From: a virus
Lineage: Duplodnaviria > Caudoviricetes
Reading direction: 5' to 3' (one strand)
IMG/VR virus record: IMGVR_UViG_2786546882_000003
Coordinates: 36,063 to 100,062 of that record
DNA: 64,000 nucleotides
The position numbers and the translations under genes were made by a program. Below the pieces are notes generated by a model. The model had not been told where the DNA came from, searched no databases, and saw nothing but the letters and a program-made list of their open reading frames with translations. The stretch's first letter is position 1; the number at the start of each line of letters is the position of its first letter. Positions 1 through 64,000 of the stretch are shown one piece after another.

Positions 1-180
1 GGTTTGAAAACGCGCACCGATGCCTGCTATAGCATAGGCTGCATGTGCGATATGCAGCCGAACTATGCCCCCGTGAACGCTTGGAACCTCGGCTACGCGG
101 AAGTTGAGATCGGCGAGAAGGGCACTTGGAACGTACAGCTGAAGATTGTCGACCGTGGGCAAGTCTATTCGGTGTGTTGA
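1..180 (+). CDS. C-terminal fragment of a calcineurin-like metallophosphoesterase (5' end outside window)
   Basis: Frame 1 reads ...SIGCMCDMQPNYAPVNAWNLGYAEVEIGEKGTWNVQLKIVDRGQVYSVC*, a GCxC..W..G pattern typical of phage metallophosphoesterase C-termini; TGA overlaps the next ATG. Confidence 0.55.
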   Translation, partial: GLKTRTDACYSIGCMCDMQPNYAPVNAWNLGYAEVEIGEKGTWNVQLKIVDRGQVYSVC

Positions 181-482
181 TGTTCCTGCTAATCAACGGA
201 AAGCGGTATCAACTCAAGTTAGTACGACGCATTGTCAACAATGACAACGAGGCGGACGGAGAGTGTGACGCCCCACACGTCAAAGGTAAACAGATTCGAA
301 TTCGGTCGGATCTAACCGGTCGGCGTCTTCTTGATGTGCTGATTCACGAGTTCTTGCACGGCGCGTTTTGGCACCTCAGCGAAGAGTCTGTCGAGCAAAC
401 TGCTTCAGAAATGGCGGCCTTTCTGTGGCGGCTTGGGTATCGCCTTCCACCGGACTGGAAGCAACGCAACAAGCTAGGTTAG
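180..482 (+). CDS. small HExxH zincin-like phage protein
   Basis: LLDVLIHEFLHG motif followed by EESVEQ; ATG at 180 coupled to upstream TGA. Confidence 0.65.
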   Translation: MFLLINGKRYQLKLVRRIVNNDNEADGECDAPHVKGKQIRIRSDLTGRRLLDVLIHEFLHGAFWHLSEESVEQTASEMAAFLWRLGYRLPPDWKQRNKLG

Positions 483-567
483 CTTGCCTTTGCGTATTGA
501 CCGCTGCTTGTCGTCCGGTATACTGAGATAGTCGCAAGTAAGTTTTCTTTCGCTATCAGAGTAGATA

Positions 568-1014
568 ATGGCCATTGGAATCATGCCGGAAGGCAACATC
601 GCGTACTGCGCGGAACACAACCTGCAGACAACACAGAAGCTTTGGTGTTTTTGCGTCGAAGACGGAGAAGAGCCAAACCCAGAGTGCAGCGAATGTGGCG
701 GTGCTGGCTACACACCGATCGTTAAGCGACCCTACGAGGTCTACATCAACGAGGACAATTTCAGACTGATTTGGAATGACCTCGGTGTTGAACTCGGCGA
801 CGGCATGTTCGGGTTGATCCATCCCGTGATGCTCCGGAGGCGACTGAACAACCCCGAGCTATCCGTAAGGCAACAAGCCGTAAATACGCAACCCGGGGAT
901 GCACCTACGATCTTCGGCGGTATTACCCTGAGTCAAGCCGTCGGGTATTATACGAGGCTTCGGGACATCTGCGACGAGGCAGAGAAACGCGAAGTACATG
1001 TTGTCTGGGGTTAG
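568..1014 (+). CDS. hypothetical protein with CxC/CxxCGGxG zinc-binding motif
   Basis: WCFC...PECSECGGAG in a 148-aa ORF. Confidence 0.6.
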   Translation: MAIGIMPEGNIAYCAEHNLQTTQKLWCFCVEDGEEPNPECSECGGAGYTPIVKRPYEVYINEDNFRLIWNDLGVELGDGMFGLIHPVMLRRRLNNPELSVRQQAVNTQPGDAPTIFGGITLSQAVGYYTRLRDICDEAEKREVHVVWG

Positions 1015-1019
1015 GCAAT

Positions 1020-1508
1020 ATGGACGATTCACAAACAGTTACGAGGGAACTTGTGGGTAAACAAGAATCGGCCGCTCAGGAGGTCAGAGCCAAGCCGTTT
1101 TCTGACATATTCAGAGAATCGCTCGAAGAGCAGTTCGCTTCTCTCTCCGAGGCCTCGGAGAAAACCGGCGTGTCTCTTTCCGTACTTACCCGCTACAAGA
1201 ATGGGACTCGGTCGTTGCGGCTTGATACGGTCGAGAAAGTTTGGCCACACCTTGGCATTCGGCTCGAACCACCGTCATTCGCAGAGACGGTGCGTACGCA
1301 AGGTCTACAGAAAGCGGTGATCGAAATGGTGCAGTCTCTTGCACTCCCGGACTTGGAGCTAGCGCGTCGATGCGGCCTTAATCAACCGACCTTATGGCGA
1401 TTCCTGCATGGCAAGAACGTCATTAAGCTCGAGGCAATGAGCAAGTTGTGGGCGGTGCTTCCGATCCGCGCGTATCGCGGCAAACGTCGCATCGATCTTA
1501 TTCAATAG
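1020..1508 (+). CDS. tandem XRE-type helix-turn-helix regulator
   Basis: Two HTH repeats: SLSEASEKTGVSLSVLTRYKNG and DLELARRCGLNQPTLWRFLHG. Confidence 0.8.
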   Translation: MDDSQTVTRELVGKQESAAQEVRAKPFSDIFRESLEEQFASLSEASEKTGVSLSVLTRYKNGTRSLRLDTVEKVWPHLGIRLEPPSFAETVRTQGLQKAVIEMVQSLALPDLELARRCGLNQPTLWRFLHGKNVIKLEAMSKLWAVLPIRAYRGKRRIDLIQ

Positions 1509-1599
1509 CGTCATTTGCCGCCATTTGTGCATTTTTGCTATGCTGGGCATCAGGGGTATTTCTACCTTGATGCCCTTTTTGTTTAGGAGAAACGCACAA

Positions 1600-1803
1600 A
1601 TGGCAAATACGTTGCGGAACGTTCAGTTTCCGAATCCATCAGGAAGCACGCAGGGGCAGATGCAGGTGTTCGGTGTCGCCACCGGTGCATCACAGCGCGC
1701 TAACCGGACTTCCAGCACTCAGCGTGAGTCTGCCTACCGCGCCCGGAAGGCAAATGCCCGGACTGCGGCTGCAGCGTCTGGCACCATCGACGTCACGCGG
1801 TAA
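1600..1803 (+). CDS. small basic protein preceding the PAPS reductase gene
   Basis: AGGAGA RBS upstream of ATG 1600; 67 aa, Arg/Ala/Ser-rich. Confidence 0.6.
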   Translation: MANTLRNVQFPNPSGSTQGQMQVFGVATGASQRANRTSSTQRESAYRARKANARTAAAASGTIDVTR

Positions 1804-1810
1804 TTGATAG

Positions 1811-2584
1811 ATGCCGCGTCGGCCAACACGCGCTAACAAGCTGCTTAAGCACAGCCCGCTCGAGGTGATCGAGCGGGCTAAATCGCATGGGGTCGAGGAA
1901 GTAATCGTCAGCTTTTCCGGCGGCAAAGATGCGATTGTTACGTTGGATCTCTGCGTTCAACACTTCAAGCGGGTCGAGGCATTCTTTCAATACGTCGTGC
2001 CAGGCTTGAGCTACGAAGAGGAGCCGCTGATCTGGGCAGAACGCACGTACGGCATCAAGATCTTCCGTACGCCTCACTGGGTGCTCAGCCGACTATTCCG
2101 CGAGTCGACTTTCAGGCACCCGACGCAAAGATCACGAGAGATGCCACTCGTGAAGGCTAGGCACGTTGAGAACAACGTACGTAGGCATTTCGGAATCCGA
2201 TGGATCGCAAGCGGGGAGAAAACTTGCGACAGCCCGCAACGAAATGGCTACATCAGGCACAGCAAAGGGGTCGAAGAGAACCGACTTCGGTTCTATCCGG
2301 TCGGATACTGGTCCGACACAGCCGTGCTCAGTTACATGAGTCTTAACAGACTCCCGACCCCCGTGCAGTATCGGATACTCTCTGGAGACAAGCAATTCGG
2401 TGGCTTTGGTATGGATTCGATGGCGGCCGTTTACGAGAAGTTCCCTGAAGACTTTGCGAAGATCCGTAAAGTCTTTCCATTGATCGAGGCTCAAGTTGTC
2501 AGACACCGTCTCAAGCAAAAAGCGAAGTCAGTTTCAGAAGTACCAGACGCAGACCATTCATCGGTCGCAGTTGAAAGAGGCTGA
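1811..2584 (+). CDS. PAPS-reductase-family PP-loop protein
   Basis: VIVSFSGGKDA PP-loop, SGEKTCDS..R, FYPVGYWSD. Confidence 0.85.
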   Translation: MPRRPTRANKLLKHSPLEVIERAKSHGVEEVIVSFSGGKDAIVTLDLCVQHFKRVEAFFQYVVPGLSYEEEPLIWAERTYGIKIFRTPHWVLSRLFRESTFRHPTQRSREMPLVKARHVENNVRRHFGIRWIASGEKTCDSPQRNGYIRHSKGVEENRLRFYPVGYWSDTAVLSYMSLNRLPTPVQYRILSGDKQFGGFGMDSMAAVYEKFPEDFAKIRKVFPLIEAQVVRHRLKQKAKSVSEVPDADHSSVAVERG

Positions 2585-3350
2585 TTACAACCCGCGAAAG
2601 ATCAACAAGGTCCAGGCCAAACGGCTCAGAGACGGGATCAAGATGCACGGGTTGGTTGGCGGGATTATCTGGAACAAGCGGACTGGAAACATCGTTTCCG
2701 GCCATCAACGGCTTTCACAGCTCGACGAGCTAGAAGGGACGCAGGACTACTCGCTCGATGTCGACGTGATCGACGTGAACGAGAAGCGAGAGCGGGCAAT
2801 CAACGTTCTGCTCAACAACCACACGGCTCAAGGTGAGTTTGACGGCGACAAGCTGGCGGAGGTCATTGAGTATTTGCGCGAAGAGCAAATCAGCGTTGAG
2901 CAGACTGGCTTCAATATGGCCGATTTGCAGGTCATGCTCGGGGATGATTTCCTGACCGGCGAGATGGGCGAGCAACGAGATGTCGAGGCTGATGCGATCG
3001 CCGCGTTGACAAAGGTGCGCGGCGACAGCAAGGAGAACGAGAGCGAGTTCTTCGGCAACGAAAAAGAGTCGATCAGCACTACGGTCCCAACGCCGCCGGT
3101 AGAGAAGGACGAGACCGGAGCGCCAATAGGCGAACCAAAGTCCAACTACAAGGACGAGCTGAAGCAACGCAAGGGTGATCTGCTGGCGGAGAACGCCGAA
3201 GAGGAAGACGCAGATTTTGCGGTCACCCTCGTGTTCGACAACAACAAGATGTTAGTCAAGTTCTTGTCGCACATCGGTCTGGACGTTGAGAAACGGTATT
3301 TCGACCGGTTTGAAGTCGAGACGGCTCTCGGTATTGATCTCACCGACTAG
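2496..3350 (+). CDS. ParB/Srx N-terminal-domain protein
   Basis: ADYNPRKI, GLVGGIIWNKRTGNIVSGHQRL, NVLLNN..QGEFD. Confidence 0.85.
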   Translation: MSDTVSSKKRSQFQKYQTQTIHRSQLKEADYNPRKINKVQAKRLRDGIKMHGLVGGIIWNKRTGNIVSGHQRLSQLDELEGTQDYSLDVDVIDVNEKRERAINVLLNNHTAQGEFDGDKLAEVIEYLREEQISVEQTGFNMADLQVMLGDDFLTGEMGEQRDVEADAIAALTKVRGDSKENESEFFGNEKESISTTVPTPPVEKDETGAPIGEPKSNYKDELKQRKGDLLAENAEEEDADFAVTLVFDNNKMLVKFLSHIGLDVEKRYFDRFEVETALGIDLTD

Positions 3351-3358
3351 GTGGTGTT

Positions 3359-4156
3359 TTGGAAACGCAACTTCTAGACAAGATGGGGAACGAGATAAAG
3401 GTTCCCCCGCGATTCAGCGGAGACGCCAAGAGGTTTGCCGCTCTTGTCTCTTCGCTGGAGCCACATCACTGCGCTTTCCCTACCGGATATCCGCTTCACC
3501 CCGACTCTGGCGAGCCGTGCCGATGCAAGAAGACGTCGGAAGGTGTCTGCAGGCTTCATAGCGAGAACCTTTTACCGCGCGTCATTAACGACGCACCGAG
3601 CGGACGGATTCGTGATGGCCTGATCTCCGCGTTCAAGGACTCGCGGCTGACAGATACTCGTCCGAACATCGCGATCGAAGAGTTTCTGCTCAGCGAGCGG
3701 ATGAAAATGATCGAGAACGGCGAGTCGCGCCGTTTCATCGAATATGTCGAATCAGCCACATCTCGGCTTCGAGATTTGTTTGATGCCATGAAGGCGGCAA
3801 TCAGCGCGGGTGATCAAGAAGAGTTTGCGAATCTGATGAAGAAGCTCGATCGAGCGATCACCAGCATCAACAAAGTCGTCGACAACCGACACAAGCATCA
3901 CTCAGCACTTCGGGAGTTGAGCGATGCCAACGGGTCATCGATCCGGATGAAAGAGACGGCCAGTCGCATCGCGATTAACGAGCGGCAGGTAATCTCATTC
4001 GACACCGCCGTGATCACGATGCGGGAAATGGTCGATCTGTTTCACTTGGCCGTAAACTCCGTCGTGACCAGCAAACAGGAGCGAAACGAGGTCTATCAGA
4101 AACTGTCACACAGCATGTATTCGATCGCCGGTCGCCTAAAGCCGGAGACTCAATAG
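3359..4156 (+). CDS. probable terminase small subunit
   Basis: Directly upstream of and coupled to terL; N-terminal C..CRC..CRLH knuckle and helical body. Confidence 0.5.
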   Translation: METQLLDKMGNEIKVPPRFSGDAKRFAALVSSLEPHHCAFPTGYPLHPDSGEPCRCKKTSEGVCRLHSENLLPRVINDAPSGRIRDGLISAFKDSRLTDTRPNIAIEEFLLSERMKMIENGESRRFIEYVESATSRLRDLFDAMKAAISAGDQEEFANLMKKLDRAITSINKVVDNRHKHHSALRELSDANGSSIRMKETASRIAINERQVISFDTAVITMREMVDLFHLAVNSVVTSKQERNEVYQKLSHSMYSIAGRLKPETQ

Positions 4157-6192
4157 TGTTTCAGAATTTGATTGACGAGGCTCGTCAGGAAACGTCGCAG
4201 AACTTCCTGACCAAGAGCCTCGACAGTTTCTACAACATCGGCGAAGACGCGCGAGTCGAGCACGCTAGAAAACTGGCCGCAACGGGAAACCCATTTCCGT
4301 TGATTGCTCTGCAGTGGCCCGACGACTTGGTCATCAAAGACAAAAAGCTCGAGCAGTATTTCGAAGGAGAGGTCGGCAACCCAGACAATCCTTGCCTGCG
4401 GATCGACCCGTGGCAGCGGTTGGTGATTCGCGCGGCATTTGACGTTACTGTCGGTGAGATTGCGATGAAGGGCTGTACGGGGGCCGGAAAAGGCTTCACG
4501 TCGGCGATCGTCGCTAATCTCCTGTTTGACGTCTTCAATCCATGCCGGATCAATGTGACGTCCGAGACGTTCCGTCACGCCAGTGAGAACCTGTTCGGTG
4601 AAATCTCGGTGTGGCGCGACAAGATGTCCAACCCTGGGCCCGGCAATCTGGTCAGCTGCCAGCTCGGCGACACAAAACGTCACTACATCACCGTCCTAAA
4701 CCCGAGTCCGCACGGGAAAGGGGAGGCGTTTTCGGGTATGCACTCGGAAATGACCGTCTATTTCTTTGACGAGGCATCTGGCGTACCTGAGATCCACTAC
4801 ACGAACGCGTTGAAGAACGCGCGGAAGATCTTCGCGTTGTCAAACCCGCGTATTACCGAGGGTTGGTTCCGAGACTTGTACCGACCCTTGCGTGGGGAAG
4901 GCACAAAGGAGGAGAAGAACGATCGTGAAAACGCGACGAACTATTGTACTGGTCGGATCGGCCGCCGACTTTGCGTGACCATTCCCGGCGACGCGTGTGC
5001 CAATGTTCGATTCGGCCGGATCAAGAACCCGGTAGCTCCCCGCCGTGGAGTCGTGATCGAAGGGAAAGAGTACGGACCGGCAGAGCGGATCCCAGACGAA
5101 GACTTCGAGAAAGTCAAAGCCCTCGTGCCTCGGCAGATCGACTTGGAGCAATACCAGTCGATCATCGACACGTCAAAAGAGCCTTGGGAAGTCGAATGCT
5201 ACGCGCACGCAAGGTTCCCGACGGAAGACCCAGTGCGTCAGGTCATTCTCGGGTCCAATCTGGAGCGACACGTCGAAGAATACCGAAGACGGGCTGGACG
5301 CATTGCCGTAACATGCTTTGGCCTTGACGTGGCCCGGTCAAAGAGCGGTGACGAAACGATTCTGATGGCAGGCAGTGTTGATGGCGTGGCAAGAAAGCAT
5401 GCCTGGAAAGATGACGACAACATGCGTCATGTCAAGAAGATCTTGCGACTTTGTGAATCGGAGTACGGCATCGATCTTCGTGACGGAACCAACCCGATTT
5501 GCATCGACTACGCGGGGGGATACGGTGCGGGCGTAGGCGACCGGCTACAGGAACTTGGCTGTTGGGTGATCAAGTTCCAGCCGGCTGGTCGAGCGGTTGT
5601 CGAGACCGGCGGCATTTACGTCAACGCCCGCGCTGAGTGGTACATGTTGCTAGGCCGTCGTTTTGACCCAAATGACATCTGGCAAGAAAAACCCTGGCCT
5701 TTTCCGCCGGACGATGAACTGATCGAAGAGTTGACCAGTCCCGTCAAATTTCCGGCTCGAGGCGGAACCGCCTGGCAGATCGAGCCAAAGGATGACATCA
5801 AGAAACGCCTCGGTCGGTCTCCCGACTCGGCTGACGCTATGGTCTGTTTGTACCGAGCCGTGTTCGAGCTCTATGAGCTTGAGAACGTCATGCGACAACA
5901 CAATGAGTATGAAGTCATTGCGGAGGCAGCCACTTCCGATCCAATCGTGTTGGGGCAACATCTTGATAACCCTCGCATCCGCAGAGCAAACGATCCTGTG
6001 AAGACGCCGGAAGAGCAAGAGTATGAACGTGTCGACCCACCGGTCCGGATGACAGAGGGGATTGAGTCACGTCCGATTGAAGAGATCATCGACGATTTCG
6101 CTGACTTTGTCAGCGGATACGAAAGGGGATCGAATCAGCGGGTAAAGCCTCCGACGTTGGACTTCTTTGATAACGATGGGGACGACTGGTGA
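4156..6192 (+). CDS. terL: terminase large subunit
   Basis: Walker A KGCTGAGKG, Walker B YFFDEASG, SNPR coupling motif, nuclease FGLDVARSKSGDET and GRSPDSADA. Confidence 0.92.
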   Translation: MFQNLIDEARQETSQNFLTKSLDSFYNIGEDARVEHARKLAATGNPFPLIALQWPDDLVIKDKKLEQYFEGEVGNPDNPCLRIDPWQRLVIRAAFDVTVGEIAMKGCTGAGKGFTSAIVANLLFDVFNPCRINVTSETFRHASENLFGEISVWRDKMSNPGPGNLVSCQLGDTKRHYITVLNPSPHGKGEAFSGMHSEMTVYFFDEASGVPEIHYTNALKNARKIFALSNPRITEGWFRDLYRPLRGEGTKEEKNDRENATNYCTGRIGRRLCVTIPGDACANVRFGRIKNPVAPRRGVVIEGKEYGPAERIPDEDFEKVKALVPRQIDLEQYQSIIDTSKEPWEVECYAHARFPTEDPVRQVILGSNLERHVEEYRRRAGRIAVTCFGLDVARSKSGDETILMAGSVDGVARKHAWKDDDNMRHVKKILRLCESEYGIDLRDGTNPICIDYAGGYGAGVGDRLQELGCWVIKFQPAGRAVVETGGIYVNARAEWYMLLGRRFDPNDIWQEKPWPFPPDDELIEELTSPVKFPARGGTAWQIEPKDDIKKRLGRSPDSADAMVCLYRAVFELYELENVMRQHNEYEVIAEAATSDPIVLGQHLDNPRIRRANDPVKTPEEQEYERVDPPVRMTEGIESRPIEEIIDDFADFVSGYERGSNQRVKPPTLDFFDNDGDDW

Positions 6193-6557
6193 TATTTCGG
6201 CGGATTTTAGAACGAATTCGACAGCGGCGCAGGCAGCGACAAATCGCCAGAATGAAAAGGTGGAGGGATCAAGACTTCCAGTTCCTCCGGGGCGAATACG
6301 TCAAACTCAAATCGCAGTTCAAAGAGTCAGACAGGGTTCACGAGAGCGAGAAGGCTGTTCTGCGTGATCGTCTGGAGGCGACCGAGCAGCAGTCAGAGAA
6401 GACTTCCAGGGAGCTTGAGCTCGCGAAGATGGAGAATCAACTTCTCGTGAACGTCATCGAACGTGACCGCCGGAGAGTTGAAGCGGAAACTGCTGCAGCG
6501 ACCAGGAAAATCAGCGACGCGATGACGGGCCTTCTGCGTGACGACGGTGGTGATTAG
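6189..6557 (+). CDS. coiled-coil hypothetical protein
   Basis: GTGA overlap with terL; charged helical sequence. Confidence 0.6.
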   Translation: MIFRRILERIRQRRRQRQIARMKRWRDQDFQFLRGEYVKLKSQFKESDRVHESEKAVLRDRLEATEQQSEKTSRELELAKMENQLLVNVIERDRRRVEAETAAATRKISDAMTGLLRDDGGD

Positions 6558-6623
6558 CGCTTTTAGGAGCGGGTGGGCTTAAGCAGTATTCTGTAAAGTT
6601 GGCCCCAATCACACGGATAGAAA

Positions 6624-8075
6624 ATGTCGAGTATCACCCAACACTCTTTGTCGCGCGCTCGCCAACTAAGCGATGGGTATCTAGAAACCATCCATCGTAA
6701 ACGTGCTGATCGCTCGGGGTCTTCTGGCGGTGCTTACGAGCAAGTCAGCGGGATCGGTCTGTTTGGCCAGCGGTCGAATTTCTCCAATTCGCGGCAGTTC
6801 TATGACGCCTTTCGCGACACAGCGTTTACCGCGATCAGACCGGTCGCTACCCGCTTCGCCCAGCAGCCACTCCGTGTTGCCGTAACGCCACGCCGCTCGC
6901 AACGGACGAGTTTCAGCTCGATGGTGAAGTCGCTTCGCGGCGAAGGTTTCATCGGCAGCGGATTCGAGGGCCGGCAGAAGAGCTACCGGCGCGCCATGCC
7001 GGAGGCCATCAAGCAAATGCTGCCGCCTGACAGCATCGTTCTGGATGAGCACATCGTGACGGAGGCCTTCCGGCGCCCGAACATCTGGCACAGCGACTAC
7101 AGCACTTTGTACAGCGTCGCCGCATCGATGCTGTGTTGTGGTTCGGCTTTGATTACCTGGGACGAGGAAAACCTCTCGGCCGGCGAGAGCGGAGAAGAGT
7201 CCCCCTCCGTGTATTACATTCCAATGCACTGGGTGGAGCCCAAGGAGAACGTTCTCCAAGGCTGGACGATTACTCCGCCGCACACAGGCGAATCGTTTGA
7301 TGTCGAGCCTGGCGAATACGTTTACTTCCAGATGCCTGACCCCGGGGATCCATTCAACACCGTTTCGCCGATGCGAGCAGCTGCCCGCGCAATTAACACA
7401 GCGGACAAGATCCACGACGCCAACTACAACGGCCTCCAGAACCTAATCAATCCGAGCTACGCGATCGTCGCCGGCAAGATCGAGCAGCCTACCGGTGGCC
7501 AGGCCAGGCGGCCGGAACTTCGCGGCGAACAGCGCCGGAAGCTGACCGAGTTGATTAAACGGTATGCCGCCGGTGTCTTGCGGAACGGTGATCCGATCAT
7601 CCTCGATGGAATCATCGAAGACGTCAAACCACTCGGTACGGTGCAGCGCGACGTCGACTATTCCGGCGGCAATGCGATGACCGAGCGGAAGATCATGCAG
7701 GCCTTCGGTGTCAGCCCCGTGGTCGCCGGCTACGCAGAGAACGCGAACCGGGCGGGATCAAATGTTGCGCACGAAGTGTTCTACGACGTCGTTCTAAACC
7801 CACTGCTATTGCAAGCAGGCCGATCTCTCACGCATACGCTTGGTCCGAAATACTCTACGGATCAGTATCGTGTGACCGTCTACATGGAGTCAGCACAGGT
7901 TAACGACCCTGACTCAAAGCTTCGTCGCGTGGCGTTGTTCAAAGACCGATTGAGTGACCAGGAGGCTCGCCGCTTCATGCGGACAGGTGAGCTCGACATC
8001 GAGGATGAGGATAAGACATTTGAGCAAGAAAGGCAGCAACGCCAGCGCGAACAGAACAATCCAGTGGGAAGGTAA
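6624..8075 (+). CDS. portal protein, HK97 family
   Basis: Position after terL; PDPGDPFNTVSPMRAA, IMQAFGVSPVVAG..NANRA, FYDVVLNP. Confidence 0.88.
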   Translation: MSSITQHSLSRARQLSDGYLETIHRKRADRSGSSGGAYEQVSGIGLFGQRSNFSNSRQFYDAFRDTAFTAIRPVATRFAQQPLRVAVTPRRSQRTSFSSMVKSLRGEGFIGSGFEGRQKSYRRAMPEAIKQMLPPDSIVLDEHIVTEAFRRPNIWHSDYSTLYSVAASMLCCGSALITWDEENLSAGESGEESPSVYYIPMHWVEPKENVLQGWTITPPHTGESFDVEPGEYVYFQMPDPGDPFNTVSPMRAAARAINTADKIHDANYNGLQNLINPSYAIVAGKIEQPTGGQARRPELRGEQRRKLTELIKRYAAGVLRNGDPIILDGIIEDVKPLGTVQRDVDYSGGNAMTERKIMQAFGVSPVVAGYAENANRAGSNVAHEVFYDVVLNPLLLQAGRSLTHTLGPKYSTDQYRVTVYMESAQVNDPDSKLRRVALFKDRLSDQEARRFMRTGELDIEDEDKTFEQERQQRQREQNNPVGR

Positions 8076-8307
8076 TCCCGGCGATCAGTTCTATGAATCC
8101 GGTGTGTTTGTCGGCACGCCTGAAGGCGACCTGAACGAGAGGCGGCAATTGGCTCAGGCCTTACATGGTTTGTATGCCGCGATCACAGAAAACCTTGGCA
8201 AAACCGGCAAATACGCGGAGATCGGATTTGCCGTCCAGATCGTTGACGGCAAGCTCAAGATCTGCGAGGCGTCAACAAAAAGGACATTCAAGCCAGCAAA
8301 AGAATAG
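8020..8307 (+). CDS. small protein with DUF2292/YezD-like C-terminus (start uncertain)
   Basis: TGKYAEIGFAVQIVDGKLKICEASTKRTFK resembles the YG.v.i.i.DG.i..ie..k pattern from memory; lies just upstream of a conserved leader. Confidence 0.45.
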   Translation: MSKKGSNASANRTIQWEGNPGDQFYESGVFVGTPEGDLNERRQLAQALHGLYAAITENLGKTGKYAEIGFAVQIVDGKLKICEASTKRTFKPAKE

Positions 8308-8425
8308 CGCTTTTTGACTTAAGCGTATGACTTTTGCAAATATCAGATTTGATGCGAATCGCATTTGATCCGAGGTTAGCACAAGCAACCCGGTAGCTGC
8401 ACCAAGCGGCTGCCGGGTTTTTTCG
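8305..8425 (+). promoter_or_regulatory. late leader copy 1: TAGCGCTTTTTGAC box, 22-nt conserved element and intrinsic terminator
   Basis: CGAGGTTAGCACAAGCAACCCG at 8371-8392 is identical to 21391-21412; stem 8387-8400/8406-8419 followed by a T tract. Confidence 0.8.
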
Positions 8426-8437
8426 TTGGGACATGCT

Positions 8438-9943
8438 ATGGCACTCATTGACTTGATTAAACACGCACGCAGTGGCAATGGACTCATTGCTACCGCTGCC
8501 CCGTATCTCAAGGAAATGCAAGCCTGTTTGAAAGGCGAAGGTGCCTGCCCAGCGAAACTGTTCGGTCTCGATAGCGCTGATGCCTGGAAGAAGGCTCTGG
8601 AAGAGGCCGACGAGAAGCTCACATACTGCGATCCAAACGGCGGGATCAAGAGCGTCAAGTCAGAGAAGGCCGAGCTGAGTGAAGGTTCGATCCTCGACTA
8701 CGACGCGATCCTGTCGACAAGTCAAAAAGACCGAGACGGTGACATTCTTCGCACAGAGGGCATGCAGCTTGAGCCTGGCATGCCGCTGCTTTGGCAGCAC
8801 ATGTGGAACCAGCCGATCGGCAAGATGCTCAGCATCGTGGAGCAGAACGACCGCCATGTCGTTTGCAAATACGCCGTTGCTGATACGGAAATGGGACGCG
8901 ATGCCGCGAAGCTAATCCGCATGGGCGCCCTTCGAAAAAGTCATGGGTTCATGCCAATCCCCGGCTATTTCGAAATGATCGACGTCGAAAAGTCGGCTGA
9001 TGGATCAATGACGCCTGCCGGCTATGACATCAAACGCTGCTCGGTGTACGAGTCCAGTGTCGTGAGCATTCCGGCCAACGCCGGCACACGCATCTTGCGG
9101 ACCTACGAGAAAGAAGCTTCCGCAATCTTCACGGCGGTTGAGCAAAAGCAGCTTGAGAGTGAAGTGTTCAGCCGATGGGCCAAGGGCCTGTACGACAACC
9201 GTCAGCGGTTCTTCCCTGGAGCCGATTTTGGGCGACTCGAAAAGATGATGACCGAGATGAAAAAGACGGTCGAGGATATGGTGACTGCCAAGACTCCTGG
9301 GCAGAAGGACATGCAGTCCGACAGCCGTCCGAAGTGCAGCGAGTGTGAAGACGGCTATTGCGATGAAAGCGGCACGTGCGACCACTGCGGTCATGTCATG
9401 CCGAAGTCTGGAAAGTCGGCAGGTCAACCCGCGTTCATCAAGTCATTTGACGAATCGGTTGCGATGACCAAGTCCTACGGGATGCCAGATTCGCTGCCTG
9501 GTTCATTCGAATCCGTTCAACGCGCCCTCAGTCGAAAGGCTGAAGACTACCTCGAGGATAACGGGGTCGATGTCGGCGACTACGAGTACGTAACCCTGAT
9601 CGCCACTTTCAGCGACAGTGCGATCGTCTGCAAGCGGAACTACCGCAAAGACTCTGAGTACTGTTACCGCCTCATGTGGGAAATGACCGAAGGCAAGCCG
9701 GCATTTACCGGCCAGCCCGAGAAGGTCGAGATCGAAGCCACCGTGGTCAGCAAGGCACTCGACGCCAGCGGCGCCCGCATCAAAGAGATGGGTGCTGACG
9801 CCTACGCCAAGAAGCTTGTCAGTTCGGCTTTCGCCGACGGCGAGCTGAGCGATGAGACCAAGAAATCAATCAACACGCTCGCGGCGCTGATCAACCAGCC
9901 AGAAGAGCAAACCAACCCATTGACCGCTTTGTTTGGCGGTTAA
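8438..9943 (+). CDS. HK97-type prohead protease with long C-terminal extension
   Basis: DRDGDIL, PLLWQH..QPIGK, SHGF, YESSVVSIPANA; extension includes CxxC..C..CxxC. Confidence 0.85.
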   Translation: MALIDLIKHARSGNGLIATAAPYLKEMQACLKGEGACPAKLFGLDSADAWKKALEEADEKLTYCDPNGGIKSVKSEKAELSEGSILDYDAILSTSQKDRDGDILRTEGMQLEPGMPLLWQHMWNQPIGKMLSIVEQNDRHVVCKYAVADTEMGRDAAKLIRMGALRKSHGFMPIPGYFEMIDVEKSADGSMTPAGYDIKRCSVYESSVVSIPANAGTRILRTYEKEASAIFTAVEQKQLESEVFSRWAKGLYDNRQRFFPGADFGRLEKMMTEMKKTVEDMVTAKTPGQKDMQSDSRPKCSECEDGYCDESGTCDHCGHVMPKSGKSAGQPAFIKSFDESVAMTKSYGMPDSLPGSFESVQRALSRKAEDYLEDNGVDVGDYEYVTLIATFSDSAIVCKRNYRKDSEYCYRLMWEMTEGKPAFTGQPEKVEIEATVVSKALDASGARIKEMGADAYAKKLVSSAFADGELSDETKKSINTLAALINQPEEQTNPLTALFGG

Positions 9944-9995
9944 TCACTACCCGTCGCCGACCGCATCATGTTCGGCCGCAAATTAGGAGATCTAC

Positions 9996-11633
9996 GTGAT
10001 CAAAGTGACGAAGGCGCTTGCTGCGCACGCGGCCGAACATCTCGGCCTCGATTCTGATCTTGCCAAGGACTACAAGGCAAACGAAGACGCAATCCGCAAG
10101 TGCGTTTCGGAAGCCTTGACCGAAGGTAAGTTGGAAATCGGACAACTGCAAAAGTTGATGGAAACGCCTGCCGAAGACGAGGCCAGCACGAAGGCCAAGC
10201 AGATGATCGGCGAGGCTGTCGGTGAAGCAATGGCTCCGTTTGCGAAGGGCCTGAGCGATTTGACCGATACCCTCAGCAAAGCGTTTGGCTCCGGCCAAGC
10301 GGCCACGGGTGAGACCAAGGAAACCAAGGGCGAAGGCGCTGGCGCCAAGGCCTATGGTGCGGCCGGTTCGAACCAAGGCGGAGAATCGACCCCTCCCCGC
10401 GTGAAGTGTGTCTCCGAACTGTACGACCGCACGACCAAGTCGGCGACTCGTCCCAACGGTATGCCGTACGCGATCAAGGGCGACGACGACGGAACTCCCG
10501 GTCGTGACCTGATGCACCCCAGTCAGTTTGACAAGGCTGTGTCGGGTGCGTGGTTGAAGTTCATGATCAACCGCCAGGCCAAAGTGGACAACCACAGCGT
10601 GCCGAACGGTCTGAAAATGACCGATCACGACTGGGCGTTGGTCAAGTATGCGGCCAACGAGATGCCGTTCCTCGGCCCTGTCGGCATGAAGAGCGAAGAC
10701 GACGACGCCAGCTCCGGTTGGGCCAAGGGAACGCGGCTCAACGACATGCAGGTCAAGACGTTGCTTGACGACGCGACCTCCGGCGGTTTGGAAGCAGTTC
10801 CAATCGTGTTCGACGACATCGCCATTCTGACCCCGTTGCTCAACGGCGAGTTGTTCCCCTACGTCGATGTCCGCACCACGACCCGTCGTCGTGTGGAAGG
10901 CTTCGCGATGGGCAACCCTTCGGTCTACTGGACGGCTGAAGGGTCCACCCCGACCGTGTTCAGCACCGACGACTTCATCTCGGCCTTCGACACCAACGTC
11001 CACCCCTGTACGGGAACGATGGAAGTCGGCCTGGACTTCGAGGCGGATTCGCCCGTCGGCATCGCCGATCTGTTGATCAGCCGCTACGGCCAGCAAATGG
11101 CTACCGAGTTGGACAACGTCATCGCGACTGGCTCCGGCACCGGCCGACCGCTTGGTATTTTCAACACGGTTGGGTTGACCTCGCTCAGCACCGCGAACGG
11201 AACCGGTGGTCCCTGGACGATCGGCGACATCGACAAGCTGTATTACGGCGTCGATGCGGCCTTCCGCCAGGAAGCCGGCAACCGATTGGTCTTCGTCGGC
11301 AACGACGTGACCTACCAGCGTCTGCGTTCGATCCAAGTCGGAACCTCCGACCAGCGCCGGGTGCTCGGAATGAGCTACCTCGGAACCGGTCGTCCGATGA
11401 TCAACGACGTCATGTATGCCCGCAACACGGGGATCGGAAACGGTTCGTTGGCAGCCTGCTGCTTGAACCGCTACGTCATCTACCGCCGGGCAGGTTTCTC
11501 GGTTCGCCGCGAAACCGGTGGTACGACCTTGGCGGCCAAGAACTTGAGCCAGTACATCTTCCGCATGCGGGTAGGTGGCCAGCTCAACCACAGTTCGGCC
11601 GCAGTCATCTACGACGGTGACGGCCAAACCTAA
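9996..11633 (+). CDS. major capsid protein (HK97 fold) with N-terminal scaffold region
   Basis: AGGAGA RBS; SGGLEAVP, ELDNVIATGSGTGRPLGI, RMRVGGQL; strong GC3 bias. Confidence 0.9.
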   Translation: MIKVTKALAAHAAEHLGLDSDLAKDYKANEDAIRKCVSEALTEGKLEIGQLQKLMETPAEDEASTKAKQMIGEAVGEAMAPFAKGLSDLTDTLSKAFGSGQAATGETKETKGEGAGAKAYGAAGSNQGGESTPPRVKCVSELYDRTTKSATRPNGMPYAIKGDDDGTPGRDLMHPSQFDKAVSGAWLKFMINRQAKVDNHSVPNGLKMTDHDWALVKYAANEMPFLGPVGMKSEDDDASSGWAKGTRLNDMQVKTLLDDATSGGLEAVPIVFDDIAILTPLLNGELFPYVDVRTTTRRRVEGFAMGNPSVYWTAEGSTPTVFSTDDFISAFDTNVHPCTGTMEVGLDFEADSPVGIADLLISRYGQQMATELDNVIATGSGTGRPLGIFNTVGLTSLSTANGTGGPWTIGDIDKLYYGVDAAFRQEAGNRLVFVGNDVTYQRLRSIQVGTSDQRRVLGMSYLGTGRPMINDVMYARNTGIGNGSLAACCLNRYVIYRRAGFSVRRETGGTTLAAKNLSQYIFRMRVGGQLNHSSAAVIYDGDGQT

Positions 11634-11668
11634 TCGGTAACGGCGGACTGAGCCCATCCGCCGTGTTC

Positions 11669-11707
11669 ACAGCCCCCGGGGTTTGCTCCACCCTGGGGGC
11701 TGTTTTT
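11669..11707 (+). terminator. intrinsic terminator after the capsid gene
   Basis: ACAGCCCCCGGGG / CCCTGGGGGCTGT stem then TTTT; an extra hairpin lies at 11640-11664. Confidence 0.75.
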
Positions 11708-11735
11708 CTGTCAGGAGCATCGAGGGGGATCTCGA

Positions 11736-12326
11736 GTGGTTAATGACTTGATTCGGCTCGTCGCTTTGACAGCCAAAGACGAAACGCTGTACCCGGTTCG
11801 GGTGAAGCTGCGCGATAAACTCGCCGAGCTCGAACTGCAACCATCAACTCCGTTTGAGCCGCTCAAACCTGGCGAACCGACGTCAGTGACTTTCGCGGTC
11901 AACCATATCCTGGCGTTCATCGAAAAGACCGTCCTTCCGGGTTGGCTCCCAAAGGACACGAACGAGACGGCCAAAGCGAAGATGGCGGAACGTTGCGATC
12001 TGCTGCAGAAGCTGGCCGCATCCATCAACCTCGACGTGTTGGACAAAGACAAAGAATCGGTGATGGTTTTTGAACCGACCGTGAAGTCTTCGCCGCTAGG
12101 CGTTGAGCCAGCAGTTGAGCCGGAGGCGGAACCAGCGGCGAACATCGTCGACACGTTTGCTCTTCAGGCACGTGTCGCCAATCGGCTGAAAGAAATACTC
12201 GACGAAAACGACGTTGACGCTACGTCGGTCGATGAAGTCAGAAAGTTCATTGAGTCAGCGAACGTAGACGACATGAAGGGGATCGGAAAAGCAAGTTTGG
12301 AGAAAGTCAGGGCCGCAGTGAAGTAG
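11736..12326 (+). CDS. hypothetical protein with C-terminal helix-hairpin-helix
   Basis: DDMKGIGKASLEKV HhH motif. Confidence 0.6.
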   Translation: MVNDLIRLVALTAKDETLYPVRVKLRDKLAELELQPSTPFEPLKPGEPTSVTFAVNHILAFIEKTVLPGWLPKDTNETAKAKMAERCDLLQKLAASINLDVLDKDKESVMVFEPTVKSSPLGVEPAVEPEAEPAANIVDTFALQARVANRLKEILDENDVDATSVDEVRKFIESANVDDMKGIGKASLEKVRAAVK

Positions 12327-12406
12327 CGTTAGTCTCTCACGACCGCGAATCCTGAATAAAACTGAGCTTTTCGCGACTGGCGAAACCGATCACTTCGAGG
12401 GGAAAT

Positions 12407-13024
12407 ATGGCAAACCAAAACAGCACCGGCAGCAGCAACTCCAACAACCAACAAAGCAATCGGCCAGCATCCGTGACAAAGCAACGGTATGCGATTGAGG
12501 TTGCCCACAAGCGGAACAACGGCTTGATGTTCGGGCCGCTCAGCCAACGACTTCGCGGACGCTGGGAGGCGAACAAGATTGTTCGGTTTCCGATCAGTGA
12601 AAACTCAGGCCTGGCCGGATTGATGGATGCTGCTCCGGAAATCCCTGGGATGTACATCTGGATTGACTTGGAAAAACGGTCGGCCGGTGCAAAAGACCCG
12701 CTGGAATGCACTGAGTCCGGCAAACGGATCATGGCCAAGATTCAGTCACACTACAAGCAGGTCGAGAGCGCCGTAGTCAGTCCGGCCGAACCGATCGAAA
12801 TCACCGGCATGACCGACGATCAGATCAAAGACTTCCTTTACTGGATGCGGCGATCGGTTGATGACGGCCATGCGGTGGCAGTGGCAAACAGCCCTGAGCT
12901 TCCTCCGATGGAGAAGATCAAGCAAATGCCAGGTCGGCGGACGCTCAACCACGCGTTTCCGACGACGAACCCCGAAACACGCCAGTTCGAAGAGCCTTAC
13001 GAGTTCTTCGTTCCGGCGAAATAG
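12407..13024 (+). CDS. hypothetical protein (head region)
   Basis: GAGGGG RBS; 205-aa ORF with phage-like codon usage. Confidence 0.65.
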   Translation: MANQNSTGSSNSNNQQSNRPASVTKQRYAIEVAHKRNNGLMFGPLSQRLRGRWEANKIVRFPISENSGLAGLMDAAPEIPGMYIWIDLEKRSAGAKDPLECTESGKRIMAKIQSHYKQVESAVVSPAEPIEITGMTDDQIKDFLYWMRRSVDDGHAVAVANSPELPPMEKIKQMPGRRTLNHAFPTTNPETRQFEEPYEFFVPAK

Positions 13025-13105
13025 CATCCCACCGGTGTCCCCCTCGCCACGGGATACCCACCTCGTGCTTCGGCGCGGGGTGGGATCAAACAACGGGAGC
13101 AAACG

Positions 13106-13234
13106 ATGAAGAAGATGGCTGACATGGTGTGCCCAAATTGCAAGGGCGCCAAACAAAAAGACGGGAAGGTTTGTGGGAAGTGCGGAGGAACCGGACTTCG
13201 AAACAAGAACCCGGTACGCGGGGTTGAGAAATGA
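13106..13234 (+). CDS. 42-aa DnaJ-type zinc-finger mini-protein (below ORF-track cutoff)
   Basis: MKKMADMVCPNCKGAKQKDGKVCGKCGGTGLRNKNPVRGVEK; GGGAG RBS; ATGA overlap with next gene. Confidence 0.65.
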   Translation: MKKMADMVCPNCKGAKQKDGKVCGKCGGTGLRNKNPVRGVEK

Positions 13235-13995
13235 CGTTTGTTACCCAGGATGAAGTCGCTCAGGCGGTACTTGGCGTTGCTGGCTGGTCATCCATGTCAG
13301 CAGTCGACCAATACTTGCTCGAGCCGATCATCACTGGGGTCGAGGCTGCCATCGCGGTACACCTCGGTTTGAACACGTCACGAACAACGCGTGAAGAGAT
13401 CCTCGCCCTGCACCATACGTTTCCGAAGCACTCGCTCGAGGTGGACGAGACGCGATGGGGCACGGATCTGATTTACCTGAAGCATACCCCTGTCACCGTG
13501 AGTGGTTTGACGGTCTATGCTCACGAGTCCGAGGAGCCCTCATCGTGGACTTCGAACGAAGAGCTGACTGCTGGCACTGACTTCCAGCTGGAAGACGTTG
13601 TCTCGATCAGCCTGGATGGCACACCGACTGACATGTCGATGACCGGAGCGCTGCGGCGACTCGGTGGTTCGACTTGGCCCGTTCGGCCAGGTTGCGTGCG
13701 GGTGACATACACCGGTGGGTTTGATTCGACCATGCTCACCAACAACTGGGAACTCGTCAAGATGGCGACGTTCACCTGCATCCGGGACCATTACGCGACG
13801 GCCAAAAAGGCGTATGGAATTCAAGGTGCTGGAGCGACAGGACCACTTAAAAGCGAATCGATCGGCAAGTATTCATACACGATTGACTCAGACGGCAGCC
13901 GAACACTGAGTCTGAACGGAACGTCGCTTGGCGGCCTGACCACTTCAGCGCGTGCGATTTTGAGCCCACTGGTTGACTACGGGATCTACTTCTAG
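13231..13995 (+). CDS. head-tail adaptor/connector
   Basis: Synteny; VRVTYTGGF and LKSESIGKYSYT motifs. Confidence 0.75.
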   Translation: MTFVTQDEVAQAVLGVAGWSSMSAVDQYLLEPIITGVEAAIAVHLGLNTSRTTREEILALHHTFPKHSLEVDETRWGTDLIYLKHTPVTVSGLTVYAHESEEPSSWTSNEELTAGTDFQLEDVVSISLDGTPTDMSMTGALRRLGGSTWPVRPGCVRVTYTGGFDSTMLTNNWELVKMATFTCIRDHYATAKKAYGIQGAGATGPLKSESIGKYSYTIDSDGSRTLSLNGTSLGGLTTSARAILSPLVDYGIYF

Positions 13996-14366
13996 TGAGC
14001 GTCAGCACGATAGCTACCGGAGATACGGTCCAGATCTACGCGGAAGCGTCAGATGATTGGACTGACAACCAGCGTGTGACTTTGCAGACGGCCGATGTTG
14101 ACTGCAAAGTTCAGATGCTATCAGCGGACGAAAGCGACGGGTTCCTTTCAGACGCTGAAGCTAAAGGGGTCCAAGTGTTGTTCGCGAGCGATCCGAGTTT
14201 GAACTCGCGTTGCTACTTGAAACATACCGCCAGGGCAGATGGCTCCATCTCTGCGAGATGGTTCAAAGTTATGGGGACGTTTGAGGAAGGGCGGCCTGGG
14301 CAAACATTGCTATGGGTCGCCATGTGCGAAGAGCTTACCGGCGCGGGAGCACCGACAGTTGTCTGA
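13995..14366 (+). CDS. head-closure (stopper) protein
   Basis: Synteny and size, beta-rich, coupled start. Confidence 0.55.
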   Translation: MSVSTIATGDTVQIYAEASDDWTDNQRVTLQTADVDCKVQMLSADESDGFLSDAEAKGVQVLFASDPSLNSRCYLKHTARADGSISARWFKVMGTFEEGRPGQTLLWVAMCEELTGAGAPTVV

Positions 14367-14721
14367 CATCCAGTACACGAACCGAAACGCGGCTTTTATC
14401 CGGCGGCTCAAGCGGGACATCGGTCGCAATATGGACGCTACTGGCGACTGGATGGTCAGAGAGATGGCCAAGAAGATGAGCATTCCGGCTCCTCCAGCCA
14501 GTCAGCCTGGAGAGTATCCACGGAAGCGTACTGGCCGCTTGGTAGACAGCATCAAGAAAACACGACGTGGCATGACCATGCGAGTTGGCCCCCGCGTGAG
14601 GTACGCAAAAGACTTGGCGGCCATGCGGCGAAAGCTTGCCCCTGAGTTCTTGCTCGAGAATCGCCGGGCGATCTTCCAACGGATTATTGGAGGGCGTAGT
14701 GGCTATCGACGCGGTTCTTAG
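14359..14721 (+). CDS. HK97 gp10-like neck protein
   Basis: ASQPGEYPRKRTGRLVDSI...VRYAKDL; TTG start inferred. Confidence 0.65.
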   Translation: MSDIQYTNRNAAFIRRLKRDIGRNMDATGDWMVREMAKKMSIPAPPASQPGEYPRKRTGRLVDSIKKTRRGMTMRVGPRVRYAKDLAAMRRKLAPEFLLENRRAIFQRIIGGRSGYRRGS

Positions 14722-15136
14722 CGGGCTAGAGGCACTGATCACTGAAAAGAACGGCAGCGGCCAGGATCTGGAGTTTCTGCAAGGCCTTGGCGTCGAAGTC
14801 GTTCCGCCGTCGTCATCTGCGCAGTTTCCATACGTCGTCATCCGCGATGTCGACGAGACGGAGGAGTTTGCGACCGACGCCAGCAAGTTCCATAGCGTAG
14901 GGCTCACGATATCGCTACTCGTCAAACAGAAGGACGATGCTGAAACAAGATTTGCGTCACTGAAAAGTGCGTTAGCCACCAAACTCGAAGACCCCCAAGC
15001 GTTTTCCCAATACATCACGAGTGATCAAGTGTGTGTCTGGGATATCAGTTTCGGTGACACCAATCTTGTGCCGCGCGACTCTCATATCTGGGAATACGCG
15101 TGGATATTAGAGTTTAAGACCAAAACCCTGCGATGA
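14699..15136 (+). CDS. tail terminator protein
   Basis: FPYVVI motif; position just before the tail tube; GTG start inferred. Confidence 0.55.
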   Translation: MAIDAVLSGLEALITEKNGSGQDLEFLQGLGVEVVPPSSSAQFPYVVIRDVDETEEFATDASKFHSVGLTISLLVKQKDDAETRFASLKSALATKLEDPQAFSQYITSDQVCVWDISFGDTNLVPRDSHIWEYAWILEFKTKTLR

Positions 15137-15148
15137 GGAAATTAAGAG

Positions 15149-15595
15149 ATGCCTGCAAATACGGATGTAGCATCTGGACGGTACGCCTGTGCGAAGCTTT
15201 CCGACGACTCGACATTGTACGAGATCACCGGTTGGACGATGCAGGACTCCGAGGATGACGTCAACTACGTCAGTTGTGAAACCGACGGCGCACGAAAGCG
15301 CGTTGACGGTAACACGGATACCCAAGGCACGCTATCCGGCGTGTTCAACACCGAAAACCCAATCACGGATCAGATCGACAAGGGAGACCTTGTTGTTCTG
15401 CACCTGTTCGTCCGCAAGCCGACGGCCAGCTACACGGGGCTGTACCACAAAGTCCCAGCCAAGATCCTCAGCGTCGATGAGACAGCCGACGTCGAAGGCG
15501 CCGCGCCGCACCGGTGGACTGCCAACTGGGTGTTGCACACGACGACAGCGGATCCGGCGCTGCTGAAGAACCAAACGGTTCCGGCGTTGACTTAA
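15149..15595 (+). CDS. major tail tube protein (module 1)
   Basis: GAGG RBS; EITGWT..D, G.RKRVDG..D.QGTL pattern; synteny. Confidence 0.7.
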   Translation: MPANTDVASGRYACAKLSDDSTLYEITGWTMQDSEDDVNYVSCETDGARKRVDGNTDTQGTLSGVFNTENPITDQIDKGDLVVLHLFVRKPTASYTGLYHKVPAKILSVDETADVEGAAPHRWTANWVLHTTTADPALLKNQTVPALT

Positions 15596-15635
15596 TAGTC
15601 ACAGATCCGGCAGGGTTTACTTTTAGGGGGAAAGT

Positions 15636-16121
15636 ATGAGTGTTGCAGTAGCGTTTGGGACGGATTTGGACATCGAGATCGGCGGAGAGAAAATCTCTCT
15701 CCCGCCGCTCACGATGTACGATCTGGCTCGGCTAGAGAATGCCTACATCGAGCACCTGTTTGAGAAGGTGAAGATCGACACGCAGTTGTCTACGCCTGAG
15801 GAAAAGAAAGAGGCCGTGGCAAAGGTCCGCGAAACTCGCTTGATGCTCAGCGAAGATGCGATGCCGTTGCTCCAGTGGATTGTCAAGAACGGTGAGGGGC
15901 AAGTGGCTGCGTTGCGACAGTGTCTGGAGCCCAAATACCCAGGCAAGTTCACAAAGCAAGACATCGCCAAATGGATGTTCTATGACGCCGTGGACAAGCA
16001 GCACTTTCAACGGTGGATGGTCGTCTCTGGGATCTTGGCGGACCCTACGAGTCCGTCGATGACGACGGAACCGGAAACGGAAGAAAAGACGGTCCAGCCG
16101 GATTCAGCATCAACGACCTGA
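15636..16121 (+). CDS. tail assembly chaperone (G-like)
   Basis: Between tube and tape measure; ends ADPTSP... Confidence 0.65.
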   Translation: MSVAVAFGTDLDIEIGGEKISLPPLTMYDLARLENAYIEHLFEKVKIDTQLSTPEEKKEAVAKVRETRLMLSEDAMPLLQWIVKNGEGQVAALRQCLEPKYPGKFTKQDIAKWMFYDAVDKQHFQRWMVVSGILADPTSPSMTTEPETEEKTVQPDSASTT

Positions 16122-16378
16122 TTTGGTGTTTGTGCCGGCCAGCAGGCATCGCAGGGGTGTCGGGTTACGGCATGCTCCCTTCAGAGGCTTCGCAGCTGAC
16201 ATTGGCGCAAGTCATGAATCTGCTGCGGCCAGCTGACGAGCACCGAAAAGGAAAGCCAAAACGCGTTGGAAAACGTGAGAGGTTGGCCTATCAACAGGAG
16301 CTTGAGGATTTGAAGTCTGCGGCGGACGATCTCCGCCTTGCGATGGAAGCAATAGAGAGAAAGAACAATGCCCAGTGA
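16013..16378 (+). CDS. tail assembly chaperone extension (T-like), probably by -1 frameshift
   Basis: Overlaps the previous ORF in the -1 frame; YGMLPSEASQLTLAQV motif. Confidence 0.6.
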   Translation: MDGRLWDLGGPYESVDDDGTGNGRKDGPAGFSINDLIWCLCRPAGIAGVSGYGMLPSEASQLTLAQVMNLLRPADEHRKGKPKRVGKRERLAYQQELEDLKSAADDLRLAMEAIERKNNAQ

Positions 16379-18566
16379 AGGCGAAATCGGAACTGGGATT
16401 GTCAAGATCAAGGTGGACTTCACCTACCTTGACAACCAACTCCGTCGCGTCAACCGCAAAATCCAGTCGTTCAAGTTCGCGCCGATCCAGCTGAAGCTGG
16501 ATAACAGCCGAATGATCAAGGACTTGGAGCGGTTTGGCAAAGTCCTCTATCGCTTTAAGGGTGCAGCAGAACGTCCGATCCACGTCCGCGTGGACACCTA
16601 CAAAGCCAAGCAGGATCTGCGGCAACTGCGTGAGTCTTATCGCCGGGCGGCGCAAGGCCCGACTTTTCCGACACGCGTTCCTGGCGCAAATCCAGGCATG
16701 GCTCCAGGCAATCGCGGCGGCATTGGTCGTATTGCAGCCGGCGTGTTTGGCGGAAACATTGCATCGAATCTCGGCATGCGTGCCGCTGGAATGGCCAGGA
16801 ACGCGGCCGTGTCGTTTGTTGGTGGCGGCCTTCAGCTCAACGCTGAAGTCGAAGCCTACAACAACTCTCTCGGCATTCTGCTGAAGGACCAAGAAAAGGC
16901 CAACAAACTCTTCCGTGAATTGCAGAAGATGGACCTTGAGCTGCCGGTTGATATCGGCATGCTAGCCCAAAACGCACAGAAGCTTGCTGGTGCGGGGTTT
17001 GATCCGAACAAGATCGAAGGCATGATGCGAACGATCACGGATGCCGCATCGATCAGCCCGATGGGGACCAACGAAGGGACGTCTCGTCTCGTCCGCGCTC
17101 TCACGCAGATGCGTGGTAAAGGCAACATCCAGTTGGAAGACCTCAACCAGATCGCGGAACTCGGTATCCCGATCCGTCAATTGATCCAACAGCAGTTCGG
17201 CATGTCTGCACAGGATCTTGGCGAGCGGACTCGTGACGGTTCGATGACGGTTGACCAAGCCATTGAGGGGATTCTCGACGGTTTCGACAGTAGCTTCGGA
17301 GGAGCACTCGAAGCGAGGGCCGGAACATTTAGCGGCATGATCGATCAGGTCAACGATCGTTTCAAGGCTCTGCGCCGCGAGATGATGGAGCCGTTCTTCG
17401 AGGCATTGCGATCTCAGCTTGAGGATCTGACTGGCTGGATGGCATCGGCCGAATTCGACAACCTCACTAAAAGTCTCGAAAACCTCGGTCGTGTTGTCAG
17501 CGAAGTTGTCCGAAGAAACACCGGTGGTGGCGGACCGAACAGTGAGGAGGGCTGGTTGAACTGGGGTGCTAGGAACCTCACGGCTGGTTTTCAGTTGATG
17601 ACGATGGATGAAGGTCTAGGCTACGCGCCTGGCGATCCGCGACAAGCACGCACCGAAGACATCGACAAATACCTGCGGCAATTCATCCGTGGCGAGGAGA
17701 TTTCTAAAGCCCAGAGCAAGATGCTGCAGATCGCCTTCGAACAGCAGCAACAATTCCAGAATGCCTGGCACGTAGCCAAACGGCGTGGCGACAAAGAGGA
17801 CATGGCCCGCCTTGAGGCGATTGATACTGAAGTAGGCACGTACGCCAAAGAGGAAAGGGCGGCCGAGGCAAGGCAAAAACGGGAAGAGCAGGAATCCAAA
17901 CGTGCCCAGATGACTTCTCAGGCCATCGAGCGTTTTGCTGGTTCATTCGGGGCGTTAGGGATTCGAGCCGAAGGTCGAACCGGCATTTACAACGCATTGG
18001 CCTCTGCTGTGCAAGGGTTCGGCGGCGGAGAGGCTCCAACTCCGATGCAACAGGGCCTCAACGGCGGGATCACGACGGCAATCAACGGGCTCAACAGCGC
18101 CGTCGGAAAAGCGGTCGACTTCGGCAAGAACTGGGGCAAAGGGGCCTCTGAAGCCTACAAAGAACGCCTGATCAACGAAGGCAAGAGCGAGAACCAGTTT
18201 GCTCGAAGCGAGTTTCAGAATCGCCTGGACAAGATGATCGCGGAAAATCCCGCGATCGCAGAGCGGTTGAAGAACACTGAGTTCTTCTCTGAGATGGTTC
18301 AGAACAAGGACGGCACGTTCGATACCAAGTTCAGCGTCGGAAAGCTTGGAAAAGGCGGTCCAGGAATGGCGCAGTTCACCGGTTTCGAGAGCCTCAACAA
18401 GATGCTGCAAGGTCAGGTCGACCAGGCCAACATGACGAAGTACGCGGAGGAGACGGCCAAAGCTGCTAAAGATCTGGTCGATGGAATGAACAAGAACAAT
18501 GACAAGCAGGACAAAGTGATTGAACTGCTCGGGAAAAAACCTGTTGGCATGGTGGGGGAAGGATGA
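16368..18566 (+). CDS. tape measure protein
   Basis: RLVRALTQMRGKGNIQLEDLNQIAELGIP tape-measure motif; AGTFSGMIDQVND. Confidence 0.9.
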   Translation: MPSEGEIGTGIVKIKVDFTYLDNQLRRVNRKIQSFKFAPIQLKLDNSRMIKDLERFGKVLYRFKGAAERPIHVRVDTYKAKQDLRQLRESYRRAAQGPTFPTRVPGANPGMAPGNRGGIGRIAAGVFGGNIASNLGMRAAGMARNAAVSFVGGGLQLNAEVEAYNNSLGILLKDQEKANKLFRELQKMDLELPVDIGMLAQNAQKLAGAGFDPNKIEGMMRTITDAASISPMGTNEGTSRLVRALTQMRGKGNIQLEDLNQIAELGIPIRQLIQQQFGMSAQDLGERTRDGSMTVDQAIEGILDGFDSSFGGALEARAGTFSGMIDQVNDRFKALRREMMEPFFEALRSQLEDLTGWMASAEFDNLTKSLENLGRVVSEVVRRNTGGGGPNSEEGWLNWGARNLTAGFQLMTMDEGLGYAPGDPRQARTEDIDKYLRQFIRGEEISKAQSKMLQIAFEQQQQFQNAWHVAKRRGDKEDMARLEAIDTEVGTYAKEERAAEARQKREEQESKRAQMTSQAIERFAGSFGALGIRAEGRTGIYNALASAVQGFGGGEAPTPMQQGLNGGITTAINGLNSAVGKAVDFGKNWGKGASEAYKERLINEGKSENQFARSEFQNRLDKMIAENPAIAERLKNTEFFSEMVQNKDGTFDTKFSVGKLGKGGPGMAQFTGFESLNKMLQGQVDQANMTKYAEETAKAAKDLVDGMNKNNDKQDKVIELLGKKPVGMVGEG

Positions 18567-19288
18567 TAGAGGTCCACACAGTTTACTTTGACGGCACGGG
18601 GCGGACTCGCACGGACTTCAAGCGACTACGCGACGTGTTCATCCATAGCTTCCGGGCTCATATGCCGGATGCGAGGTTGCACGTCCACAACATCCCCCCG
18701 TGCGCACTTGGCCGGCAGTACAAACTCGCTAGCAACACGTACAAGCTGACAAAGTGGGCTGAGATCGCCGAGAAGGCGACCGGTCCGACAGTCATTTGCG
18801 ACTGCGACCTCATGTTTGACGGTCGCATCGACGACGCGTTTGACTACGACTTCGACTTGGCCTACGCGCAACGGTACGGGCGATTCCCCTTCAACTGCGG
18901 CGTGATCTTCCTGCGGCCGACGGAGACAGCGCGCGAAGTCATGCGGCAATGGAAGGCGATTAACGACAAGATGTTCGCAGACGCCACGTTTCATCTCCGC
19001 TACACCGACAAGTATGCGGGGATGAACCAGGCGGCATGGGGATACATGCGCGAGACTGGCAAACTACCTGAGACGGTCATTCAGGTGCCGCACAAGTACA
19101 ACGCTTGTGAGGATGAATGGCTCCGCGTTGAAGACATCCGCGTGTACCACCTGAAGACTACGTTGCGGCAGGCCTGCCTAATACCTCCAGATCAACTACG
19201 TCGAAAAGACCTCCGGCCGATTGTCGAGAAGTTCCACGCATGGGAAGCACAAGGTGAAATTAATTTCCGAGGAGTACCGACAGCTTAA
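18563..19288 (+). CDS. GT-A fold glycosyltransferase
   Basis: KLTKW, ICDCD (DxD), FNCGVIFL, GMNQAAW, KYN, VYHLK. Confidence 0.75.
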   Translation: MIEVHTVYFDGTGRTRTDFKRLRDVFIHSFRAHMPDARLHVHNIPPCALGRQYKLASNTYKLTKWAEIAEKATGPTVICDCDLMFDGRIDDAFDYDFDLAYAQRYGRFPFNCGVIFLRPTETAREVMRQWKAINDKMFADATFHLRYTDKYAGMNQAAWGYMRETGKLPETVIQVPHKYNACEDEWLRVEDIRVYHLKTTLRQACLIPPDQLRRKDLRPIVEKFHAWEAQGEINFRGVPTA

Positions 19289-19772
19289 CGCCGAGCTCCA
19301 CCAGAGGTCGGATGTCGGGTACGGGGGAAAAGGATACCGGCACGCCTCGGATGTGAGGAAGTTCGCCGACCGCCTGTCCGCGCGAACCGTGCTCGACTAC
19401 GGGTGCGGCAAGGCAACGTTATCCGAGCACTTGGCGATGAAGGTCATCAACTACGATCCAGCGATAGAAGAGTTCGCGTCTCCCCCAGATCAACAAGACA
19501 TCGTAGTTTGCACCGACGTGCTCGAGCACATTGAGCCTGACCTCCTCCAGAACGTGCTTCGACACATTGATGGGTTAGCGATCTCCGGAATCTTTGCCGT
19601 GATAGCAACCCGGCCAGATGGCAGCAAACTTCTGGCTGATGGGTCAAACCCACACAAAATCATCAAACCAGCGCGGTGGTGGGGAGAAACGTTGGCCAGT
19701 GTTTGGGGGAGGTTGAGTTTGATCGAGAGGAAAGGCGAAGTGCAGGTCACAGTCGATAAGGTCTTGGGTTAA
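19254..19772 (+). CDS. class I SAM-dependent methyltransferase
   Basis: VLDYGCGK, YDPA, DIVVCTDVLEHI. Confidence 0.85.
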   Translation: MKLISEEYRQLNAELHQRSDVGYGGKGYRHASDVRKFADRLSARTVLDYGCGKATLSEHLAMKVINYDPAIEEFASPPDQQDIVVCTDVLEHIEPDLLQNVLRHIDGLAISGIFAVIATRPDGSKLLADGSNPHKIIKPARWWGETLASVWGRLSLIERKGEVQVTVDKVLG

Positions 19773-20680
19773 TGGCACAGGTCGTAGAAGGCGGATCAAA
19801 CGGTTGGGTTGAGGTTGGCGGTCACCCCGACCTCAGCATGAAGCTGGTCATGAGCCGCACTACGCGCAGCATCACCCGCGTGTTCATGATCGAGTCGCCG
19901 ACCGGCGTGTACGATGAGGTTAATGCCTTCTTGGCGGAATGCCGACCGGCTTTTTCCCCGCCGGGAAAATACCCGATCCTCGGCGTGCAGCTGTACGTGG
20001 ACACCGTCAACATTGAACCATACGGAGCGGTCGGCAAAGATGACTTAGGAAAGCCTGTCCAAATCAACGGGTTTCCGTCGTACGAGTCGTTCAAAGCGAC
20101 TGTCACCTACACGCCGTTGCCGTACCAGCCGAAAAACCCAAACCAACCTTCTCCCGATCCACTTCTGGACAACCTCGAGATCGTCGCGAATGTCGGCGCC
20201 GAGGCGATGTCCCTCCCTGGCTCTCAGTTGTACTGGGCCGGCGGAACAAAGGTCACGAACGATCCAACGGTTGCCGCGTCGATCCGGATCGACACGATCG
20301 ACTACCAGATCACGAAGCATCACCTCAGGCGAACTGACATCCCGTGGGATGCGATCCGTACGATCAACAGTCGAGTCAACGAAGCCGCGTTCAGTGACTC
20401 ACACCCCATCTTCCCTGGAGTCAAGCAGGAATCGCTGCTGTTTCGTGGCGCGCAGATCTCAATTCGGTTTTCTGGTGACGGGACGATCGAGAACTCGTTG
20501 ACGTACAACTTCTCGGAGCGTACAGCGACGCACGACGGGGTGGACGTGAGCTGGAACCACCTGTACGACTCGCAAGCGGGTCAGCAGAAATTCCGGAAGG
20601 TCTACAAGGACTCGGCGAACAACAAGCCGCTCTACTCTACGTCCACTCAATCGGAAATTGAGGCGATCTTCGACACATGA
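19772..20680 (+). CDS. distal tail / tail-tip protein
   Basis: Synteny after tape measure; beta-rich; coupled start. Confidence 0.5.
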   Translation: MAQVVEGGSNGWVEVGGHPDLSMKLVMSRTTRSITRVFMIESPTGVYDEVNAFLAECRPAFSPPGKYPILGVQLYVDTVNIEPYGAVGKDDLGKPVQINGFPSYESFKATVTYTPLPYQPKNPNQPSPDPLLDNLEIVANVGAEAMSLPGSQLYWAGGTKVTNDPTVAASIRIDTIDYQITKHHLRRTDIPWDAIRTINSRVNEAAFSDSHPIFPGVKQESLLFRGAQISIRFSGDGTIENSLTYNFSERTATHDGVDVSWNHLYDSQAGQQKFRKVYKDSANNKPLYSTSTQSEIEAIFDT

Positions 20681-21324
20681 TGTTGAGCATGCGGCAATCT
20701 GGGGCCGGCCCTCTTAAGCGGTGGTCGGCCGGCGATGCTATCGTTCAGTCCAGGCTGAACGGTATGGTTGACGGTATTAACCGCGCCAACGCGTTGTCGG
20801 TAGGCAATACATCCGGCAGCGTGCTGCTCGCGCAGACTGTGGCCGAGAGCTCGAGCTACCCCGCCGCATCGACAAACCCCAATGTCTACCCGTTCCGATG
20901 GTGTGGTTTAACGGATCCGGCTGACACGCGATTTACGGCCGCCGGTCGTGTTTCGCTGTCGGCAGACACGGCAGTATTCGGCATCAGCGGCTATGTCCTG
21001 AACATCGCGGCGACAAGTTCTGACGACCCTAGCAATTACATCCCAGAAAACTCACTGATCCTTCTTTCCCCGTGTAACCTCGGGTTCTGGGTCACCTTCT
21101 ACAGCGTCTTTCGGCTGTATCGGTTCACTTTGACCTCAGTGTTCACGAGTAATACGGCGACGGCCAATATCAGCGAGATGTCCGGGACTTCTGCGTTCAC
21201 GGGGGTTGATCTCAAAGACCCAGAGGCAGTGTTTGACACTCTGGAGTCGGGAGATACCGGCCTCTGCGTGTATCAAGACGGCCAGTGGTTTGCGATTCAG
21301 GCCCCATGCCCCGTGACGACCTAA
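20677..21324 (+). CDS. tail-tip associated protein
   Basis: Synteny; RLNGMVDGINR; C-terminal W..IQAPCP comparable to the 30866 ORF end. Confidence 0.45.
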   Translation: MMLSMRQSGAGPLKRWSAGDAIVQSRLNGMVDGINRANALSVGNTSGSVLLAQTVAESSSYPAASTNPNVYPFRWCGLTDPADTRFTAAGRVSLSADTAVFGISGYVLNIAATSSDDPSNYIPENSLILLSPCNLGFWVTFYSVFRLYRFTLTSVFTSNTATANISEMSGTSAFTGVDLKDPEAVFDTLESGDTGLCVYQDGQWFAIQAPCPVTT

Positions 21325-21330
21325 CCAGAT

Positions 21331-21448
21331 TAGCGCTTTTTGACCTATCTGGTTTATCTGCGAATATGACGTTTGATCCATAGAGATATTCGAGGTTAGC
21401 ACAAGCAACCCGAAATTCTGCCAGTGCGCAGGGTTTCGGGTTTTTTCG
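21331..21448 (+). promoter_or_regulatory. late leader copy 2 with intrinsic terminator
   Basis: TAGCGCTTTTTGAC 21331-21344; CGAGGTTAGCACAAGCAACCCG 21391-21412; stem 21407-21421/21428-21442 then T tract. Confidence 0.8.
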
Positions 21449-21465
21449 TGCCTTGAGGGGTTCAG

Positions 21466-21666
21466 ATGAACAAAGCAAAGGTTTGGAAATTCGTAAAGGG
21501 TGCGTTGATCGCATCCGCTGGCGCCGCCCTGGCTTATTTGGGCGGACAAGTAATTCCAGCGTTGGAAGTAGCTGGTACGTCGGCCACGATCGTCGCGATC
21601 GCTTCGGCATTGGTGAACCTTGGAAAGGTGATCCTGCAGAAGATCGACGACGGGGCCGCACAGTAA
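21466..21666 (+). CDS. holin-like two-TM membrane protein
   Basis: GAGGGG RBS; two hydrophobic segments, basic N-terminus. Confidence 0.6.
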   Translation: MNKAKVWKFVKGALIASAGAALAYLGGQVIPALEVAGTSATIVAIASALVNLGKVILQKIDDGAAQ

Positions 21667-21956
21667 TGCTCTGGATAATTCGTCGATTCAACGCCCGCAG
21701 GAAACTGCGGGCTTTGCCGCCTGAGCAGCGCGAAGTCGCTTTGGCGATGGCGGCCGATTGCTGCCACAACGCGGCGACAGCCGAAGACTGCGAACTGCTC
21801 GCCAAGAACAAACTTGAGAGCGATCCGCCTGTCGGTTTCGGCGTCGTCGAGATTCTCGCAGTGATCCAAGTACTCATTGCGATCTGGAAGTTCATCGACT
21901 CGATGGGCTGGCTTGATCGTGCAAACCGACCAATGCTCGAGAAGGAATTGCTGTGA
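21666..21956 (+). CDS. membrane protein
   Basis: TAATG coupling; GFGVVEILAVIQVLIAIW TM segment. Confidence 0.55.
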   Translation: MLWIIRRFNARRKLRALPPEQREVALAMAADCCHNAATAEDCELLAKNKLESDPPVGFGVVEILAVIQVLIAIWKFIDSMGWLDRANRPMLEKELL

Positions 21957-22216
21957 CCTATTTCTTTGTCGCGCTCGTCGTCATGAGCCTCGTGTATTTC
22001 GCGTGGCAGGCGTTTGTCAAATTCCGTCCAAAACGTGAAGTCCAGCAATTGGATGTTGATCCTGCGGACGTCGATCGCAATCGGATGGAAGCGCACCGAT
22101 GTTACGAATGGCTGCGGAAATACCTTGAGTTTGCTGGTGAGACGGAAGCACGGCAGCACCTCAACAAATCTGCGGCCAGCCTTTACACCAGCGAACCCAA
22201 AAGCACGCAGTCATGA
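21953..22216 (+). CDS. N-terminally anchored membrane protein
   Basis: GTGA coupling; N-terminal TM. Confidence 0.55.
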   Translation: MTYFFVALVVMSLVYFAWQAFVKFRPKREVQQLDVDPADVDRNRMEAHRCYEWLRKYLEFAGETEARQHLNKSAASLYTSEPKSTQS

Positions 22217-22647
22217 ACTTAAACAAAACCGTTGGGCTGGTTTTGGCATTGAGCTTAGCGTTCCTCGCCGGGCAGTTCTTCAGCGGCAGTGGCGGCTTCT
22301 CGATTCCGGACTTTGGCGGTGTCATTCCGATCGTCGAACCGAAGGTCAACGGCGAAGGCTGGTTGGTCATGGTCGACGAGCTAAGTGATCCGCTGACGGT
22401 GACTGTCGATGCCGCCAGGAACATGGAGTGGCAAGAGAAGCTGACCAGCAAAGAGATCAAGTTCGCACGCTACGACGATGACGACGCCGTGGCGGAGAGC
22501 TACGTCAAAGCGCTCAGCGAAAAAGTACCAGGCGTGTTGCTTATGGAAGACGAAGCCGACGGCAGGAAGGTCGTGGCGACAAAGGCTTTGACCAAAGACG
22601 ACACGCTCAGTTCGATCACCGCATTTGTGGACGCCCATACCAAATGA
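22213..22647 (+). CDS. secreted or anchored protein, possibly thioredoxin-like fold
   Basis: Signal-like N-terminus; VPGVLLM segment. Confidence 0.5.
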   Translation: MNLNKTVGLVLALSLAFLAGQFFSGSGGFSIPDFGGVIPIVEPKVNGEGWLVMVDELSDPLTVTVDAARNMEWQEKLTSKEIKFARYDDDDAVAESYVKALSEKVPGVLLMEDEADGRKVVATKALTKDDTLSSITAFVDAHTK

Positions 22648-23525
22648 CGAAAGTCGGCGAAATCGTAAAGACGGCTCCTGGCCAGCTTGATGAAATCATC
22701 GGGCCAGAGGGTAACCGGATCAAACTCGGGCTGCGGAAGCCGCCAAAAGAGTTGCCGGTCACATACGCGCCGTTGGTCGGGGCTTTGCCTCGCCTGTTGA
22801 CCTACGATGAGATTAAGGCAAGGTGCGAAAGCGTCGACCGCCGCCCCTCCCGTGATCGATGGGGCCCAGACACGATCAAGGACCAAGATGGCCGAGGAGC
22901 CTGCCAAGGGTATGCGTCTGCCGGCATGGCCGAGCGTGTCCGAGAATCTAGCGGTCAGAAGCGAGTCGTCTTGTCTGGCGACTTCTCTTACTCGCTTGCC
23001 AATGGCGGCCGAGACCAGGGGTCTGCTTTGTCGCGCGGCTTCATGGCGGCTACCCAGGTCGGCTATGCCCCTGAAGACACGCCCGGCCTGAAGCGATGGG
23101 AATACCGCAAATCGCACATGCCGCAGGCTGCGTTCGCGGCTGCTAGCCGGTTCAAGGGTATCGACGGATTCTACTGCGAAACGCAGCAGGAATTCTTCAC
23201 GGCTCTTGCCCTCGGCATGATCGGCGTGATCGCCGTACACGTTGCCGGCGCTTTTTCGCAACTCGACAACTACGGGATCAGTCAAGGCGGCAACGGCGAT
23301 GGTAACCACGCCGTGTGTGCGGACGACTTGGTCTACGACCGTCGGCTCGGCGGATTCAAGATCGACTCACCAAACAGTTGGAAGCGGACTTGGGGGGATA
23401 ACGGACGTTGTTACTACACGTTCGAACGTCACCTTCGCCGCACTATCGAAGTTCACAAGTTCTACGTCTTCCCGATTCTTACGCAGGATCCACAAGGCGA
23501 TAACCCACCTCAGGTGCTCGTATGA
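22644..23525 (+). CDS. papain-like (C1) cysteine peptidase
   Basis: DQDGRGACQGYA (Gln/Cys), GNHAV (His), PNSWKRTWGDNG (Asn). Confidence 0.88.
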   Translation: MTKVGEIVKTAPGQLDEIIGPEGNRIKLGLRKPPKELPVTYAPLVGALPRLLTYDEIKARCESVDRRPSRDRWGPDTIKDQDGRGACQGYASAGMAERVRESSGQKRVVLSGDFSYSLANGGRDQGSALSRGFMAATQVGYAPEDTPGLKRWEYRKSHMPQAAFAAASRFKGIDGFYCETQQEFFTALALGMIGVIAVHVAGAFSQLDNYGISQGGNGDGNHAVCADDLVYDRRLGGFKIDSPNSWKRTWGDNGRCYYTFERHLRRTIEVHKFYVFPILTQDPQGDNPPQVLV

Positions 23526-24214
23526 AAACTCTAGCATGGATGTTCAGCTCGGCGACCGTCGCCGCGCTTGTCTCTTTGATCGGCGTCACGGACCAAGAAC
23601 CACAGACCGCTGTCGACGTCCCTGTCGCAAGCGCGCCAGTTGAAGCCGAAGTAGCTCCGGCTACGACGGTGGAGAGTTCAGACTGCTGCAGCGGGAGCTG
23701 TAACTGCTGCACGTGCGACAAAGACGCGAAGGCGGAAGCGGAGCCGGCCGAAAAGGCTGAAGTCGAGACTGCAAGTCGCCCGGAACCGAAGTTCGCGGTC
23801 GGAGAGATCGTCAGTGCAAACGGCGAGAAGTTGCGAATTAAAAGTGCCTTCTACGACGGCGATGAGTGGAAATATAAGGCTGAAGCCGTAGCGAGTACAC
23901 CCGTGTACTCCTCGTCAACCGGTTCGATTGCTTCCGGGTTCTACGACGGTACGAGCAAGTGGGATTACCCAGGCGACATCGCCCAACACTTGCTGAATCA
24001 TCCGAACCATCAGTTCAGCTACTCGCAAGTGGCCGGGAAGTCCAAGGACGAACTCGAGGCAATGCACGACGCTCACCATGATCAGATGTCCGGCGTCTCT
24101 GGCCAAAGTGTTGGGGCATACCGGGTCACGAGCCCTGGGCTGTTGTCGTATCCGATGTTCCAGAGCTCTGGTCGCAGTTCGTATTGCCCCAGCGGTCGCT
24201 GCCCGTTTCAGTAA
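23522..24214 (+). CDS. secreted Cys-containing protein
   Basis: Signal peptide, CCSGSCNCCTC, HLLNHPNH..HDAHH, C-terminal CPSGRCPFQ. Confidence 0.6.
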   Translation: MKTLAWMFSSATVAALVSLIGVTDQEPQTAVDVPVASAPVEAEVAPATTVESSDCCSGSCNCCTCDKDAKAEAEPAEKAEVETASRPEPKFAVGEIVSANGEKLRIKSAFYDGDEWKYKAEAVASTPVYSSSTGSIASGFYDGTSKWDYPGDIAQHLLNHPNHQFSYSQVAGKSKDELEAMHDAHHDQMSGVSGQSVGAYRVTSPGLLSYPMFQSSGRSSYCPSGRCPFQ

Positions 24215-24226
24215 CACGGAATCAGC

Positions 24227-24430
24227 ATGCCGACAAAAGTAAGTCTCGACGAGGCCACGACCGAGATCTCACGGCGAGCCTCGCACAAACGCGACAAACT
24301 CTGCAAGGTTGACACCGAAGTCTGCCTTGCAGCGTTTTTTGATTACCTGAATGAACTTCCGGCAGACGAGGCCTTTGCTCTGGTGAGTAAAGGCATGGCT
24401 GCGTCAGTACGGCGTAAAGCCCGAGGGTAG
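24227..24430 (+). CDS. small hypothetical protein
   Basis: 67-aa ORF fitting the operon spacing. Confidence 0.5.
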   Translation: MPTKVSLDEATTEISRRASHKRDKLCKVDTEVCLAAFFDYLNELPADEAFALVSKGMAASVRRKARG

Positions 24431-24432
24431 AG

Positions 24433-24753
24433 ATGCCAAGTAAATCCATTTCAAGCACGACGTCTGGCCTCGGCCCGGATGGCATCTACTGTCCGTACGA
24501 GAAGACGCAGCTCTACATCACAGCCCCTGATTGGAGCGGCAGTAAGGCACTACAGCTTTGGACCGCGCCAACTGACGCGGACTCCAACGACTTTGTTCCA
24601 GAAATGGCATCCACCTCTGACGACACGGTCTTCGAGACCAGTGCCGACGGCCGCGTGCAGATCCTGGGCCCCTGCTGGGTTCGACCTTATCTGACGAACC
24701 CTGGCACCGGCGTGACTCTCACCGTCTCCGATCCGACCACTGGCATCAGCTAA
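24433..24753 (+). CDS. small beta-rich virion protein
   Basis: GAGGG RBS; pattern similar to the 26130 ORF. Confidence 0.5.
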   Translation: MPSKSISSTTSGLGPDGIYCPYEKTQLYITAPDWSGSKALQLWTAPTDADSNDFVPEMASTSDDTVFETSADGRVQILGPCWVRPYLTNPGTGVTLTVSDPTTGIS

Positions 24754-24787
24754 GCCGGAACCAGCAGAGCACTAGGAGACACCAGCC

Positions 24788-25612
24788 GTGACGATCTCTA
24801 GAACACTCGAGCGATGCGTTCAGCGCCCTCTACGGCGCGGTGTTTCACGCGATGGTGTGTTATCCGGTTCTGGCTATACGTTTTCAGACTCGGACGCCGA
24901 AGCCTACGTCACATTGGTCGAAACCGCAGACGGAGAAACGCTTGAAAATGGCGTTAAAGAGGCAATCGACAATTTTGTCGCCGGGTGCAAGACGGATGGG
25001 ATTTGGGCGGATATCAACGCTGCGGTGATACTTGCAGGGGCAAGAACCCTAACAGGGGCACTGGTGCCGTTGAAGGGAACCGCACCGACGAACGTCAACT
25101 TTGTCAGTGGCGACTATAGCCGCACCAACGGATTGACTGGTAATGGGAGCACGAAATACCTGAACAGCAATCGAGCTGCCGATGCCGATGACTTCGAGGA
25201 TATGCACCTGTCGGTATACGTCACAGGCAGCAGGGAAACCGGAGTCGGCGGTTACATTGGCGGTTCTGCATCATCGCCGCACGCGGTGCTTGGTAACGCA
25301 ACGGGGTTTAGAGCGCGAGTCAACTCGGCGACACTGAGAACACTTGGCACTGGAACAACAGTCCCTAGCTGTATCGCTGTTAGCCGTCCCAATGCTGCAG
25401 GCTATGACTGGTGTGGCCTTGGCCAATCGGGAAATCAAGTAGACGCGAGAGTCGGCGGGGAGACTGGAGACATCACAGTTTTTGCCCGTGGCGGAGCGTC
25501 GCTTTCCGCGTGTCGACTAGCGTTCTACTCAATTGGATCGGCGACGACGCTGGCTGACTTAGACTCGCGGATTGCAACTCTCGTTTCAGCAATAGGGACG
25601 GCACTGGCATGA
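24788..25612 (+). CDS. virion fibre / lectin-like protein
   Basis: DSDAEAYVTLVETADG..GCKTDGIW..AGARTLTGALVPL..GLTGNGSTKYLN, a recurrent phage structural pattern. Confidence 0.6.
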   Translation: MTISRTLERCVQRPLRRGVSRDGVLSGSGYTFSDSDAEAYVTLVETADGETLENGVKEAIDNFVAGCKTDGIWADINAAVILAGARTLTGALVPLKGTAPTNVNFVSGDYSRTNGLTGNGSTKYLNSNRAADADDFEDMHLSVYVTGSRETGVGGYIGGSASSPHAVLGNATGFRARVNSATLRTLGTGTTVPSCIAVSRPNAAGYDWCGLGQSGNQVDARVGGETGDITVFARGGASLSACRLAFYSIGSATTLADLDSRIATLVSAIGTALA

Positions 25613-26004
25613 GTGAGCAAGAACTGGCCATTATTGTTGCTATTGGTGATGCGTTGCGTGCGAGTCCTCTTTCATGGAACCAAATCCCAGAACAGCAAAA
25701 GGCAATGATCATCGAGATCATGCGCCCCAAGCCAACCTTCGACAACGAACAGAGGACATTTCTTGAGCGTTGGTGGATGGCCATTGATGATGCAGAACTT
25801 GCTTCGATTAACGCCAAACTTCCAGCAAACACGGTAGTTAGCCCCCGCATTGATGGCGACGGTGGCAAGTGGATTTGCGCGGACTTGTTCACCGACGCAG
25901 TTGAGGCCAGCGGACGACTACACGCGATTCTTGATGACTTGCTTGGACTGACGCTGCACTATCTGACCGAGGACTACTGGACAGTTGATGATTCGCCGCC
26001 GTAA
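25609..26004 (+). CDS. hypothetical protein
   Basis: ATGA coupling; 131 aa. Confidence 0.55.
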   Translation: MSEQELAIIVAIGDALRASPLSWNQIPEQQKAMIIEIMRPKPTFDNEQRTFLERWWMAIDDAELASINAKLPANTVVSPRIDGDGGKWICADLFTDAVEASGRLHAILDDLLGLTLHYLTEDYWTVDDSPP

Positions 26005-26129
26005 CTCCCAGAAACCCGTAGTCAGAACAAGAGAACGACACCACTAACGCTTAACGATCCATTATCTGAAGAACACAAGAAGTGACGCTTGCTAGTCAGT
26101 AAGCATTCTAAATAAGGAAGGAACCTGAA

Positions 26130-26477
26130 ATGCCAGCAGCTGGGCGAGCGAAAGTGGAGATCTCCGAAAACGGAGACACGTACGACGACAGTGAAGAGTA
26201 TCTGGACTGTGAGTTCGAGGGCTGGTACGTCATCGAGATTGACGGGACTGTCGACACGAGCACAGTCATCAAGCCGTGGATTTCATTTGGCGGAACGAGC
26301 ACGCCGAACTGGAAAGAAATCCCAGATCCGGATGCAAGTTCTTACACGCCGTTCACATTCACGGCAACTGGCGTCAAGACATTGATGGTGCCTGGAAACT
26401 CGAAAGTCAAATTCGTAACTACTGACTACGATTCTTCTACCGGAACTAATGCGCGAAGGACTCGCGCCGCAAAATAA
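26130..26477 (+). CDS. small beta-rich virion protein
   Basis: AAGGAAGG RBS; DGT..ST....W.EI....FTATG pattern. Confidence 0.55.
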   Translation: MPAAGRAKVEISENGDTYDDSEEYLDCEFEGWYVIEIDGTVDTSTVIKPWISFGGTSTPNWKEIPDPDASSYTPFTFTATGVKTLMVPGNSKVKFVTTDYDSSTGTNARRTRAAK

Positions 26478-26487
26478 AGGTGCCTAG

Positions 26488-26928
26488 TTGAGTACCACAT
26501 CTCACTACGACATCTTGCAGCGTGTGATCACAAAGCTGAAAGCACTCAGCTTATCTCCGGTGTCGTCATCTCAAATATACGCCTGTGAATTTCCCTTCGA
26601 CAGGCATGTGGTTCCTGGAATCGCATGCAGCGAAATAGAGGAACACGAAGGCGCTGGAACAAACGAGAAGGATGACTTCATGTACGGAGTCATGCTCACG
26701 AGGGTGTTTGGCGGATCCGGCCAGGGCGATTACCACCAGGATCAGTCTGCGTGGAGGCAGAAAGTTCGCAGCCACTTTCATCGCCAGCTTCTTGGAAATA
26801 TCGACAACGAGATCATAACAAAGGTGAGCCCAGGAAGAATCAATCTCACTAAACAGTGGAGAGACTGGGGCATCGACGGTAACACAATGGAAATCTGGAC
26901 TTGGGTCAGGGAAGGCCGAGATAGCTAA
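26488..26928 (+). CDS. second tail-terminator-like protein
   Basis: Size and position before a tube-like gene; helix then beta layout. Confidence 0.45.
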   Translation: MSTTSHYDILQRVITKLKALSLSPVSSSQIYACEFPFDRHVVPGIACSEIEEHEGAGTNEKDDFMYGVMLTRVFGGSGQGDYHQDQSAWRQKVRSHFHRQLLGNIDNEIITKVSPGRINLTKQWRDWGIDGNTMEIWTWVREGRDS

Positions 26929-27878
26929 TGTCAACTTGCATGTCAATCGGATCGGCAGCAAAGCTTGCCGTACAGGGCGGCGGAACTGCACCAAGAACAT
27001 TCAACTCCAGCAGCGAGCGGTACGACTTTCTGTATGAAACGCTGACAAAGAAGCAGCGCCGCGTAGGCAATCGCACCATCAAAGGCGACTTGTCTGACTG
27101 GGAAGAGCGAAACGTCGAAGGCGCATCGCTATGCTCTGGGGTAATTGCTTTCAACGCAAGCCCACTGTGGTTTTCCAACTGGATGACCAGAATCATCGGA
27201 ACCACAACGAACGGCAACAATGGTGACGGCGATGCGATTTACGAGCCAGGCACATCGCTTCCTTCGTTCGATGTTCTGATCGACAAAGAGGCTGACACGT
27301 TCCACTTCTACGACTGCATGGTCAATCGTTGCATCATTCGCGGCCAGAATGTCCCAAGCGAAGAAGAGCCAGAAGTCATCAATGTTGTTGTTCAGTTGAT
27401 CGCAAAGCAGCGAGTCCTGACCACCTCTTGGCCTGATCCAGAGCCTTCTCTCTCGACGAGTTCCAACGCGCTACCGGACGTAATGGGCAAATCTGTGCTC
27501 ACGATGGACAGCACTGAATACGCATACGACAGTTTCGTGCTATCGATCGACCACGGTCTTATTCCGAAGTTCCGGAACAGCCTGAACATCAGCTGTATTC
27601 GTCCTGGGATGCGAAAGGTTCGCCTGCAGACGAACAACCCATTCTTGTCGGCAAGCTTCTCTGCGCTGCACGACACTCTTGCCTCTCCGATCGGCGGAAG
27701 CCTGAAGTTCGAGAGGGGTGATGCTTACACCGAGTTTGCTTTCGGCACCTTGGACAACATGGGCGAAGACCCGAATGTTCGTGGCAAAACTGAAATTGTC
27801 CACGCACTTGACTTCCAGTGCCTGAAGGACGCTAGCGCCGGATCGCCTGAGATCACAGGGACCACCCACCTGGGATAA
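26928..27878 (+). CDS. second tail tube-like protein
   Basis: ETLTKKQ..VG..TIKG, LPSFDVLIDK, YDCMVN..I.G, SFVLSIDHGL, PNVRGK.EI; 316 aa. Confidence 0.6.
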   Translation: MSTCMSIGSAAKLAVQGGGTAPRTFNSSSERYDFLYETLTKKQRRVGNRTIKGDLSDWEERNVEGASLCSGVIAFNASPLWFSNWMTRIIGTTTNGNNGDGDAIYEPGTSLPSFDVLIDKEADTFHFYDCMVNRCIIRGQNVPSEEEPEVINVVVQLIAKQRVLTTSWPDPEPSLSTSSNALPDVMGKSVLTMDSTEYAYDSFVLSIDHGLIPKFRNSLNISCIRPGMRKVRLQTNNPFLSASFSALHDTLASPIGGSLKFERGDAYTEFAFGTLDNMGEDPNVRGKTEIVHALDFQCLKDASAGSPEITGTTHLG

Positions 27879-27886
27879 TATAAGCC

Positions 27887-28705
27887 TTGGAAGAATACAT
27901 CGACGAAAGCCGACGCAGGAAGCTGCGCAATACCCCGACGATCGAAGAGATTGAACGTCGGGATATGGTCGCCATGGCCTACATGAACTCGACTGCTTTT
28001 GGCAGTGGCATGAGTGTCATGGGCGCTGTGAGAGCGCAAAAGCCCATCGATGTACCAGAGCCAAAGTTTGTTGAGAATGACACTGGCACATTCAAGCCTG
28101 GCACTCTCACTCACATGGTCATGGCAAACGCTGATGATCTCGCCACTGAGATCCCAAGAGAGCAGTTTGACCCGATTGACACAAATGTTGCTCCGTCACC
28201 ACGCGAGCCGCTGCCGAGCGTTGATGATTTTCCGCTCGGTTTACCGGGGGAACAGGTGATGGCTGGCGCCGTGAGCCCCGAAGCTCCGGCGCCAGTCTCC
28301 CCCACTCCTATATTTGTGCAGCCTGAGCCTCAGCCTCAGCTTGACAGAATAGTGGAGCCGCCACCTCCACAGCCGCCACCAGCCGTTCCAAGAAGTTCAG
28401 TTCCAGATATTCCGGAACCGGATATTGGATTCGAGCAGTCACCGCCTCTGCCGTGGCTTCCTTTTGTTCCTCCTGTCCCGATGGAAGCCTTTGAGAAAGA
28501 TGCTTCCAGCAACCAAGAGGGGATTAACGGCCCGCAGGAGTACACAGAGGAGGCATTCCAGAGATTTGCCTACTCCTACAAGAACTTCCTGCACACGCTC
28601 GGCAGCATTCTTTACGGAATGACCGACAGGACGGACGAAGCCTTGGCGAGAATCCGCGAGCTTGAAACTCAGCTCGACCGAAGATACAAGAGGCGTTATC
28701 AGTGA
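27887..28705 (+). CDS. proline-rich protein with C-terminal coiled coil
   Basis: PEPQPQ/PPPPQPPP tract; occupies the tape-measure position of module 2. Confidence 0.55.
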   Translation: MEEYIDESRRRKLRNTPTIEEIERRDMVAMAYMNSTAFGSGMSVMGAVRAQKPIDVPEPKFVENDTGTFKPGTLTHMVMANADDLATEIPREQFDPIDTNVAPSPREPLPSVDDFPLGLPGEQVMAGAVSPEAPAPVSPTPIFVQPEPQPQLDRIVEPPPPQPPPAVPRSSVPDIPEPDIGFEQSPPLPWLPFVPPVPMEAFEKDASSNQEGINGPQEYTEEAFQRFAYSYKNFLHTLGSILYGMTDRTDEALARIRELETQLDRRYKRRYQ

Positions 28706-29445
28706 TTATCAAGTACGGAAGCTATTCATTCGCTGATGGTGAATGCTCGATGATCAACTTCTCTGCGCAGCCAAAGCTAACGCCTCGGCGAGTCAGAAGG
28801 AGCACGATCGTTCGGATGCAGTGCGCTGGCGAGTTTTGCTTTTCTGGTGCCGTAGATCAAGACGCTGTCAAGGCAAAGATTGTTACTGCAAAGGCTGCGC
28901 TCGACCAAGACTACCAAGACTTGGTGATGCTACATAGCGACGGAACGACAGAGAGTCCGTATAAGCTTGAGAGTGGCGCAGCAAACAATGCCACTGGAAA
29001 CATTGTCTATTACCAGAACTGGCCGTCCACGGCTCCAGAAGATTACGCCACGACGAAGCAGTTTCAGTTCGGCGTAGAGGCTGAATTCTACGATCCAAAC
29101 CTGAGCCTCCTTGATTTCAGTCAGTCGATTCGGATTACCGGGACTACTGGTCCGATCAAGAGATGGATTCGCCTGCTGGATGGAACATGGCAATCTCGCG
29201 TCATCCATACATCAAGCACGAAGAGGATCATCCAGGAAGGAAGGGCACTTGGTTTTGGCGCCTATCCTGTAGAACCGCCGCCAATTCTTGCTGAGATCTA
29301 TGAGCATCTTGACCAAAGGCAGATCTTCCAGGAAGGCCCAAGCATTTTCTACTCTCGGCCTTACGAGTATCTGAAGACGTGGAGATATGTCTTCGAGACT
29401 CCGCTTGAGTTCACCCCGCTCAATGTCTATCCGCTGCTACGATGA
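28702..29445 (+). CDS. distal-tail-like protein (module 2)
   Basis: MIIKYGSYSF start; synteny; GTGA coupling. Confidence 0.45.
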   Translation: MIIKYGSYSFADGECSMINFSAQPKLTPRRVRRSTIVRMQCAGEFCFSGAVDQDAVKAKIVTAKAALDQDYQDLVMLHSDGTTESPYKLESGAANNATGNIVYYQNWPSTAPEDYATTKQFQFGVEAEFYDPNLSLLDFSQSIRITGTTGPIKRWIRLLDGTWQSRVIHTSSTKRIIQEGRALGFGAYPVEPPPILAEIYEHLDQRQIFQEGPSIFYSRPYEYLKTWRYVFETPLEFTPLNVYPLLR

Positions 29446-30869
29446 CCATCAAGATAACCTACGGCGATGCCAAGATCTGGAGCGCCGACCTTCTCATCAG
29501 TGCTGGCGCTCAACCAAGTCGATTTATCCTTGAAGGTGATATCCAAGGTGATCTCGATGATGTCGCGCCGATTCTCAGAATTGACGATGGCGACACAGAG
29601 AGGATATTCGCAGACACTAGACTTCTGTCGATTGAGAACCGGCCATGTAGGTGGGGCGACGAGCTTTCATCCTATTACGTCATTGAAGATAAGAGATGGA
29701 AGTGGTGGGACATATTTGCTTCCTGTGACTACAACCGCCTGAAGTGCGACGGAGACAGGTATAACGACGCAACGTGTGGCGAGATCTTCGGAGATCTGCT
29801 GACACTCGCTGGCGAGGCGATCTTTGATGTCGGCAGCGCTAGTGACGCAATCTATCCGGTACTGCACTATGACGAGCAGGTTCCTGTTGGCAGGATGCTT
29901 CAGGACCTCTGTGAGCTGACAAAGCATACCATCGGATTCAAGGAAGATGGCAGCGTTAAGGTTTTTCAGCTAGGCCAGGGAAAGCTCCCGAATATCTCTG
30001 CGATCAAGAGTTTTCGACAATACACCAACCGAACAATCAATGACTTCAAAGTCATATCCAAGCCCACTCTTTTTGAGAGCCTGATCTCTGTCAACCCAGT
30101 TGGGATGGAATCAACTGGCGAGATCGTTGATCTGGATTCCGTCAGCTACAAGCCTGCTGCGGGATGGAGCGGAGAATGGCCAGGGCAGTTTAGCGGAGTT
30201 GCCTCTGCTTCTCAGTGGCTGGCGAACAAAAGCGTTTACCGACTGTTTGAGCCAAGCAGTGTGGAGAACGACCAGACGGCAGCTGCGTTCCCGCTAGATG
30301 GTCTGGAAATACTGGAAAACGGCGATTGCGCATATAACAGTATGAGAGGAGGAGTTTGCATTGACTATGTCATTGGCGAATTCTGGCCTGAGTACCACCG
30401 AGGGGATGTCGAGACATCTGCAACAGACCACTGGTTTGGCGATGTTTCCGTAAAGGAAAACATCTTTCAGTTCGGCAGGCCTGTATTCAAGGTTGATGAC
30501 GGCGCCGTATCTGAGCCAGTGCTGAAGATCAAGGCTTGGCATCGGCAGCGAGATGACGCCAATGGAGACTTCATTTTCGAGAGCCTTGGAAACGGTCCTG
30601 TTCGCGAGGCTTCTTGGGTTCAGCCTGTTGTCATCCACGATGAAGGGACAAATCTGACTGATGTTGGGAATCAGCTGACTGAATACAGGCGGATCTGCAT
30701 CCAAGAGTCCAATATCGACACATCGATGGTTGTTTATGACGGGATCCAGAGTGTCGAAGTCAATGGAAATGTAAGGTCAATTCGGCACAAGCTCAATCTG
30801 ACAGCAAGCTCTGGTGGCGCTGACACGGAAGTTTACATAGGCGATGGCTGGGACGGCCTGCAGGTATGA
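29442..30869 (+). CDS. tail hub-like protein (module 2)
   Basis: MLQDLCELT.HTIG..EDGSVKVF..GQG hub-like pattern; 475 aa. Confidence 0.5.
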   Translation: MTIKITYGDAKIWSADLLISAGAQPSRFILEGDIQGDLDDVAPILRIDDGDTERIFADTRLLSIENRPCRWGDELSSYYVIEDKRWKWWDIFASCDYNRLKCDGDRYNDATCGEIFGDLLTLAGEAIFDVGSASDAIYPVLHYDEQVPVGRMLQDLCELTKHTIGFKEDGSVKVFQLGQGKLPNISAIKSFRQYTNRTINDFKVISKPTLFESLISVNPVGMESTGEIVDLDSVSYKPAAGWSGEWPGQFSGVASASQWLANKSVYRLFEPSSVENDQTAAAFPLDGLEILENGDCAYNSMRGGVCIDYVIGEFWPEYHRGDVETSATDHWFGDVSVKENIFQFGRPVFKVDDGAVSEPVLKIKAWHRQRDDANGDFIFESLGNGPVREASWVQPVVIHDEGTNLTDVGNQLTEYRRICIQESNIDTSMVVYDGIQSVEVNGNVRSIRHKLNLTASSGGADTEVYIGDGWDGLQV

Positions 30870-31558
30870 CGCGCGGAGTATCCGACCCTTTATTCATGGG
30901 GTCGCAGTGGCACGACTGTAAAAACGCCAGCGGGTCTAGCATCCCTCCGTACGGTGTAGCCGAAACGGTTGGCATGACGACGATCACCGTCGATGGTGTG
31001 TCGAAGCCAGCGATATCCGTCCAGGCGCCAACGACAAACAATCCGGAAAAGCTGGTGTTTACTGGTCCGATGGGATGCCCGGCTGGTGGAACCGGGATTT
31101 GCCATGCGGAAGTTATTGGGTATGCAGCGCACTCCGGAACGCTCAGTACAAGCGCCAACTACGGGCTAGATGATGACGGCCCGCTACTTCAGGAAAAGGT
31201 TGGGAATTTCCGGGGGATTGGCGGAACATTCACGTCTGGTGGAAACAGCGTATCGCTCTTCTATCGGACGCCGAACACTGGCGCCAAGAAGATACTATTC
31301 ACGATTGTTTCCGCGAGTGGATCGTCTGCAACAGTTCAGGTCAACAAGGCTACATGCAACCTGACGGAGATTGATGGGATTGGCGTCAGTTGTTTGCTGA
31401 CTGTGTACGACGACCTCGGGTGCCTATTGTCAGCTGCGGATTCCGCTGCGTGGGTCGGAAAGAAGGGAACTGCGGTGTTGATGCAGTCACTTGACGAGGA
31501 CTCCTGTGAGCCAACTGGCTCGTGCAGATGGGTCATTGACGCACTGTGCTGTCCATAG
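30866..31558 (+). CDS. tail-tip associated protein
   Basis: KNASGSSIPPYGV; C-terminal WVIDALCCP. Confidence 0.5.
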   Translation: MTRGVSDPLFMGSQWHDCKNASGSSIPPYGVAETVGMTTITVDGVSKPAISVQAPTTNNPEKLVFTGPMGCPAGGTGICHAEVIGYAAHSGTLSTSANYGLDDDGPLLQEKVGNFRGIGGTFTSGGNSVSLFYRTPNTGAKKILFTIVSASGSSATVQVNKATCNLTEIDGIGVSCLLTVYDDLGCLLSAADSAAWVGKKGTAVLMQSLDEDSCEPTGSCRWVIDALCCP

Positions 31559-31567
31559 GAGAGATAT

Positions 31568-32152
31568 ATGTCACTCCTGACAATGCTGTGCTGTTGCGAC
31601 GAATCGAGCAGTTCTTCTTCATCCAGCAGTTCATCAAGTTCGAGCAGTAGTTCGTCGAGTTCTAGCAGTTCGTCCAGCAGCTCGGAAAGCTCAAGCAGTT
31701 CTTCGTCGTCAAGCTCAAGCAGCGATTCATCAAGCAGCAGTTCGTCTTCGTCGAGCAGTTCGTCGTCAAGCTCCAGTAGCAGTTCGTCGAGCAGTTCGAG
31801 TTCATCGAGTTCGAGCAGCTCAAGTAGCTCAAGCAGTGACTCGTCTAGTAGCTCGTCCAGCGATTCGCTCAGCAGCGAGAGTGCCAGCGAAAGCACAAGC
31901 TCTGAATCTGTCTCGTTAAGCGACAGCGTGCCTAGCGAGGAGGATCCTTGCGCCTGCCCAAGCCCTCCTGTTGTTGTGCCCGGTGGACCACAGCCTCCAT
32001 GCGGCGATGTGTATTTCGGCCCATGCGTGGCAACGCTTCCAGGCGAAAACTGCGACAGCCTGCAATGTACGTTTGAGTTTGATGGAACGAGATGGAGATT
32101 GATCCTTAACTGCTACGGCGAGAAGGTAGAGGAGATCCCAAGTTGCCCATAA
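31568..32152 (+). CDS. poly-serine Cys-flanked protein
   Basis: AGGAGAG RBS; CCC followed by a long near-pure Ser tract using mixed TCN and AGY codons; Cys-rich C-terminus. Confidence 0.8.
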   Translation: MSLLTMLCCCDESSSSSSSSSSSSSSSSSSSSSSSSSSSESSSSSSSSSSSSDSSSSSSSSSSSSSSSSSSSSSSSSSSSSSSSSSSSSSDSSSSSSSDSLSSESASESTSSESVSLSDSVPSEEDPCACPSPPVVVPGGPQPPCGDVYFGPCVATLPGENCDSLQCTFEFDGTRWRLILNCYGEKVEEIPSCP

Positions 32153-33360
32153 GCACCCAATGTGAGCATCTTAGTGACGGAAAATGCGAGATCGCATCAA
32201 AGCACGCTGGAATGCCGATCGTGGTAAACAGCAGTGGATGCGAGGCGTGCCTTGCTAATCCGAATCCAAAGCAGATGAACCACCCCATGGCAAGCATGTG
32301 CGTTGTTGCCATGATCAAAGCCGATAGGTTCAGGACGCCTGAGTATCGCGAGATATCAAAGCACATCCAGTCGCCCGAGGAAAGGTGCGAGAACACTGGA
32401 ACCTGCAAGGAAAATGCATTCGGCCCAGGAACTGAACTTAAAGAGATCGTTCCCAAGTTCTTCGAGCGAGGCAAGTGTTCGTGCAAGAGCTACGCTGCCA
32501 AGATGGATCGGTGGGGCGTAGACGAGTGCGAGCAGCGATTTGAAGAGATCGTCGATCACTTAGTCAAGCAGGCAAGCGGATGGGCGGTGCCAGCCTTTGC
32601 TTCTCGCGTTGTCGCGCGGCGATGGCTGCGCATGGCAATCGATAATGCAAAGTCTGACTGGCCTTTTGTGTGGGCATACTACGCAAAAGAGGCAAAGGGA
32701 GATGAGCTTCGGTACTCGATTCGATCGCTTCTCAAATGGAAGCCTGACGCGAGAGTGATCTTAATTGGCGACAAACCTGACTGGTATGGCGGAGAGTTTT
32801 ACGAGAAGCCAAGGATCGGACCAACGAGCTTTCAGGCATTCAAGGACTGCTACTCGAAGCTCCAGATGGCAGCAACGATCGTAGACAAGTTCGTCTGGAT
32901 GATGGACGACATATACTGGGTCAGCGACTTTAAGATGTATCACGCCACTAGCCCGAAGTATGTTCGGCATGTTACACAAGAGCAGTTCTACAACTGGAAG
33001 CCAAAGAATGCTTGGGCGAAGACTCGCGCCAACGCCTATTCATACCTACTTGAAAACAGTCTTCCGACGTACGACTTTGCTGGTCACCTTCCGCAGCCAA
33101 TCCGATCCAAGACATTCTTGGAAATGGAAGACGAACTTGGGTTGCTGGAAGAGTATCGAAACTGGGAGTGCATTTACTTCAACAAGTATTACTCTCAGCA
33201 CGCCATACCTTACGCAAGCAAGTATACAAGAGTTACCAAGGAGCCGAAAAGAATCTCTCCGAAAGGTGTTCTGCTCAATCACACGAGTTCGACGTACGGC
33301 GGGATGGTGCGCGAGTATCTTGAGAGTGCATTCCCAGAAAAGTGCGCGGTGGAGAAATGA
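32143..33360 (+). CDS. Cys-rich N-terminus fused to a Stealth-like/GT-A transferase domain
   Basis: ELRYSIRSLLK...VILIGDKPDW, FVWMMDDIY. Confidence 0.65.
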   Translation: MPISTQCEHLSDGKCEIASKHAGMPIVVNSSGCEACLANPNPKQMNHPMASMCVVAMIKADRFRTPEYREISKHIQSPEERCENTGTCKENAFGPGTELKEIVPKFFERGKCSCKSYAAKMDRWGVDECEQRFEEIVDHLVKQASGWAVPAFASRVVARRWLRMAIDNAKSDWPFVWAYYAKEAKGDELRYSIRSLLKWKPDARVILIGDKPDWYGGEFYEKPRIGPTSFQAFKDCYSKLQMAATIVDKFVWMMDDIYWVSDFKMYHATSPKYVRHVTQEQFYNWKPKNAWAKTRANAYSYLLENSLPTYDFAGHLPQPIRSKTFLEMEDELGLLEEYRNWECIYFNKYYSQHAIPYASKYTRVTKEPKRISPKGVLLNHTSSTYGGMVREYLESAFPEKCAVEK

Positions 33361-33992
33361 CATACGATGCCACAGTGATTATCCCGTGGAGGGAGTGCCC
33401 ATCGAGGCGACCCGGATTTGACTGGGTCCTTCGGTACTATCGCCATCGTTTTGACAAGGTGATTGTCAGCGAGCAAAGCGACGGAAAGTTCAACAAGTCA
33501 GCTGCAATCAACAGCGCGATCAAGCACTGCAATCCAAAGCCAGAGGACGTTTTTGTAATAGCTGACGCCGACTGTTTTATTGCTGACTGGGCAATGGAGG
33601 CTGGGATCAGCAAGGCGAAAGTGTCAAACAAGCTCGTCAGGCCGCACAAGAGATATCTTCGCACGAGCAAAGAACAAGCAGAATTTATCCTTCAGCAAGA
33701 CCCAACCAAAAAGATATTCTTTCACTGGTTCCACAAGAAATTCAACCGCTTCAAAGCAAAGGGCGGTGTGTGGATCATTCGATTTGAAGTCTTCGATAGA
33801 ACTGGCTGGATGGACGAGGGGTACGTTGGATGGGGTGGAGAGGATAGCGATTTCATTGCGAGATGCGGATCCGTTGTGATGAATGGACCGCTCTACCACA
33901 TCTGGCATGAGCCAGCGCCAGACAAGAGTTTTTCAAGTCCTGGATGCAAGCGTTTTCACGAGAAGTTTCGCCGCAGGAAAAAAAGACGATGA
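33357..33992 (+). CDS. GT2/GT7-like glycosyltransferase
   Basis: VIIPWR, FNKSAAIN, IADAD, MDEGYVGWGGED, LYHIWH. Confidence 0.85.
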   Translation: MTYDATVIIPWRECPSRRPGFDWVLRYYRHRFDKVIVSEQSDGKFNKSAAINSAIKHCNPKPEDVFVIADADCFIADWAMEAGISKAKVSNKLVRPHKRYLRTSKEQAEFILQQDPTKKIFFHWFHKKFNRFKAKGGVWIIRFEVFDRTGWMDEGYVGWGGEDSDFIARCGSVVMNGPLYHIWHEPAPDKSFSSPGCKRFHEKFRRRKKRR

Positions 33993-34807
33993 AGCGAGCG
34001 ATCTTCTTTGAAGTGAAGAGATGCTACAGAATTTACATGTGGCCTATCTTCCGCGAGATGGAAAGGCGTGGCTACAAGTGCTATTTCGCTGGTCCTAAAA
34101 CTAGACGATCGAAGTGGTACTGCGACTACGGTTTTGTGTGGAATGGGCATGATCACCGAGTGTCTAAGTTCAACAGATACCTCAAAGAATCTGGCATTCC
34201 ACATTCGTTCATTGAGTCTGGGTATTTCTCGCAACTGAATCACTCGTTTGTCAGCAGAGCTGGGTCAATCGGACGGTTTCTCTTCCTTGACGAAAAGATT
34301 GAAGATCCAACTGGAGAAGACATGGATCTGGTACAGCGCAAGAGCAGTTCATACGTCCCAGGATACACATACAAATACCTTGGCCATATTGCTGGGATGC
34401 TTCAACTGCAAAAGGACACATCGATCAAGACGCAGAGCGACTTCAAGGACTCGCAAGAATTCGTTGACAGGGTTGAGTCAGATCACCCGAATGACAATGT
34501 GATATTCAGGCCACACCCTTACGAACGAAACGTGAGACTGCGAACCAGTAGCCCATTGAGTAGAAGTAGAACTATGTGGGATCACGTTCTTCCAGCACGG
34601 AAGGTTGTCGGAATCAATAGCACTTCGCTTTACGAGTCGGTTCTCGCGGGTAAAGAAGTCGTGGCTTACGGAGATTGTGCTTTAAGCAGGAATCCTGACA
34701 ACCACATTGGCGTCGTTGCTGAAATCATCAAGAGGGAAATCCACGTCGATGCGGACAGGTGTGGGGATCAGCTCGAAAGAAGCCTTGGAGACGAAGCACC
34801 ACGATGA
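33989..34807 (+). CDS. capsule-biosynthesis (KpsS/KpsC-like) glycosyltransferase
   Basis: VWNG, IESGYF, LQLQKDTSI, FRPHP, INSTSLYESVLAGKEV. Confidence 0.75.
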   Translation: MKRAIFFEVKRCYRIYMWPIFREMERRGYKCYFAGPKTRRSKWYCDYGFVWNGHDHRVSKFNRYLKESGIPHSFIESGYFSQLNHSFVSRAGSIGRFLFLDEKIEDPTGEDMDLVQRKSSSYVPGYTYKYLGHIAGMLQLQKDTSIKTQSDFKDSQEFVDRVESDHPNDNVIFRPHPYERNVRLRTSSPLSRSRTMWDHVLPARKVVGINSTSLYESVLAGKEVVAYGDCALSRNPDNHIGVVAEIIKREIHVDADRCGDQLERSLGDEAPR

Positions 34808-35358
34808 GGCAAAAGATTACGGAGATATTCAGGCTTGCGAGGCTTTGTGGATCGCTTGGGTGCGAGAGCTACCTTGAGGTCGGATGTGCTGACGGAGAGA
34901 CTTTTCTTTCGATCGGAAGCACGATGAAGAAAGCCGTGGCTGTAGACATGCCCGGAATGAAATGGGGGACCGTCAAAACTGGCCCAGTTCTGGCGAGAAG
35001 AGTTTCAGACATGCGAACAAAACTCGGTGTCGACTCGCACCTCATAATTGGCGATTCTTCTGACGACAGTGTTGTTGACAGAGCGATGAAGCTTGGACCG
35101 TATGATCTTGTTTTCATAGATGGTGACCACACATACGATGGAGTTAAGCGTGACTACGAAAACTATGGCCCTATGGCAACAAAAGCCATCGCGTTTCATG
35201 ACATCATTGGAAACGGCATGAAGTTTCGTGACGGAAGCAAGGTTGAGGTTCCTATCCTATGGAAAGAGATATCTTCGTCTCTAAAGACAGTCGAGTTCTC
35301 GGAAACTTGGGGCCAGATGCCAATGGGGATCGGCGTGATCCTTGTCGGCGAGAGATAA
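34804..35358 (+). CDS. SAM-dependent methyltransferase (Methyltransf_24-like)
   Basis: YLEVGCADG, DLVFIDGDHTYDGVKRD, IAFHD. Confidence 0.85.
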   Translation: MRQKITEIFRLARLCGSLGCESYLEVGCADGETFLSIGSTMKKAVAVDMPGMKWGTVKTGPVLARRVSDMRTKLGVDSHLIIGDSSDDSVVDRAMKLGPYDLVFIDGDHTYDGVKRDYENYGPMATKAIAFHDIIGNGMKFRDGSKVEVPILWKEISSSLKTVEFSETWGQMPMGIGVILVGER

Positions 35359-35690
35359 AGTCCTGGGGAATAGCAACCAGCGTCTTCACGAACAAAGACA
35401 CTCACGTTTCGGTTGCTGAGATTCTGTCTGGAGGGAAGTCCAGCGTTCACAGGCACATCAAGTTCGACAACATCCTGTGCGTAATAAGTGGGCAGATTCG
35501 AGTCGATACCGACAAAGACAGGTACTTTCTTTCGCGCGGCGAGTCAGTGAGGATTCCATCTGGATTGCTCCATTCGTTTTTTGCAGAGCAGGATTCGGTG
35601 GTGGCAGAAGTCTATGTTCCTCCTGGGACCATGGGCGGCGCAGAGTTCAAAGATATACACAGGGTCATTGGCCCTTCAGAAGGAAACTAG
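35259..35690 (+). CDS. cupin-fold sugar isomerase-like protein (start uncertain)
   Basis: KSWG, SSVHRH, VISGQI, GESVRIPSGLLHSF. Confidence 0.7.
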   Translation: MERDIFVSKDSRVLGNLGPDANGDRRDPCRREIKSWGIATSVFTNKDTHVSVAEILSGGKSSVHRHIKFDNILCVISGQIRVDTDKDRYFLSRGESVRIPSGLLHSFFAEQDSVVAEVYVPPGTMGGAEFKDIHRVIGPSEGN

Positions 35691-35701
35691 GGAGAAGTGA
35701 A

Positions 35702-37774
35702 ATGGCATACGGTGGTAACAGCTCTGCTGCAGGGTACGGATACAGTACTGCTGGAAACAAATCAATTGGCGATGCTGCCAGGAAATACATGAGCAAGCAA
35801 ACTCCAGCGCAATCGCGCTATCAATCCAGCCAGTACGATTACAGTGGCGTTCTTGGTCAAAACAGTCCGATCAATCGAGATCCAAACTCCGCAGCAAGGG
35901 CAAGGTCACTGCCTGGAAGCCAGTACAGCGCAGCTGCAGAGTCTGCTTATCAATCCAGCCAGCCTCAAATCAGCAGTGGAGTGCCAAACTCGCAGTACGG
36001 CGAGGCGGCAAGGCAACTTGCTCAGCAGCAACAAGCATTGCAGCGAGATCAACAAGCGCTGAATAGCTTTCGCGCGGACGCAAACGATATCCACCAGCAA
36101 TCCCTGTCGAGTGCTGCTGCGCGACGTGCGTCAAATCCTGCTTTGCAAACCTACCAGAACATCCAGGACTCAATGCAGAAATCTGGCCAAGCTGCGATGG
36201 GTGACTACGCAGGGCAGACGAATGCGCTTGCAAACTCGATGGCAAGTCGTGGCGCTGCTGCCGAAGCTTACGGCAACGCTCGATATCAGGCTGCGCAAAA
36301 TCCAGTGACGTACAAGGGTGTTACTGTCAACCCTGCTGCAATCGCTGCAAATAAGACGATGAGCCCTGGCCGTGCTGCGATGCTTGCGGCAAACGGGTAC
36401 GAGGTATCTCCCGAGGGTGTTGTGCAGCAACAGGGACCAAAGAAGATCGTTGGCCAGAACATCGGCGGGACCGCTGCGGAAGTTGCCCAGCAAATCTACG
36501 GAGGCACTGGCGCTGATCTTGCCGCAGAGGCTCGTCGGATCGGCCAAGCTCGTTATCGCTACGGGATTCCTGAGGATGGTGGAGGATCTACTCCACAGAC
36601 TCGGGAGGATCTGATCAATGCTCGCAATGATTTGACTATGCAGGAAAAACAGGATTACATTTCCAAGAGTCAACAGCGAGACAATCCTTACAGTCCCGAA
36701 CGGATGGCTCGCATGGAGCGATACAACAATCGCCAACAACAGAAGGCGACTGCTGGTCAGATCGCACAACAGCAGGCGAGAAACGCACAGCTCGGTCAAC
36801 TTGCTCAGGCCGCTGCGATGGGAAGTGCTCCTGCGGCAGAAGCGTTGGGGCAGATTGCGAGGAGCCAAGCGTACGCACAGCAGGGCATGATGCAGAACCA
36901 ACTTGGCTATGCTCAGATTGCGTCCGATCAAGCTGCGCGGCAAGCAGAGCAGCAGTGGAGAGAAAAGCAGTCTGAAAGACAGAACCGACTGGACATGGCG
37001 AATGCTGCAATTCAACAAGCCGAAGTCGAGAGGGCTCGTGCGAGAGATGCGAGGGAATCCAAAATTGCAGACGCAAAGCTAGCGCAGGCCGAGTTCGAGT
37101 TGGACCAGGCAAAGAGGGAGGCTGGCAATCAGGCTCCTGGGTTTAACGATCTAGTGAACCAAGCGCTGACGCAGTACCCAGAAGCAACTCCGGCTGACGC
37201 AAGACAGATGGCGATGGTTGCCCAAGGAACCGACTCGATTAACCGTGCTGTTGAGGCAGGTGATCGCGGAGCTGCTTTGTTATCGACCGTTCCGGCGAGC
37301 GCTGAATATGGCCAAGCGATGGAGCCGATGGCTGCTGTCGATGACTACCTAAGCCGAGTATCCCAGTCGATTGGACTCGGCAATGAAGGCATTGGCAGTG
37401 TATCACCAGAGATGCTGATGAATGGATTCTCGGAGAACGGATTGAGCGCTGCTGATGCTCGCAAGTTTGCAGAAAAGCAACTGAAGGGGATTGGCGCGAA
37501 TAACACCATGAATGCGTCTCCTGGTGTTCCGACAATCGAAGAGCTTCACTCAGTTGGCCAAGTGACAGACGACACCTTCGATCGCATCCAAAGATTGAAT
37601 GCCGCAAGGAAGGCGATTGGCATGCCGCTGCTAACTCTCAGTGGAAAGGCGCTGCCGAAAGAAATGGGGCGAGCAAAGACTTATGAAAGCGGATATGCAA
37701 GCGTTCCAGGGCCAGTTGGCGCTATTTCTGAGTTCGCTATGACCCTTCAGGATCTGCTCGAAGGCAATAAATAG
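35702..37774 (+). CDS. Gln/Ala-rich internal virion (ejection-type) protein
   Basis: GGGAG RBS before ATG 35702; low-complexity helical Q/A/G sequence upstream of a giant protein. Confidence 0.6.
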   Translation: MAYGGNSSAAGYGYSTAGNKSIGDAARKYMSKQTPAQSRYQSSQYDYSGVLGQNSPINRDPNSAARARSLPGSQYSAAAESAYQSSQPQISSGVPNSQYGEAARQLAQQQQALQRDQQALNSFRADANDIHQQSLSSAAARRASNPALQTYQNIQDSMQKSGQAAMGDYAGQTNALANSMASRGAAAEAYGNARYQAAQNPVTYKGVTVNPAAIAANKTMSPGRAAMLAANGYEVSPEGVVQQQGPKKIVGQNIGGTAAEVAQQIYGGTGADLAAEARRIGQARYRYGIPEDGGGSTPQTREDLINARNDLTMQEKQDYISKSQQRDNPYSPERMARMERYNNRQQQKATAGQIAQQQARNAQLGQLAQAAAMGSAPAAEALGQIARSQAYAQQGMMQNQLGYAQIASDQAARQAEQQWREKQSERQNRLDMANAAIQQAEVERARARDARESKIADAKLAQAEFELDQAKREAGNQAPGFNDLVNQALTQYPEATPADARQMAMVAQGTDSINRAVEAGDRGAALLSTVPASAEYGQAMEPMAAVDDYLSRVSQSIGLGNEGIGSVSPEMLMNGFSENGLSAADARKFAEKQLKGIGANNTMNASPGVPTIEELHSVGQVTDDTFDRIQRLNAARKAIGMPLLTLSGKALPKEMGRAKTYESGYASVPGPVGAISEFAMTLQDLLEGNK

Positions 37775-37949
37775 CCGATCCGGCGAGTATCAGCAGCGGA
37801 AGAACCTCTCCGGCTATGACAGGATCAAATCTCCGGTCTTCCCTTCTTCCAGCTCCATACTTGAGCGAGTTGTGATGGTAACTAAACAGTATCCACGCAG
37901 CAACAATCGCAATAAAAAGCACGACAAGACGACGTACTAGGGCCATCAT
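37737..37949 (-). CDS. possible small two-TM membrane protein
   Basis: Two hydrophobic segments; fills the gap between the two large + strand genes. Confidence 0.3.
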   Translation of the reverse strand: MMALVRRLVVLFIAIVAAWILFSYHHNSLKYGAGRREDRRFDPVIAGEVLPLLILAGSAIYCLRADPEGS

Positions 37950-40900
37950 GGTTGATCTTCTCCGAGCTGCTAGGCTAGGCACTACGCCAGCCATCCAGGA
38001 CAACGAAAAAAAGCAGCAGCGACTAACTCCGATCAGGGCGGCTACTAACCGCGCTGAGCCAGATCAGTCTATCTTATCAAGTCTTGCTAGTACAGGCTTG
38101 AGTGGACTGGCGAAAGTCGGGAACTTTTTGGACCTTCCTGGTTCGGTCGTGCGCGATGTCAGCACCTGGCTCCCAGGCGGAATCGAAGCGCAGAATCCAG
38201 TCGATCAGTTTCTTTCCCCATTCACTTCAGAGAACCGTGTCTCCGGCGAAGACATGCTCCAGTCAGCAGGTCTTGCTGGCGAGAACACTTGGGGCGGATT
38301 GGCTGGTGGAATCGCAACCGAAATCGCGCTTGACCCTTTGACTTATTTGAGTTTTGGCGCGTCGGCTGTCGGAAAAGCTGGAACAGCCGCTGGCAAGGCT
38401 GGCCTCACTAAGAACGCCAAGTCGGTCGCGAACGAACTTGCTGGCCGAACTCTAGGCAAGGAGTCAGGCAAAAGGCTTGGTGCTACCAGCGCGAGGCAAA
38501 CGCTAACGCCGCGCAATCTGATTGACGCTGCTGCGGATCCAGCGGAAGCGATGAAGCGATTCAAGGTGGCTGGTGGCACTGATGCGATGCTCGATGAGAA
38601 GCTCGGTGGAGTTGCGAAGTTTTCTGTTCCATTCTTGTCGAAGCGATACGGAGATACTGTCCCCGCCCTGCGCGAACGAGTCCTGGGGACTACCGACCTG
38701 ACGCCTTCGCAGCTCGGCGCTAAGCCTTGGATGAAGGGTGGCGATGGCCCAAGCGGTCCCGATGCAGGTAGTGCCGCAAAGCCAAAGTCACCTCTGGATC
38801 CGAATGCTGACACTGGCCTGAAGAACCCGACGCCTGAAGAGTTCTCGGCTATCTCTCCGAACCACGCTCGGTTCAACCAAGAACTAGATGGTCTTCAACA
38901 GAGTGGTATTCTTGACGACGCTGACTCTGAGATCCTTCGCGGAATCTTTAGCCAATCAGACCTTGGCGGATTCGATCGAGTTTACTTCCGTCCAGTCAAA
39001 GAGATCTCGCCTGAGGCTACTCCCGAGATCGTGTCTGCATACGGCGCGAATGTTCCAGAAATTGGCGGTGCTGCAACAAAGACTCCCGATGGCGGATTTG
39101 ATATCCAGCTTTCTCAAAAGGCGCTGGCTGATGGAAACTACGTCGACACCGGAATTGACACTCTCGTTCATGAGATCGGCCATGCTTTTTTGGAGACAAC
39201 GAAGAAGCCACAGGGCGAGGCTGGCGTTGATGTTGTTTCTGAGTTCGACAATCTGATCAAAGACGGGACTCTCGGTCGATACTTCTCCGACAACTACGGC
39301 CCTGAGAAGGCAGCATACTTCGGACAAAATCCGCACGAGGCATTCGCTCAACTGTTCGCCGACTCGGTTATCAAGCGCAAGGGCCAAGAGATGCCCAAGC
39401 CAATCGAGTCATTCTTGGGCAAGGTGCGCAAGTTTGTTTCAGACATGCTCTCAAAGGTCCTTGGAAACAAGCAGCTGAGCGGTGAGGCAAGGCTGCGAAC
39501 CGATGCGATGATTGACTTGGTCGGAGGATTTATCGGTCCAGATCAATACAAGTCGATTATCGGAAAGGCTGACTCTGCATCGTCCAAACTGGATTTCTAC
39601 AAGCCAGCTACGAGAAAGATGCCTGGCATCGAGCCTGATGCCACTGGGATGTTCAGTCAAGTCGCCAGATCTCTTGACGCCATATTCCGCGAGTCGAGTT
39701 CGCTTCCTGCTGACCAGATGCTTGCTAGGCTGAGAAAAATGCCTGGAGTCAAAGAGGAGGAGATTGCTGACCTTGGTCTTGACAAGCTCAGTGGAAAGCG
39801 ACTCAGTCGAAATGACATCACTGACCACCTCAGCAAAAACATGCTCACCATGGAGGAGGCGATCAATACTGGAGACCGCGCTGGTTTCAGTGATCTTGCA
39901 GTTCCTGGTGGCGATGATGGAACTTACCGAGAACTTATCCTCAAGGCCAATGCAGGTGGAAAGCGAATTGAGGGCGGCGCCGATACTCACTGGATGGGCG
40001 ATGATTCGATTGCGCATATCCGGCTTGACGATGTTTCGCTTGCGAACGGAGAGAAGATTCTGCGAGTCAATGAGATCCAGAGCGATTGGATCCAGGGGCT
40101 GCGCAAGTTCGGAACGAAAACCGAAGATTTGCAAAGCGAAGCGAAGTCCATCAAGAAGGAAATGTCTGGCAACGCAGTTGAGCTTTTTCTCACAAGGCAG
40201 CAGATCAAACAGCTTGGAGAAAACGCACCCCCAGAGTTGCTTGCAAAAGAACAGTCATTGACTCAGAGTGTCGAGCAAGCAAGCTCTCGCATAACTCAGA
40301 TCGGAAAGATGCCAGCCGATGCCCCGATGAAGAAGTCGTGGGACAGCATGGCCATCAAAAAGATCTTCGACTATGCAGTCGCAAATGGGTATGACGGAGT
40401 TTCATTCGTCGACGGCCAGGATATCGCAAAGGTTGTTCAAGGTCCTGCTGATGCACTAAGTGGCTTCTATAACAAGGTTCAAACTCTCGCCGGAAAAATT
40501 GCAAAGAAATACGGAAGCGGAAAGGTATCGAACGAGAAGCTGGCCGGTCAATTCATCAACGACAGCGAGGAATTGCGCCGTGGTGTGACGTTCCCTGTCA
40601 CGGACGAGATGCGAAACACGATTGGCTCAGGTGGACAGCCGAGATACAAACCAGCGGAAAAAGTGGCCGAAGCCGCCAGCGCTGCTAAACAAGGAGCAAC
40701 TAAGGCGGCATCGTACGCAAACGACATGGCAAGGAGAGCGTTGTCGTCAGTCGGTGAGCTTGCGCTAGATAAAGATCTTGGTGCTGCTGTCGGCGCCACA
40801 ATGGACACTGTTGGAGGATTCTTCAAAAACTCTGCGCCAGTGAGATACCTTCGCGCCACCATCACCCCAGAGATGCTTGGCGCTTCAACCGAGCTTGGGC

Positions 40901-43746
40901 AGGAGATCGGCCAAAAGCGATTCGAGGCTTTGCAAGAGACGAAATATGAGATGCGGAAGCGAATGTTTCCGATCGCAAAGCAATTCCTCCAGAGCGAAGC
41001 ACTTGACTACGAAAAGCTCGTCGAAAAGCTTGGCGATGCGAAGAAGGCAAGAGGCGTTCTTAACACGAATTACCTGGAGGTGACTCGCTATCTTGAAGGT
41101 GGCACGGAACTTCTGGCTAAGGGCCAATCTCCAAAACTACCCGACGAACTGAAGCCGCTCATTCCTGCGATGGATGACATTCGCACTGCGCTGGATGAGA
41201 TCAGGCAGACCGAAATCAACAGCGGCCTCAAGTCTCCTCAGCTGGACGACATGTTCATCGACTACTTGCCTCGCCAGTTACAAGGGTTCCCGAACGACAA
41301 GTCGACTGGTTCTGGGAACTTAGGCAAGTTGTTTGAATTCGGAACTCCTTACCAGAAGCAACGCAAAGAATTTTTGCGAAATCTTCCAGGCGGAACATCC
41401 TCGATCAACAAACTGTCTCTTGATCCGCTTGTTTCGGGAATCGCCCATAGCTACCCTGGGTCTAAGATACCGGACGATGTCCTTCAGGAAGCAAAGAAGT
41501 ACCTGCGTGAATCATACGGCGGTGGTCAAGCAGGAAATAGAGAGCGAGATAGTATCTTCCATCTTGACATGGATGACAACAACAACGACTTGGATAAGCT
41601 TGCTCGGTGGATCACTGGTCTAGATCCAAGACATGCTGAACTCCAGGTTCCTGTATTCAAGCTTGATCCTGTTCAAAACGTGATGAACCGAATCGAATCT
41701 GGGCTTGCAGCGTCTTCGGCTGCTGATTTTACCACTGCGATGATTGCAAAAGCGGCTACCGAAGCTGGCGAAAATATATCAGATCCGAACTTGTACGATA
41801 TCCTGGTGGATAAGTTTGCAGTCGACGGCGCGGACGGCGACAAGATCAAGGAAATCGTCATCGGAAAGATGGGAGAAACCTTTCAGACTAAGCGTTTCGC
41901 GATGCAAGATGCTGCTGACAAGCTTGCGAGATCTCAGGTCGATGAATTGATTGCGAAATCGAATGTTACTGAAGATGGGATCTTGTTTGACGAGCCAGTC
42001 GTTGGTTCGATCGGTACAAGCAAGGCTAAGTTCCTCGGTGTCAAGGGTGATCAAGTTATCTATCAGTCTTCTGGCAAGAAAGGCTATGCTCCGCTTGACT
42101 CCATCGGTGGAAAAACTGTATCAGAAAACGATGTTCTCAAACAGTTTTCTATTCCTCAGCAACTGAGTGATGCGACATTCAGGTATCTCAAGGGGTTTAC
42201 TTCGCCTGAGGCACCCGATGCTATTCGCAAAGCACTGGGTCAAATCACTAGCCTATATAAGAGTCAGTTGACGATTCCTTGGCCAGCGTTCCATGTGCGC
42301 AACCTGCTGAGTGGTCAGTATGCAAACTGGCTGAACAACGCAACTGACCCTCGATATTCCGGTCCTCGCGCGATGGTCGAGCCGATTCGCGATGCGGACA
42401 GAGTTTTCAGAGGAGAATCCATACCTGACATCCTGAGCATTCCAGCGATTAAGGAGCTGGGGATAACCGATGAGTCTCAGGCTATGGAGTGGCTGCGCCA
42501 GGAGATCTTTGCAAACAAGCTTGTCGACTTTGGCCAAGGGATTTCAGCAGAGGCAGCTGCGAACAACTTGTCAGATATTCGCTCTCAGGTTGTCGGCCAA
42601 GTTCCGAAGAAGCGACGAGACATACTCGCTAAGTTGCCTCCGAGGCCGATTGGCGCATCGAAAGCGCAATCGTTCAATCCGTTGGCCGGAGCAGGAATCC
42701 TTGGTGCGACAGAGGATACATTTGGTCCGTATCGCTGGGGTCGGCAGGTTGGTGCATACACCGAGGGAATGAACCGCATTGCTCCTTTCATAGCATTTCT
42801 TCGGCAGGGGATGGACTCGCAAGAAGCTATGCGTCGAGTTCTTGCTGCACAGTTCGACTACAGCAAGATGACTCCGGCAGATCGTGACATCAAATTGTTG
42901 ATTCCGTTTTATGGATTTTCGCGAAACGTCCTGCCGTTCGTCGTCGGCAATCTTGTTCGCGATCCAGGCGGCGCGTTAGGGATGACAGTTCGCGCCACAA
43001 GAAACGCATCGGCAAGTCAGCCGTTGCCAGACTATCTTGCTGGCCAAACTGCAATCCCGTTTGGTACGCGAGGTGATGTGTCGGAGGGTAATTCGTCGTT
43101 CCTGACAGGATTTGGATTGCCGCACGAAGACACTCTTGGTCTGGCTGGTCTAGTAACAGGCGATCCAGCAGATGGCTTCAGGAATATTTTGTCTCGGATG
43201 AATCCGCTTGCCAAATCGCCGCTTGAATTGGCGTTTGGTGAGTCTACTTTCTTTGATGCCCCTGGAGGTGGGAGAGCACTGAAAGATCTTGATCCATTGG
43301 TTGGCCGTATTGGATCGAATATCAAAGACTTGGCGACTGGGTCTGATACCATGCGTGCTCAACCAGTCATGGGATCTCCATTACTAGAGCATGCGTTAGC
43401 TAACAGTCCGTTCAGCCGCGTCTTGACGACAGCGAGAACTATTACCGATCCAAGAAAGTGGAAGAACCCACTGAAACTTGGCCTCAATCTAGGCACAGGG
43501 ATGAGAGTGACCGACGTAAGCGAAAGCTCATGGGACGCAACAGTCAGCGACTTGATCTCAGAGAGAATGAGAGAGCTAGGCAGTCGCGATTTTGTCAGGA
43601 GCTATTTTCCGCAATATGCGCAAGAAGCAATGACAGACGAACAGCTTTCAGAAGCAAACTCACTGGAAGAGTTGATGAACTGGTTAGCGAATAGAGCTAA
43701 ACAGCGCAAGGCCGATCGAGAGGCTAAAGCCAATGCGCAAAACTAA
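37948..43746 (+). CDS. giant internal virion / polyvalent-type protein (1932 aa) with zincin domain
   Basis: TLVHEIGH...HEAFAQLF; GVKEEEIADLGL, YRELIL, AHIRL, RVNEIQSDW, DAPMKKSW; C-terminal PAFHVRN, FDYS, IPFYGF. Confidence 0.75.
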   Translation: MVDLLRAARLGTTPAIQDNEKKQQRLTPIRAATNRAEPDQSILSSLASTGLSGLAKVGNFLDLPGSVVRDVSTWLPGGIEAQNPVDQFLSPFTSENRVSGEDMLQSAGLAGENTWGGLAGGIATEIALDPLTYLSFGASAVGKAGTAAGKAGLTKNAKSVANELAGRTLGKESGKRLGATSARQTLTPRNLIDAAADPAEAMKRFKVAGGTDAMLDEKLGGVAKFSVPFLSKRYGDTVPALRERVLGTTDLTPSQLGAKPWMKGGDGPSGPDAGSAAKPKSPLDPNADTGLKNPTPEEFSAISPNHARFNQELDGLQQSGILDDADSEILRGIFSQSDLGGFDRVYFRPVKEISPEATPEIVSAYGANVPEIGGAATKTPDGGFDIQLSQKALADGNYVDTGIDTLVHEIGHAFLETTKKPQGEAGVDVVSEFDNLIKDGTLGRYFSDNYGPEKAAYFGQNPHEAFAQLFADSVIKRKGQEMPKPIESFLGKVRKFVSDMLSKVLGNKQLSGEARLRTDAMIDLVGGFIGPDQYKSIIGKADSASSKLDFYKPATRKMPGIEPDATGMFSQVARSLDAIFRESSSLPADQMLARLRKMPGVKEEEIADLGLDKLSGKRLSRNDITDHLSKNMLTMEEAINTGDRAGFSDLAVPGGDDGTYRELILKANAGGKRIEGGADTHWMGDDSIAHIRLDDVSLANGEKILRVNEIQSDWIQGLRKFGTKTEDLQSEAKSIKKEMSGNAVELFLTRQQIKQLGENAPPELLAKEQSLTQSVEQASSRITQIGKMPADAPMKKSWDSMAIKKIFDYAVANGYDGVSFVDGQDIAKVVQGPADALSGFYNKVQTLAGKIAKKYGSGKVSNEKLAGQFINDSEELRRGVTFPVTDEMRNTIGSGGQPRYKPAEKVAEAASAAKQGATKAASYANDMARRALSSVGELALDKDLGAAVGATMDTVGGFFKNSAPVRYLRATITPEMLGASTELGQEIGQKRFEALQETKYEMRKRMFPIAKQFLQSEALDYEKLVEKLGDAKKARGVLNTNYLEVTRYLEGGTELLAKGQSPKLPDELKPLIPAMDDIRTALDEIRQTEINSGLKSPQLDDMFIDYLPRQLQGFPNDKSTGSGNLGKLFEFGTPYQKQRKEFLRNLPGGTSSINKLSLDPLVSGIAHSYPGSKIPDDVLQEAKKYLRESYGGGQAGNRERDSIFHLDMDDNNNDLDKLARWITGLDPRHAELQVPVFKLDPVQNVMNRIESGLAASSAADFTTAMIAKAATEAGENISDPNLYDILVDKFAVDGADGDKIKEIVIGKMGETFQTKRFAMQDAADKLARSQVDELIAKSNVTEDGILFDEPVVGSIGTSKAKFLGVKGDQVIYQSSGKKGYAPLDSIGGKTVSENDVLKQFSIPQQLSDATFRYLKGFTSPEAPDAIRKALGQITSLYKSQLTIPWPAFHVRNLLSGQYANWLNNATDPRYSGPRAMVEPIRDADRVFRGESIPDILSIPAIKELGITDESQAMEWLRQEIFANKLVDFGQGISAEAAANNLSDIRSQVVGQVPKKRRDILAKLPPRPIGASKAQSFNPLAGAGILGATEDTFGPYRWGRQVGAYTEGMNRIAPFIAFLRQGMDSQEAMRRVLAAQFDYSKMTPADRDIKLLIPFYGFSRNVLPFVVGNLVRDPGGALGMTVRATRNASASQPLPDYLAGQTAIPFGTRGDVSEGNSSFLTGFGLPHEDTLGLAGLVTGDPADGFRNILSRMNPLAKSPLELAFGESTFFDAPGGGRALKDLDPLVGRIGSNIKDLATGSDTMRAQPVMGSPLLEHALANSPFSRVLTTARTITDPRKWKNPLKLGLNLGTGMRVTDVSESSWDATVSDLISERMRELGSRDFVRSYFPQYAQEAMTDEQLSEANSLEELMNWLANRAKQRKADREAKANAQN

Positions 43747-43910
43747 CATCCTCCAGCTCGAACACAAATCTGTCTACGAATGTTTTCAATCTTGTCCGGT
43801 GCAGCAGCAGGTCAGCACTAGCGCCTCCGCAGTATACTCCCTGCATGGCACTTCGCATTCCTATGAACTGATGCTTGGATAGTCGAAGCGTTGACATGAG
43901 TGGAGACATT

Positions 43911-44002
43911 AAAAACCTTGACTTATCTTACCATGTCGTACCATAACGTAACCCAACCCAACGGAACATGCTTTAACTTAACAAAGCAAAACTCGCGTTA
44001 AC
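43911..44002 (-). ncRNA. pentamer guide unit E (17 triplet+NN repeats, tail GTCAAGGTTTTT)
   Basis: - strand: gttAA cgcGA gttTT gctTT gttAA gttAA agcAT gttCC gttGG gttGG gttAC gttAT ggtAC gacAT ggtAA gatAA gtcAA ggttttt. Confidence 0.8.
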
Positions 44003-44010
44003 CGGCGATA

Positions 44011-44490
44011 CTACTTATTGAAAAGACTAAGTGTCTCTCCAATAGAAATCTCACTTGTAGACTTCTGGACCTTTGTTGCGATCTTTTTCGCAGATGTCTT
44101 CTTTGAAAACAGCGATATAGCTCCCATCTGCGCCGAAGCTACCACATGCTGTCTCTTGTAATCTTCCGGAAGAGAGTCGAACTTAACGACACTCAGTTTG
44201 TCGAGAGTCCTTTTTGACGCCCGAAGTATCCTAACTCTGTCGCTTTCGGTTGTGTCGACAATCTCCTCGTCATCGAGTCGCTTTAGCCCAACCCCTCGCT
44301 CTACCCCGAAGACAATACCACATTCGAGCAGTAAGCTTCGCCTCGCCGTGACTAGCGATGAAGATGCATGCTTACGCACGTCCCGGCCAATGGCCGTGCT
44401 AATTTCATCGTATGTTATTAACTGACCGACACTGGCAGCTTTGAGCATAGACTCAATAATTCGAGTGTCGGATGATTTTTCGTGGATCAT
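44011..44490 (-). CDS. accessory protein of the RAMP/pentamer locus, winged-helix-like N-terminus
   Basis: GQLITYDEISTAIGRDV...VFGVERGVGLKRL; embedded between units D and E. Confidence 0.65.
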   Translation of the reverse strand: MIHEKSSDTRIIESMLKAASVGQLITYDEISTAIGRDVRKHASSSLVTARRSLLLECGIVFGVERGVGLKRLDDEEIVDTTESDRVRILRASKRTLDKLSVVKFDSLPEDYKRQHVVASAQMGAISLFSKKTSAKKIATKVQKSTSEISIGETLSLFNK

Positions 44491-44523
44491 GGTGCATCTT
44501 CATCCTGAAAGGATCGTTATCCG

Positions 44524-44616
44524 AAAAAACCTTGACTTGTCTTGGCGCACTGCAACCAAACGAAACATAACGCAACAGGACCAAACAAAACGAGCCCTAA
44601 CGAAACGCAATGCGTT
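44524..44616 (-). ncRNA. pentamer guide unit D
   Basis: - strand: aacGC attGC gttTC gttAG ggcTC gttTT gttTG gtcCT gttGC gttAT gttTC gttTG gttGC agtGC gccAA gacAA gtcAA ggtttttt. Confidence 0.78.
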
Positions 44617-44621
44617 GAAAT

Positions 44622-44704
44622 AAAAAACCTTGACTTGTCTTACCAAAGCGCAACTCAACTCAACGAAACCAAACCCAACCTGACCCAACGAAACTAAACG
44701 CGAC
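44622..44704 (-). ncRNA. pentamer guide unit C
   Basis: - strand: gtcGC gttTA gttTC gttGG gtcAG gttGG gttTG gttTC gttGA gttGA gttGC gctTT ggtAA gacAA gtcAA ggtttttt. Confidence 0.8.
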
Positions 44705-44725
44705 TAATTGTATTGTTGTTGTGTT

Positions 44726-44813
44726 AAAAAGCCTTGACTTACCTCTCCGTGTCACAACGCAACTCACTCCAACGCAACCATACTCAGCACAACGCATCTA
44801 AACACAACGAGAA
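44726..44813 (-). ncRNA. pentamer guide unit B
   Basis: - strand: ttcTC gttGT gttTA gatGC gttGT gctGA gtaTG gttGC gttGG agtGA gttGC gttGT gacAC ggaGA ggtAA gtcAA ggcttttt. Confidence 0.78.
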
Positions 44814-44825
44814 TCAGTGCCAAGA

Positions 44826-45383
44826 CTAAACCCAGTCAACATCCTCAACGGAAAATCGACCGTAATAGCCGTTGTTTCTTGGGCGGAATCTGCCAACTCC
44901 GATGAACGAACCGGCGTCACGAAGGTGCTCAGTGAATACGTCTTTCGTGATAATCTCGTCAAGCACTAGGAACTCAACGACACCATCCCAATTCTGAACA
45001 AGCGGAAAGCACTTCTCTACTCGCTTGCTTCCTCCGCGCCGACCGTCGCTTGGAACGTGCAGCCATTCTCCGTGGATGTCGTCGATCTTTGTGTCAAGAA
45101 CGAGCGGCTCGACCACAAGAATCCCGGCTTCAAAGTGCTTTGTAAATGTTGACTTTCCTTTGCCTGGGATCTGGATTGATTTGTACTTTGCGGCTTCGGC
45201 CAGGCAGTTCTTAAAGCACATTGGTGGAATGAACAAATTGCCTTCTTTTGTAACGTGGCAGCGTTCTTTCCACACTCGCTTTTCAAAGTCTGCGTGAGTC
45301 TCGTCGCGACTCTTTTCGGACTGAATGAATCGGCCTTGGGAGTACGGGCTTGCACTCTTCAGGCGGCAGATTGCTTTCTTCAC
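44826..45383 (-). CDS. stand-alone RAMP/Cas7-like RNA-binding protein (Vipr-like), 185 aa
   Basis: N-terminal strand ICRLKSASPY, FIPPMCFKNCLAEAA (RAMP yiPg.s.Kg.l motif), C-terminal Gly-rich loop AGSFIGVGRFRPRNNGYYGRFSV; GTG start inferred. Confidence 0.75.
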   Translation of the reverse strand: MKKAICRLKSASPYSQGRFIQSEKSRDETHADFEKRVWKERCHVTKEGNLFIPPMCFKNCLAEAAKYKSIQIPGKGKSTFTKHFEAGILVVEPLVLDTKIDDIHGEWLHVPSDGRRGGSKRVEKCFPLVQNWDGVVEFLVLDEIITKDVFTEHLRDAGSFIGVGRFRPRNNGYYGRFSVEDVDWV

Positions 45384-45463
45384 AGGTATTCTCGCATCTT
45401 CAAGTATCACAGCAGACGAAAGGCACTGCTGACTGCCTTTGTGCTCATGCACATGACAAGACA

Positions 45464-45491
45464 ATCATACCCAAGTTGCGGAAGACGTCAA
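45464..45491 (-). promoter_or_regulatory. sigma70-type promoter of the RAMP gene
   Basis: - strand TTGACG, 16 nt, TATGAT. Confidence 0.7.
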
Positions 45492-45502
45492 CCAAAATCC
45501 AC

Positions 45503-45532
45503 AAAAAAATCCCAGGCTTGGGACCTGGGATT
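45503..45532 (-). terminator. intrinsic terminator after guide unit A
   Basis: - strand AATCCCAGG-loop-CCTGGGATT then TTTTT. Confidence 0.75.
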
Positions 45533-45624
45533 AAAAACCATGACATACCGTGACAGAACTCATCGTACTTTAACACAACGCATCTTGACGTATCAGGACG
45601 TGCTACGCCGTACGTCGACGTGTT
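45533..45624 (-). ncRNA. pentamer guide unit A
   Basis: - strand: aacAC gtcGA cgtAC ggcGT agcAC gtcCT gatAC gtcAA gatGC gttGT gttAA agtAC gatGA gttCT gtcAC ggtAT gtcAT ggttttt. Confidence 0.75.
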
Positions 45625-45628
45625 GATC

Positions 45629-45682
45629 AAAAAACCCAGCGCCGCAAGCTAGGAGGGTGGCATTGTGCCCGCGGCGCTGGGG
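45629..45682 (-). terminator. terminator-like hairpin after the 45697-46203 gene
   Basis: - strand CCCAGCGCCGC...GCGGCGCTGGG then TTTTTT, with a long loop. Confidence 0.55.
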
Positions 45683-45696
45683 TGCTGGTTGAATCG

Positions 45697-46203
45697 CTAT
45701 GCGCTGTAGTCAGGCAGCGCTTCGCAGACCTCGTAAAGAAACTCGACGGTCACGAGACCGCCAGCAGTGAATTTCTCGTCCGATGCAGTTCCACCAGTCT
45801 GGCAAGTGTAGAGCGATACTGTCGTTTCACTTGCAATGACTGCATGCGCAATCATGCTTGTGACTTTCGTATTCGCTGTCAGCGCAGACGTGAGCCCGTA
45901 AAGATCTGGATCTGCGGCAGTTCCAACTCCGATTTTTGCGAAATTGTCTGACCCGGAGCCGTCGCCGGTTACAGCCGTGTCGATTCGAGCACGAACTGCC
46001 TTGACAACAGCCCCCGCTGGAAGAGTATTTGTCAAGTCGACCTTGAGCGAGTTTGTCAATGTGACTTGCTCGCTGAAAGACACCAAGTCTGTGATGTCTT
46101 GCTCGACCTCAACCTCTTCCAAGATCTCCTTGATCTCGTCCGCAGCTGCCTTGTTGCCAAGCGCCGTCTGTAGGGACCGCACGGTCCCGCTCTTCAGTGT
46201 CAT
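45697..46203 (-). CDS. virion-type beta-sandwich protein (capsid decoration-like)
   Basis: TLPAGAVVKAV....TAVT, IGVGTAADPDLY, FTAGGLVTVEFLY pattern. Confidence 0.55.
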   Translation of the reverse strand: MTLKSGTVRSLQTALGNKAAADEIKEILEEVEVEQDITDLVSFSEQVTLTNSLKVDLTNTLPAGAVVKAVRARIDTAVTGDGSGSDNFAKIGVGTAADPDLYGLTSALTANTKVTSMIAHAVIASETTVSLYTCQTGGTASDEKFTAGGLVTVEFLYEVCEALPDYSA

Positions 46204-46733
46204 AAATCCTCGTCTCCTTCAAATCGCGGCATCTGCGCCGCTAAAGCACCTTCGATATCTGGGCCACGCCACCCAGGTGGTTTCCTTACTTTTCCGTTCT
46301 CGTCTTTGTGGGCGCCGGGGCCAAACTTTCGGTCGTTTGCGTCACACACTTCCAGCGTCGGAAGAAAGTCGCTTACTCCCATCGCAAGAAGCATCCAGTG
46401 GCAGACGTATTGGGTATCAATGCAGCCGTCAGTTGATTCCTTCAGGCTGAACTGGCTATCGGCCAAGTTGATCAGATCGAGCTTTCCGGCGTCGTTGAAT
46501 CCGATCTTAAACCCAAGAGCCTCGATAGTTTCCCTTGCCTCTTCAAGGATCAGCGAAGCACCCAAGCGTCTGACATCAGCCCCCGGATCTCCGGGGAATG
46601 GCAAGACTGGCTGGTTTCCTTGATCCATAAAAGCAAGAACTCGCTTGGCCACATCGCTCTTGCTGCAAGGAGCAGACGATTTGATAAATTCGCGGTATTC
46701 ATCCTGCGCCTTAATCTGTTCTTCGCTAAGCAT
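46200..46733 (-). CDS. MazG-like / PRA-PH NTP pyrophosphohydrolase
   Basis: LILEEARE, DGCIDTQYV, EVCDANDRK, GKVRKPPGW. Confidence 0.8.
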   Translation of the reverse strand: MLSEEQIKAQDEYREFIKSSAPCSKSDVAKRVLAFMDQGNQPVLPFPGDPGADVRRLGASLILEEARETIEALGFKIGFNDAGKLDLINLADSQFSLKESTDGCIDTQYVCHWMLLAMGVSDFLPTLEVCDANDRKFGPGAHKDENGKVRKPPGWRGPDIEGALAAQMPRFEGDEDL

Positions 46734-47247
46734 TGAGTGCGTCCCTGCAAGTGATAGCTACGGCAAGTGCCTGCCAAACGTGACTTGAGATTCCGTACAG
46801 CGGGCCTTGGTTTTTCTTTGTTCCAACCTGCGGTACTTTTCCACCACCAGTTGGTTCGTACATGTCGATTATGGCCTGACGGACGTTCGAGTCGCCTGCT
46901 CTGCTGTTCTTGCAAATATGTAGCAAGATAGCCGGTATCCCCTCAGAATCCTGCTTTCGGTAGAGTAGCTTTGCAGGTGTGCCAGAAGAGCCAAGTTCAT
47001 AAGCCTCCTGGAATCTCCCAATCCAGCGTACCGTCTCGAACGTGGATGATCCGACAGCGAGCCCATAACTGGCCACCATTTCGATTGCTAGCTCTGATTC
47101 GCCAAAGTACCGATCACGAATCATCTGCAGCAAATCTTCGTTCGCGCAGTATCCGTGCTCGATTACTTCCGTTCCGTCGATCCAAGCCCAGGCGCTTTGC
47201 CAAGTACCTGGATCAACACCAACGACTCTCGGTCCAATCCTTGACAC
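46726..47247 (-). CDS. RuvC-like Holliday junction resolvase
   Basis: VVGVDPG, LAIEMVASYG, FETVRWIGRF, HVWQALAVA; GTG start inferred. Confidence 0.8.
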   Translation of the reverse strand: MSRIGPRVVGVDPGTWQSAWAWIDGTEVIEHGYCANEDLLQMIRDRYFGESELAIEMVASYGLAVGSSTFETVRWIGRFQEAYELGSSGTPAKLLYRKQDSEGIPAILLHICKNSRAGDSNVRQAIIDMYEPTGGGKVPQVGTKKNQGPLYGISSHVWQALAVAITCRDALNA

Positions 47248-47257
47248 AAATGGCTTC

Positions 47258-47677
47258 CTAGAAAGGAATGTCGTCAGCAGTTTCGTAACTTGAACTGCTT
47301 TGCTGCTGCTGTCGTGGCTTTCCGTTCGACTGGGCGCCACTGCCATCGCCCTTGCCGCCAAGCATCTGCATCTTGTCGCCGATGACACTCAGCTTGGATC
47401 GCTTCTGGCCATCAGATTCCCACTGGTCAAGTTTGAGACGCCCTTCAACAAGGATGTTCGATCCCTTCTGCAGGTATTCGCCGCACACTTCAGCCGTTCG
47501 CCCAAAGAACGTCACGTCGACAAATGTCGTTTCATCTGTCCACTCGCCGTTCTTCTTAACGCGATCATTTACCGCGAGACCAAGCGTTGTGATCGCAGTT
47601 CCGCTTTGCGCGTACTTGATCTCGATGTCTCGCGTGACGTTTCCGGCGAGAATAACTCTGTTGAATGACGCTGCCAT
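47258..47677 (-). CDS. ssb: single-stranded DNA-binding protein
   Basis: FNRVILAGNVTRD, YLQKGSNILVEGRL, C-terminal DDIPF. Confidence 0.95.
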   Translation of the reverse strand: MAASFNRVILAGNVTRDIEIKYAQSGTAITTLGLAVNDRVKKNGEWTDETTFVDVTFFGRTAEVCGEYLQKGSNILVEGRLKLDQWESDGQKRSKLSVIGDKMQMLGGKGDGSGAQSNGKPRQQQQSSSSYETADDIPF

Positions 47678-48315
47678 TACGCAACTGCCTCTTCTTCTGG
47701 GGTGCTGATTCCAACAGCCTCAAGAACCTTGACTTCCAGTTCGTGAAGCGTTCCACTGTTCTCGATCTTGCAGTCAGCCATCTGGGCAACTGCCATCTTT
47801 TCGCTAGCGTGACTGACGTTCGTATCGATTCGTGGATTCTCTACCCACAAGATGATCCCACCCAGCGACTTGATGTACTCACCTTCGTTCGGAAAACGAA
47901 CATCGCTAATCACGAAGCAAGGTGGAGGCATCTTCGCAGCCTTCGCAAACTGCTCAAGATCCTGAATCTTCTTGTCAACTTGCTTGATCCAGCAGTCGGC
48001 GCCGAACATGTTCCGGCAAACCTCAGTGCCGAAATACTGCAAGTGATGACGAACATCTTCGGACTTCTTCGCCTCATCCCAGCCAACTGCGTCAACAAGT
48101 TTGCTGAGACGATTGAGCCAGGTAATTGGGACATCAGGATCGTTTGTGATCCCGTTGCTGCCCTGCCTGGCAACGACAATCGGGTCGAGCTTTAGAAGCC
48201 CATCTCTGACAGAGTCCGCAAAAGCAAGCTTTGTGTACCCTCTCTCAACCAGGAAAGACGCGGCAGTATCTTTGCCGTGCCTCATCTTCCCGCATATACC
48301 TACTAAATTTGCCAC
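47677..48315 (-). CDS. deoxynucleoside monophosphate kinase
   Basis: GICGKMRHGKDT, LAFADSVR, RHHLQYFGTE, ISDVRFPNE, HASE. Confidence 0.9.
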   Translation of the reverse strand: MANLVGICGKMRHGKDTAASFLVERGYTKLAFADSVRDGLLKLDPIVVARQGSNGITNDPDVPITWLNRLSKLVDAVGWDEAKKSEDVRHHLQYFGTEVCRNMFGADCWIKQVDKKIQDLEQFAKAAKMPPPCFVISDVRFPNEGEYIKSLGGIILWVENPRIDTNVSHASEKMAVAQMADCKIENSGTLHELEVKVLEAVGISTPEEEAVA

Positions 48316-48392
48316 CGCTATCCTCCGGGTGCGTTTGGAGAAATTACATTCGCCAGATTCTACGTCCGGTTGCGAAACTTGTCAACCAGAAT

Positions 48393-49502
48393 TTAATCGC
48401 AAAAAACTTCGCGAACGTCAACAGCGCCTGGCCGGTCCCGGTCAATCACGATGAATGTCTGCGATGGATGCGAGAAAGCAGCCTTCACTCGGCGCTGTGC
48501 GTAGGCGTTGTACCCAATCAAGCAATTGCAGCTGACGAACTTCGGGTGGCGAAGGAATTGGTGCCAATGGCCGAAGACATCCAGGTCGCTCTTTAGGCCA
48601 TCGTCCCAGTTGCGGATTGCCTTCAGGACAGGAATGGTGATCCCCCCTACCCCGCCGTTGTATCGAATCTCGTCTCCGTGGTGGAAGCGAACTCGCTTGC
48701 CTTCGATGTTGGCGAGATTGAAGTAGGAGTTCACAACGTGCCATTTGACTTTTGGCTCGTTGCGATAGTCCTTCTCCATCCACTTGTAAAGCAGCCACTC
48801 GTAGCTCTGCTTATGCGCCGTGGAGACGCGAGGCTTCTGGGAGATTCTCCCGTGGTTTCCAGCCGACGTGTAAATGTCGACCTGCTCAACCCCAGTCTCC
48901 TTCACGATCGTATCAATCGCCGAGTGCAAGTGATCACGAGCGAACATCAGCGCCTCGGTTGGCGACAGGTAGTTCGATTCCTTCTGATCGTCGTGGAGGT
49001 GGCCGGTGATCATGTCACCGAGGACCGGAATCGCAATCCGATGGATGTTTGAGATCGACCGGACAGAATCCAGCAGCAGCAAGAACCGCTGTACGCATTT
49101 TTCAACACGCTTCGCAGCAATGTCCAGGTTGAACTCGTTAAGACCGTTGATCGTTGACGGATCTACCTGTTCTTCGCAGTGCCAGTCAGTCAAGACCAAC
49201 ATTGCAGTTGCGTCTCCACCGGAGTAACTCGGCTCTGGCTCATAGGTCTCGTACATCTCTGGAGTGGAAGAATCCAAAGACTCCAGGACTTCTGATTGGG
49301 CGAGAAGCAACTCGACATCGTCTTCAAGCTGTTTGCGCTGCGCTCTCTCGGTCGTCAGTTCTCTGTAGTAGCTCTTGGCCTTTTTCTCGGCATCAAGGGC
49401 GCGACGAAGGAACAGTGCTGGCTCCACGCTGTTTGGGGGCATGGCTGCCAAGTCAGTGAGCGGGACCTGTGAAAGCAAGTCTGCTGGGGGTGCATCGGTC
49501 AT
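48393..49502 (-). CDS. calcineurin-like metallophosphoesterase
   Basis: LTDWH, LGDMITG, AGNHGR, FHHGD, FGHWH. Confidence 0.85.
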   Translation of the reverse strand: MTDAPPADLLSQVPLTDLAAMPPNSVEPALFLRRALDAEKKAKSYYRELTTERAQRKQLEDDVELLLAQSEVLESLDSSTPEMYETYEPEPSYSGGDATAMLVLTDWHCEEQVDPSTINGLNEFNLDIAAKRVEKCVQRFLLLLDSVRSISNIHRIAIPVLGDMITGHLHDDQKESNYLSPTEALMFARDHLHSAIDTIVKETGVEQVDIYTSAGNHGRISQKPRVSTAHKQSYEWLLYKWMEKDYRNEPKVKWHVVNSYFNLANIEGKRVRFHHGDEIRYNGGVGGITIPVLKAIRNWDDGLKSDLDVFGHWHQFLRHPKFVSCNCLIGYNAYAQRRVKAAFSHPSQTFIVIDRDRPGAVDVREVFCD

Positions 49503-49681
49503 CGCTGGGGGCCTTTGAGATAGCGCGTGAAACGATCGAAGGTGAATGTCAGACCCATGCGAGCCTTGGCGGCTTCGTACAGGAACCTCCGAGAGTGATG
49601 AGAAAGCTTTCCGGTGTGGTAGTCACTTAGAAAACTGTCCCATTCTTTCTTCTTAGCGCCACTCAATTCGCTGACTTTCAT
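49499..49681 (-). CDS. small hypothetical protein
   Basis: MKVSELSGAKKKEWD..., GGAGAG RBS, ATGA coupling. Confidence 0.5.
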   Translation of the reverse strand: MKVSELSGAKKKEWDSFLSDYHTGKLSHHSRRFLYEAAKARMGLTFTFDRFTRYLKGPQR

Positions 49682-49761
49682 CGGCCTTCTCTCTCCGTGA
49701 AAAGGAAAAGGGCGTCCCTGCCCAAGAGAAGAGAGCGTCATGCTCTGGGGTGGTGGTCTCT

Positions 49762-50106
49762 CTACACGCCTTGAAGGACGTGCTTCCTCTCGATGGTTAG
49801 TTTACCGAGAGATGGGTGGTCGACGACATCGAGCTCTTCAGTGGCCAGGAACGATCGAGTAAACGAATCTCCAGGGCGACCTGAGTAGAACGGCGTGACG
49901 AGGATATTGACTTCTGCGCCTTCATTGGCTGCAAATCCAAACCCGCTGCTAGCCGCAGGGATCTTTTGAGTTGAGACCCGGCTTCCGTCCGAGTAAACCT
50001 CAATCTGCCAGGAGTCCAGATCAGCGCCGCAGCAATCTCCACCGCAGCACTGGTTAATCTCTTGTCTGAAGTAAAGGATTTCAGTGTCTTGCACGCTTGC
50101 CTCCAT
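49762..50106 (-). CDS. hypothetical protein (beta-sandwich-like)
   Basis: GAGGA RBS; 114 aa. Confidence 0.5.
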   Translation of the reverse strand: MEASVQDTEILYFRQEINQCCGGDCCGADLDSWQIEVYSDGSRVSTQKIPAASSGFGFAANEGAEVNILVTPFYSGRPGDSFTRSFLATEELDVVDHPSLGKLTIERKHVLQGV

Positions 50107-50957
50107 GATGATGAACTTCCTCTCTCACAATGTTATATGCGCAAAGCCCAAAGTGACGCCAATCAGATGGTGGAATTTTCTGAAGGGGATGAGTCGTTGC
50201 AGGTTTTTTCCATTGAGGGAAGTGAATATGGATTGTTGTGCAGAGTAGCACGGCAAGATGAATCACCAGTTGCGTGACTTCCGAGAGGAGCCACAAACAA
50301 ACTGAATCTTCCCTTCTTCCATGGAGAATTCCTCAGCGGCGCGAACCAAGAATCTATCCCAGTGTTGACTCATGCCAGCAGAAAACTCAGTTAGAACACA
50401 CATCATTAACGACTCAACCATCGCATTCGAGTGTCCACCCTCTGAAAGACTTCCTGCCTTGCGCGCGAATTTTTTTCAGTGCATTGAGTGATTTGCAGAA
50501 GAGAGTCGGTCTGTTGCGCGCGCAAAGAGTCGTTTGAGTAGCAAAGTCGCTGAAGGGTTCATACGCGCGCACCCTGGGCCTTAGTGGGGCGGCCAAGATG
50601 GCAAAAGACACTCTCGCGTAGTACCAAAAGCCGGGGTTTCCCCTCGACACCGAAGCAAAGCTAGCGTATTTCAGCCCTTATAGGTGCAGTACATCAACTG
50701 TTATCACCGTCCGGTAACTGCGCGTCCACTAGCTCGTCGGCCTGCTAACCCAGTGCGCCACTCATAGCTTAGGAGCCTTGGCGTAGTGATGCCTACGTTT
50801 CCGACTCGGTCGCTTACTTGCCATCGCTGACAAGTGGACTTCCACAGATTGGGTACAACGCTCAAACGAGTGCCCCGGCAAGCACGCCTGTGGCGTATTA
50901 CACTCGCCGGTTGCAGCCTGACATTTGGGATCAGGCGCCCATGTCTGACATGCGGGT

Positions 50958-51227
50958 TCAGACGCCCGTTGCGGTCCCATGGTTTTTCGGGGGCCACTGC
51001 TTAATGAGATTGCCGTCCTTGTCCTTCTTGTTGTCTTCGTATATTCGCTTGACAACTCCGCTGGCGTGCAGCCAGTCCCAGTATTGCTTATCTCTGACGC
51101 GAACCTGCGACAGCCGAAGGCCTGCGTGTTTTCCGAACATGACGATGAGCTTAGCCTCTGCTTTGGCTCGCCTCATGCCGACTATGTTGTTCGCGCCACG
51201 CTTGCGATATTTCTTTTTCTTAGCCAT
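50958..51227 (-). CDS. small basic hypothetical protein
   Basis: MFGKHAGLRLSQV..D.QYWDWL motif. Confidence 0.55.
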   Translation of the reverse strand: MAKKKKYRKRGANNIVGMRRAKAEAKLIVMFGKHAGLRLSQVRVRDKQYWDWLHASGVVKRIYEDNKKDKDGNLIKQWPPKNHGTATGV

Positions 51228-51924
51228 TTGTTTCCGCTTCTAAACGCTTTGCTGCCTGATCGCACCAAGCTTCACTGCATTCAATGCCAATAGCCTTTCT
51301 GCCCTCGCGCACTGCCGCAATCAGTGTTGACCCTGATCCCGCAAATGGATCCAAAACAGTCTCCCCGAATCGCGAACTGCTTTCGATCATCTCCTGCAGT
51401 AACATCACTGGCTTCTCCGTTGGATGGTGCCCTTTTCGCCCATTCCTGCGCTGGTATCGAAGGATACTCCCTTTTCGCAGTTTTGACGCCAAGCCCTCCT
51501 TGCCGCGATGCCTAGAAGCCCTATCCGCCTTGGCGAAGAACATAATCGGTTCGTGCTGTTTCGCCCATGGCGATTTAAGGTCGCCACCAGACAGTGATAC
51601 CTTGTCCCAGATCAGCTGGACTGGCTTCGTGATCTTCAGTGTTGACAAATCAAATTCGCCAAACACGTATGCGTGCCTCGCAATATTCAGTTTTCCGACT
51701 GCCAGATCTAGGCACGCTGCAACATCCAGCGACCCGTCATCACCTGGTATCTTTTCGCCGTCGGTCCATCCTGATTTATAATCAACGCCGTATGGCGGAT
51801 CGGTGACAATTAGGTCAACCGTCTGAAGCAATGGCAAAACGTCACGGCAGTCACCGTGATACAGCACCGCCTCATCGCTCTCCCAGTATGGAGACAATGC
51901 CTGTGCAATAATGCCATCAACCAC
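51220..51924 (-). CDS. DNA N6-adenine/N4-cytosine methyltransferase (beta class)
   Basis: VTDPPYG, HPTEKP, VLDPFAGSGST. Confidence 0.92.
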   Translation of the reverse strand: MVDGIIAQALSPYWESDEAVLYHGDCRDVLPLLQTVDLIVTDPPYGVDYKSGWTDGEKIPGDDGSLDVAACLDLAVGKLNIARHAYVFGEFDLSTLKITKPVQLIWDKVSLSGGDLKSPWAKQHEPIMFFAKADRASRHRGKEGLASKLRKGSILRYQRRNGRKGHHPTEKPVMLLQEMIESSSRFGETVLDPFAGSGSTLIAAVREGRKAIGIECSEAWCDQAAKRLEAETNG

Positions 51925-51988
51925 AGATCATTCCTCAATAAATACTTTCAAGCTGTTGCTTCATTCTATGATAACCGGCCTCTTGTAG

Positions 51989-52029
51989 TGGCGTGTGCCG
52001 GAGTCGAACCGACGTTTTCCTCTCACGCC
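51989..52029 (-). ncRNA. tRNA-like mini-element (acceptor stem and T-arm only)
   Basis: - strand GGCGTGA-GAGGAAAAC-GTCGG TTCGACT CCGGC-ACACGCC-A. Confidence 0.4.
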
Positions 52030-52272
52030 CAATTGCCAGTAGCGGTGACTGGCGGAACCACCAGCTAGGGAATAATCCGATGCATGTTGCTATGGGTAAA
52101 TCCGCCCGACGTGGGCGCCGAGAAAAATCGCGGCTCCATACGACAGTGCAGTCATAAAGTTTGAGAATTCAGTGCCGCCTGTGATTTCTGCGCACGCAAA
52201 GAAAACAAGCATTGATAACAACAAAGCAACTGTCGAAAGCAAGAACCTGGTTCTGCTCATTGCTGACCCATT

Positions 52273-52524
52273 TTATCTGGTGTTTTTTGGTGCGTACTCG
52301 CGCAGCTCGGAATCTGCGTATCCTTCGTTGTCTAGCCACCATCCATACATGTCGTTGTCGCAGCGAAGGAACGGTGGCTTTTCGTCGTGACTGTCTCGCT
52401 CTCTTTCGATGTACCAGTCAAAGCCGACGCTGTTCCACCAGTTTTGCCAGCGGTGGATGGCATTTTCCAGTTCTCTTCTTCTTGGCTTACGCCTGAACAG
52501 TCTCGAAAGCATCCGCCTACCCAA
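52273..52524 (-). CDS. hypothetical Trp-rich protein
   Basis: 83-aa ORF overlapping the rimI stop. Confidence 0.45.
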   Translation of the reverse strand: MGRRMLSRLFRRKPRRRELENAIHRWQNWWNSVGFDWYIERERDSHDEKPPFLRCDNDMYGWWLDNEGYADSELREYAPKNTR

Positions 52525-53002
52525 TCAAGTGCGAAATCCGATTGCCAGCATCTACCTGCTCATGCTGATATCGACACTGCATCAAGTACGCATCCTCAGG
52601 CGAATCCTCGTAGAAGTCCCTTAGGATTGAGATCGCTCTGAAGCCAAGCTTCTTGAGGAACAGTTGTGCTGGAAGGTTTTTCTCGCGAACCTCCAGCATG
52701 ATTCGGTTTCTGCGGTCGGCGCTGAGCTTTCCCTGAAGCTTTGCGATCATCGACCTGCCAACCCCATTATTGCGGTTTCCTGGCAGCACAGCCAAATTCA
52801 GTAAGTGAAGCCTGTTTTTGTGCAGCTCGTAGATCATGAACCCGATGACTTGTTCATCCTCTTCGGACACCATGCCGATGCAGTTTCTTTGGCGAAGGCA
52901 GCGGATGAACTCCTCTTCGCTCCATGGAAACTCAAAGCTTTGGTTCTCGATTTCCAAGACCTGCGGCATGTCCCGACGAATCATCCAGCGAATGTGTGCC
53001 AC
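52517..53002 (-). CDS. rimI: ribosomal-protein-alanine N-acetyltransferase (GNAT)
   Basis: HIRWMIRRDMPQVLEIE..SFEFPWSEEEF, LHLLNLAV, LEVREKNLPAQLF, FYEDSPEDAYLM. Confidence 0.9.
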   Translation of the reverse strand: MAHIRWMIRRDMPQVLEIENQSFEFPWSEEEFIRCLRQRNCIGMVSEEDEQVIGFMIYELHKNRLHLLNLAVLPGNRNNGVGRSMIAKLQGKLSADRRNRIMLEVREKNLPAQLFLKKLGFRAISILRDFYEDSPEDAYLMQCRYQHEQVDAGNRISHLIG

Positions 53003-53037
53003 CAGTTCACTCCTTGATTGCAGACTATCAAGCTATA

Positions 53038-53226
53038 TTACTTGCCGTCATCGGTAGGGTTTTTCTTAATTGCCTCAAGAACCTCATCGAGGTTGTACTT
53101 GTTAAAACGACCGATTCTGTAGAACGGTATCTTTCCGTCGCTTGCAAGTCTGCTGATGCAGTTTGGAGTGACTCCGAGCTTTTCAGCAATTTCGTTTCTA
53201 CTGAGAAGATCTTCCGCTGGATTCAT
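53038..53226 (-). CDS. excisionase/MerR-like HTH protein
   Basis: LLSRNEIAEKLGVT...DGKIPFYRIGRFNKYNLDEV; GGAGG RBS. Confidence 0.85.
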   Translation of the reverse strand: MNPAEDLLSRNEIAEKLGVTPNCISRLASDGKIPFYRIGRFNKYNLDEVLEAIKKNPTDDGK

Positions 53227-53280
53227 GCTAGGTCCTCCACAATCTATATGCGCAAACCTGATCGTCCGTGAACGAATGTG

Positions 53281-53340
53281 AGAAGATTTGGGAAGATGTG
53301 GGAAAATATGAGAAGATGTGAGAAAACTTGAGAAAATCTG
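53281..53340. repeat. six tandem 10-bp direct repeats, consensus RGAARAYNTG
   Basis: agaagatttg ggaagatgtg ggaaaatatg agaagatgtg agaaaacttg agaaaatctg. Confidence 0.85.
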
Positions 53341-53418
53341 GGAATGGATCGGAATGTCGCGATGTATGCAATGTTTCGTGGCAAAACCGAAACTCGCCCG
53401 AAATCTATATGCGCCAAG

Positions 53419-53790
53419 TCATAATCTCTTGACCATGTCTGCTGCTTTTTCGAGCAAGATGACTCGCGGAGCTACCGATGCCTTCAGTGCTTGGCTACCA
53501 CCGATCATTGCTGGGGTGACAAGCATTACAGCGACCATGAGTGGTGCAATGATGATCGGCTCCATTTGGTTTTCCTTGATGGCTTTCCACTTCCAGATCG
53601 GAACAAAAACCAGCACAAGGATTGCAAATAAGCAAGTCAAGAACAAAAGCATCCCTGACCAAAACATCCAAGAAACGTACTCCTGCGCCACTAACGGCGC
53701 CTGGTCCATGACAAATCCACCAGCGTCATTCGCTGCGGACTCGACTGCATCCAAGTATCCGTTGATTCTTTGCTTGATCTCTTCGTCCAT
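53419..53790 (-). CDS. two-TM membrane protein
   Basis: FVMDQAPLVAQEYV.W, two hydrophobic segments, APRVILLE. Confidence 0.7.
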   Translation of the reverse strand: MDEEIKQRINGYLDAVESAANDAGGFVMDQAPLVAQEYVSWMFWSGMLLFLTCLFAILVLVFVPIWKWKAIKENQMEPIIIAPLMVAVMLVTPAMIGGSQALKASVAPRVILLEKAADMVKRL

Positions 53791-53805
53791 CTTCCTGGCC
53801 TTTGG

Positions 53806-54375
53806 TTATTTGTGCAGCGGGAACGGCGACACGATGATATCTGGCTCCATGTAGACAGGCTTTGCTTGACCATCTGGTCCTTTGAGCATGATCCAGGTAG
53901 CAGCAAGGCCTTCAGGCATGAACAAGCCGTTCGGGTCTGCTTGCGGCATCTGTTGCACTCGACCGTTATCGCTCATTGTGTGAATGCCCAAAAAGCGGTC
54001 GGCATCCACTAATGTTTTCGGGTTAGTAAACTGCACGCTATACGGGAGGCCAAATCCGATTGCTTCGCCGATAAAGATGAGTTCCCCGTTCAGGTTGACG
54101 ATGTAGCAGTACGTCGTGATTTCTTTGTCGCGAAGCTCAAGGATGTCCTTTGCTAGCTTTCGCTCTGTGAATCGAGTGATATCGGGCATCCCGATCTGGC
54201 GATCTGCCTCTGCCAACCTTTGCTTTGTTTCGGCTGACTGTCGTGTATCTGCATCGTTTCCTGACAGCGCATTTGATCCGTCGAAGCTGCGGATGGCGCC
54301 TATGATTAAGCCTGCAAGGATCGCGATGATTGCAATCACAACAAGAGCTTCAACAACTGAGAATGCCTTACGCAT
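53806..54375 (-). CDS. exported protein with prepilin-type N-terminal leader
   Basis: MRKAFSVVEALVVIAIIAILAGL; body GFGLPYSVQFTNP, PQADPNGLF, ATWIM, YMEP. Confidence 0.7.
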   Translation of the reverse strand: MRKAFSVVEALVVIAIIAILAGLIIGAIRSFDGSNALSGNDADTRQSAETKQRLAEADRQIGMPDITRFTERKLAKDILELRDKEITTYCYIVNLNGELIFIGEAIGFGLPYSVQFTNPKTLVDADRFLGIHTMSDNGRVQQMPQADPNGLFMPEGLAATWIMLKGPDGQAKPVYMEPDIIVSPFPLHK

Positions 54376-54700
54376 CTTTCAAATCCTCCAGGAAATCGCG
54401 AACGTCAGACGGGAGACGATCCCAATCAAGTTCGTTCGCGCGGTGCAGAATCAGGCTTCTCAGCGCAGACTTGTGGTCTTCGCCTGCCTTGGTGTATTCA
54501 ACTTGCATCTCTCGAAGGTCGCGAACTGTACCTTCTACATAGCTTTTGTTCTCTCGGTAGATGTCGGTTTTCACTGACTCAAGTTCAGTTCCGTAGGTCC
54601 GCATCACCTGAAGCTTCAGCCAAAGTGCGCCAAAGGCTATGCCGCCAACAACTGCGACAGCCAGAACCAACCCGCCGATCCAGGTAAGCGCATCTTTCAT
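54368..54700 (-). CDS. N-terminally anchored membrane protein
   Basis: TM segment then DIYRENKSYVEG. Confidence 0.65.
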   Translation of the reverse strand: MKDALTWIGGLVLAVAVVGGIAFGALWLKLQVMRTYGTELESVKTDIYRENKSYVEGTVRDLREMQVEYTKAGEDHKSALRSLILHRANELDWDRLPSDVRDFLEDLKDA

Positions 54701-54727
54701 TTGATTTGATCCGTAAGCGGTTAAATG

Positions 54728-54971
54728 TCATTTTCTGCGGAACGCATTCACATCTATAACGACCGTCTCGTATGGTCCGTATGTTTCTCTGTCGATAATC
54801 TCGCTTGATTCACTGTCGATGATGACGAATGTCCTGCTAGGAAGTGATTTGACAACATCGCCACCTGTATGCGAATCAAATAAACCTGTGAATTTTACAA
54901 TTTGCATAACACCAATTGAGAGCAACAAGCAAAATGCGATTTCCACTAAATCATCGGCAAGCTCTTTCATG
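54728..54971 (-). CDS. small membrane protein
   Basis: MKELADDLVEIAFCLLLSIG...; start inferred. Confidence 0.4.
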
Positions 54972-54981
54972 CTTTCCCTTG

Positions 54982-55410
54982 TCACAAAGGCCAGTCTGGA
55001 GGAGTTGTTTCTCCAGTCTTTTCGTACTTGTTTTTGTCGCCGACAAAGCGAACCGCAATTGCTAGGCTTTCTGAGCATTGCTTGTTGAATGTGTGGTCAA
55101 AAGCACTGAGAAACTGGAATTCAAATCCGCTGCCGCTAAAAAGACACTCAACCATACTCCATTCACAAGAAAGGGAATCGTACCCCCATTGTCCAGGAAG
55201 CGGATCGGATAAAATCCAAATCGGAATTACGCAGAATCTCTCGTTGCATGCGTTGATGTTGTCAACGATCGTAGAGACAATTTTGATAACTTTCTCTGAA
55301 CTTCCGCCGTGCATTTTGTTTGCATTTGAGGAGACTTCTATCAAGGCCTTCTCTCGCGCGCTTTTGTACTCGCCGATCACCCTCTCGGTTCTGCTTGTCA
55401 TTTCAGCCAC
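54982..55410 (-). CDS. hypothetical protein
   Basis: 142-aa ORF in operon. Confidence 0.5.
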   Translation of the reverse strand: MAEMTSRTERVIGEYKSAREKALIEVSSNANKMHGGSSEKVIKIVSTIVDNINACNERFCVIPIWILSDPLPGQWGYDSLSCEWSMVECLFSGSGFEFQFLSAFDHTFNKQCSESLAIAVRFVGDKNKYEKTGETTPPDWPL

Positions 55411-55849
55411 CCAGTTTTCTTAGGATTCCAAGTCTTGCTTCACGCCAAACAAGATCCACCACCTTTAGTGGCCTGAAGCAGTAATTACAGGCAAGTCTTC
55501 CGTTCTTCCAGACGCTTTGCCAAGAGACTGGAAGGTCGTTCGCTGCGTATTCTTCGAGTTTCTGATGCACCTCACTCCCGGCTTTGGCTTTGGTAACATC
55601 CACAAACTTGACGCTGACGAACTTGTCAGTGAACACCTCGAAGTATCCATCCCCATGAGCTACAACAAGAACCTTTGCTCTGCCGTTTGCCTTAGTGATC
55701 TTCTCTTGCCACTCAAGACCTTCGTCTGTCTCAAGCCACACTGGCATTTCTTCTGCCATGCATGACCGCAATAACGCACGTCCTTTCTCGCTTCTAACAA
55801 GCCACTCTCGGAGTGACTTCTTGGAGTTGAACGAAACCTTGCGAGCCAT
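55403..55849 (-). CDS. hypothetical protein
   Basis: MARKVSFNSKK...; start inferred. Confidence 0.55.
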   Translation of the reverse strand: MARKVSFNSKKSLREWLVRSEKGRALLRSCMAEEMPVWLETDEGLEWQEKITKANGRAKVLVVAHGDGYFEVFTDKFVSVKFVDVTKAKAGSEVHQKLEEYAANDLPVSWQSVWKNGRLACNYCFRPLKVVDLVWREARLGILRKLGG

Positions 55850-55850
55850 G

Positions 55851-55879
55851 ACATTACCACAGATGGACAAAAACCGCAA
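55851..55879 (-). promoter_or_regulatory. promoter-like element, copy 1
   Basis: - strand TTGCGG-tttttgtccatctgtgg-TAATGT, 17-nt spacer. Confidence 0.5.
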
Positions 55880-56051
55880 CTACAAAATCAGGAAAACCAC
55901 TGATTGCCTTCAAGCGCCTTGTACCAAATGCCAAGCTTGTGCTTGATTTTACGCTGCAATTCGAGTCGGTCTTCGCGGTGCATGTCTAGCTTGTTCGTGG
56001 CGAGAATCAGCTCGGTCGCCGTGAACTCGATGTCTTCTGCGTTGAGCCCTC

Positions 56052-56537
56052 TCACTGTTGGCGTCTGGTGCGGAGTCCGACCAGGTCGTTTAGGCTCTTT
56101 GCCCAGAATTCGTCTGGCGCTCGTGGCGCTGGTGGGTTGCCTTTCCATTTTGCCTTTATGAACTCCGGGTCGTAGTAGTCTGGGTCCCAAACGGACTTGA
56201 GCCAGATAGCATTGGAATTGTCAATCGTTGGCCACTCTTTGCCGCCGATCTTTAGTGTCGGTGTCTTGTCGCGGTCAGCCACATGCAGCATGTGCAGCAG
56301 CGGGCAGAGACAAATCACCATTCTTCGGTCGTCAACCCTCACCATGGAGCCAGAGCCAGATCCAAGGTGAGCAGCCTGCATGTACCAGGGGGCGAACCAA
56401 AAGCTTGGTCTTTGCGATATCCCGCTGGCCCAGCAGAAGTTTCTACCAGAAAGGCCGACTACAGTTCTAGCCGCGAGCCTTGACTGCTCGGACTGCGTCT
56501 CGCATCTTTCCGCTTGCGATTCCTTTGTCGAGTGCAT
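56052..56537 (-). CDS. HNH-like hypothetical protein (start uncertain)
   Basis: FCWASG, QAAHL, ICLCPLLHMLH. Confidence 0.45.
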   Translation of the reverse strand: MHSTKESQAERCETQSEQSRLAARTVVGLSGRNFCWASGISQRPSFWFAPWYMQAAHLGSGSGSMVRVDDRRMVICLCPLLHMLHVADRDKTPTLKIGGKEWPTIDNSNAIWLKSVWDPDYYDPEFIKAKWKGNPPAPRAPDEFWAKSLNDLVGLRTRRQQ

Positions 56538-56887
56538 ACTGCAACACTTCCTTGCGCGCTATTGGTTTGAGTCTCACTACCTCTCGGTGGTGCGTCCAGC
56601 TGAGTTCCGGCCATCGCTCGGAGGCTTTGAAGGCTCGTGCAATAGCAGCATGTCTTCCGATCATGTCCGCAGTGGTTGGGTCTGGGACGATGTTGTTGTA
56701 GAACGCTTCGCCGAATCGTGCTTCGCCGTAGGTCACAAGATCCCCGATCCACCACGGATGGTTCCTTGCAATCCAGAGCAGGAAATTGAGGGCGTTCTCC
56801 CAATCTTCTCCTTCGGGAGCGCCTTCCATTTCAAGCTGCGTTGGCCTGAGTACAAACGGGCCGATCTTCAGTTCAGGTGCTTCCATT
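56467..56887 (-). CDS. LmbU-like DNA-binding protein
   Basis: WWIGDLVTYGEARFGE, RWPELSWTHHREV. Confidence 0.6.
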
Positions 56888-57112
56888 TTCGTCGATCTCC
56901 TTGAGTTTCTTCTTGGCAAACTGGCGCATCATGTCGCCGATCTCATCGCTAGCTTCGTGATTCACAAACAGGCAGATACAGAAATGCCATCGCTGTAGCT
57001 TTTTGATCCAGCGCTCGCCGTTGCCTTGGCAGTGCTTGCACTTCTGGTACGGCTCGTACTTCGCCGACTCTCCAAGCCCGTACTTATTCTTCAGTTCGCT
57101 CAGACTTGGCAT
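56873..57112 (-). CDS. small zinc-finger protein
   Basis: CKHCQGNG...FCIC. Confidence 0.55.
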   Translation of the reverse strand: MPSLSELKNKYGLGESAKYEPYQKCKHCQGNGERWIKKLQRWHFCICLFVNHEASDEIGDMMRQFAKKKLKEIDENGST

Positions 57113-57431
57113 GCTCTTCCTTGATTATGTTGTAGATCTTCATCGCCGCTTCATCGGAAAGCTTCGATGTGTTTACGATCGAAATTTCACTCCTCGCTTG
57201 CTGAACTTTTGCCTCATGAATAATTTCCGGTGTTGCAATTTCTCCCCTGTATGGCCCCCATGCGTTTCTCCTCCCACGAATCAAAAGGTCTGGGTTTAGG
57301 GTGTACGTGCCACACTTGATGAATCCTTTCGGAGTGATCCTTTCGACAGGAACAATTTGCCACTGTCCAGTGCCGTACCCAGCCCTGAAAGCTATCTTGT
57401 CACCGACTTTCAATTCAGGTGCTTCACTCAT
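57084..57431 (-). CDS. SH3-like hypothetical protein
   Basis: LKVGDKIA, VERITPKG. Confidence 0.55.
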   Translation of the reverse strand: MSEAPELKVGDKIAFRAGYGTGQWQIVPVERITPKGFIKCGTYTLNPDLLIRGRRNAWGPYRGEIATPEIIHEAKVQQARSEISIVNTSKLSDEAAMKIYNIIKEEHAKSERTEE

Positions 57432-57793
57432 GACACAGTGTCCTCCTCGGCTTTTGATTCAAACTTCTGTTTCAGCCTGAGGAACTCTGTGTATTCTCGT
57501 TCCTCGCGCATCTTCTTGTATTCTTCTCGCCTTTTCTCTTCGGCCTGCCTTGCTGCTTCGTATTCATCGTCACCAAAGAATCGTCGCATCTTGTCTTCTC
57601 GGAAGTTCATCCAATTGAACTCGCCGTATTCGGTGATTTCTCCACGTTCGCCGTCATAGCCTGGGGAACCTTCCAGGCATGAGAATGTACCATCGTCGTA
57701 TCCGATGAAGAGATAGTCTTCTTCGTGCGATACAGTGTGGATTGTCTTCCCTACACAGTTATTGATCATGACTGGATCGTCGTTGATTCCCAT
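57428..57793 (-). CDS. hypothetical protein
   Basis: VGKTI, E.EY.EFLRLKQKFE; ATGA coupling. Confidence 0.6.
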   Translation of the reverse strand: MGINDDPVMINNCVGKTIHTVSHEEDYLFIGYDDGTFSCLEGSPGYDGERGEITEYGEFNWMNFREDKMRRFFGDDEYEAARQAEEKRREEYKKMREEREYTEFLRLKQKFESKAEEDTVS

Positions 57794-57796
57794 GGC

Positions 57797-58714
57797 TCAA
57801 TCCAAAACAGGGGTAACGGACCAGTCGAAGTCGATCTCCAACCGGCGATTCAAAGTGTGACAAGTGCGAGCAACCCAGTAGTGTGGCGCGAACTGCTCGA
57901 CTGCTTCGCGTTTCTTTTCTGTGAGGCTATGGCGGTGGTCGTAGATCCCAATGAAATCACCGTGCTCTTTCAGCCACTGGGCTGCCGTCTGCGGTCCAAT
58001 CCCAACGGCTGACGGAACGTCGTCCTTTCCGGTCAAGCACAGGTAATCCACGATCTGATTAGGCTTAATCCCAACCTTCTCCTCAACACCTTCTGCGTTC
58101 GTGTACTCACCTTTAGACCAAGCGACCACACCGCGACAGATGATTTGGTAGTAGTCTTTGTCTGAAGTGCAGACGACCACCTGCCCTCCCCTGACGATGC
58201 ATCTGGTTGTCATCGTTGCGGCAACATCATCAGCCTCATGCCCGTCAATTTGAATCCACGGAACCTGATAGAATTCACAGCTGGCTGCGATTACCCTGGC
58301 GATGTTGGTGATTTCTTGTGGCCGATCGTTCCTGCTCTTCTTGTACTCAGGGCAGATGTCCTTGCGAATCAGTCCATCTCTTTCGTCAGATGCGATGACA
58401 ATCCACCGAGGCTGAACTTTCTTTTCAAGCATTCGGACTCGCCGCATGAACGAGTCCTGCGCCTGCCCCATGTCCTGTGACTGTGAGAAATCAGCGCGAA
58501 TCCAATTCATCGCATCGACAATCAGCATCTTGGGCTTGTCTTCGCCAAGAAACTCCTTCCTCTTCCTGACGACAACCGGCCAGCAGGCTTGTCGATACCA
58601 CGGTTGACTTGACAGCAGGATGTCCGTCCCGATTGGCTCAAGTTCCTCGATCGACTTGGTCTTGTCGATGTCGGCCTGTGCCTGTGCAACTGTTTGAGCT
58701 TGCCAATCATTCAT
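57797..58714 (-). CDS. 5'-3' exonuclease / flap endonuclease
   Basis: LIVDAMN, EYKKSR, GHEADDVAAT, TSDKDYYQ, GIGPQTA. Confidence 0.9.
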   Translation of the reverse strand: MNDWQAQTVAQAQADIDKTKSIEELEPIGTDILLSSQPWYRQACWPVVVRKRKEFLGEDKPKMLIVDAMNWIRADFSQSQDMGQAQDSFMRRVRMLEKKVQPRWIVIASDERDGLIRKDICPEYKKSRNDRPQEITNIARVIAASCEFYQVPWIQIDGHEADDVAATMTTRCIVRGGQVVVCTSDKDYYQIICRGVVAWSKGEYTNAEGVEEKVGIKPNQIVDYLCLTGKDDVPSAVGIGPQTAAQWLKEHGDFIGIYDHRHSLTEKKREAVEQFAPHYWVARTCHTLNRRLEIDFDWSVTPVLD

Positions 58715-60357
58715 ATCAGATCCTCCCTGGCGACTTCGCGTACCTTGCTCCGCACGTCATTTGGATTGCGAGGCATGTTTCTCAGGTTCCTTGGTGGCCA
58801 AAACCCGTGTCGCTTTTTGAATAGCGTGAATGCCTGGGCAAAAGACATTGGCCTGTTGGACTTTGACTTCTTGCATGCCCAATACATCCGGTCCCAAAGC
58901 TCCTGGGCAGAGTATTCCTTGGGTTCATGGCTCTTGCGAAGCTCCTCCTCGGAGACGATTCGCATCTTCCCGCTTTTCTCGATAATCTTTTTTCCGCGAA
59001 ACGAAGACTCTTGACCGCAACCAACAGGAGGCTCTGGGCATTTAGCGCCAGACATCCGCATCGTCCCGCAGTTGGTGCAGGTAATGGGCGGTGCCTCAGC
59101 CATTTCCTTTTCGATCTTCTTTTGCTCTTCACAGAGCTGCTCCTCAGTCATGCCGAAGATCTTCTGCCAATCTCGATCCATGTTTGGTGAACCGAATCGC
59201 CAACAGTTGCCACAGTGGTCTGTGATAATGACGTGGTTTGGTGTTTCTGGCGAATAACGAAGCACCCTGCCGACCACTTGGACGAACGTCTTCAGCGTTC
59301 CTATGGGGCAGGCGAGGACGAGGTGATAAGTCGAACATTCATCTATCCCCTCCCTGAGTACAAAACGATTGCATAGGACTTTTATCTCGCCATTCCGATA
59401 GAGAGACATAATCTCGTCCCTTTTGTCCCCCTTAGGGTCTTTTACCAACTCCCCGTCGTGCCACACATCTGTGCCATCAATGTGCGCTGCTGGAATTCCT
59501 CGCTTGCAAAACTCTTCAGCCATCCAGATCGAAGACTTGACGCACGGAGCAAATAGGAATGTTGGCTTTCGTGCTGGATTTGCTATCAGCCACTCGTCGA
59601 TAATTTTTCCGACGACAGCCTGCGAGTAAACATACTTGGTGACATCGCCAACCCGGTATTCTCCCGTAGCCTCCCTGCCAACCTTGGAAAGGTCAAGCTC
59701 AGAGAATACCTTCACAATGGCTGGTACATGCGCTCCGCACTTGCGCAATTCAGTATTAGTTCCAGCGACGATAATGTCCTGGTACTTCTTCATTCCGACT
59801 GGGCTAGCGGTGATCCCAACTATGCACGCGCCATTGTCTGCTTGCTGTTGCAGGATGTTCATGGCCTGCGGGCCAAGCTGCGTGTGGGCCTCATCCACCA
59901 AAACAATGTTGGCCTTGTGAAGCTTCAGTACAGCATCGTCGCCAAGGCATCTCGAAGCTTCTGTTGGCATCGAGGAGATCTGCACAGGGTGATCGTGGTC
60001 CATCCTGTCAGGCATTGATGCTGCCCGAACACCGAAGTCCATGCCCGACCTTGAGAACACTTCAACCAGCTGCTTGAGGAGCATCTTTCGGTTGACTTTC
60101 AAGTCCACTCGCAGATCGTTTGCTACTGCCCAGCGAGTGACTGCCTCCATGATCTTAGACTTGCCGCCACCAGTAGGGCTTTGCATGCAGATCCACTTGC
60201 CAGGCTCAATGGATTTGATGATCTCTTCAGCGCCGTACAACTGGTGAGGCCAAGGCTTTACCGAGAAATATTTTTCGATGGTTTCCACCCGCTTACCCCC
60301 GAAACTTCCTTTGCCTCGTCCCTGAATGTTTCCCAAGCAAGCTTGAATTCTTTCCAT
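58711..60357 (-). CDS. SF2 DEAH helicase with C-terminal zinc finger (start uncertain)
   Basis: SPTGGGKS, VDEAH, TASP, VLREGID, QVVGRVLR, CTNC..CPEPPVGC. Confidence 0.9.
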   Translation of the reverse strand: MERIQACLGNIQGRGKGSFGGKRVETIEKYFSVKPWPHQLYGAEEIIKSIEPGKWICMQSPTGGGKSKIMEAVTRWAVANDLRVDLKVNRKMLLKQLVEVFSRSGMDFGVRAASMPDRMDHDHPVQISSMPTEASRCLGDDAVLKLHKANIVLVDEAHTQLGPQAMNILQQQADNGACIVGITASPVGMKKYQDIIVAGTNTELRKCGAHVPAIVKVFSELDLSKVGREATGEYRVGDVTKYVYSQAVVGKIIDEWLIANPARKPTFLFAPCVKSSIWMAEEFCKRGIPAAHIDGTDVWHDGELVKDPKGDKRDEIMSLYRNGEIKVLCNRFVLREGIDECSTYHLVLACPIGTLKTFVQVVGRVLRYSPETPNHVIITDHCGNCWRFGSPNMDRDWQKIFGMTEEQLCEEQKKIEKEMAEAPPITCTNCGTMRMSGAKCPEPPVGCGQESSFRGKKIIEKSGKMRIVSEEELRKSHEPKEYSAQELWDRMYWACKKSKSNRPMSFAQAFTLFKKRHGFWPPRNLRNMPRNPNDVRSKVREVAREDLI

Positions 60358-60743
60358 GCCTGCACGACTTCATTGAGATCGATAGTGTCTTCCCAGCCGT
60401 GGAGAATCCCGAACTCTTTGATCCACTCTCGGGGGTCCACTTCGCAGTATCGATCCACAAGGTGCTCTAGCTCACTCGCGTCCTCTCTGTCGACAAGCGA
60501 CTTGTTGGTATCTGTTTTTGCAGACATACCTTCCACTTCATCCAGGCAGGACGACGTGGTCATGTATCTTCCTGAAGCAATCTTCCTGCTCAGCTCCCGC
60601 ACTTTCGATGGAGACAGCTTCGCTATTCGCTTGGCATCCTCTCGGTTTATGTGGATTCCGCCATCCTGAACCACCGAATATGCCAGCGGCTCAAGTTTTT
60701 CGAGCGGGTTTTCCCCATCGACTTGGTACTTATATCGGATCAT
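60258..60743 (-). CDS. hypothetical protein
   Basis: ORF upstream of the helicase; start uncertain. Confidence 0.45.
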   Translation of the reverse strand: MIRYKYQVDGENPLEKLEPLAYSVVQDGGIHINREDAKRIAKLSPSKVRELSRKIASGRYMTTSSCLDEVEGMSAKTDTNKSLVDREDASELEHLVDRYCEVDPREWIKEFGILHGWEDTIDLNEVVQAWKEFKLAWETFRDEAKEVSGVSGWKPSKNISR

Positions 60744-60770
60744 TCTAACACAGGTAGACAAAAAACGCAA
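60742..60770 (-). promoter_or_regulatory. promoter-like element, copy 2
   Basis: - strand TTGCGT-tttttgtctacctgtgt-TAGAAT, 17-nt spacer. Confidence 0.55.
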
Positions 60771-60771
60771 C

Positions 60772-61206
60772 CTACGGCGCAATACTGAGCCGCTTCCCCT
60801 TGCTGATGCTATCTGCGGCGCCGACGACACGGTCGATCATGTTTTTGATCTCGCTTGAGTCCTCCGCGCTCCAGCCGGTGTCGGTCTTGATTGTCACAAA
60901 GCAATCACCGCCGTTTCCTGCTTCTGTCAACTGGTACTCGCATTTGATTTCCAGTTCTTCGGTGATTTCTGTCGTTCCAAGGGTGTTTCCTTCTTGGACA
61001 AACTTGCACGAGAGTTCGCATACCTCTAGGTCGCGCTTCTCTGCTTCCGATGGCGAGTGCCCAACTCTCGACGGCTCGACGTACCCAATGCCGTCCATGT
61101 AGACAGCGATGTTTCCGCCCAGTACTCGCTGCAGACTGTTGATTCCTTCCTCGGTTTCGTGGAACAGGATTTGGTGTCCAGAAACCAGTCTCCATCGGCT
61201 TTGCAT
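60772..61206 (-). CDS. hypothetical protein
   Basis: AAGGGG RBS; FVQEGNTLGTT, FVTIKT..WS. Confidence 0.55.
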   Translation of the reverse strand: MQSRWRLVSGHQILFHETEEGINSLQRVLGGNIAVYMDGIGYVEPSRVGHSPSEAEKRDLEVCELSCKFVQEGNTLGTTEITEELEIKCEYQLTEAGNGGDCFVTIKTDTGWSAEDSSEIKNMIDRVVGAADSISKGKRLSIAP

Positions 61207-61216
61207 GTCGTGCCCC

Positions 61217-62815
61217 TTAGATTAAAAACCGTCCGTGTTCGTCGACCAGAAACTCGCTCCAGTCATCGCCCTCTAGTATAATATATGCCAAACGCTGCTT
61301 TGCGCGAGTTGACATGACGTACAAAAGTCGCCGCTCTTCCTCTCGGCGCCTGCCTTTTTTGCTTCCTGGCATCTTTCTTTGGCATGGTCCAGCAACGAAG
61401 ACGGTGTCCCACTCCAGGCCCTTTGCAGCATGGCCCGTCAGGACTGCAACGCCATCTTCGGCAACCTGCTTTTCTTGCATGTCCATTAGCAGCGACTCAG
61501 GAACTGCGGAGAATTCCATGCCCTGGAATTTCATCAGGATCTTGTCCCGCACTGGCTCGTACCGCTCAAGTGTGGTTGTTCCGAAGATGCCACGAATGAC
61601 ATCCCACGCACTGTGGATCATCTGCTTTGTGAGAGATGGTCCAGTCTTTGTGATAGAATCCGCTATCAGCGTCCCAATTTCGCCTCCTGCTGCGTCTCGC
61701 AGGAACGAATGGTCTAAGAACCCTAGCTTTGCGATGTCGTTCGCTACAGAGCGTTTCTGAGCGTCTGTGATGGTCTTGCCTAGATACGCACACAGTGAGA
61801 TGGCGTTCGTTTGATCTGCCATGAAGTTGCAGTATGCACAGAATCTTTCGATGTCGCTGTTTTCTATCGGCAGCGGCCTTGCAACTGGGATGTTTTCTGA
61901 CTTCAGGTATCGAGCAATCTCATCGGCCTCTTGGTTGTACCGACAGAGGACTGCAAAATCCTCGTATCCCAAGAGTTCTTCATCGGACAATTCTTCGATT
62001 CGAGCGCGAATTGAGGCAGCGATGTCGTTAGTTTCGATAAAGCTGACCGATCCTTCGCCGCAAGATTCATCTGCTTCCATCGGCTCGGAGAACCCGCCGC
62101 ATGCAATGAGCCGGTTGGCCATCTCGATTATCTCGGACCCGCTTCTGTAGTTCCTCGATAGGTAGTATCGCTCGACCCCAGGCCTTGCGCAGAACTCTTC
62201 CCCCATTTCAGGGCTTGCGCTTCTCCACTCATAGATGCTTTGCCTGAAGTCACCGACGACCATGAGTGATGCAGTTCCAGGAAAGTCTGCCATCAGGTTT
62301 ACGCACTGCCACTGGTCGGACGAGTTGTCTTGCGCCTCGTCGACAATAATGTGGCATCCTTCGGGCAGCACCAGTTCAGGTGATTTTGTAAGCAGTCTAT
62401 TGCCGTACTGAATGATCTGATCAAAGCCGACGAGTTGCAGTTCCGCAGAGAACCGCTCGTCAAATTTTCTCCCGGTGACTGGTTTGCATTCCTTTTGCTC
62501 TGCTTCGTTGATTACTCCGTTGAATCCGTACGGGAACCCGATTTCACCTGCATGATCTTTGATCCACTGTAGGCAGATTGCATGGAATGTATCGCACACG
62601 ACCAGTGGGTTATCAATTCGCTCTCGGATTTCCCTGGCTGCTTTGCGAGTGAATGTGAAGACGATGATGTTTTCTGGTGGGATGCTAGTATCGATAAGCC
62701 ATCGCACCCTTTCTTCGAGCGTCCGTGTTTTACCAGATCCAGCGCCAGCGAAGACAGCAGAGACTCTTGCGTCTGTGTGGGCGATAGCCTGCTGTGTTTC
62801 CGAAAGTCCAGCCAC
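61217..62815 (-). CDS. UvrD/PcrA-like SF1 helicase
   Basis: AGAGSGKT, FTFTRKAA, VDEAQD, VGDFRQSIYEWR, NYRS, HAAKGLEW, EERRLLYV..TRAK. Confidence 0.93.
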   Translation of the reverse strand: MAGLSETQQAIAHTDARVSAVFAGAGSGKTRTLEERVRWLIDTSIPPENIIVFTFTRKAAREIRERIDNPLVVCDTFHAICLQWIKDHAGEIGFPYGFNGVINEAEQKECKPVTGRKFDERFSAELQLVGFDQIIQYGNRLLTKSPELVLPEGCHIIVDEAQDNSSDQWQCVNLMADFPGTASLMVVGDFRQSIYEWRSASPEMGEEFCARPGVERYYLSRNYRSGSEIIEMANRLIACGGFSEPMEADESCGEGSVSFIETNDIAASIRARIEELSDEELLGYEDFAVLCRYNQEADEIARYLKSENIPVARPLPIENSDIERFCAYCNFMADQTNAISLCAYLGKTITDAQKRSVANDIAKLGFLDHSFLRDAAGGEIGTLIADSITKTGPSLTKQMIHSAWDVIRGIFGTTTLERYEPVRDKILMKFQGMEFSAVPESLLMDMQEKQVAEDGVAVLTGHAAKGLEWDTVFVAGPCQRKMPGSKKGRRREEERRLLYVMSTRAKQRLAYIILEGDDWSEFLVDEHGRFLI

Positions 62816-63166
62816 TCAGTGATCTCCGTAAAAAATGACGTGAACCGTGATTCTTTTTGCAACTGCCCTGCGAATCATGTCGCGAGTTCCGCTCGACTTG
62901 CCGTCCCAGAATGCAATCAACTGTTCTGCGTAGTCTGCCATCTGCTGGTTGCGGATTGGTCCAGCGGCTTTACCATGAGCGCCCCAGTCAGCTGGGAATC
63001 CCTTGACTGGAATTCCATTTTCATTGGCCCATCGTTCGCCTTCTGAGTCAGCGCCGCGAGCCTTTCCGCTGACGACCTCGGTGATTGTTGGACGAAGGAT
63101 GTCTAGCATGCGCCGTCCTTCGTCGGTCAGCTTGTAGTCTCTTCCGCCAGCGATGATTGTTTTCAT
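62816..63166 (-). CDS. DUF2493/YspA SLOG-family protein
   Basis: IIAGGRDY, VVSGKARGAD, GKAAGPIRNQQM, FWDGKSSGT. Confidence 0.88.
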   Translation of the reverse strand: MKTIIAGGRDYKLTDEGRRMLDILRPTITEVVSGKARGADSEGERWANENGIPVKGFPADWGAHGKAAGPIRNQQMADYAEQLIAFWDGKSSGTRDMIRRAVAKRITVHVIFYGDH

Positions 63167-63181
63167 GTTGCTTCCATTGAG

Positions 63182-63253
63182 CAGGGTGCTAGGGAATCGA
63201 ACCCCAATTGTCCGCTCAGAAGGCGGTTGTCTTATCCATTAGACGAGCACCCC
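63182..63253 (-). tRNA. tRNA-Arg(TCT)
   Basis: Acceptor GGGGTGC/GCACCCT, D-arm GTCT/AGAC, anticodon loop CTTCTGA, T-arm TGGGG TTCGATT CCCTA; one mismatch in the anticodon stem; no encoded CCA. Confidence 0.85.
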
Positions 63254-63282
63254 GTAGGTTATATTTTTCTCAGAATCAGTCC

Positions 63283-63666
63283 TTATACGTTAGCGGCAGT
63301 CTCAAAGGACCGACGCAACTGTGGGTCGATCCTCTCCAACAGATTCGCCAAGAAATAGACCATTTCACGGCCATCGTATTTGCCGTGCTTGTAAGCCTGA
63401 TCCACAAGGTCGCTTGCCGTGTCGACAATTCGTTCGTCTTCGCTGGTTCGATCTTTTGTCTCCGCCTCGTGGATAGCCTGCCATCGCCAACAAGCCTCCT
63501 CTTCAGTGACTTCCAGCTCGTCGAACATGGCAGCCAAATTCTTCTTTTCGTGAGCGAGTAATCGGAATTCGTTTTCCACGTTTTTCAGACGCTCGTGAAC
63601 GTCATCAGCGTTGCGATTTAGCTGCTGAATCGCTACCAATCGAAAATACTTTTCCCTCTCGTTCAT
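63283..63666 (-). CDS. hypothetical protein
   Basis: 127-aa helical ORF with RBS. Confidence 0.55.
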   Translation of the reverse strand: MNEREKYFRLVAIQQLNRNADDVHERLKNVENEFRLLAHEKKNLAAMFDELEVTEEEACWRWQAIHEAETKDRTSEDERIVDTASDLVDQAYKHGKYDGREMVYFLANLLERIDPQLRRSFETAANV

Positions 63667-63693
63667 TGGTTGCCCTTTCAGAAGTATCTTCCA

Positions 63694-63903
63694 TTAGGTG
63701 TTATCGGTAGCCACGAAGACGTGTTCAGATTCACTGAAATGCCGCCTTGCCGTTTCTTCACCCACGTCGTCGTACCATTTCCAGCATCCCGTCTTGTACC
63801 ATCTGTACTCGTCCCACGTGGCATCTCGCTTCACAAAGCGACGGACAGTCATCAGGTGTTGGCGAAACGCAACAAAGTCTTTCGGCAATTCATGTTCAGC
63901 CAT
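63694..63903 (-). CDS. hypothetical protein
   Basis: AAGGGA RBS; 69 aa. Confidence 0.5.
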   Translation of the reverse strand: MAEHELPKDFVAFRQHLMTVRRFVKRDATWDEYRWYKTGCWKWYDDVGEETARRHFSESEHVFVATDNT

Positions 63904-64000
63904 TCGATATTCCCTTATGTGTTAGCCTTCCAAAGCCGCATCGACAGCCCAAGAAACCGCAACCGCTTTGGGTCGTTCCGTTGTGAAAACAACTCAGGAC

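What the first reader, a model, noticed from the sequence alone, without database searches (positions are those of the whole stretch)
44622..44704. Unit C decodes antisense to a second site in the giant-protein gene (43003-43035)
The reverse complement of the NN series, tail excluded, is AA GC TC TC GA CA CC CT CC GA TA, compatible with N-A-S-S-D/E-Q-P-L-P-D-Y. The gene reads aac gca tcg gca agt cag ccg ttg cca gac tat (NASASQPLPDY): 8/11 dinucleotides and 18/22 bases, with one mismatch being synonymous Leu (CTn vs TTG). This guide is antisense to the mRNA while unit E is sense. Targets in both orientations argue for dsDNA rather than mRNA recognition (inference).
Basis: partly seen in the sequence, partly recalled or inferred. 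Interest (0 to 1): 0.88.

Follow-up and report, generated by a model that had tools for sequence, protein, structure and literature searches.

The report
VIPR guide RNA matching phage's giant gene
Unit C is a guide RNA of a phage-borne VIPR system, an RNA-guided DNA silencer described in 2026 preprints. Read two bases per codon, it spells a motif of the phage's own giant virion-protein gene but matches the resident copy only 8/12, so it is a new example of a known system, probably aimed at rival phages.

Summary
Read on the minus strand, 44645-44704 is 12 pentamers (G-U-Y + NN), followed by a constant tail at 44622-44644. The skipped base is always the codon wobble position.

This is more than chance:
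- It is the single best site in the whole 3.56 Mb assembly.
- 3 of 5000 permuted guides do as well inside the giant gene.
- A codon-position-1-2 profile built only from 43 distant homologues puts the guide at the same residue (1686), 23 bits above the runner-up.
- At two of the three self-mismatches the guide carries the family's commonest state.

The system is already known. It is VIPR (bioRxiv 10.64898/2026.04.26.720920), which has the 1-nt skip rule, wobble skipping, targets on both strands and dsDNA binding. The neighbouring 185-aa gene matches the SUSP1 Vipr protein (PDB 36pp) and folds as a Cas7-like RAMP.

The self site is below the published 80% target threshold. I found no better-matching relative anywhere; the nearest giant-gene homologue is only 47% identical. 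The rival-allele reading is therefore an inference.

Earlier scan notes on this same window had already named VIPR.

The parts
44622..44704 (-). vrRNA 'unit C' (5' end near 44704, 3' U-run at 44622-44627)
   Evidence: In-register alignment of the five units with a shared 3' tail. It has the same architecture as the vrRNAs of 46 related loci. It has no stable fold of its own, z = -0.25.
44645..44704 (-). Guide tract of 12 pentamers G-U/C-Y + NN. NN series 5'->3': GC TA TC GG AG GG TG TC GA GA GC TT
   Evidence: The scaffold triplets are GTC/GTT, with GCT in the last unit.
44622..44644 (-). Constant 3' tail: GGT-AA, GAC-AA, GTC-AA, then GG + U6
   Evidence: Conserved in all five units of the window. 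Related loci carry the form (GKY-AA)2-4 GG U-run.
43003..43037 (+). Resident (self) site in the giant gene, codons N-A-S-A-S-Q-P-L-P-D-Y-L. It matches the guide in 8/12 units and the skipped base is codon position 3
37948..43746 (+). Giant virion-type protein gene (1932 aa). Two of its relatives carry PF18760 (ART-PolyVal)
   Evidence: The window's copy has no Pfam or PHROG hit.
44826..45383 (-). vipr (185-aa RAMP/Cas7-like protein)
   Evidence: PDB 36pp 'SUSP1 Vipr protein', E = 6e-4. LESphi2 homologue, E = 3e-16. AF2 model with pLDDT 88; top Foldseek hits are type VII Cas7, Csm3 and gRAMP, E = 6e-7.
44011..44490 (-). Candidate accessory (vap-like) gene, 159 aa
   Evidence: It lies next to vipr on the same strand. 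E = 9e-5 to the gene downstream of vipr in phage LESphi2. No significant BLASTP match to SUSP1 Vap1.
   Evidence: 11/16 units at 41358-41405, the unique best hit in the assembly; the next best is 9.
41358..41405 (+).
   Evidence: Homologous sites in distant relatives reach 8/16.
45533..45624 (-).
   Evidence: It is followed on the minus strand by a terminator-like hairpin at 45532-45508, then a promoter-like site at 45491-45464.

Best explanation
Unit C is a genuine guide RNA (vrRNA) of a phage-encoded VIPR system.

Shown for SUSP1 in the 2026 preprints and inferred here by homology:
- Vipr protomers polymerise along the RNA, one per pentamer.
- They bury the constant triplet (here G-U-Y) and present each NN dinucleotide.
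- The filament pairs with one strand of double-stranded DNA, skipping every third base, and forms an R-loop/triplex that blocks transcription.

Shown here:
- The 12 NN of unit C spell, in codon register, the motif [N/K]-A-S-S-[D/E]-[Q/H]-P-L-P-[D/E]-Y-A.
- This motif is a version of residues 1686-1697 of the giant virion-protein family.
- The guide would pair with the coding (+) strand.

The resident gene matches only 8/12 units. That is below the >=80% level at which natural VIPR targets are called, and one difference is a silent Leu CTN->TTG change.

Inferred: the guide is aimed at the allele carried by related, competing phages, and the resident copy is protected by its four mismatched dinucleotides.
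For: - Locus membership: Vipr hit to PDB 36pp, to LESphi2, and a RAMP fold.
- vrRNA architecture is shared with 46 related loci and with the GGY/NN arrays of SUSP1, LESphi2 and DSL-LC04.
- The match is non-random: unique best by units of 7.1 M positions in the assembly; 3/5000 permuted and 0/132 foreign guides reach 8 in the gene; window-wide P is about 0.014-0.03.
- It is in frame, with the skip at the wobble position.
- A profile built from 43 relatives without self puts the 11-unit guide at residue 1686 with 23.1 bits, against -0.2 for the next site; 0/300 permutations reach this.
- At self-mismatch units 5 and 8 the guide has the family's commonest state (GA in 19/43, CT in 14/43), while self has rare states (2/43 and 5/43).
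- A second guide of the same array hits the same gene on the other strand.
- Published precedent: targets on both strands, wobble skipping, no self hits >=80%, and self scores lower than scores to relatives.
Against: - I found no sequence that matches the guide better than the resident gene. Exact-pattern scans of IMG/VR, JGI metagenomes and 185,579 species genomes found none in a giant-gene homologue; the only hit, L099 (9/12), is out of frame, in no such homologue and within chance expectation. A scan of 401 genomes of the host's order with <=3 mismatches also found none.
- The closest relatives (43-54% identical around the site) are compatible with at most 7/12 units.
- By raw count, 8/12 is at noise level once 1.25 Mb is searched.
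- The 5'-most unit (GC) matches 0/43 relatives.
- The profile test is not fully independent of the self match.
- Expression, strand and ends of the RNA are not shown. The mismatch tolerance of this Vipr clade is unknown.
Confidence: 0.7

Rival explanations
1. Chance resemblance. Unit C is a real vrRNA, but its true target is an unrelated sequence not present in the collections, and the 8/12 self site means nothing.
For: 8/12 is reached at other, meaningless periods when 1.25 Mb is scanned. The window-wide P is only about 0.014-0.03 for this guide alone.
Against: The site is the unique top hit by units of the whole assembly, yet it lies 1.6 kb from the guide, in the gene already hit by another guide, and in codon register. 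The guide carries the family-majority states at two self-mismatch positions.
Confidence: 0.12
2. Deliberate weak self-targeting. The two partial sites (8/12 and 11/16, on opposite strands) let VIPR dampen or time expression of the phage's own late giant gene.
For: Two guides converge on one resident gene at similar partial identity, 67-69% of units. VIPR silences from either strand.
Against: Published systems show no self hits >=80%, and disturbing NN pairing abolished silencing. The guide's mismatches carry family-consensus states, which fits an origin or aim outside the resident allele.
Confidence: 0.08
3. Obsolete guide. It once matched a rival or ancestral allele and is now drifting without a live target.
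For: No >=80% target was found in any collection.
Against: Unit C has the cleanest scaffold of the array, with 11 of 12 triplets G-T-Y, and an intact tail. The collections hold no close relative of this phage at all, so absence of a target is uninformative.
Confidence: 0.1

Closest known systems
Type II VIPR of Escherichia phage SUSP1 and of Pseudomonas prophages (bioRxiv 10.64898/2026.04.26.720920, .720927, 10.64898/2026.10.15.759431)
   Same: - A small RAMP protein (Vipr) next to a small accessory gene, flanked by ~80-100-nt RNAs.
- Each RNA is made of 9-16 pentamers (constant triplet + variable NN) and a constant 3' tail.
- Targets are read with one base skipped per unit, and the skip falls at the codon wobble position.
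- Sites lie on either strand, and self sites fall below the target threshold.
   Different: - The scaffold triplet is G-U-Y here (83% U at position 2) instead of G-G-Y. Across this Vipr clade position 2 floats between G and U.
- The tail is a run of (GKY-AA) units + GG + U-run, with no predicted pseudoknot.
- Residues aligned to SUSP1 R138, D177 and W178 are F, R and F.
- The apparent target family is the phage's own giant virion gene rather than a satellite or a prophage regulator.
- The accessory gene shows no BLASTP similarity to SUSP1 Vap1.
Class 1 CRISPR-Cas backbone (Cas7/Csm3 filaments on crRNA)
   Same: RAMP fold; the top structural matches are type VII Cas7, Csm3 and gRAMP. One protomer binds per short RNA period, with thumb-driven base flipping.
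   Different: There is no repeat-spacer array, no other cas genes and no contiguous spacer. The period is 5 nt with only 2 paired bases, against 6 nt with 5 paired.
Phage-encoded CRISPR arrays and solo vrRNAs aimed at related phages
   Same: Guides directed at homologues of the carrier's own genes, with the self copy escaping through mismatches.
   Different: Here the rival allele has not been found, so the aim is inferred from family consensus states only.

Membership tests
VIPR | Vipr protein: a single-RRM RAMP with G-loop and thumb | tested here: met
   phmmer hit to PDB 36pp 'SUSP1 Vipr protein', E = 6e-4, covering the G-loop region. BLASTP E = 3e-16 to the LESphi2 protein that sits beside GGC/NN arrays. 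AF2 model pLDDT 88; Foldseek top hits are Cas7-type RAMPs, E = 6e-7.
VIPR | vrRNA made of 9-16 tandem pentamers with a conserved GGY (or related) triplet and hypervariable NN | tested here: met
   12 units with G-T-Y (one GCT) and variable NN. Position 2 is U rather than G. The published variants listed are NNNGG, YNNNG and NNNNG, so YNNGU is a further variant. I could not see fig. S17.
VIPR | Invariant 3' tail after the repeat tract | tested here: met
   The tail GGTAAGACAAGTCAAGG + U-run is shared by the five units and by related loci. It has no pseudoknot or significant fold, unlike SUSP1.
VIPR | One-nucleotide skip rule (NN x NN x) for target recognition | tested here: met
Its 8/12 site at period 3 is the assembly's unique best by units and is significant within the giant gene. 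The support is statistical only; no binding assay was done.
VIPR | Skip base coincides with the codon wobble position in coding targets | tested here: met
   43003 is a codon start of the 37948-43746 ORF, so NN = codon positions 1-2. The same holds for the unit E site.
VIPR | Adjacent accessory (vap) gene | tested here: inconclusive
   A 159-aa gene lies on the same strand. E = 9e-5 to the gene downstream of vipr in LESphi2, but nothing to SUSP1 Vap1 by BLASTP. No Pfam or PHROG hit.
VIPR | Natural-target criterion used in the literature: >=80% NN match | tested here: not met
   The self site is 8/12 units (67%) and 18/24 bases (75%). No external site with >=10/12 was found. This is a criterion for calling a target, not for membership of the system.
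VIPR | vrRNA is expressed and co-purifies with Vipr; the RNP binds dsDNA and silences transcription | not testable with these tools
CRISPR-Cas | Repeat-spacer array with cas adaptation/effector genes | tested here: not met
   No direct-repeat/spacer array and no Rfam CRISPR repeat in the window. The RAMP gene is the only match to Cas proteins among the eight ORFs I scanned.

The most novel reading that the evidence does not exclude
The window belongs to a large, undescribed VIPR clade. It has more than 3100 metagenomic Vipr homologues. Scaffold position 2 is free to be G or U, and the tail is a run of GKY-AA units instead of a pseudoknot. In this clade, guides are written against the carrier's own essential virion gene family. 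The partial self sites (8/12 and 11/16, on opposite strands) might then be functional, for example as a graded brake on the resident late gene, rather than merely tolerated.
Probability: 0.1. Interest if true: 0.6.

Novelty: new member of a known kind. Interest (0 to 1): 0.35.

Why it matters
The finding independently re-derives, on an uncultured ~100-kb phage contig from a metagenome bin, the gapped two-of-three code published for VIPR in 2026. It extends that code to a clade that uses G-U-Y instead of G-G-Y scaffolds.

If the rival-allele reading is right, phages use VIPR against close kin by spelling a conserved protein motif of an essential virion gene. The carrier then protects itself with a few changes, some of them silent. 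That gives a concrete, testable self/non-self rule for a PAM-less system. It adds no new principle beyond the preprints.

Tried and rejected
Readings I considered before finding the literature, and dropped:
- (AAC-NN)n small RNAs made from the + strand, driven by the TTGACT-like box. The box is in fact the reverse complement of the vrRNA tail.
- A TRAP-like ring protein wrapping 11-13 triplet repeats.
- Phage T4-type primase GTT sites.
- A DGR template rich in AAC.
- Quintuplet decoding. This is excluded because the two self-matching units would need opposite coding strands.

Searches that found nothing:
- Exact target patterns of 11, 10 and 9 units in IMG/VR, JGI metagenomes and the species-genome collection.
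- One 9/12 hit (L099) is out of frame, lies in no giant-gene homologue, and is within chance expectation.
- The pattern with <=3 mismatches in 401 genomes of the host's order.
- The giant protein in 202 genomes of the host's family, and by exact peptide words in IMG/VR and the species genomes.
- Shorter fragmentary homologues; the best is 45% identical.
- 48 metagenome loci of distant giant-gene relatives carry no G-K-Y arrays.
- 46 related VIPR loci carry no giant-gene homologue.
- An all-against-all search with 50 guides from the related loci and the window gave no excess at period 3 in 1.25 Mb, which is too little sequence for this test.

An idea that failed:
- I thought the residue changes aligned to SUSP1 D177/W178/R138 might explain U at scaffold position 2. 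The G-loop and thumb are identical in clade members that use GGC.

Full report
WHAT IS THERE. Between the end of a + strand virion module (giant ORF 37948-43746, 1932 aa) and a block of minus-strand genes lie five non-coding units. On the + strand each looks like an A-run + CCTTGACTT box followed by about 12-16 pentamers AAC-NN. On the minus strand each reads as (G-T-Y + NN)n followed by a constant tail, GGTAA GACAA GTCAA GG + U-run. Unit C (44622-44704) has 12 guide units at 44645-44704, with NN series GC TA TC GG AG GG TG TC GA GA GC TT, and a tail at 44622-44644.

THE OBSERVATION. In + strand orientation the series is AA GC TC TC GA CA CC CT CC GA TA GC. The gene from 43003 reads AAC GCA TCG GCA AGT CAG CCG TTG CCA GAC TAT CTT. 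Position 43003 is a codon start, so NN falls on codon positions 1-2 and the skipped base on the wobble position.

IS IT CHANCE?
- Permuting the unit order, 15 of 2000 eleven-unit series reach 8 anywhere in the window.
- With free trimming of the ends, P = 0.014 (units shuffled) to 0.021 (bases shuffled). For the 13-unit series, 55 of 2000 permutations reach 8.
- Across the whole 3.56 Mb assembly (7.1 million positions), this is the single best site by units: 8, with the next best 7 at 18 sites. It is one of four sites at 18/24 bases. Yet it lies 1.6 kb from the guide.
- Restricted to the giant gene, 3 of 5000 permuted guides and 0 of 132 twelve-unit pieces of foreign guides reach 8.
- As a caution, once 1.25 Mb of mixed loci are scanned, 8/12 also turns up at meaningless periods. 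The raw count alone would not carry the claim.

EVIDENCE FROM RELATIVES.
- The giant protein has only distant homologues, the best at 47% identity. Fragments are no closer.
- From 48 metagenome loci I read the homologous codons in 43.
- The 3' half of the site, (D/E)-(Q)-P-L-P-(D/E)-Y, is a family motif. Two loci match guide units 5-11 consecutively.
- At self-mismatch unit 5 the guide's GA is the commonest family state (19/43), while self AG is found in 2/43. At unit 8 the guide's CT is found in 14/43, while self TT is found in 5/43.
- A position-specific profile of codon positions 1-2, built without the resident gene, places the 11-unit guide at residue 1686. It scores 23.1 bits there against -0.2 for the next of 537 positions, and 0 of 300 permuted guides reach that score. 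This test shares information with the self match, because conserved columns count twice. The gain at the mismatch positions is independent.
- No relative matches better than self. The best DNA match is 7 units, and P0002 is compatible with at most 7/12 at the protein level.

WHAT IT IS. An earlier scan note on this window named VIPR, and I checked that lead.

Three 2026 preprints describe Viral Interference Programmable Repeat systems:
- The system is a small RAMP protein (Vipr), an accessory gene, and vrRNAs.
- Each vrRNA has 9-16 pentamers (GGY + NN) plus a constant 3' tail.
- Targets are read with one base skipped per unit, usually the wobble base, on either strand.
- The RNP binds dsDNA and forms an R-loop triplex, causing transcriptional silencing.
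- There is no PAM.
- Natural targets are called at >=80% NN match, and there are no self hits at that level.

The window fits this description:
- The 185-aa ORF 44826-45383 (-) has one hit in the PDB, 36pp 'SUSP1 Vipr protein' (E = 6e-4, G-loop region).
- It matches the LESphi2 protein that sits beside GGC/NN arrays at E = 3e-16.
- It folds with pLDDT 88 into a RAMP whose best structural matches are type VII Cas7, Csm3 and gRAMP.
- The 159-aa gene 44011-44490 resembles the LESphi2 neighbour weakly (E = 9e-5) and shows no similarity to SUSP1 Vap1.

The guide strand is the minus strand, for three reasons:
- It is the same strand as vipr, as in 45 of 46 related loci.
- The constant tail lies 3' of the repeat tract on that strand.
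- A hairpin terminator and a promoter-like site lie on that strand.

Expression itself could not be checked.

HOW THIS CLADE DIFFERS.
- The Vipr has more than 3100 homologues in metagenomes, up to 76% identical.
- In 46 IMG/VR loci, the share of U at scaffold position 2 ranges from 0 to 96% (83% in the window), and G and U sometimes mix within one guide.
- The G-loop (GxGRFRPRNNGYYGRF) and the thumb motif (KCFP) stay the same across these loci.
- The tail is two to four GKY-AA units + GG + U-run. Unit C has no significant fold (z = -0.25).
- Residues aligned to SUSP1 R138, D177 and W178, which read the two guanines, are F, R and F here. This may underlie the relaxed position 2, but it does not separate GGC users from GUC users.

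MECHANISM AND AIM. By homology, Vipr protomers coat unit C one per pentamer and present 12 dinucleotides. These pair with the + (coding) strand of a giant-gene allele, skipping each wobble base, and block transcription. Opposite orientations exclude a purely mRNA-directed mode for at least one of the two guides.

The resident site is at 67% of units (75% of bases), below the published threshold. One difference is a silent Leu CTN->TTG change. The guide's states at two mismatches are family-majority states. I therefore read the guide as aimed at a related phage's allele, with the resident copy escaping (confidence 0.7).

The rivals are a chance resemblance (0.12), an obsolete guide (0.10) and deliberate weak self-regulation (0.08).

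The target allele itself was not found in IMG/VR, JGI metagenomes, 185,579 species genomes or 401 genomes of the host's order.

VERDICT. The system is already known (VIPR), so this is a new member, with a G-U-Y scaffold and a simple tail as clade-level variations. Interest is moderate to low.

Noticed in passing
L052-L097 (IMG/VR loci) and window 43911-45624: A large Vipr clade (more than 3100 metagenomic homologues, 46-76% identical). In its vrRNA scaffold, position 2 floats between G and U (0-96% U per locus, sometimes mixed within one guide). The protein's G-loop and thumb motifs do not change. The tails are (GKY-AA)2-4 + GG + U-run rather than a pseudoknot.
   Followed up: partly
window 45464-45532 (-): Directly after the degenerate vrRNA upstream of vipr there is a 10-bp hairpin + U-run (45532-45508). 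It is followed by a sigma-70-like TTGACG/TATGAT site (45491-45464). This suggests that this vrRNA and vipr are separate transcription units.
   Followed up: no
window 37948-43746 (+): The giant protein has no Pfam or PHROG hit. Two of its 47%-identical relatives (P0001, P0002; 2207-2731 aa) carry PF18760 (ART-PolyVal), so the family belongs with the 'polyvalent' virion proteins, and this copy lacks that domain.
   Followed up: no
G000 contig C155 (window = 36063-100062): The 100,062-bp contig is the largest of the assembly. The window has 53.4% G+C against 57.7% for the bin. No giant-gene homologue occurs in 201 other genomes of the host's family. It looks like a free phage contig binned with a MAG, so the host assignment is uncertain.
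   Followed up: partly
L099:1667-1692 (-): This is the only IMG/VR sequence that matches nine consecutive units of guide C (9/12 in all). It is preceded by two in-frame stop codons and lies in no giant-gene homologue. One or two such hits are expected by chance for an 18-base pattern.
   Followed up: yes
window 44622-44644 and the other four tails: On the + strand the tail reads AAAAACCTTGACTT, which mimics an UP element plus a -35 box. This could mislead promoter scans and sequence-only readers into placing the RNAs on the wrong strand.
   Followed up: yes
window 63181-63253 (-): tRNA-Arg (TCT), the only Rfam/ARAGORN hit in the window.
   Followed up: no

What the first reader, a model, noticed from the sequence alone, without database searches (positions are those of the whole stretch)
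45533..45624. Unit A decodes to a homologue of the neighbouring virion-type gene (46024-46074)
The NN series AC GA AC GT AC CT AC AA GC GT AA AC GA CT AC AT AT is compatible with T-E-T-V-T-L-T-N-A-V-K-T-D-L-T-I-I. The 45697-46203 gene reads agc gag caa gtc aca ttg aca aac tcg ctc aag gtc gac ttg aca aat act (SEQVTLTNSLKVDLTNT). That is 8/17 dinucleotides, 23/34 bases and 10/17 compatible residues, two of them synonymous CTn/TTG. Unit A has the most degenerate triplets and lies between two terminators upstream of the RAMP promoter, so it may be older or separately expressed.
Basis: partly seen in the sequence, partly recalled or inferred. Interest (0 to 1): 0.85.

Follow-up and report, generated by a model that had tools for sequence, protein, structure and literature searches.

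The report
Phage VIPR guide aimed at rivals' virion gene
Unit A is a guide RNA gene of a phage-borne VIPR system (an RNA-guided DNA silencer described in 2026), and its two-bases-per-codon code spells a conserved motif of the neighbouring virion-type gene as related phages carry it, not as this phage does.

Summary

**The element.** Unit A (45533-45624, minus strand) is one of five period-5 arrays around a Vipr (RAMP) gene. It has 15 guide units of G-N-Y plus NN, then a short 3' tail.

**The resident match.** The counts are reproduced: 8/17 dinucleotides and 23/34 bases, or 21/30 for the 15 guide units. This is the best site in the window. Alone it is at chance level: P is about 0.07 on the contig, and unrelated MAG sites reach 22/30.

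**The orthologue test succeeds.**
- At the homologous site of 11 orthologues, guide A scores 27, 26, 26, 26, 25 and 24 of 30 in six of them. The published target cut-off is 80%.
- The signal appears only under the 1-nt-skip rule.
- Shuffled guides never exceed 24.
- One family protein fits 14 of 15 codons.
- Guide B hits a second conserved site of the same gene, 25/28.

**The target gene.** It encodes a jelly-roll domain like phage cement and fibre proteins.

**Classification.** This is a new member of VIPR with a non-canonical GUY scaffold. Expression of unit A and silencing remain inferred.

**Earlier notes.** Notes of this scan cover other units of this same locus. None concern other DNA.

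The parts
45550..45624 (-). Guide region of vrRNA unit A: 15 five-base units (G-N-Y scaffold plus NN)
   Evidence: Register and sequence. Period-5 signal. Scaffold counts. NN series scored.
45533..45549 (-). 3' tail of unit A (GGTat GTCat GGTTTTT), one five-base unit shorter than in units C, D and E and matching unit B's last units
   Evidence: Alignment of the five units by their tails.
45501..45532 (-). Terminator-like hairpin plus T7 run directly after unit A
   Evidence: 10-pair stem at 45532-45508, followed by a T-run.
45629..45653 (-). Terminator-like hairpin plus T6 run after the 168-aa gene, directly upstream of unit A
45464..45491 (-). Sigma-70-like promoter (TTGACG, 16-nt spacer, TATGAT) in front of vipr
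   Evidence: 10 of 12 consensus positions matched.
44826..45383 (-). vipr: 185-aa RAMP protein
   Evidence: A profile of five clade members hits PDB 36pp_D, 'SUSP1 Vipr protein', at E=4e-7. The AF2 model has pLDDT 86, and its best folds are Cas7, Csm3 and gRAMP. Homologues lie beside period-5 arrays in L007, L045, L055, L085, L146 and L147.
44726..44813 (-). vrRNA unit B, whose guide hits a second site of the same gene family
   Evidence: 25/28 in L133 and L134, and 14/28 at the resident site.
44622..44704 (-). vrRNA unit C
44524..44616 (-). vrRNA unit D
44011..44490 (-). Accessory (vap-like) 159-aa gene
Evidence: tblastn finds homologues next to vipr in L055 and L085. There is no Pfam or PHROG hit.
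43911..44002 (-). vrRNA unit E
45697..46203 (-). Resident 168-aa jelly-roll gene, the self copy of the target family
   Evidence: Homologues. AF2 model with pLDDT 85.7. Fold matches.
46030..46074 (-). Resident, sub-threshold site for guide A (21/30, 70%), codons SEQVTLTNSLKVDLT
45775..45816 (-). Resident counterpart of the guide B site (14/28, 50%)

Best explanation
Unit A is a vrRNA gene of a phage-encoded VIPR system.

**Proposed mechanism.** The transcript is bound by a filament of the neighbouring Vipr RAMP protein, one protomer per five-base unit. The protein buries each scaffold trinucleotide (here G-N-Y, mostly GUY in the sister units) and presents the 15 NN dinucleotides. These pair with double-stranded DNA while skipping every third base.

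**What the guide spells.** It reads codon positions 1-2 of the motif (T)-E-T-V-T-L-T-N-A-V-K-T-D-L-T. This is the most conserved stretch of a jelly-roll virion-surface domain. The phage's own copy is the adjacent gene 45697-46203. That copy carries nine mismatches (70% match) and so falls below the 80% level used to call VIPR targets. Copies in related phages match at 80-90%.

**Most likely role.** The guide silences this gene in competing related phages during co-infection or in a lysogen while sparing self. Guide B does the same at a second site of the same gene.

**Shown here.**
- The array anatomy.
- Homology of the protein to SUSP1 Vipr.
- Matches to orthologues that are specific to the 1-nt-skip rule.
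- A self match below threshold.

**Inferred.** Transcription and loading of unit A, DNA binding, silencing, and the ecological target.
For: **System membership.**
- Five in-register period-5 arrays share a common 3' tail.
- The 185-aa protein is homologous to the solved SUSP1 Vipr (E=4e-7) and has a Cas7-like RAMP fold.
- Loci found purely by the DNA pattern (AACNN)x6 encode 38-49% identical proteins next to the arrays.
- More distant homologues in phages LESphi2 and DSL-LC04 sit behind three canonical GGY/NN arrays.

**Guide A target.**
- Orthologue sites score 27, 26, 26, 26, 25, 24, 23, 22, 21, 20 and 19 of 30. The resident scores 21.
- The signal is specific to skip 1, and shuffled guides reach at most 24.
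- Where the resident mismatches the guide and the orthologue differs from the resident, the orthologue base is the guide base in 8/9 positions (L128, L133) and 7/8 (L126). That gives P of about 1e-3 each.
- At protein level one representative (P0024) fits 14/15 codons and four others fit 13/15. Shuffled guides reach at most 10.
- Nothing reaches 27/30 or more in 401 genomes of the same order.

**Independent support from guide B.** It reaches 25/28 in L133 and L134 and 23/28 in L128, again only with skip 1. Both guides pass 80% in L128 and in L133.

**Agreement with published VIPR behaviour.**
- The skipped base falls on the wobble position.
- Both DNA strands can be targeted.
- No self hit reaches 80%.
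- In the October 2026 preprint, vrRNA-targeting vrRNAs match their own phage's vrRNA locus less well than other phages' loci.

Sources: bioRxiv 10.64898/2026.04.26.720920 and 10.64898/2026.10.15.759431.

**A plausible rival.** L128 is a syntenic relative. It has a giant gene 31% identical, convergent with the orthologue, and no VIPR arrays in the gap between them.
Against: - No orthologue with DNA in hand is a perfect match; the best is 27/30.
- Unit A has the weakest scaffold of the five. Only 7/15 units are full GTY.
- Its tail is one five-base unit shorter than the tails of units C-E.
- It lies between two terminator-like hairpins, with no recognisable promoter upstream. It could therefore be poorly expressed or poorly loaded.
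- The resident gene is not measurably more diverged inside the two guide footprints than elsewhere. Identity to the family consensus is 0.55 in both, and near-invariant columns are violated in 4/13 inside against 3/26 outside (P=0.15). Selection for escape is not shown.
- The 1-nt-skip rule and the 80% cut-off were established for GGY systems, not for this GUY scaffold.
- There are no expression or binding data.
Confidence: 0.78

Rival explanations
1. The resemblance between unit A's NN series and the neighbouring gene is a chance match. It has no targeting meaning.
For: The resident match alone (21/30, or 23/34) is reached by about 7% of shuffled guides on the contig. Unrelated sites in the MAG exceed it at 22/30.
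Against: - Orthologue sites reach 24-27/30, only under the 1-nt-skip rule, and shuffled guides reach at most 24.
- Changes relative to the resident go to the guide base in 8/9 positions.
- Compatibility at protein level is 14/15 codons, against at most 10 for shuffles.
- A second guide hits the same gene.
- There are no hits of 27/30 or more in 401 genomes.
Confidence: 0.04
2. Unit A is a decaying or silent vrRNA relic. It once targeted this gene family but is no longer transcribed or loaded onto Vipr.
For: - The scaffold is the most degenerate of the five, with T at position 2 in only 7/15 units.
- The tail is shorter than in units C-E.
- Terminator-like hairpins lie on both sides, and no promoter-like site lies upstream.
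Against: - The third scaffold position is still a pyrimidine in 15/15 units and G1 is kept in 11/15.
- The NN code still matches living orthologues at 87-90%, including within the units that have poor scaffolds.
- An upstream vrRNA is a normal part of described VIPR loci: vrRNA1 in SUSP1, and three upstream arrays in LESphi2 and DSL-LC04.
- The preprint notes frequent internal degeneracy of vrRNAs.
Confidence: 0.13
3. Unit A regulates the phage's own gene 45697-46203. Partial pairing (70%) would tune its expression rather than attack rivals.
For: The best site in the window is the adjacent resident gene, in codon register and on the same strand.
Against: - 70% is below the 80% level at which natural targets were called. 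The preprint reports that perturbing NN pairing abolished silencing.
- The guide agrees with the family consensus exactly where the resident differs: A, V and T against S, L and V.
- Guide B matches the resident at only 50%.
Confidence: 0.05

Closest known systems
Type II VIPR of Escherichia phage SUSP1 and the Pseudomonas fulva prophage (bioRxiv 10.64898/2026.04.26.720920; structures in 10.64898/2026.04.26.720927)
   Same: - It is phage-borne.
- It has a small RAMP protein homologous to SUSP1 Vipr (PDB 36pp_D, E=4e-7).
- It has roughly 90-nt RNA units made of 13-16 five-base repeats plus a conserved 3' tail.
- One unit lies upstream of vipr and a three-unit array lies downstream.
- It has a small accessory gene.
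- Targets are inferred under the 1-nt-skip rule, with the skipped base on the wobble position.
- The self match is below 80%.
   Different: - The scaffold is GUY (G-N-Y in unit A), not GGY.
- The G-loop Asp that reads G1 in SUSP1 (D177) is Arg, Gln or Thr in all five members of this clade.
- The three-unit array lies between vipr and the accessory gene, and a fifth unit follows that gene.
- The tail is about 22 nt and no pseudoknot was shown.
- The inferred targets are virion genes homologous to the phage's own neighbouring genes, rather than satellites, prophage regulators or other VIPR loci.
- The probable host lineage is planctomycete-like. One orthologue lies in a Pirellulaceae MAG.
Non-canonical VIPR arrays found by entropy periodicity (bioRxiv 10.64898/2026.10.21.760802)
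   Same: That work reports 21 clusters of period-5 arrays with fixed trinucleotides other than GGY (GAC/NN, CAC/NN, WGT/NN, TGH/NN), each next to a Vipr-like fold. GAC/NN may be the opposite strand of the GTC/NN units seen here.
   Different: The text of that paper gives no targets for these arrays. Here natural-target inference shows the 1-nt-skip rule operating with a GUY scaffold. I could not see its figure S10 to check whether GTT/NN (AAC/NN) is listed.
vrRNA-targeting vrRNAs of SUSP1-family phages with low self-match (bioRxiv 10.64898/2026.10.15.759431)
   Same: The guides are directed at relatives' versions of a sequence the carrier also has. Self-match scores are lower than non-self scores, which avoids autoimmunity. 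The codon-periodic code limits escape by synonymous change.
   Different: In those phages the targets are vipr genes, vrRNA loci or satellites. Here the target is a structural-type gene, and the carrier keeps a full VIPR locus.
Class 1 CRISPR crRNA with a Cas7 backbone
   Same: A RAMP filament on a guide RNA, with thumb-driven periodic interruption of pairing. The Vipr model's best fold matches are Cas7 of type VII, Csm3, Cmr4 and gRAMP.
   Different: The period is 5 nt with 2 paired bases, not 6 nt with 5 paired. There are no repeat-spacer array, no other cas genes and no adaptation module. Rfam finds no CRISPR repeat in the window.

Membership tests
VIPR (Viral Interference Programmable Repeat) | A Vipr protein: a small single-RRM RAMP with a G-loop and thumb, homologous to described Viprs | tested here: met
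   Profile A4 hits PDB 36pp_D, 'SUSP1 Vipr protein', at E=4e-7. The AF2 model has pLDDT 86 and its top Foldseek hits are Cas7-type RAMPs at E 7e-7 to 1e-4.
VIPR (Viral Interference Programmable Repeat) | vrRNAs made of about 9-16 tandem five-base units: a fixed trinucleotide alternating with hypervariable NN | tested here: met
   There are five units of 13-16 repeats with a period-5 signal more than 8 sd above the window mean. Unit A has 15 repeats.
VIPR (Viral Interference Programmable Repeat) | The fixed trinucleotide is GGY (the canonical consensus) | tested here: not met
   The scaffold is GTY in units B-E and G-N-Y in unit A. Non-GGY scaffolds are reported as divergent VIPR in 10.64898/2026.10.21.760802.
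VIPR (Viral Interference Programmable Repeat) | A conserved 3' tail after the repeat tract (a pseudoknot in the SUSP1 clade) | tested here: inconclusive
   The five units share a conserved tail (GGTAAGAYAAGTCAAGGTTTTT; shorter in units A and B). The consensus fold is weak at -4.5 kcal/mol, and no pseudoknot was tested.
VIPR (Viral Interference Programmable Repeat) | Natural targets under the 1-nt-skip (NNx) rule at 80% NN match or more, with the skip base on the wobble position | tested here: met
   Guide A scores 27/30, 26/30 (three loci), 25/30 and 24/30 in orthologues, all in codon register. Skips of 0, 2 and 3 give at most 20. Guide B scores 25/28.
VIPR (Viral Interference Programmable Repeat) | No self-target at 80% or more on the carrier's own contig | tested here: met
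   The best self hit of guide A on C155 is 21/30, or 70%. The own-genome maxima are A 22/30, B 21/28, C 19/26, D 22/30 and E 24/32.
VIPR (Viral Interference Programmable Repeat) | An accessory vap gene beside vipr | tested here: inconclusive
The 159-aa gene has homologues next to vipr in L055 and L085. It has no Pfam or PHROG match.
VIPR (Viral Interference Programmable Repeat) | vrRNA is expressed, co-purifies with Vipr, and directs DNA binding and silencing | not testable with these tools
   This needs sRNA-seq, pull-down and reporter assays.
VIPR (Viral Interference Programmable Repeat) | Carried by a phage or provirus | tested here: met
   The neighbours are phage SSB, dNMP kinase, exonuclease, a Holliday-junction resolvase and a MazG-like enzyme. 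The contig is 100 kb with GC of 54.5%, against 57.7% for the MAG.
CRISPR-Cas | A repeat-spacer array and cas operon | tested here: not met
   Rfam at gathering threshold finds only a tRNA in the window. The arrays have a 5-nt period. Only one RAMP gene is present.

The most novel reading that the evidence does not exclude
The VIPR cassette and the resistant alleles of its own targets may form one linked selfish module.

**What supports this.**
- The cassette sits in the gap between two convergent genes, the giant virion gene and the jelly-roll gene. In the syntenic relative L128 these lie 1.4 kb apart with no VIPR between them; in L130 the orthologue follows the giant gene directly on the same strand.
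- Guides A and B are aimed at one of these two flanking gene families.
- According to other notes of this scan, which I did not test, guides E and C are aimed at the other.

**What would follow.** In mixed infections the cassette would silence the rivals' virion genes. Recombinants could escape only by acquiring the cassette together with its flanking immune alleles. The outcome would be marker exclusion or drive, like that of phage homing-endonuclease loci, but achieved by RNA-guided repression.
Probability: 0.15. Interest if true: 0.7.

Novelty: new member of a known kind. Interest (0 to 1): 0.5.

Why it matters
VIPR was described only in 2026, and almost entirely from GGY-scaffold systems of enterobacterial and Pseudomonas phages.

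This locus belongs to a divergent clade with a GUY scaffold and an altered G-loop, carried by an uncultured phage of about 100 kb. It still obeys the one-base-skip, codon-periodic code. That extends the rule by natural-target evidence.

It also gives a concrete, testable guide-target pair: unit A against the motif VTLTNAVKTDLT. Its non-self versions are L128 and L133, and its self version is the resident gene. The pair is suited to measuring how many mismatches protect self.

Finally, it shows a phage aiming guides at relatives' versions of its own neighbouring virion-type gene. That is a plain case of phage-against-phage competition.

Tried and rejected
**Readings I considered before finding the VIPR papers and then dropped.**
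- A plus-strand reading with TTGACT as a -35 box. There is no conserved -10.
- A TRAP-like protein-binding triplet array.
- An array of GTT primase recognition sites.
- A decoy for tRNA-Asn or an anticodon nuclease.
- A DGR template.

**Searches that gave nothing.**
- Rfam at gathering threshold found only a tRNA.
- blastn of 43700-45700 against 50,697 phage records gave no match.
- The search for related loci with the single resident protein on viral contigs found no relatives. The alignment-based query was needed.
- Exact scans of viral contigs with guide sub-patterns (positions 3-11 and 7-15) gave only chance hits in non-homologous DNA.
- A scan of 401 genomes of the same order for 27/30 or more found none.

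**Ideas tested and not supported.**
- Focused escape of the resident gene inside the guide footprints. Identity is 0.55 inside and 0.55 outside, and Fisher P=0.15.
- A stable conserved tail structure. The consensus fold is weak.

**Tool failure.** I could not obtain DNA for P0002-P0004, for P0024, or for the 34 contigs carrying the identical resident protein.

Full report
**What is at 45533-45624.**

On the plus strand the stretch reads as NN followed by xAC with a strict five-base period. A scan of the whole window for periodic column information puts it among six outliers at period 5: 3.8 bits against a mean of 0.74 and sd of 0.33. Four of the others lie within 1.7 kb, at 43918, 44541, 44622 and 44732.

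Read on the minus strand and aligned by their ends, the five units are in register. Each has a run of trinucleotide-plus-NN units and then a common tail, GGTaa GAYaa GTCaa GGTTTTT.

Unit A has 15 repeat units (45624 down to 45550). They are not guide positions.

In unit A the third scaffold base is a pyrimidine in 15/15 units and the first is G in 11/15. The second is T in only 7/15.

Two minus-strand terminator-like hairpins with T-runs bracket the unit. A sigma-70-like promoter follows it, in front of the next gene.

**What system it belongs to.**

A literature search run in the same turn found the source. This is bioRxiv 10.64898/2026.04.26.720920, together with a structural preprint (10.64898/2026.04.26.720927) and a competition study (10.64898/2026.10.15.759431).

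In these systems a small RAMP protein, Vipr, polymerises on a roughly 100-nt vrRNA made of 9-16 GGY/NN units plus a 3' tail. It hides each GGY and presents the NN. The NN pair with double-stranded DNA while one target base in three is skipped. Natural targets were called at 80% NN match or more, mostly in codon register with the skip on the wobble base. No self hits reached 80%.

I tested membership directly:
- The 185-aa product of 44826-45383 has 38-49% identical homologues in four viral contigs that had been found only by the DNA pattern (AACNN)x6. In each the gene lies beside the arrays.
- A profile of these five proteins hits the solved 'SUSP1 Vipr protein' (PDB 36pp_D) at E=4e-7.
- The AlphaFold model (pLDDT 86) is most similar to Cas7 of type VII, Csm3, Cmr4 and gRAMP.
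- More distant homologues in Pseudomonas phage LESphi2 and phage DSL-LC04 sit directly behind three canonical GGY/NN arrays.

So this is a VIPR locus whose scaffold is GUY rather than GGY. Non-GGY scaffolds have been reported in general terms in 10.64898/2026.10.21.760802.

**Is the resident match more than chance?**

The site is the single best hit on either strand of the window.

That is not strong evidence by itself. Over the whole 100-kb contig, 7% of order-shuffled guides reach the same maximum. Elsewhere in the MAG, unrelated sites score 22/30.

**The orthologue test.**

The 168-aa protein has few close relatives. In their alignment the motif reads VTLTNAVK-DLT. The resident has VTLTNSLKVDLT, and the guide encodes A, V and T at exactly the three differing codons.

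I obtained orthologue DNA with alignment-based locus searches. Guide A at the homologous site scores:

| Locus | Score out of 30 |
|---|---|
| L128 | 27 |
| L126 | 26 |
| L133 | 26 |
| L134 | 26 |
| L132 | 25 |
| L142 | 24 |
| L130 | 23 |
| L127 | 22 |
| L129 | 21 |
| L131 | 20 |
| L135 | 19 |
| Resident | 21 |

Six of the eleven loci meet the published 80% cut-off.

Controls on the same loci:
- Skip lengths of 0, 2 and 3 give maxima of 20, 20 and 19.
- The reversed guide gives 19.
- 500 order-shuffled guides give a mean of 19.6 and a maximum of 24.
- Guides C, D and E reach only 66-69%.

A conditional test removes the dependence on the resident match. It looks at positions where the resident mismatches the guide and the orthologue differs from the resident. 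There the orthologue carries the guide base in 8/9 positions (L128, L133) and 7/8 (L126), against 1/3 expected. That gives P of about 1e-3 each.

No site with 27/30 or more exists in 401 genomes of the host's order.

A profile search of 1.84 billion representatives shows the family is large: 439 clusters, and in all 150 listed representatives the match reaches the C-terminal end of the protein. At protein level one member fits 14/15 guide codons and four others fit 13/15. Shuffled guides reach at most 10.

**An independent second guide.**

Guide B was not part of this finding. It hits the same orthologues 258-261 nt downstream, at the motif SVYAVDNAGAAVTE. It scores 25/28 in L133 and L134 and 23/28 in L128 and L129, again only with a one-base skip. 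Shuffled guides reach at most 21, and the resident counterpart scores 14/28.

In both L128 and L133, guides A and B pass 80%. The closest protein relative, P0002, fits 13/14 guide B codons.

**What the target is.**
- The AlphaFold model of the resident protein (pLDDT 85.7) has a jelly-roll from residue 38 onwards.
- Its best solved matches are a baseplate-tail chain of siphophage R4C and capsid-associated chains of cyanophage Pam1, Ralstonia phage GP4 and the Helicobacter phages KHP30 and KHP40, whose chain is titled a cement protein.
- Among predicted viral structures the best matches are tail fibre and structural proteins.
- Orthologues carry the domain at the C-terminus, behind a Phage_cement_2 domain (L129) or behind a decoration-like domain plus collagen repeats (L135).
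- In L133 the gene lies beside a head protein.

'Virion-type' is therefore reasonable for the family. In this phage, though, the gene is the last of a minus-strand operon of DNA-metabolism genes.

**Who the rivals might be.**

L128 is a syntenic relative. Its orthologue is convergent with a 2022-aa gene that is 31% identical to the window's 1932-aa gene, and the 1.4-kb gap between them holds no period-5 arrays. L130 has the giant gene's end followed directly by the orthologue.

The VIPR cassette thus occupies the variable gap between two genes that are adjacent in relatives.

**What is not shown.**
- Expression, processing and loading of unit A are unknown. No promoter-like site lies between the upstream terminator and the unit.
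- The resident gene is the most diverged family member overall. It is not significantly more diverged inside the guide footprints than outside. Self-sparing may simply reflect divergence rather than selected escape.
- No 28-30/30 target was found.
The DNA of the closest protein relatives could not be scored.

**Verdict.**

Unit A is a VIPR guide whose code spells the relatives' version of the neighbouring jelly-roll gene.

It is a new member of a kind described in 2026, with a non-canonical scaffold. The interest is moderate. It gives natural-target evidence that the one-base-skip code holds outside GGY systems, and it provides a clean self/non-self pair for experiment.

Noticed in passing
window 44726-44813 (unit B); L133:2914-2955; window 45775-45816: Guide B targets a second conserved site (SVYAVDNAGAAVTE) of the same gene family. 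It scores 25/28 in L133 and L134 and 23/28 in L128 and L129. The resident counterpart scores 14/28.
   Followed up: yes
window 44826-45383; L007, L045, L055, L085; L146, L147: The G-loop residue co-varies with the RNA scaffold. GGY-type Viprs have Asp (SUSP1 GVGDWR, LESphi2 GLCDYR, DSL-LC04 GVGDFR). All five GTY-type proteins have Arg, Gln or Thr at that position (GVGRFR, GLLRFR, GLGRFR, GVGQYR, GLLTFR).
   Followed up: partly
L146 (OQ594955.1, Pseudomonas phage LESphi2) 1957-2968; L147 (OR003939.1, phage DSL-LC04) 2010-2926: Two public phage records carry apparently unannotated VIPR loci. Each has three tandem canonical GGY/NN arrays directly upstream of a Vipr homologue. That gene is annotated 'hypothetical protein' in one record and 'helix-turn-helix transcriptional regulator' in the other. 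In LESphi2 the locus lies beside the cI/cro region.
   Followed up: partly
L128:8478-9846, compared with window 43747-45696: A syntenic relative has the jelly-roll gene convergent with the giant gene, and the gap between them holds no VIPR arrays. The VIPR cassette in the window occupies that variable gap.
   Followed up: partly
L023, L068, L111, L123 (viral contigs): These contigs hold further multi-unit NNAAC (GTT/NN) arrays with header-like ends, eight in L023. tblastn with the resident Vipr found no homologue in the fetched stretches. They may be solo vrRNAs, or the Vipr may be more diverged or lie outside the fetched stretch.
   Followed up: no
window 53272-53350: About eight tandem 10-bp units (TGRGAARATN) lie in the gap between two plus-strand ORFs. 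They look like iterons or a regulator-binding array and are unrelated to the period-5 units.
   Followed up: no
proteins P0006-P0154: The jelly-roll domain always sits at the C-terminus of proteins of 121-829 aa. There are 439 clusters at E of 1e-3 or better. It looks like a widespread distal module of phage decoration or fibre proteins that has no Pfam family.
   Followed up: partly
window 41359 region (C155:77421, plus strand): Guide E's best hit in the whole MAG is 24/32 inside the resident giant gene. It reaches only 21/32 across the orthologue loci, which include the giant-gene homologues of L128 and L130.
   Followed up: partly
window 63181-63253 (minus strand): A phage-borne tRNA-Arg (TCT).
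   Followed up: no
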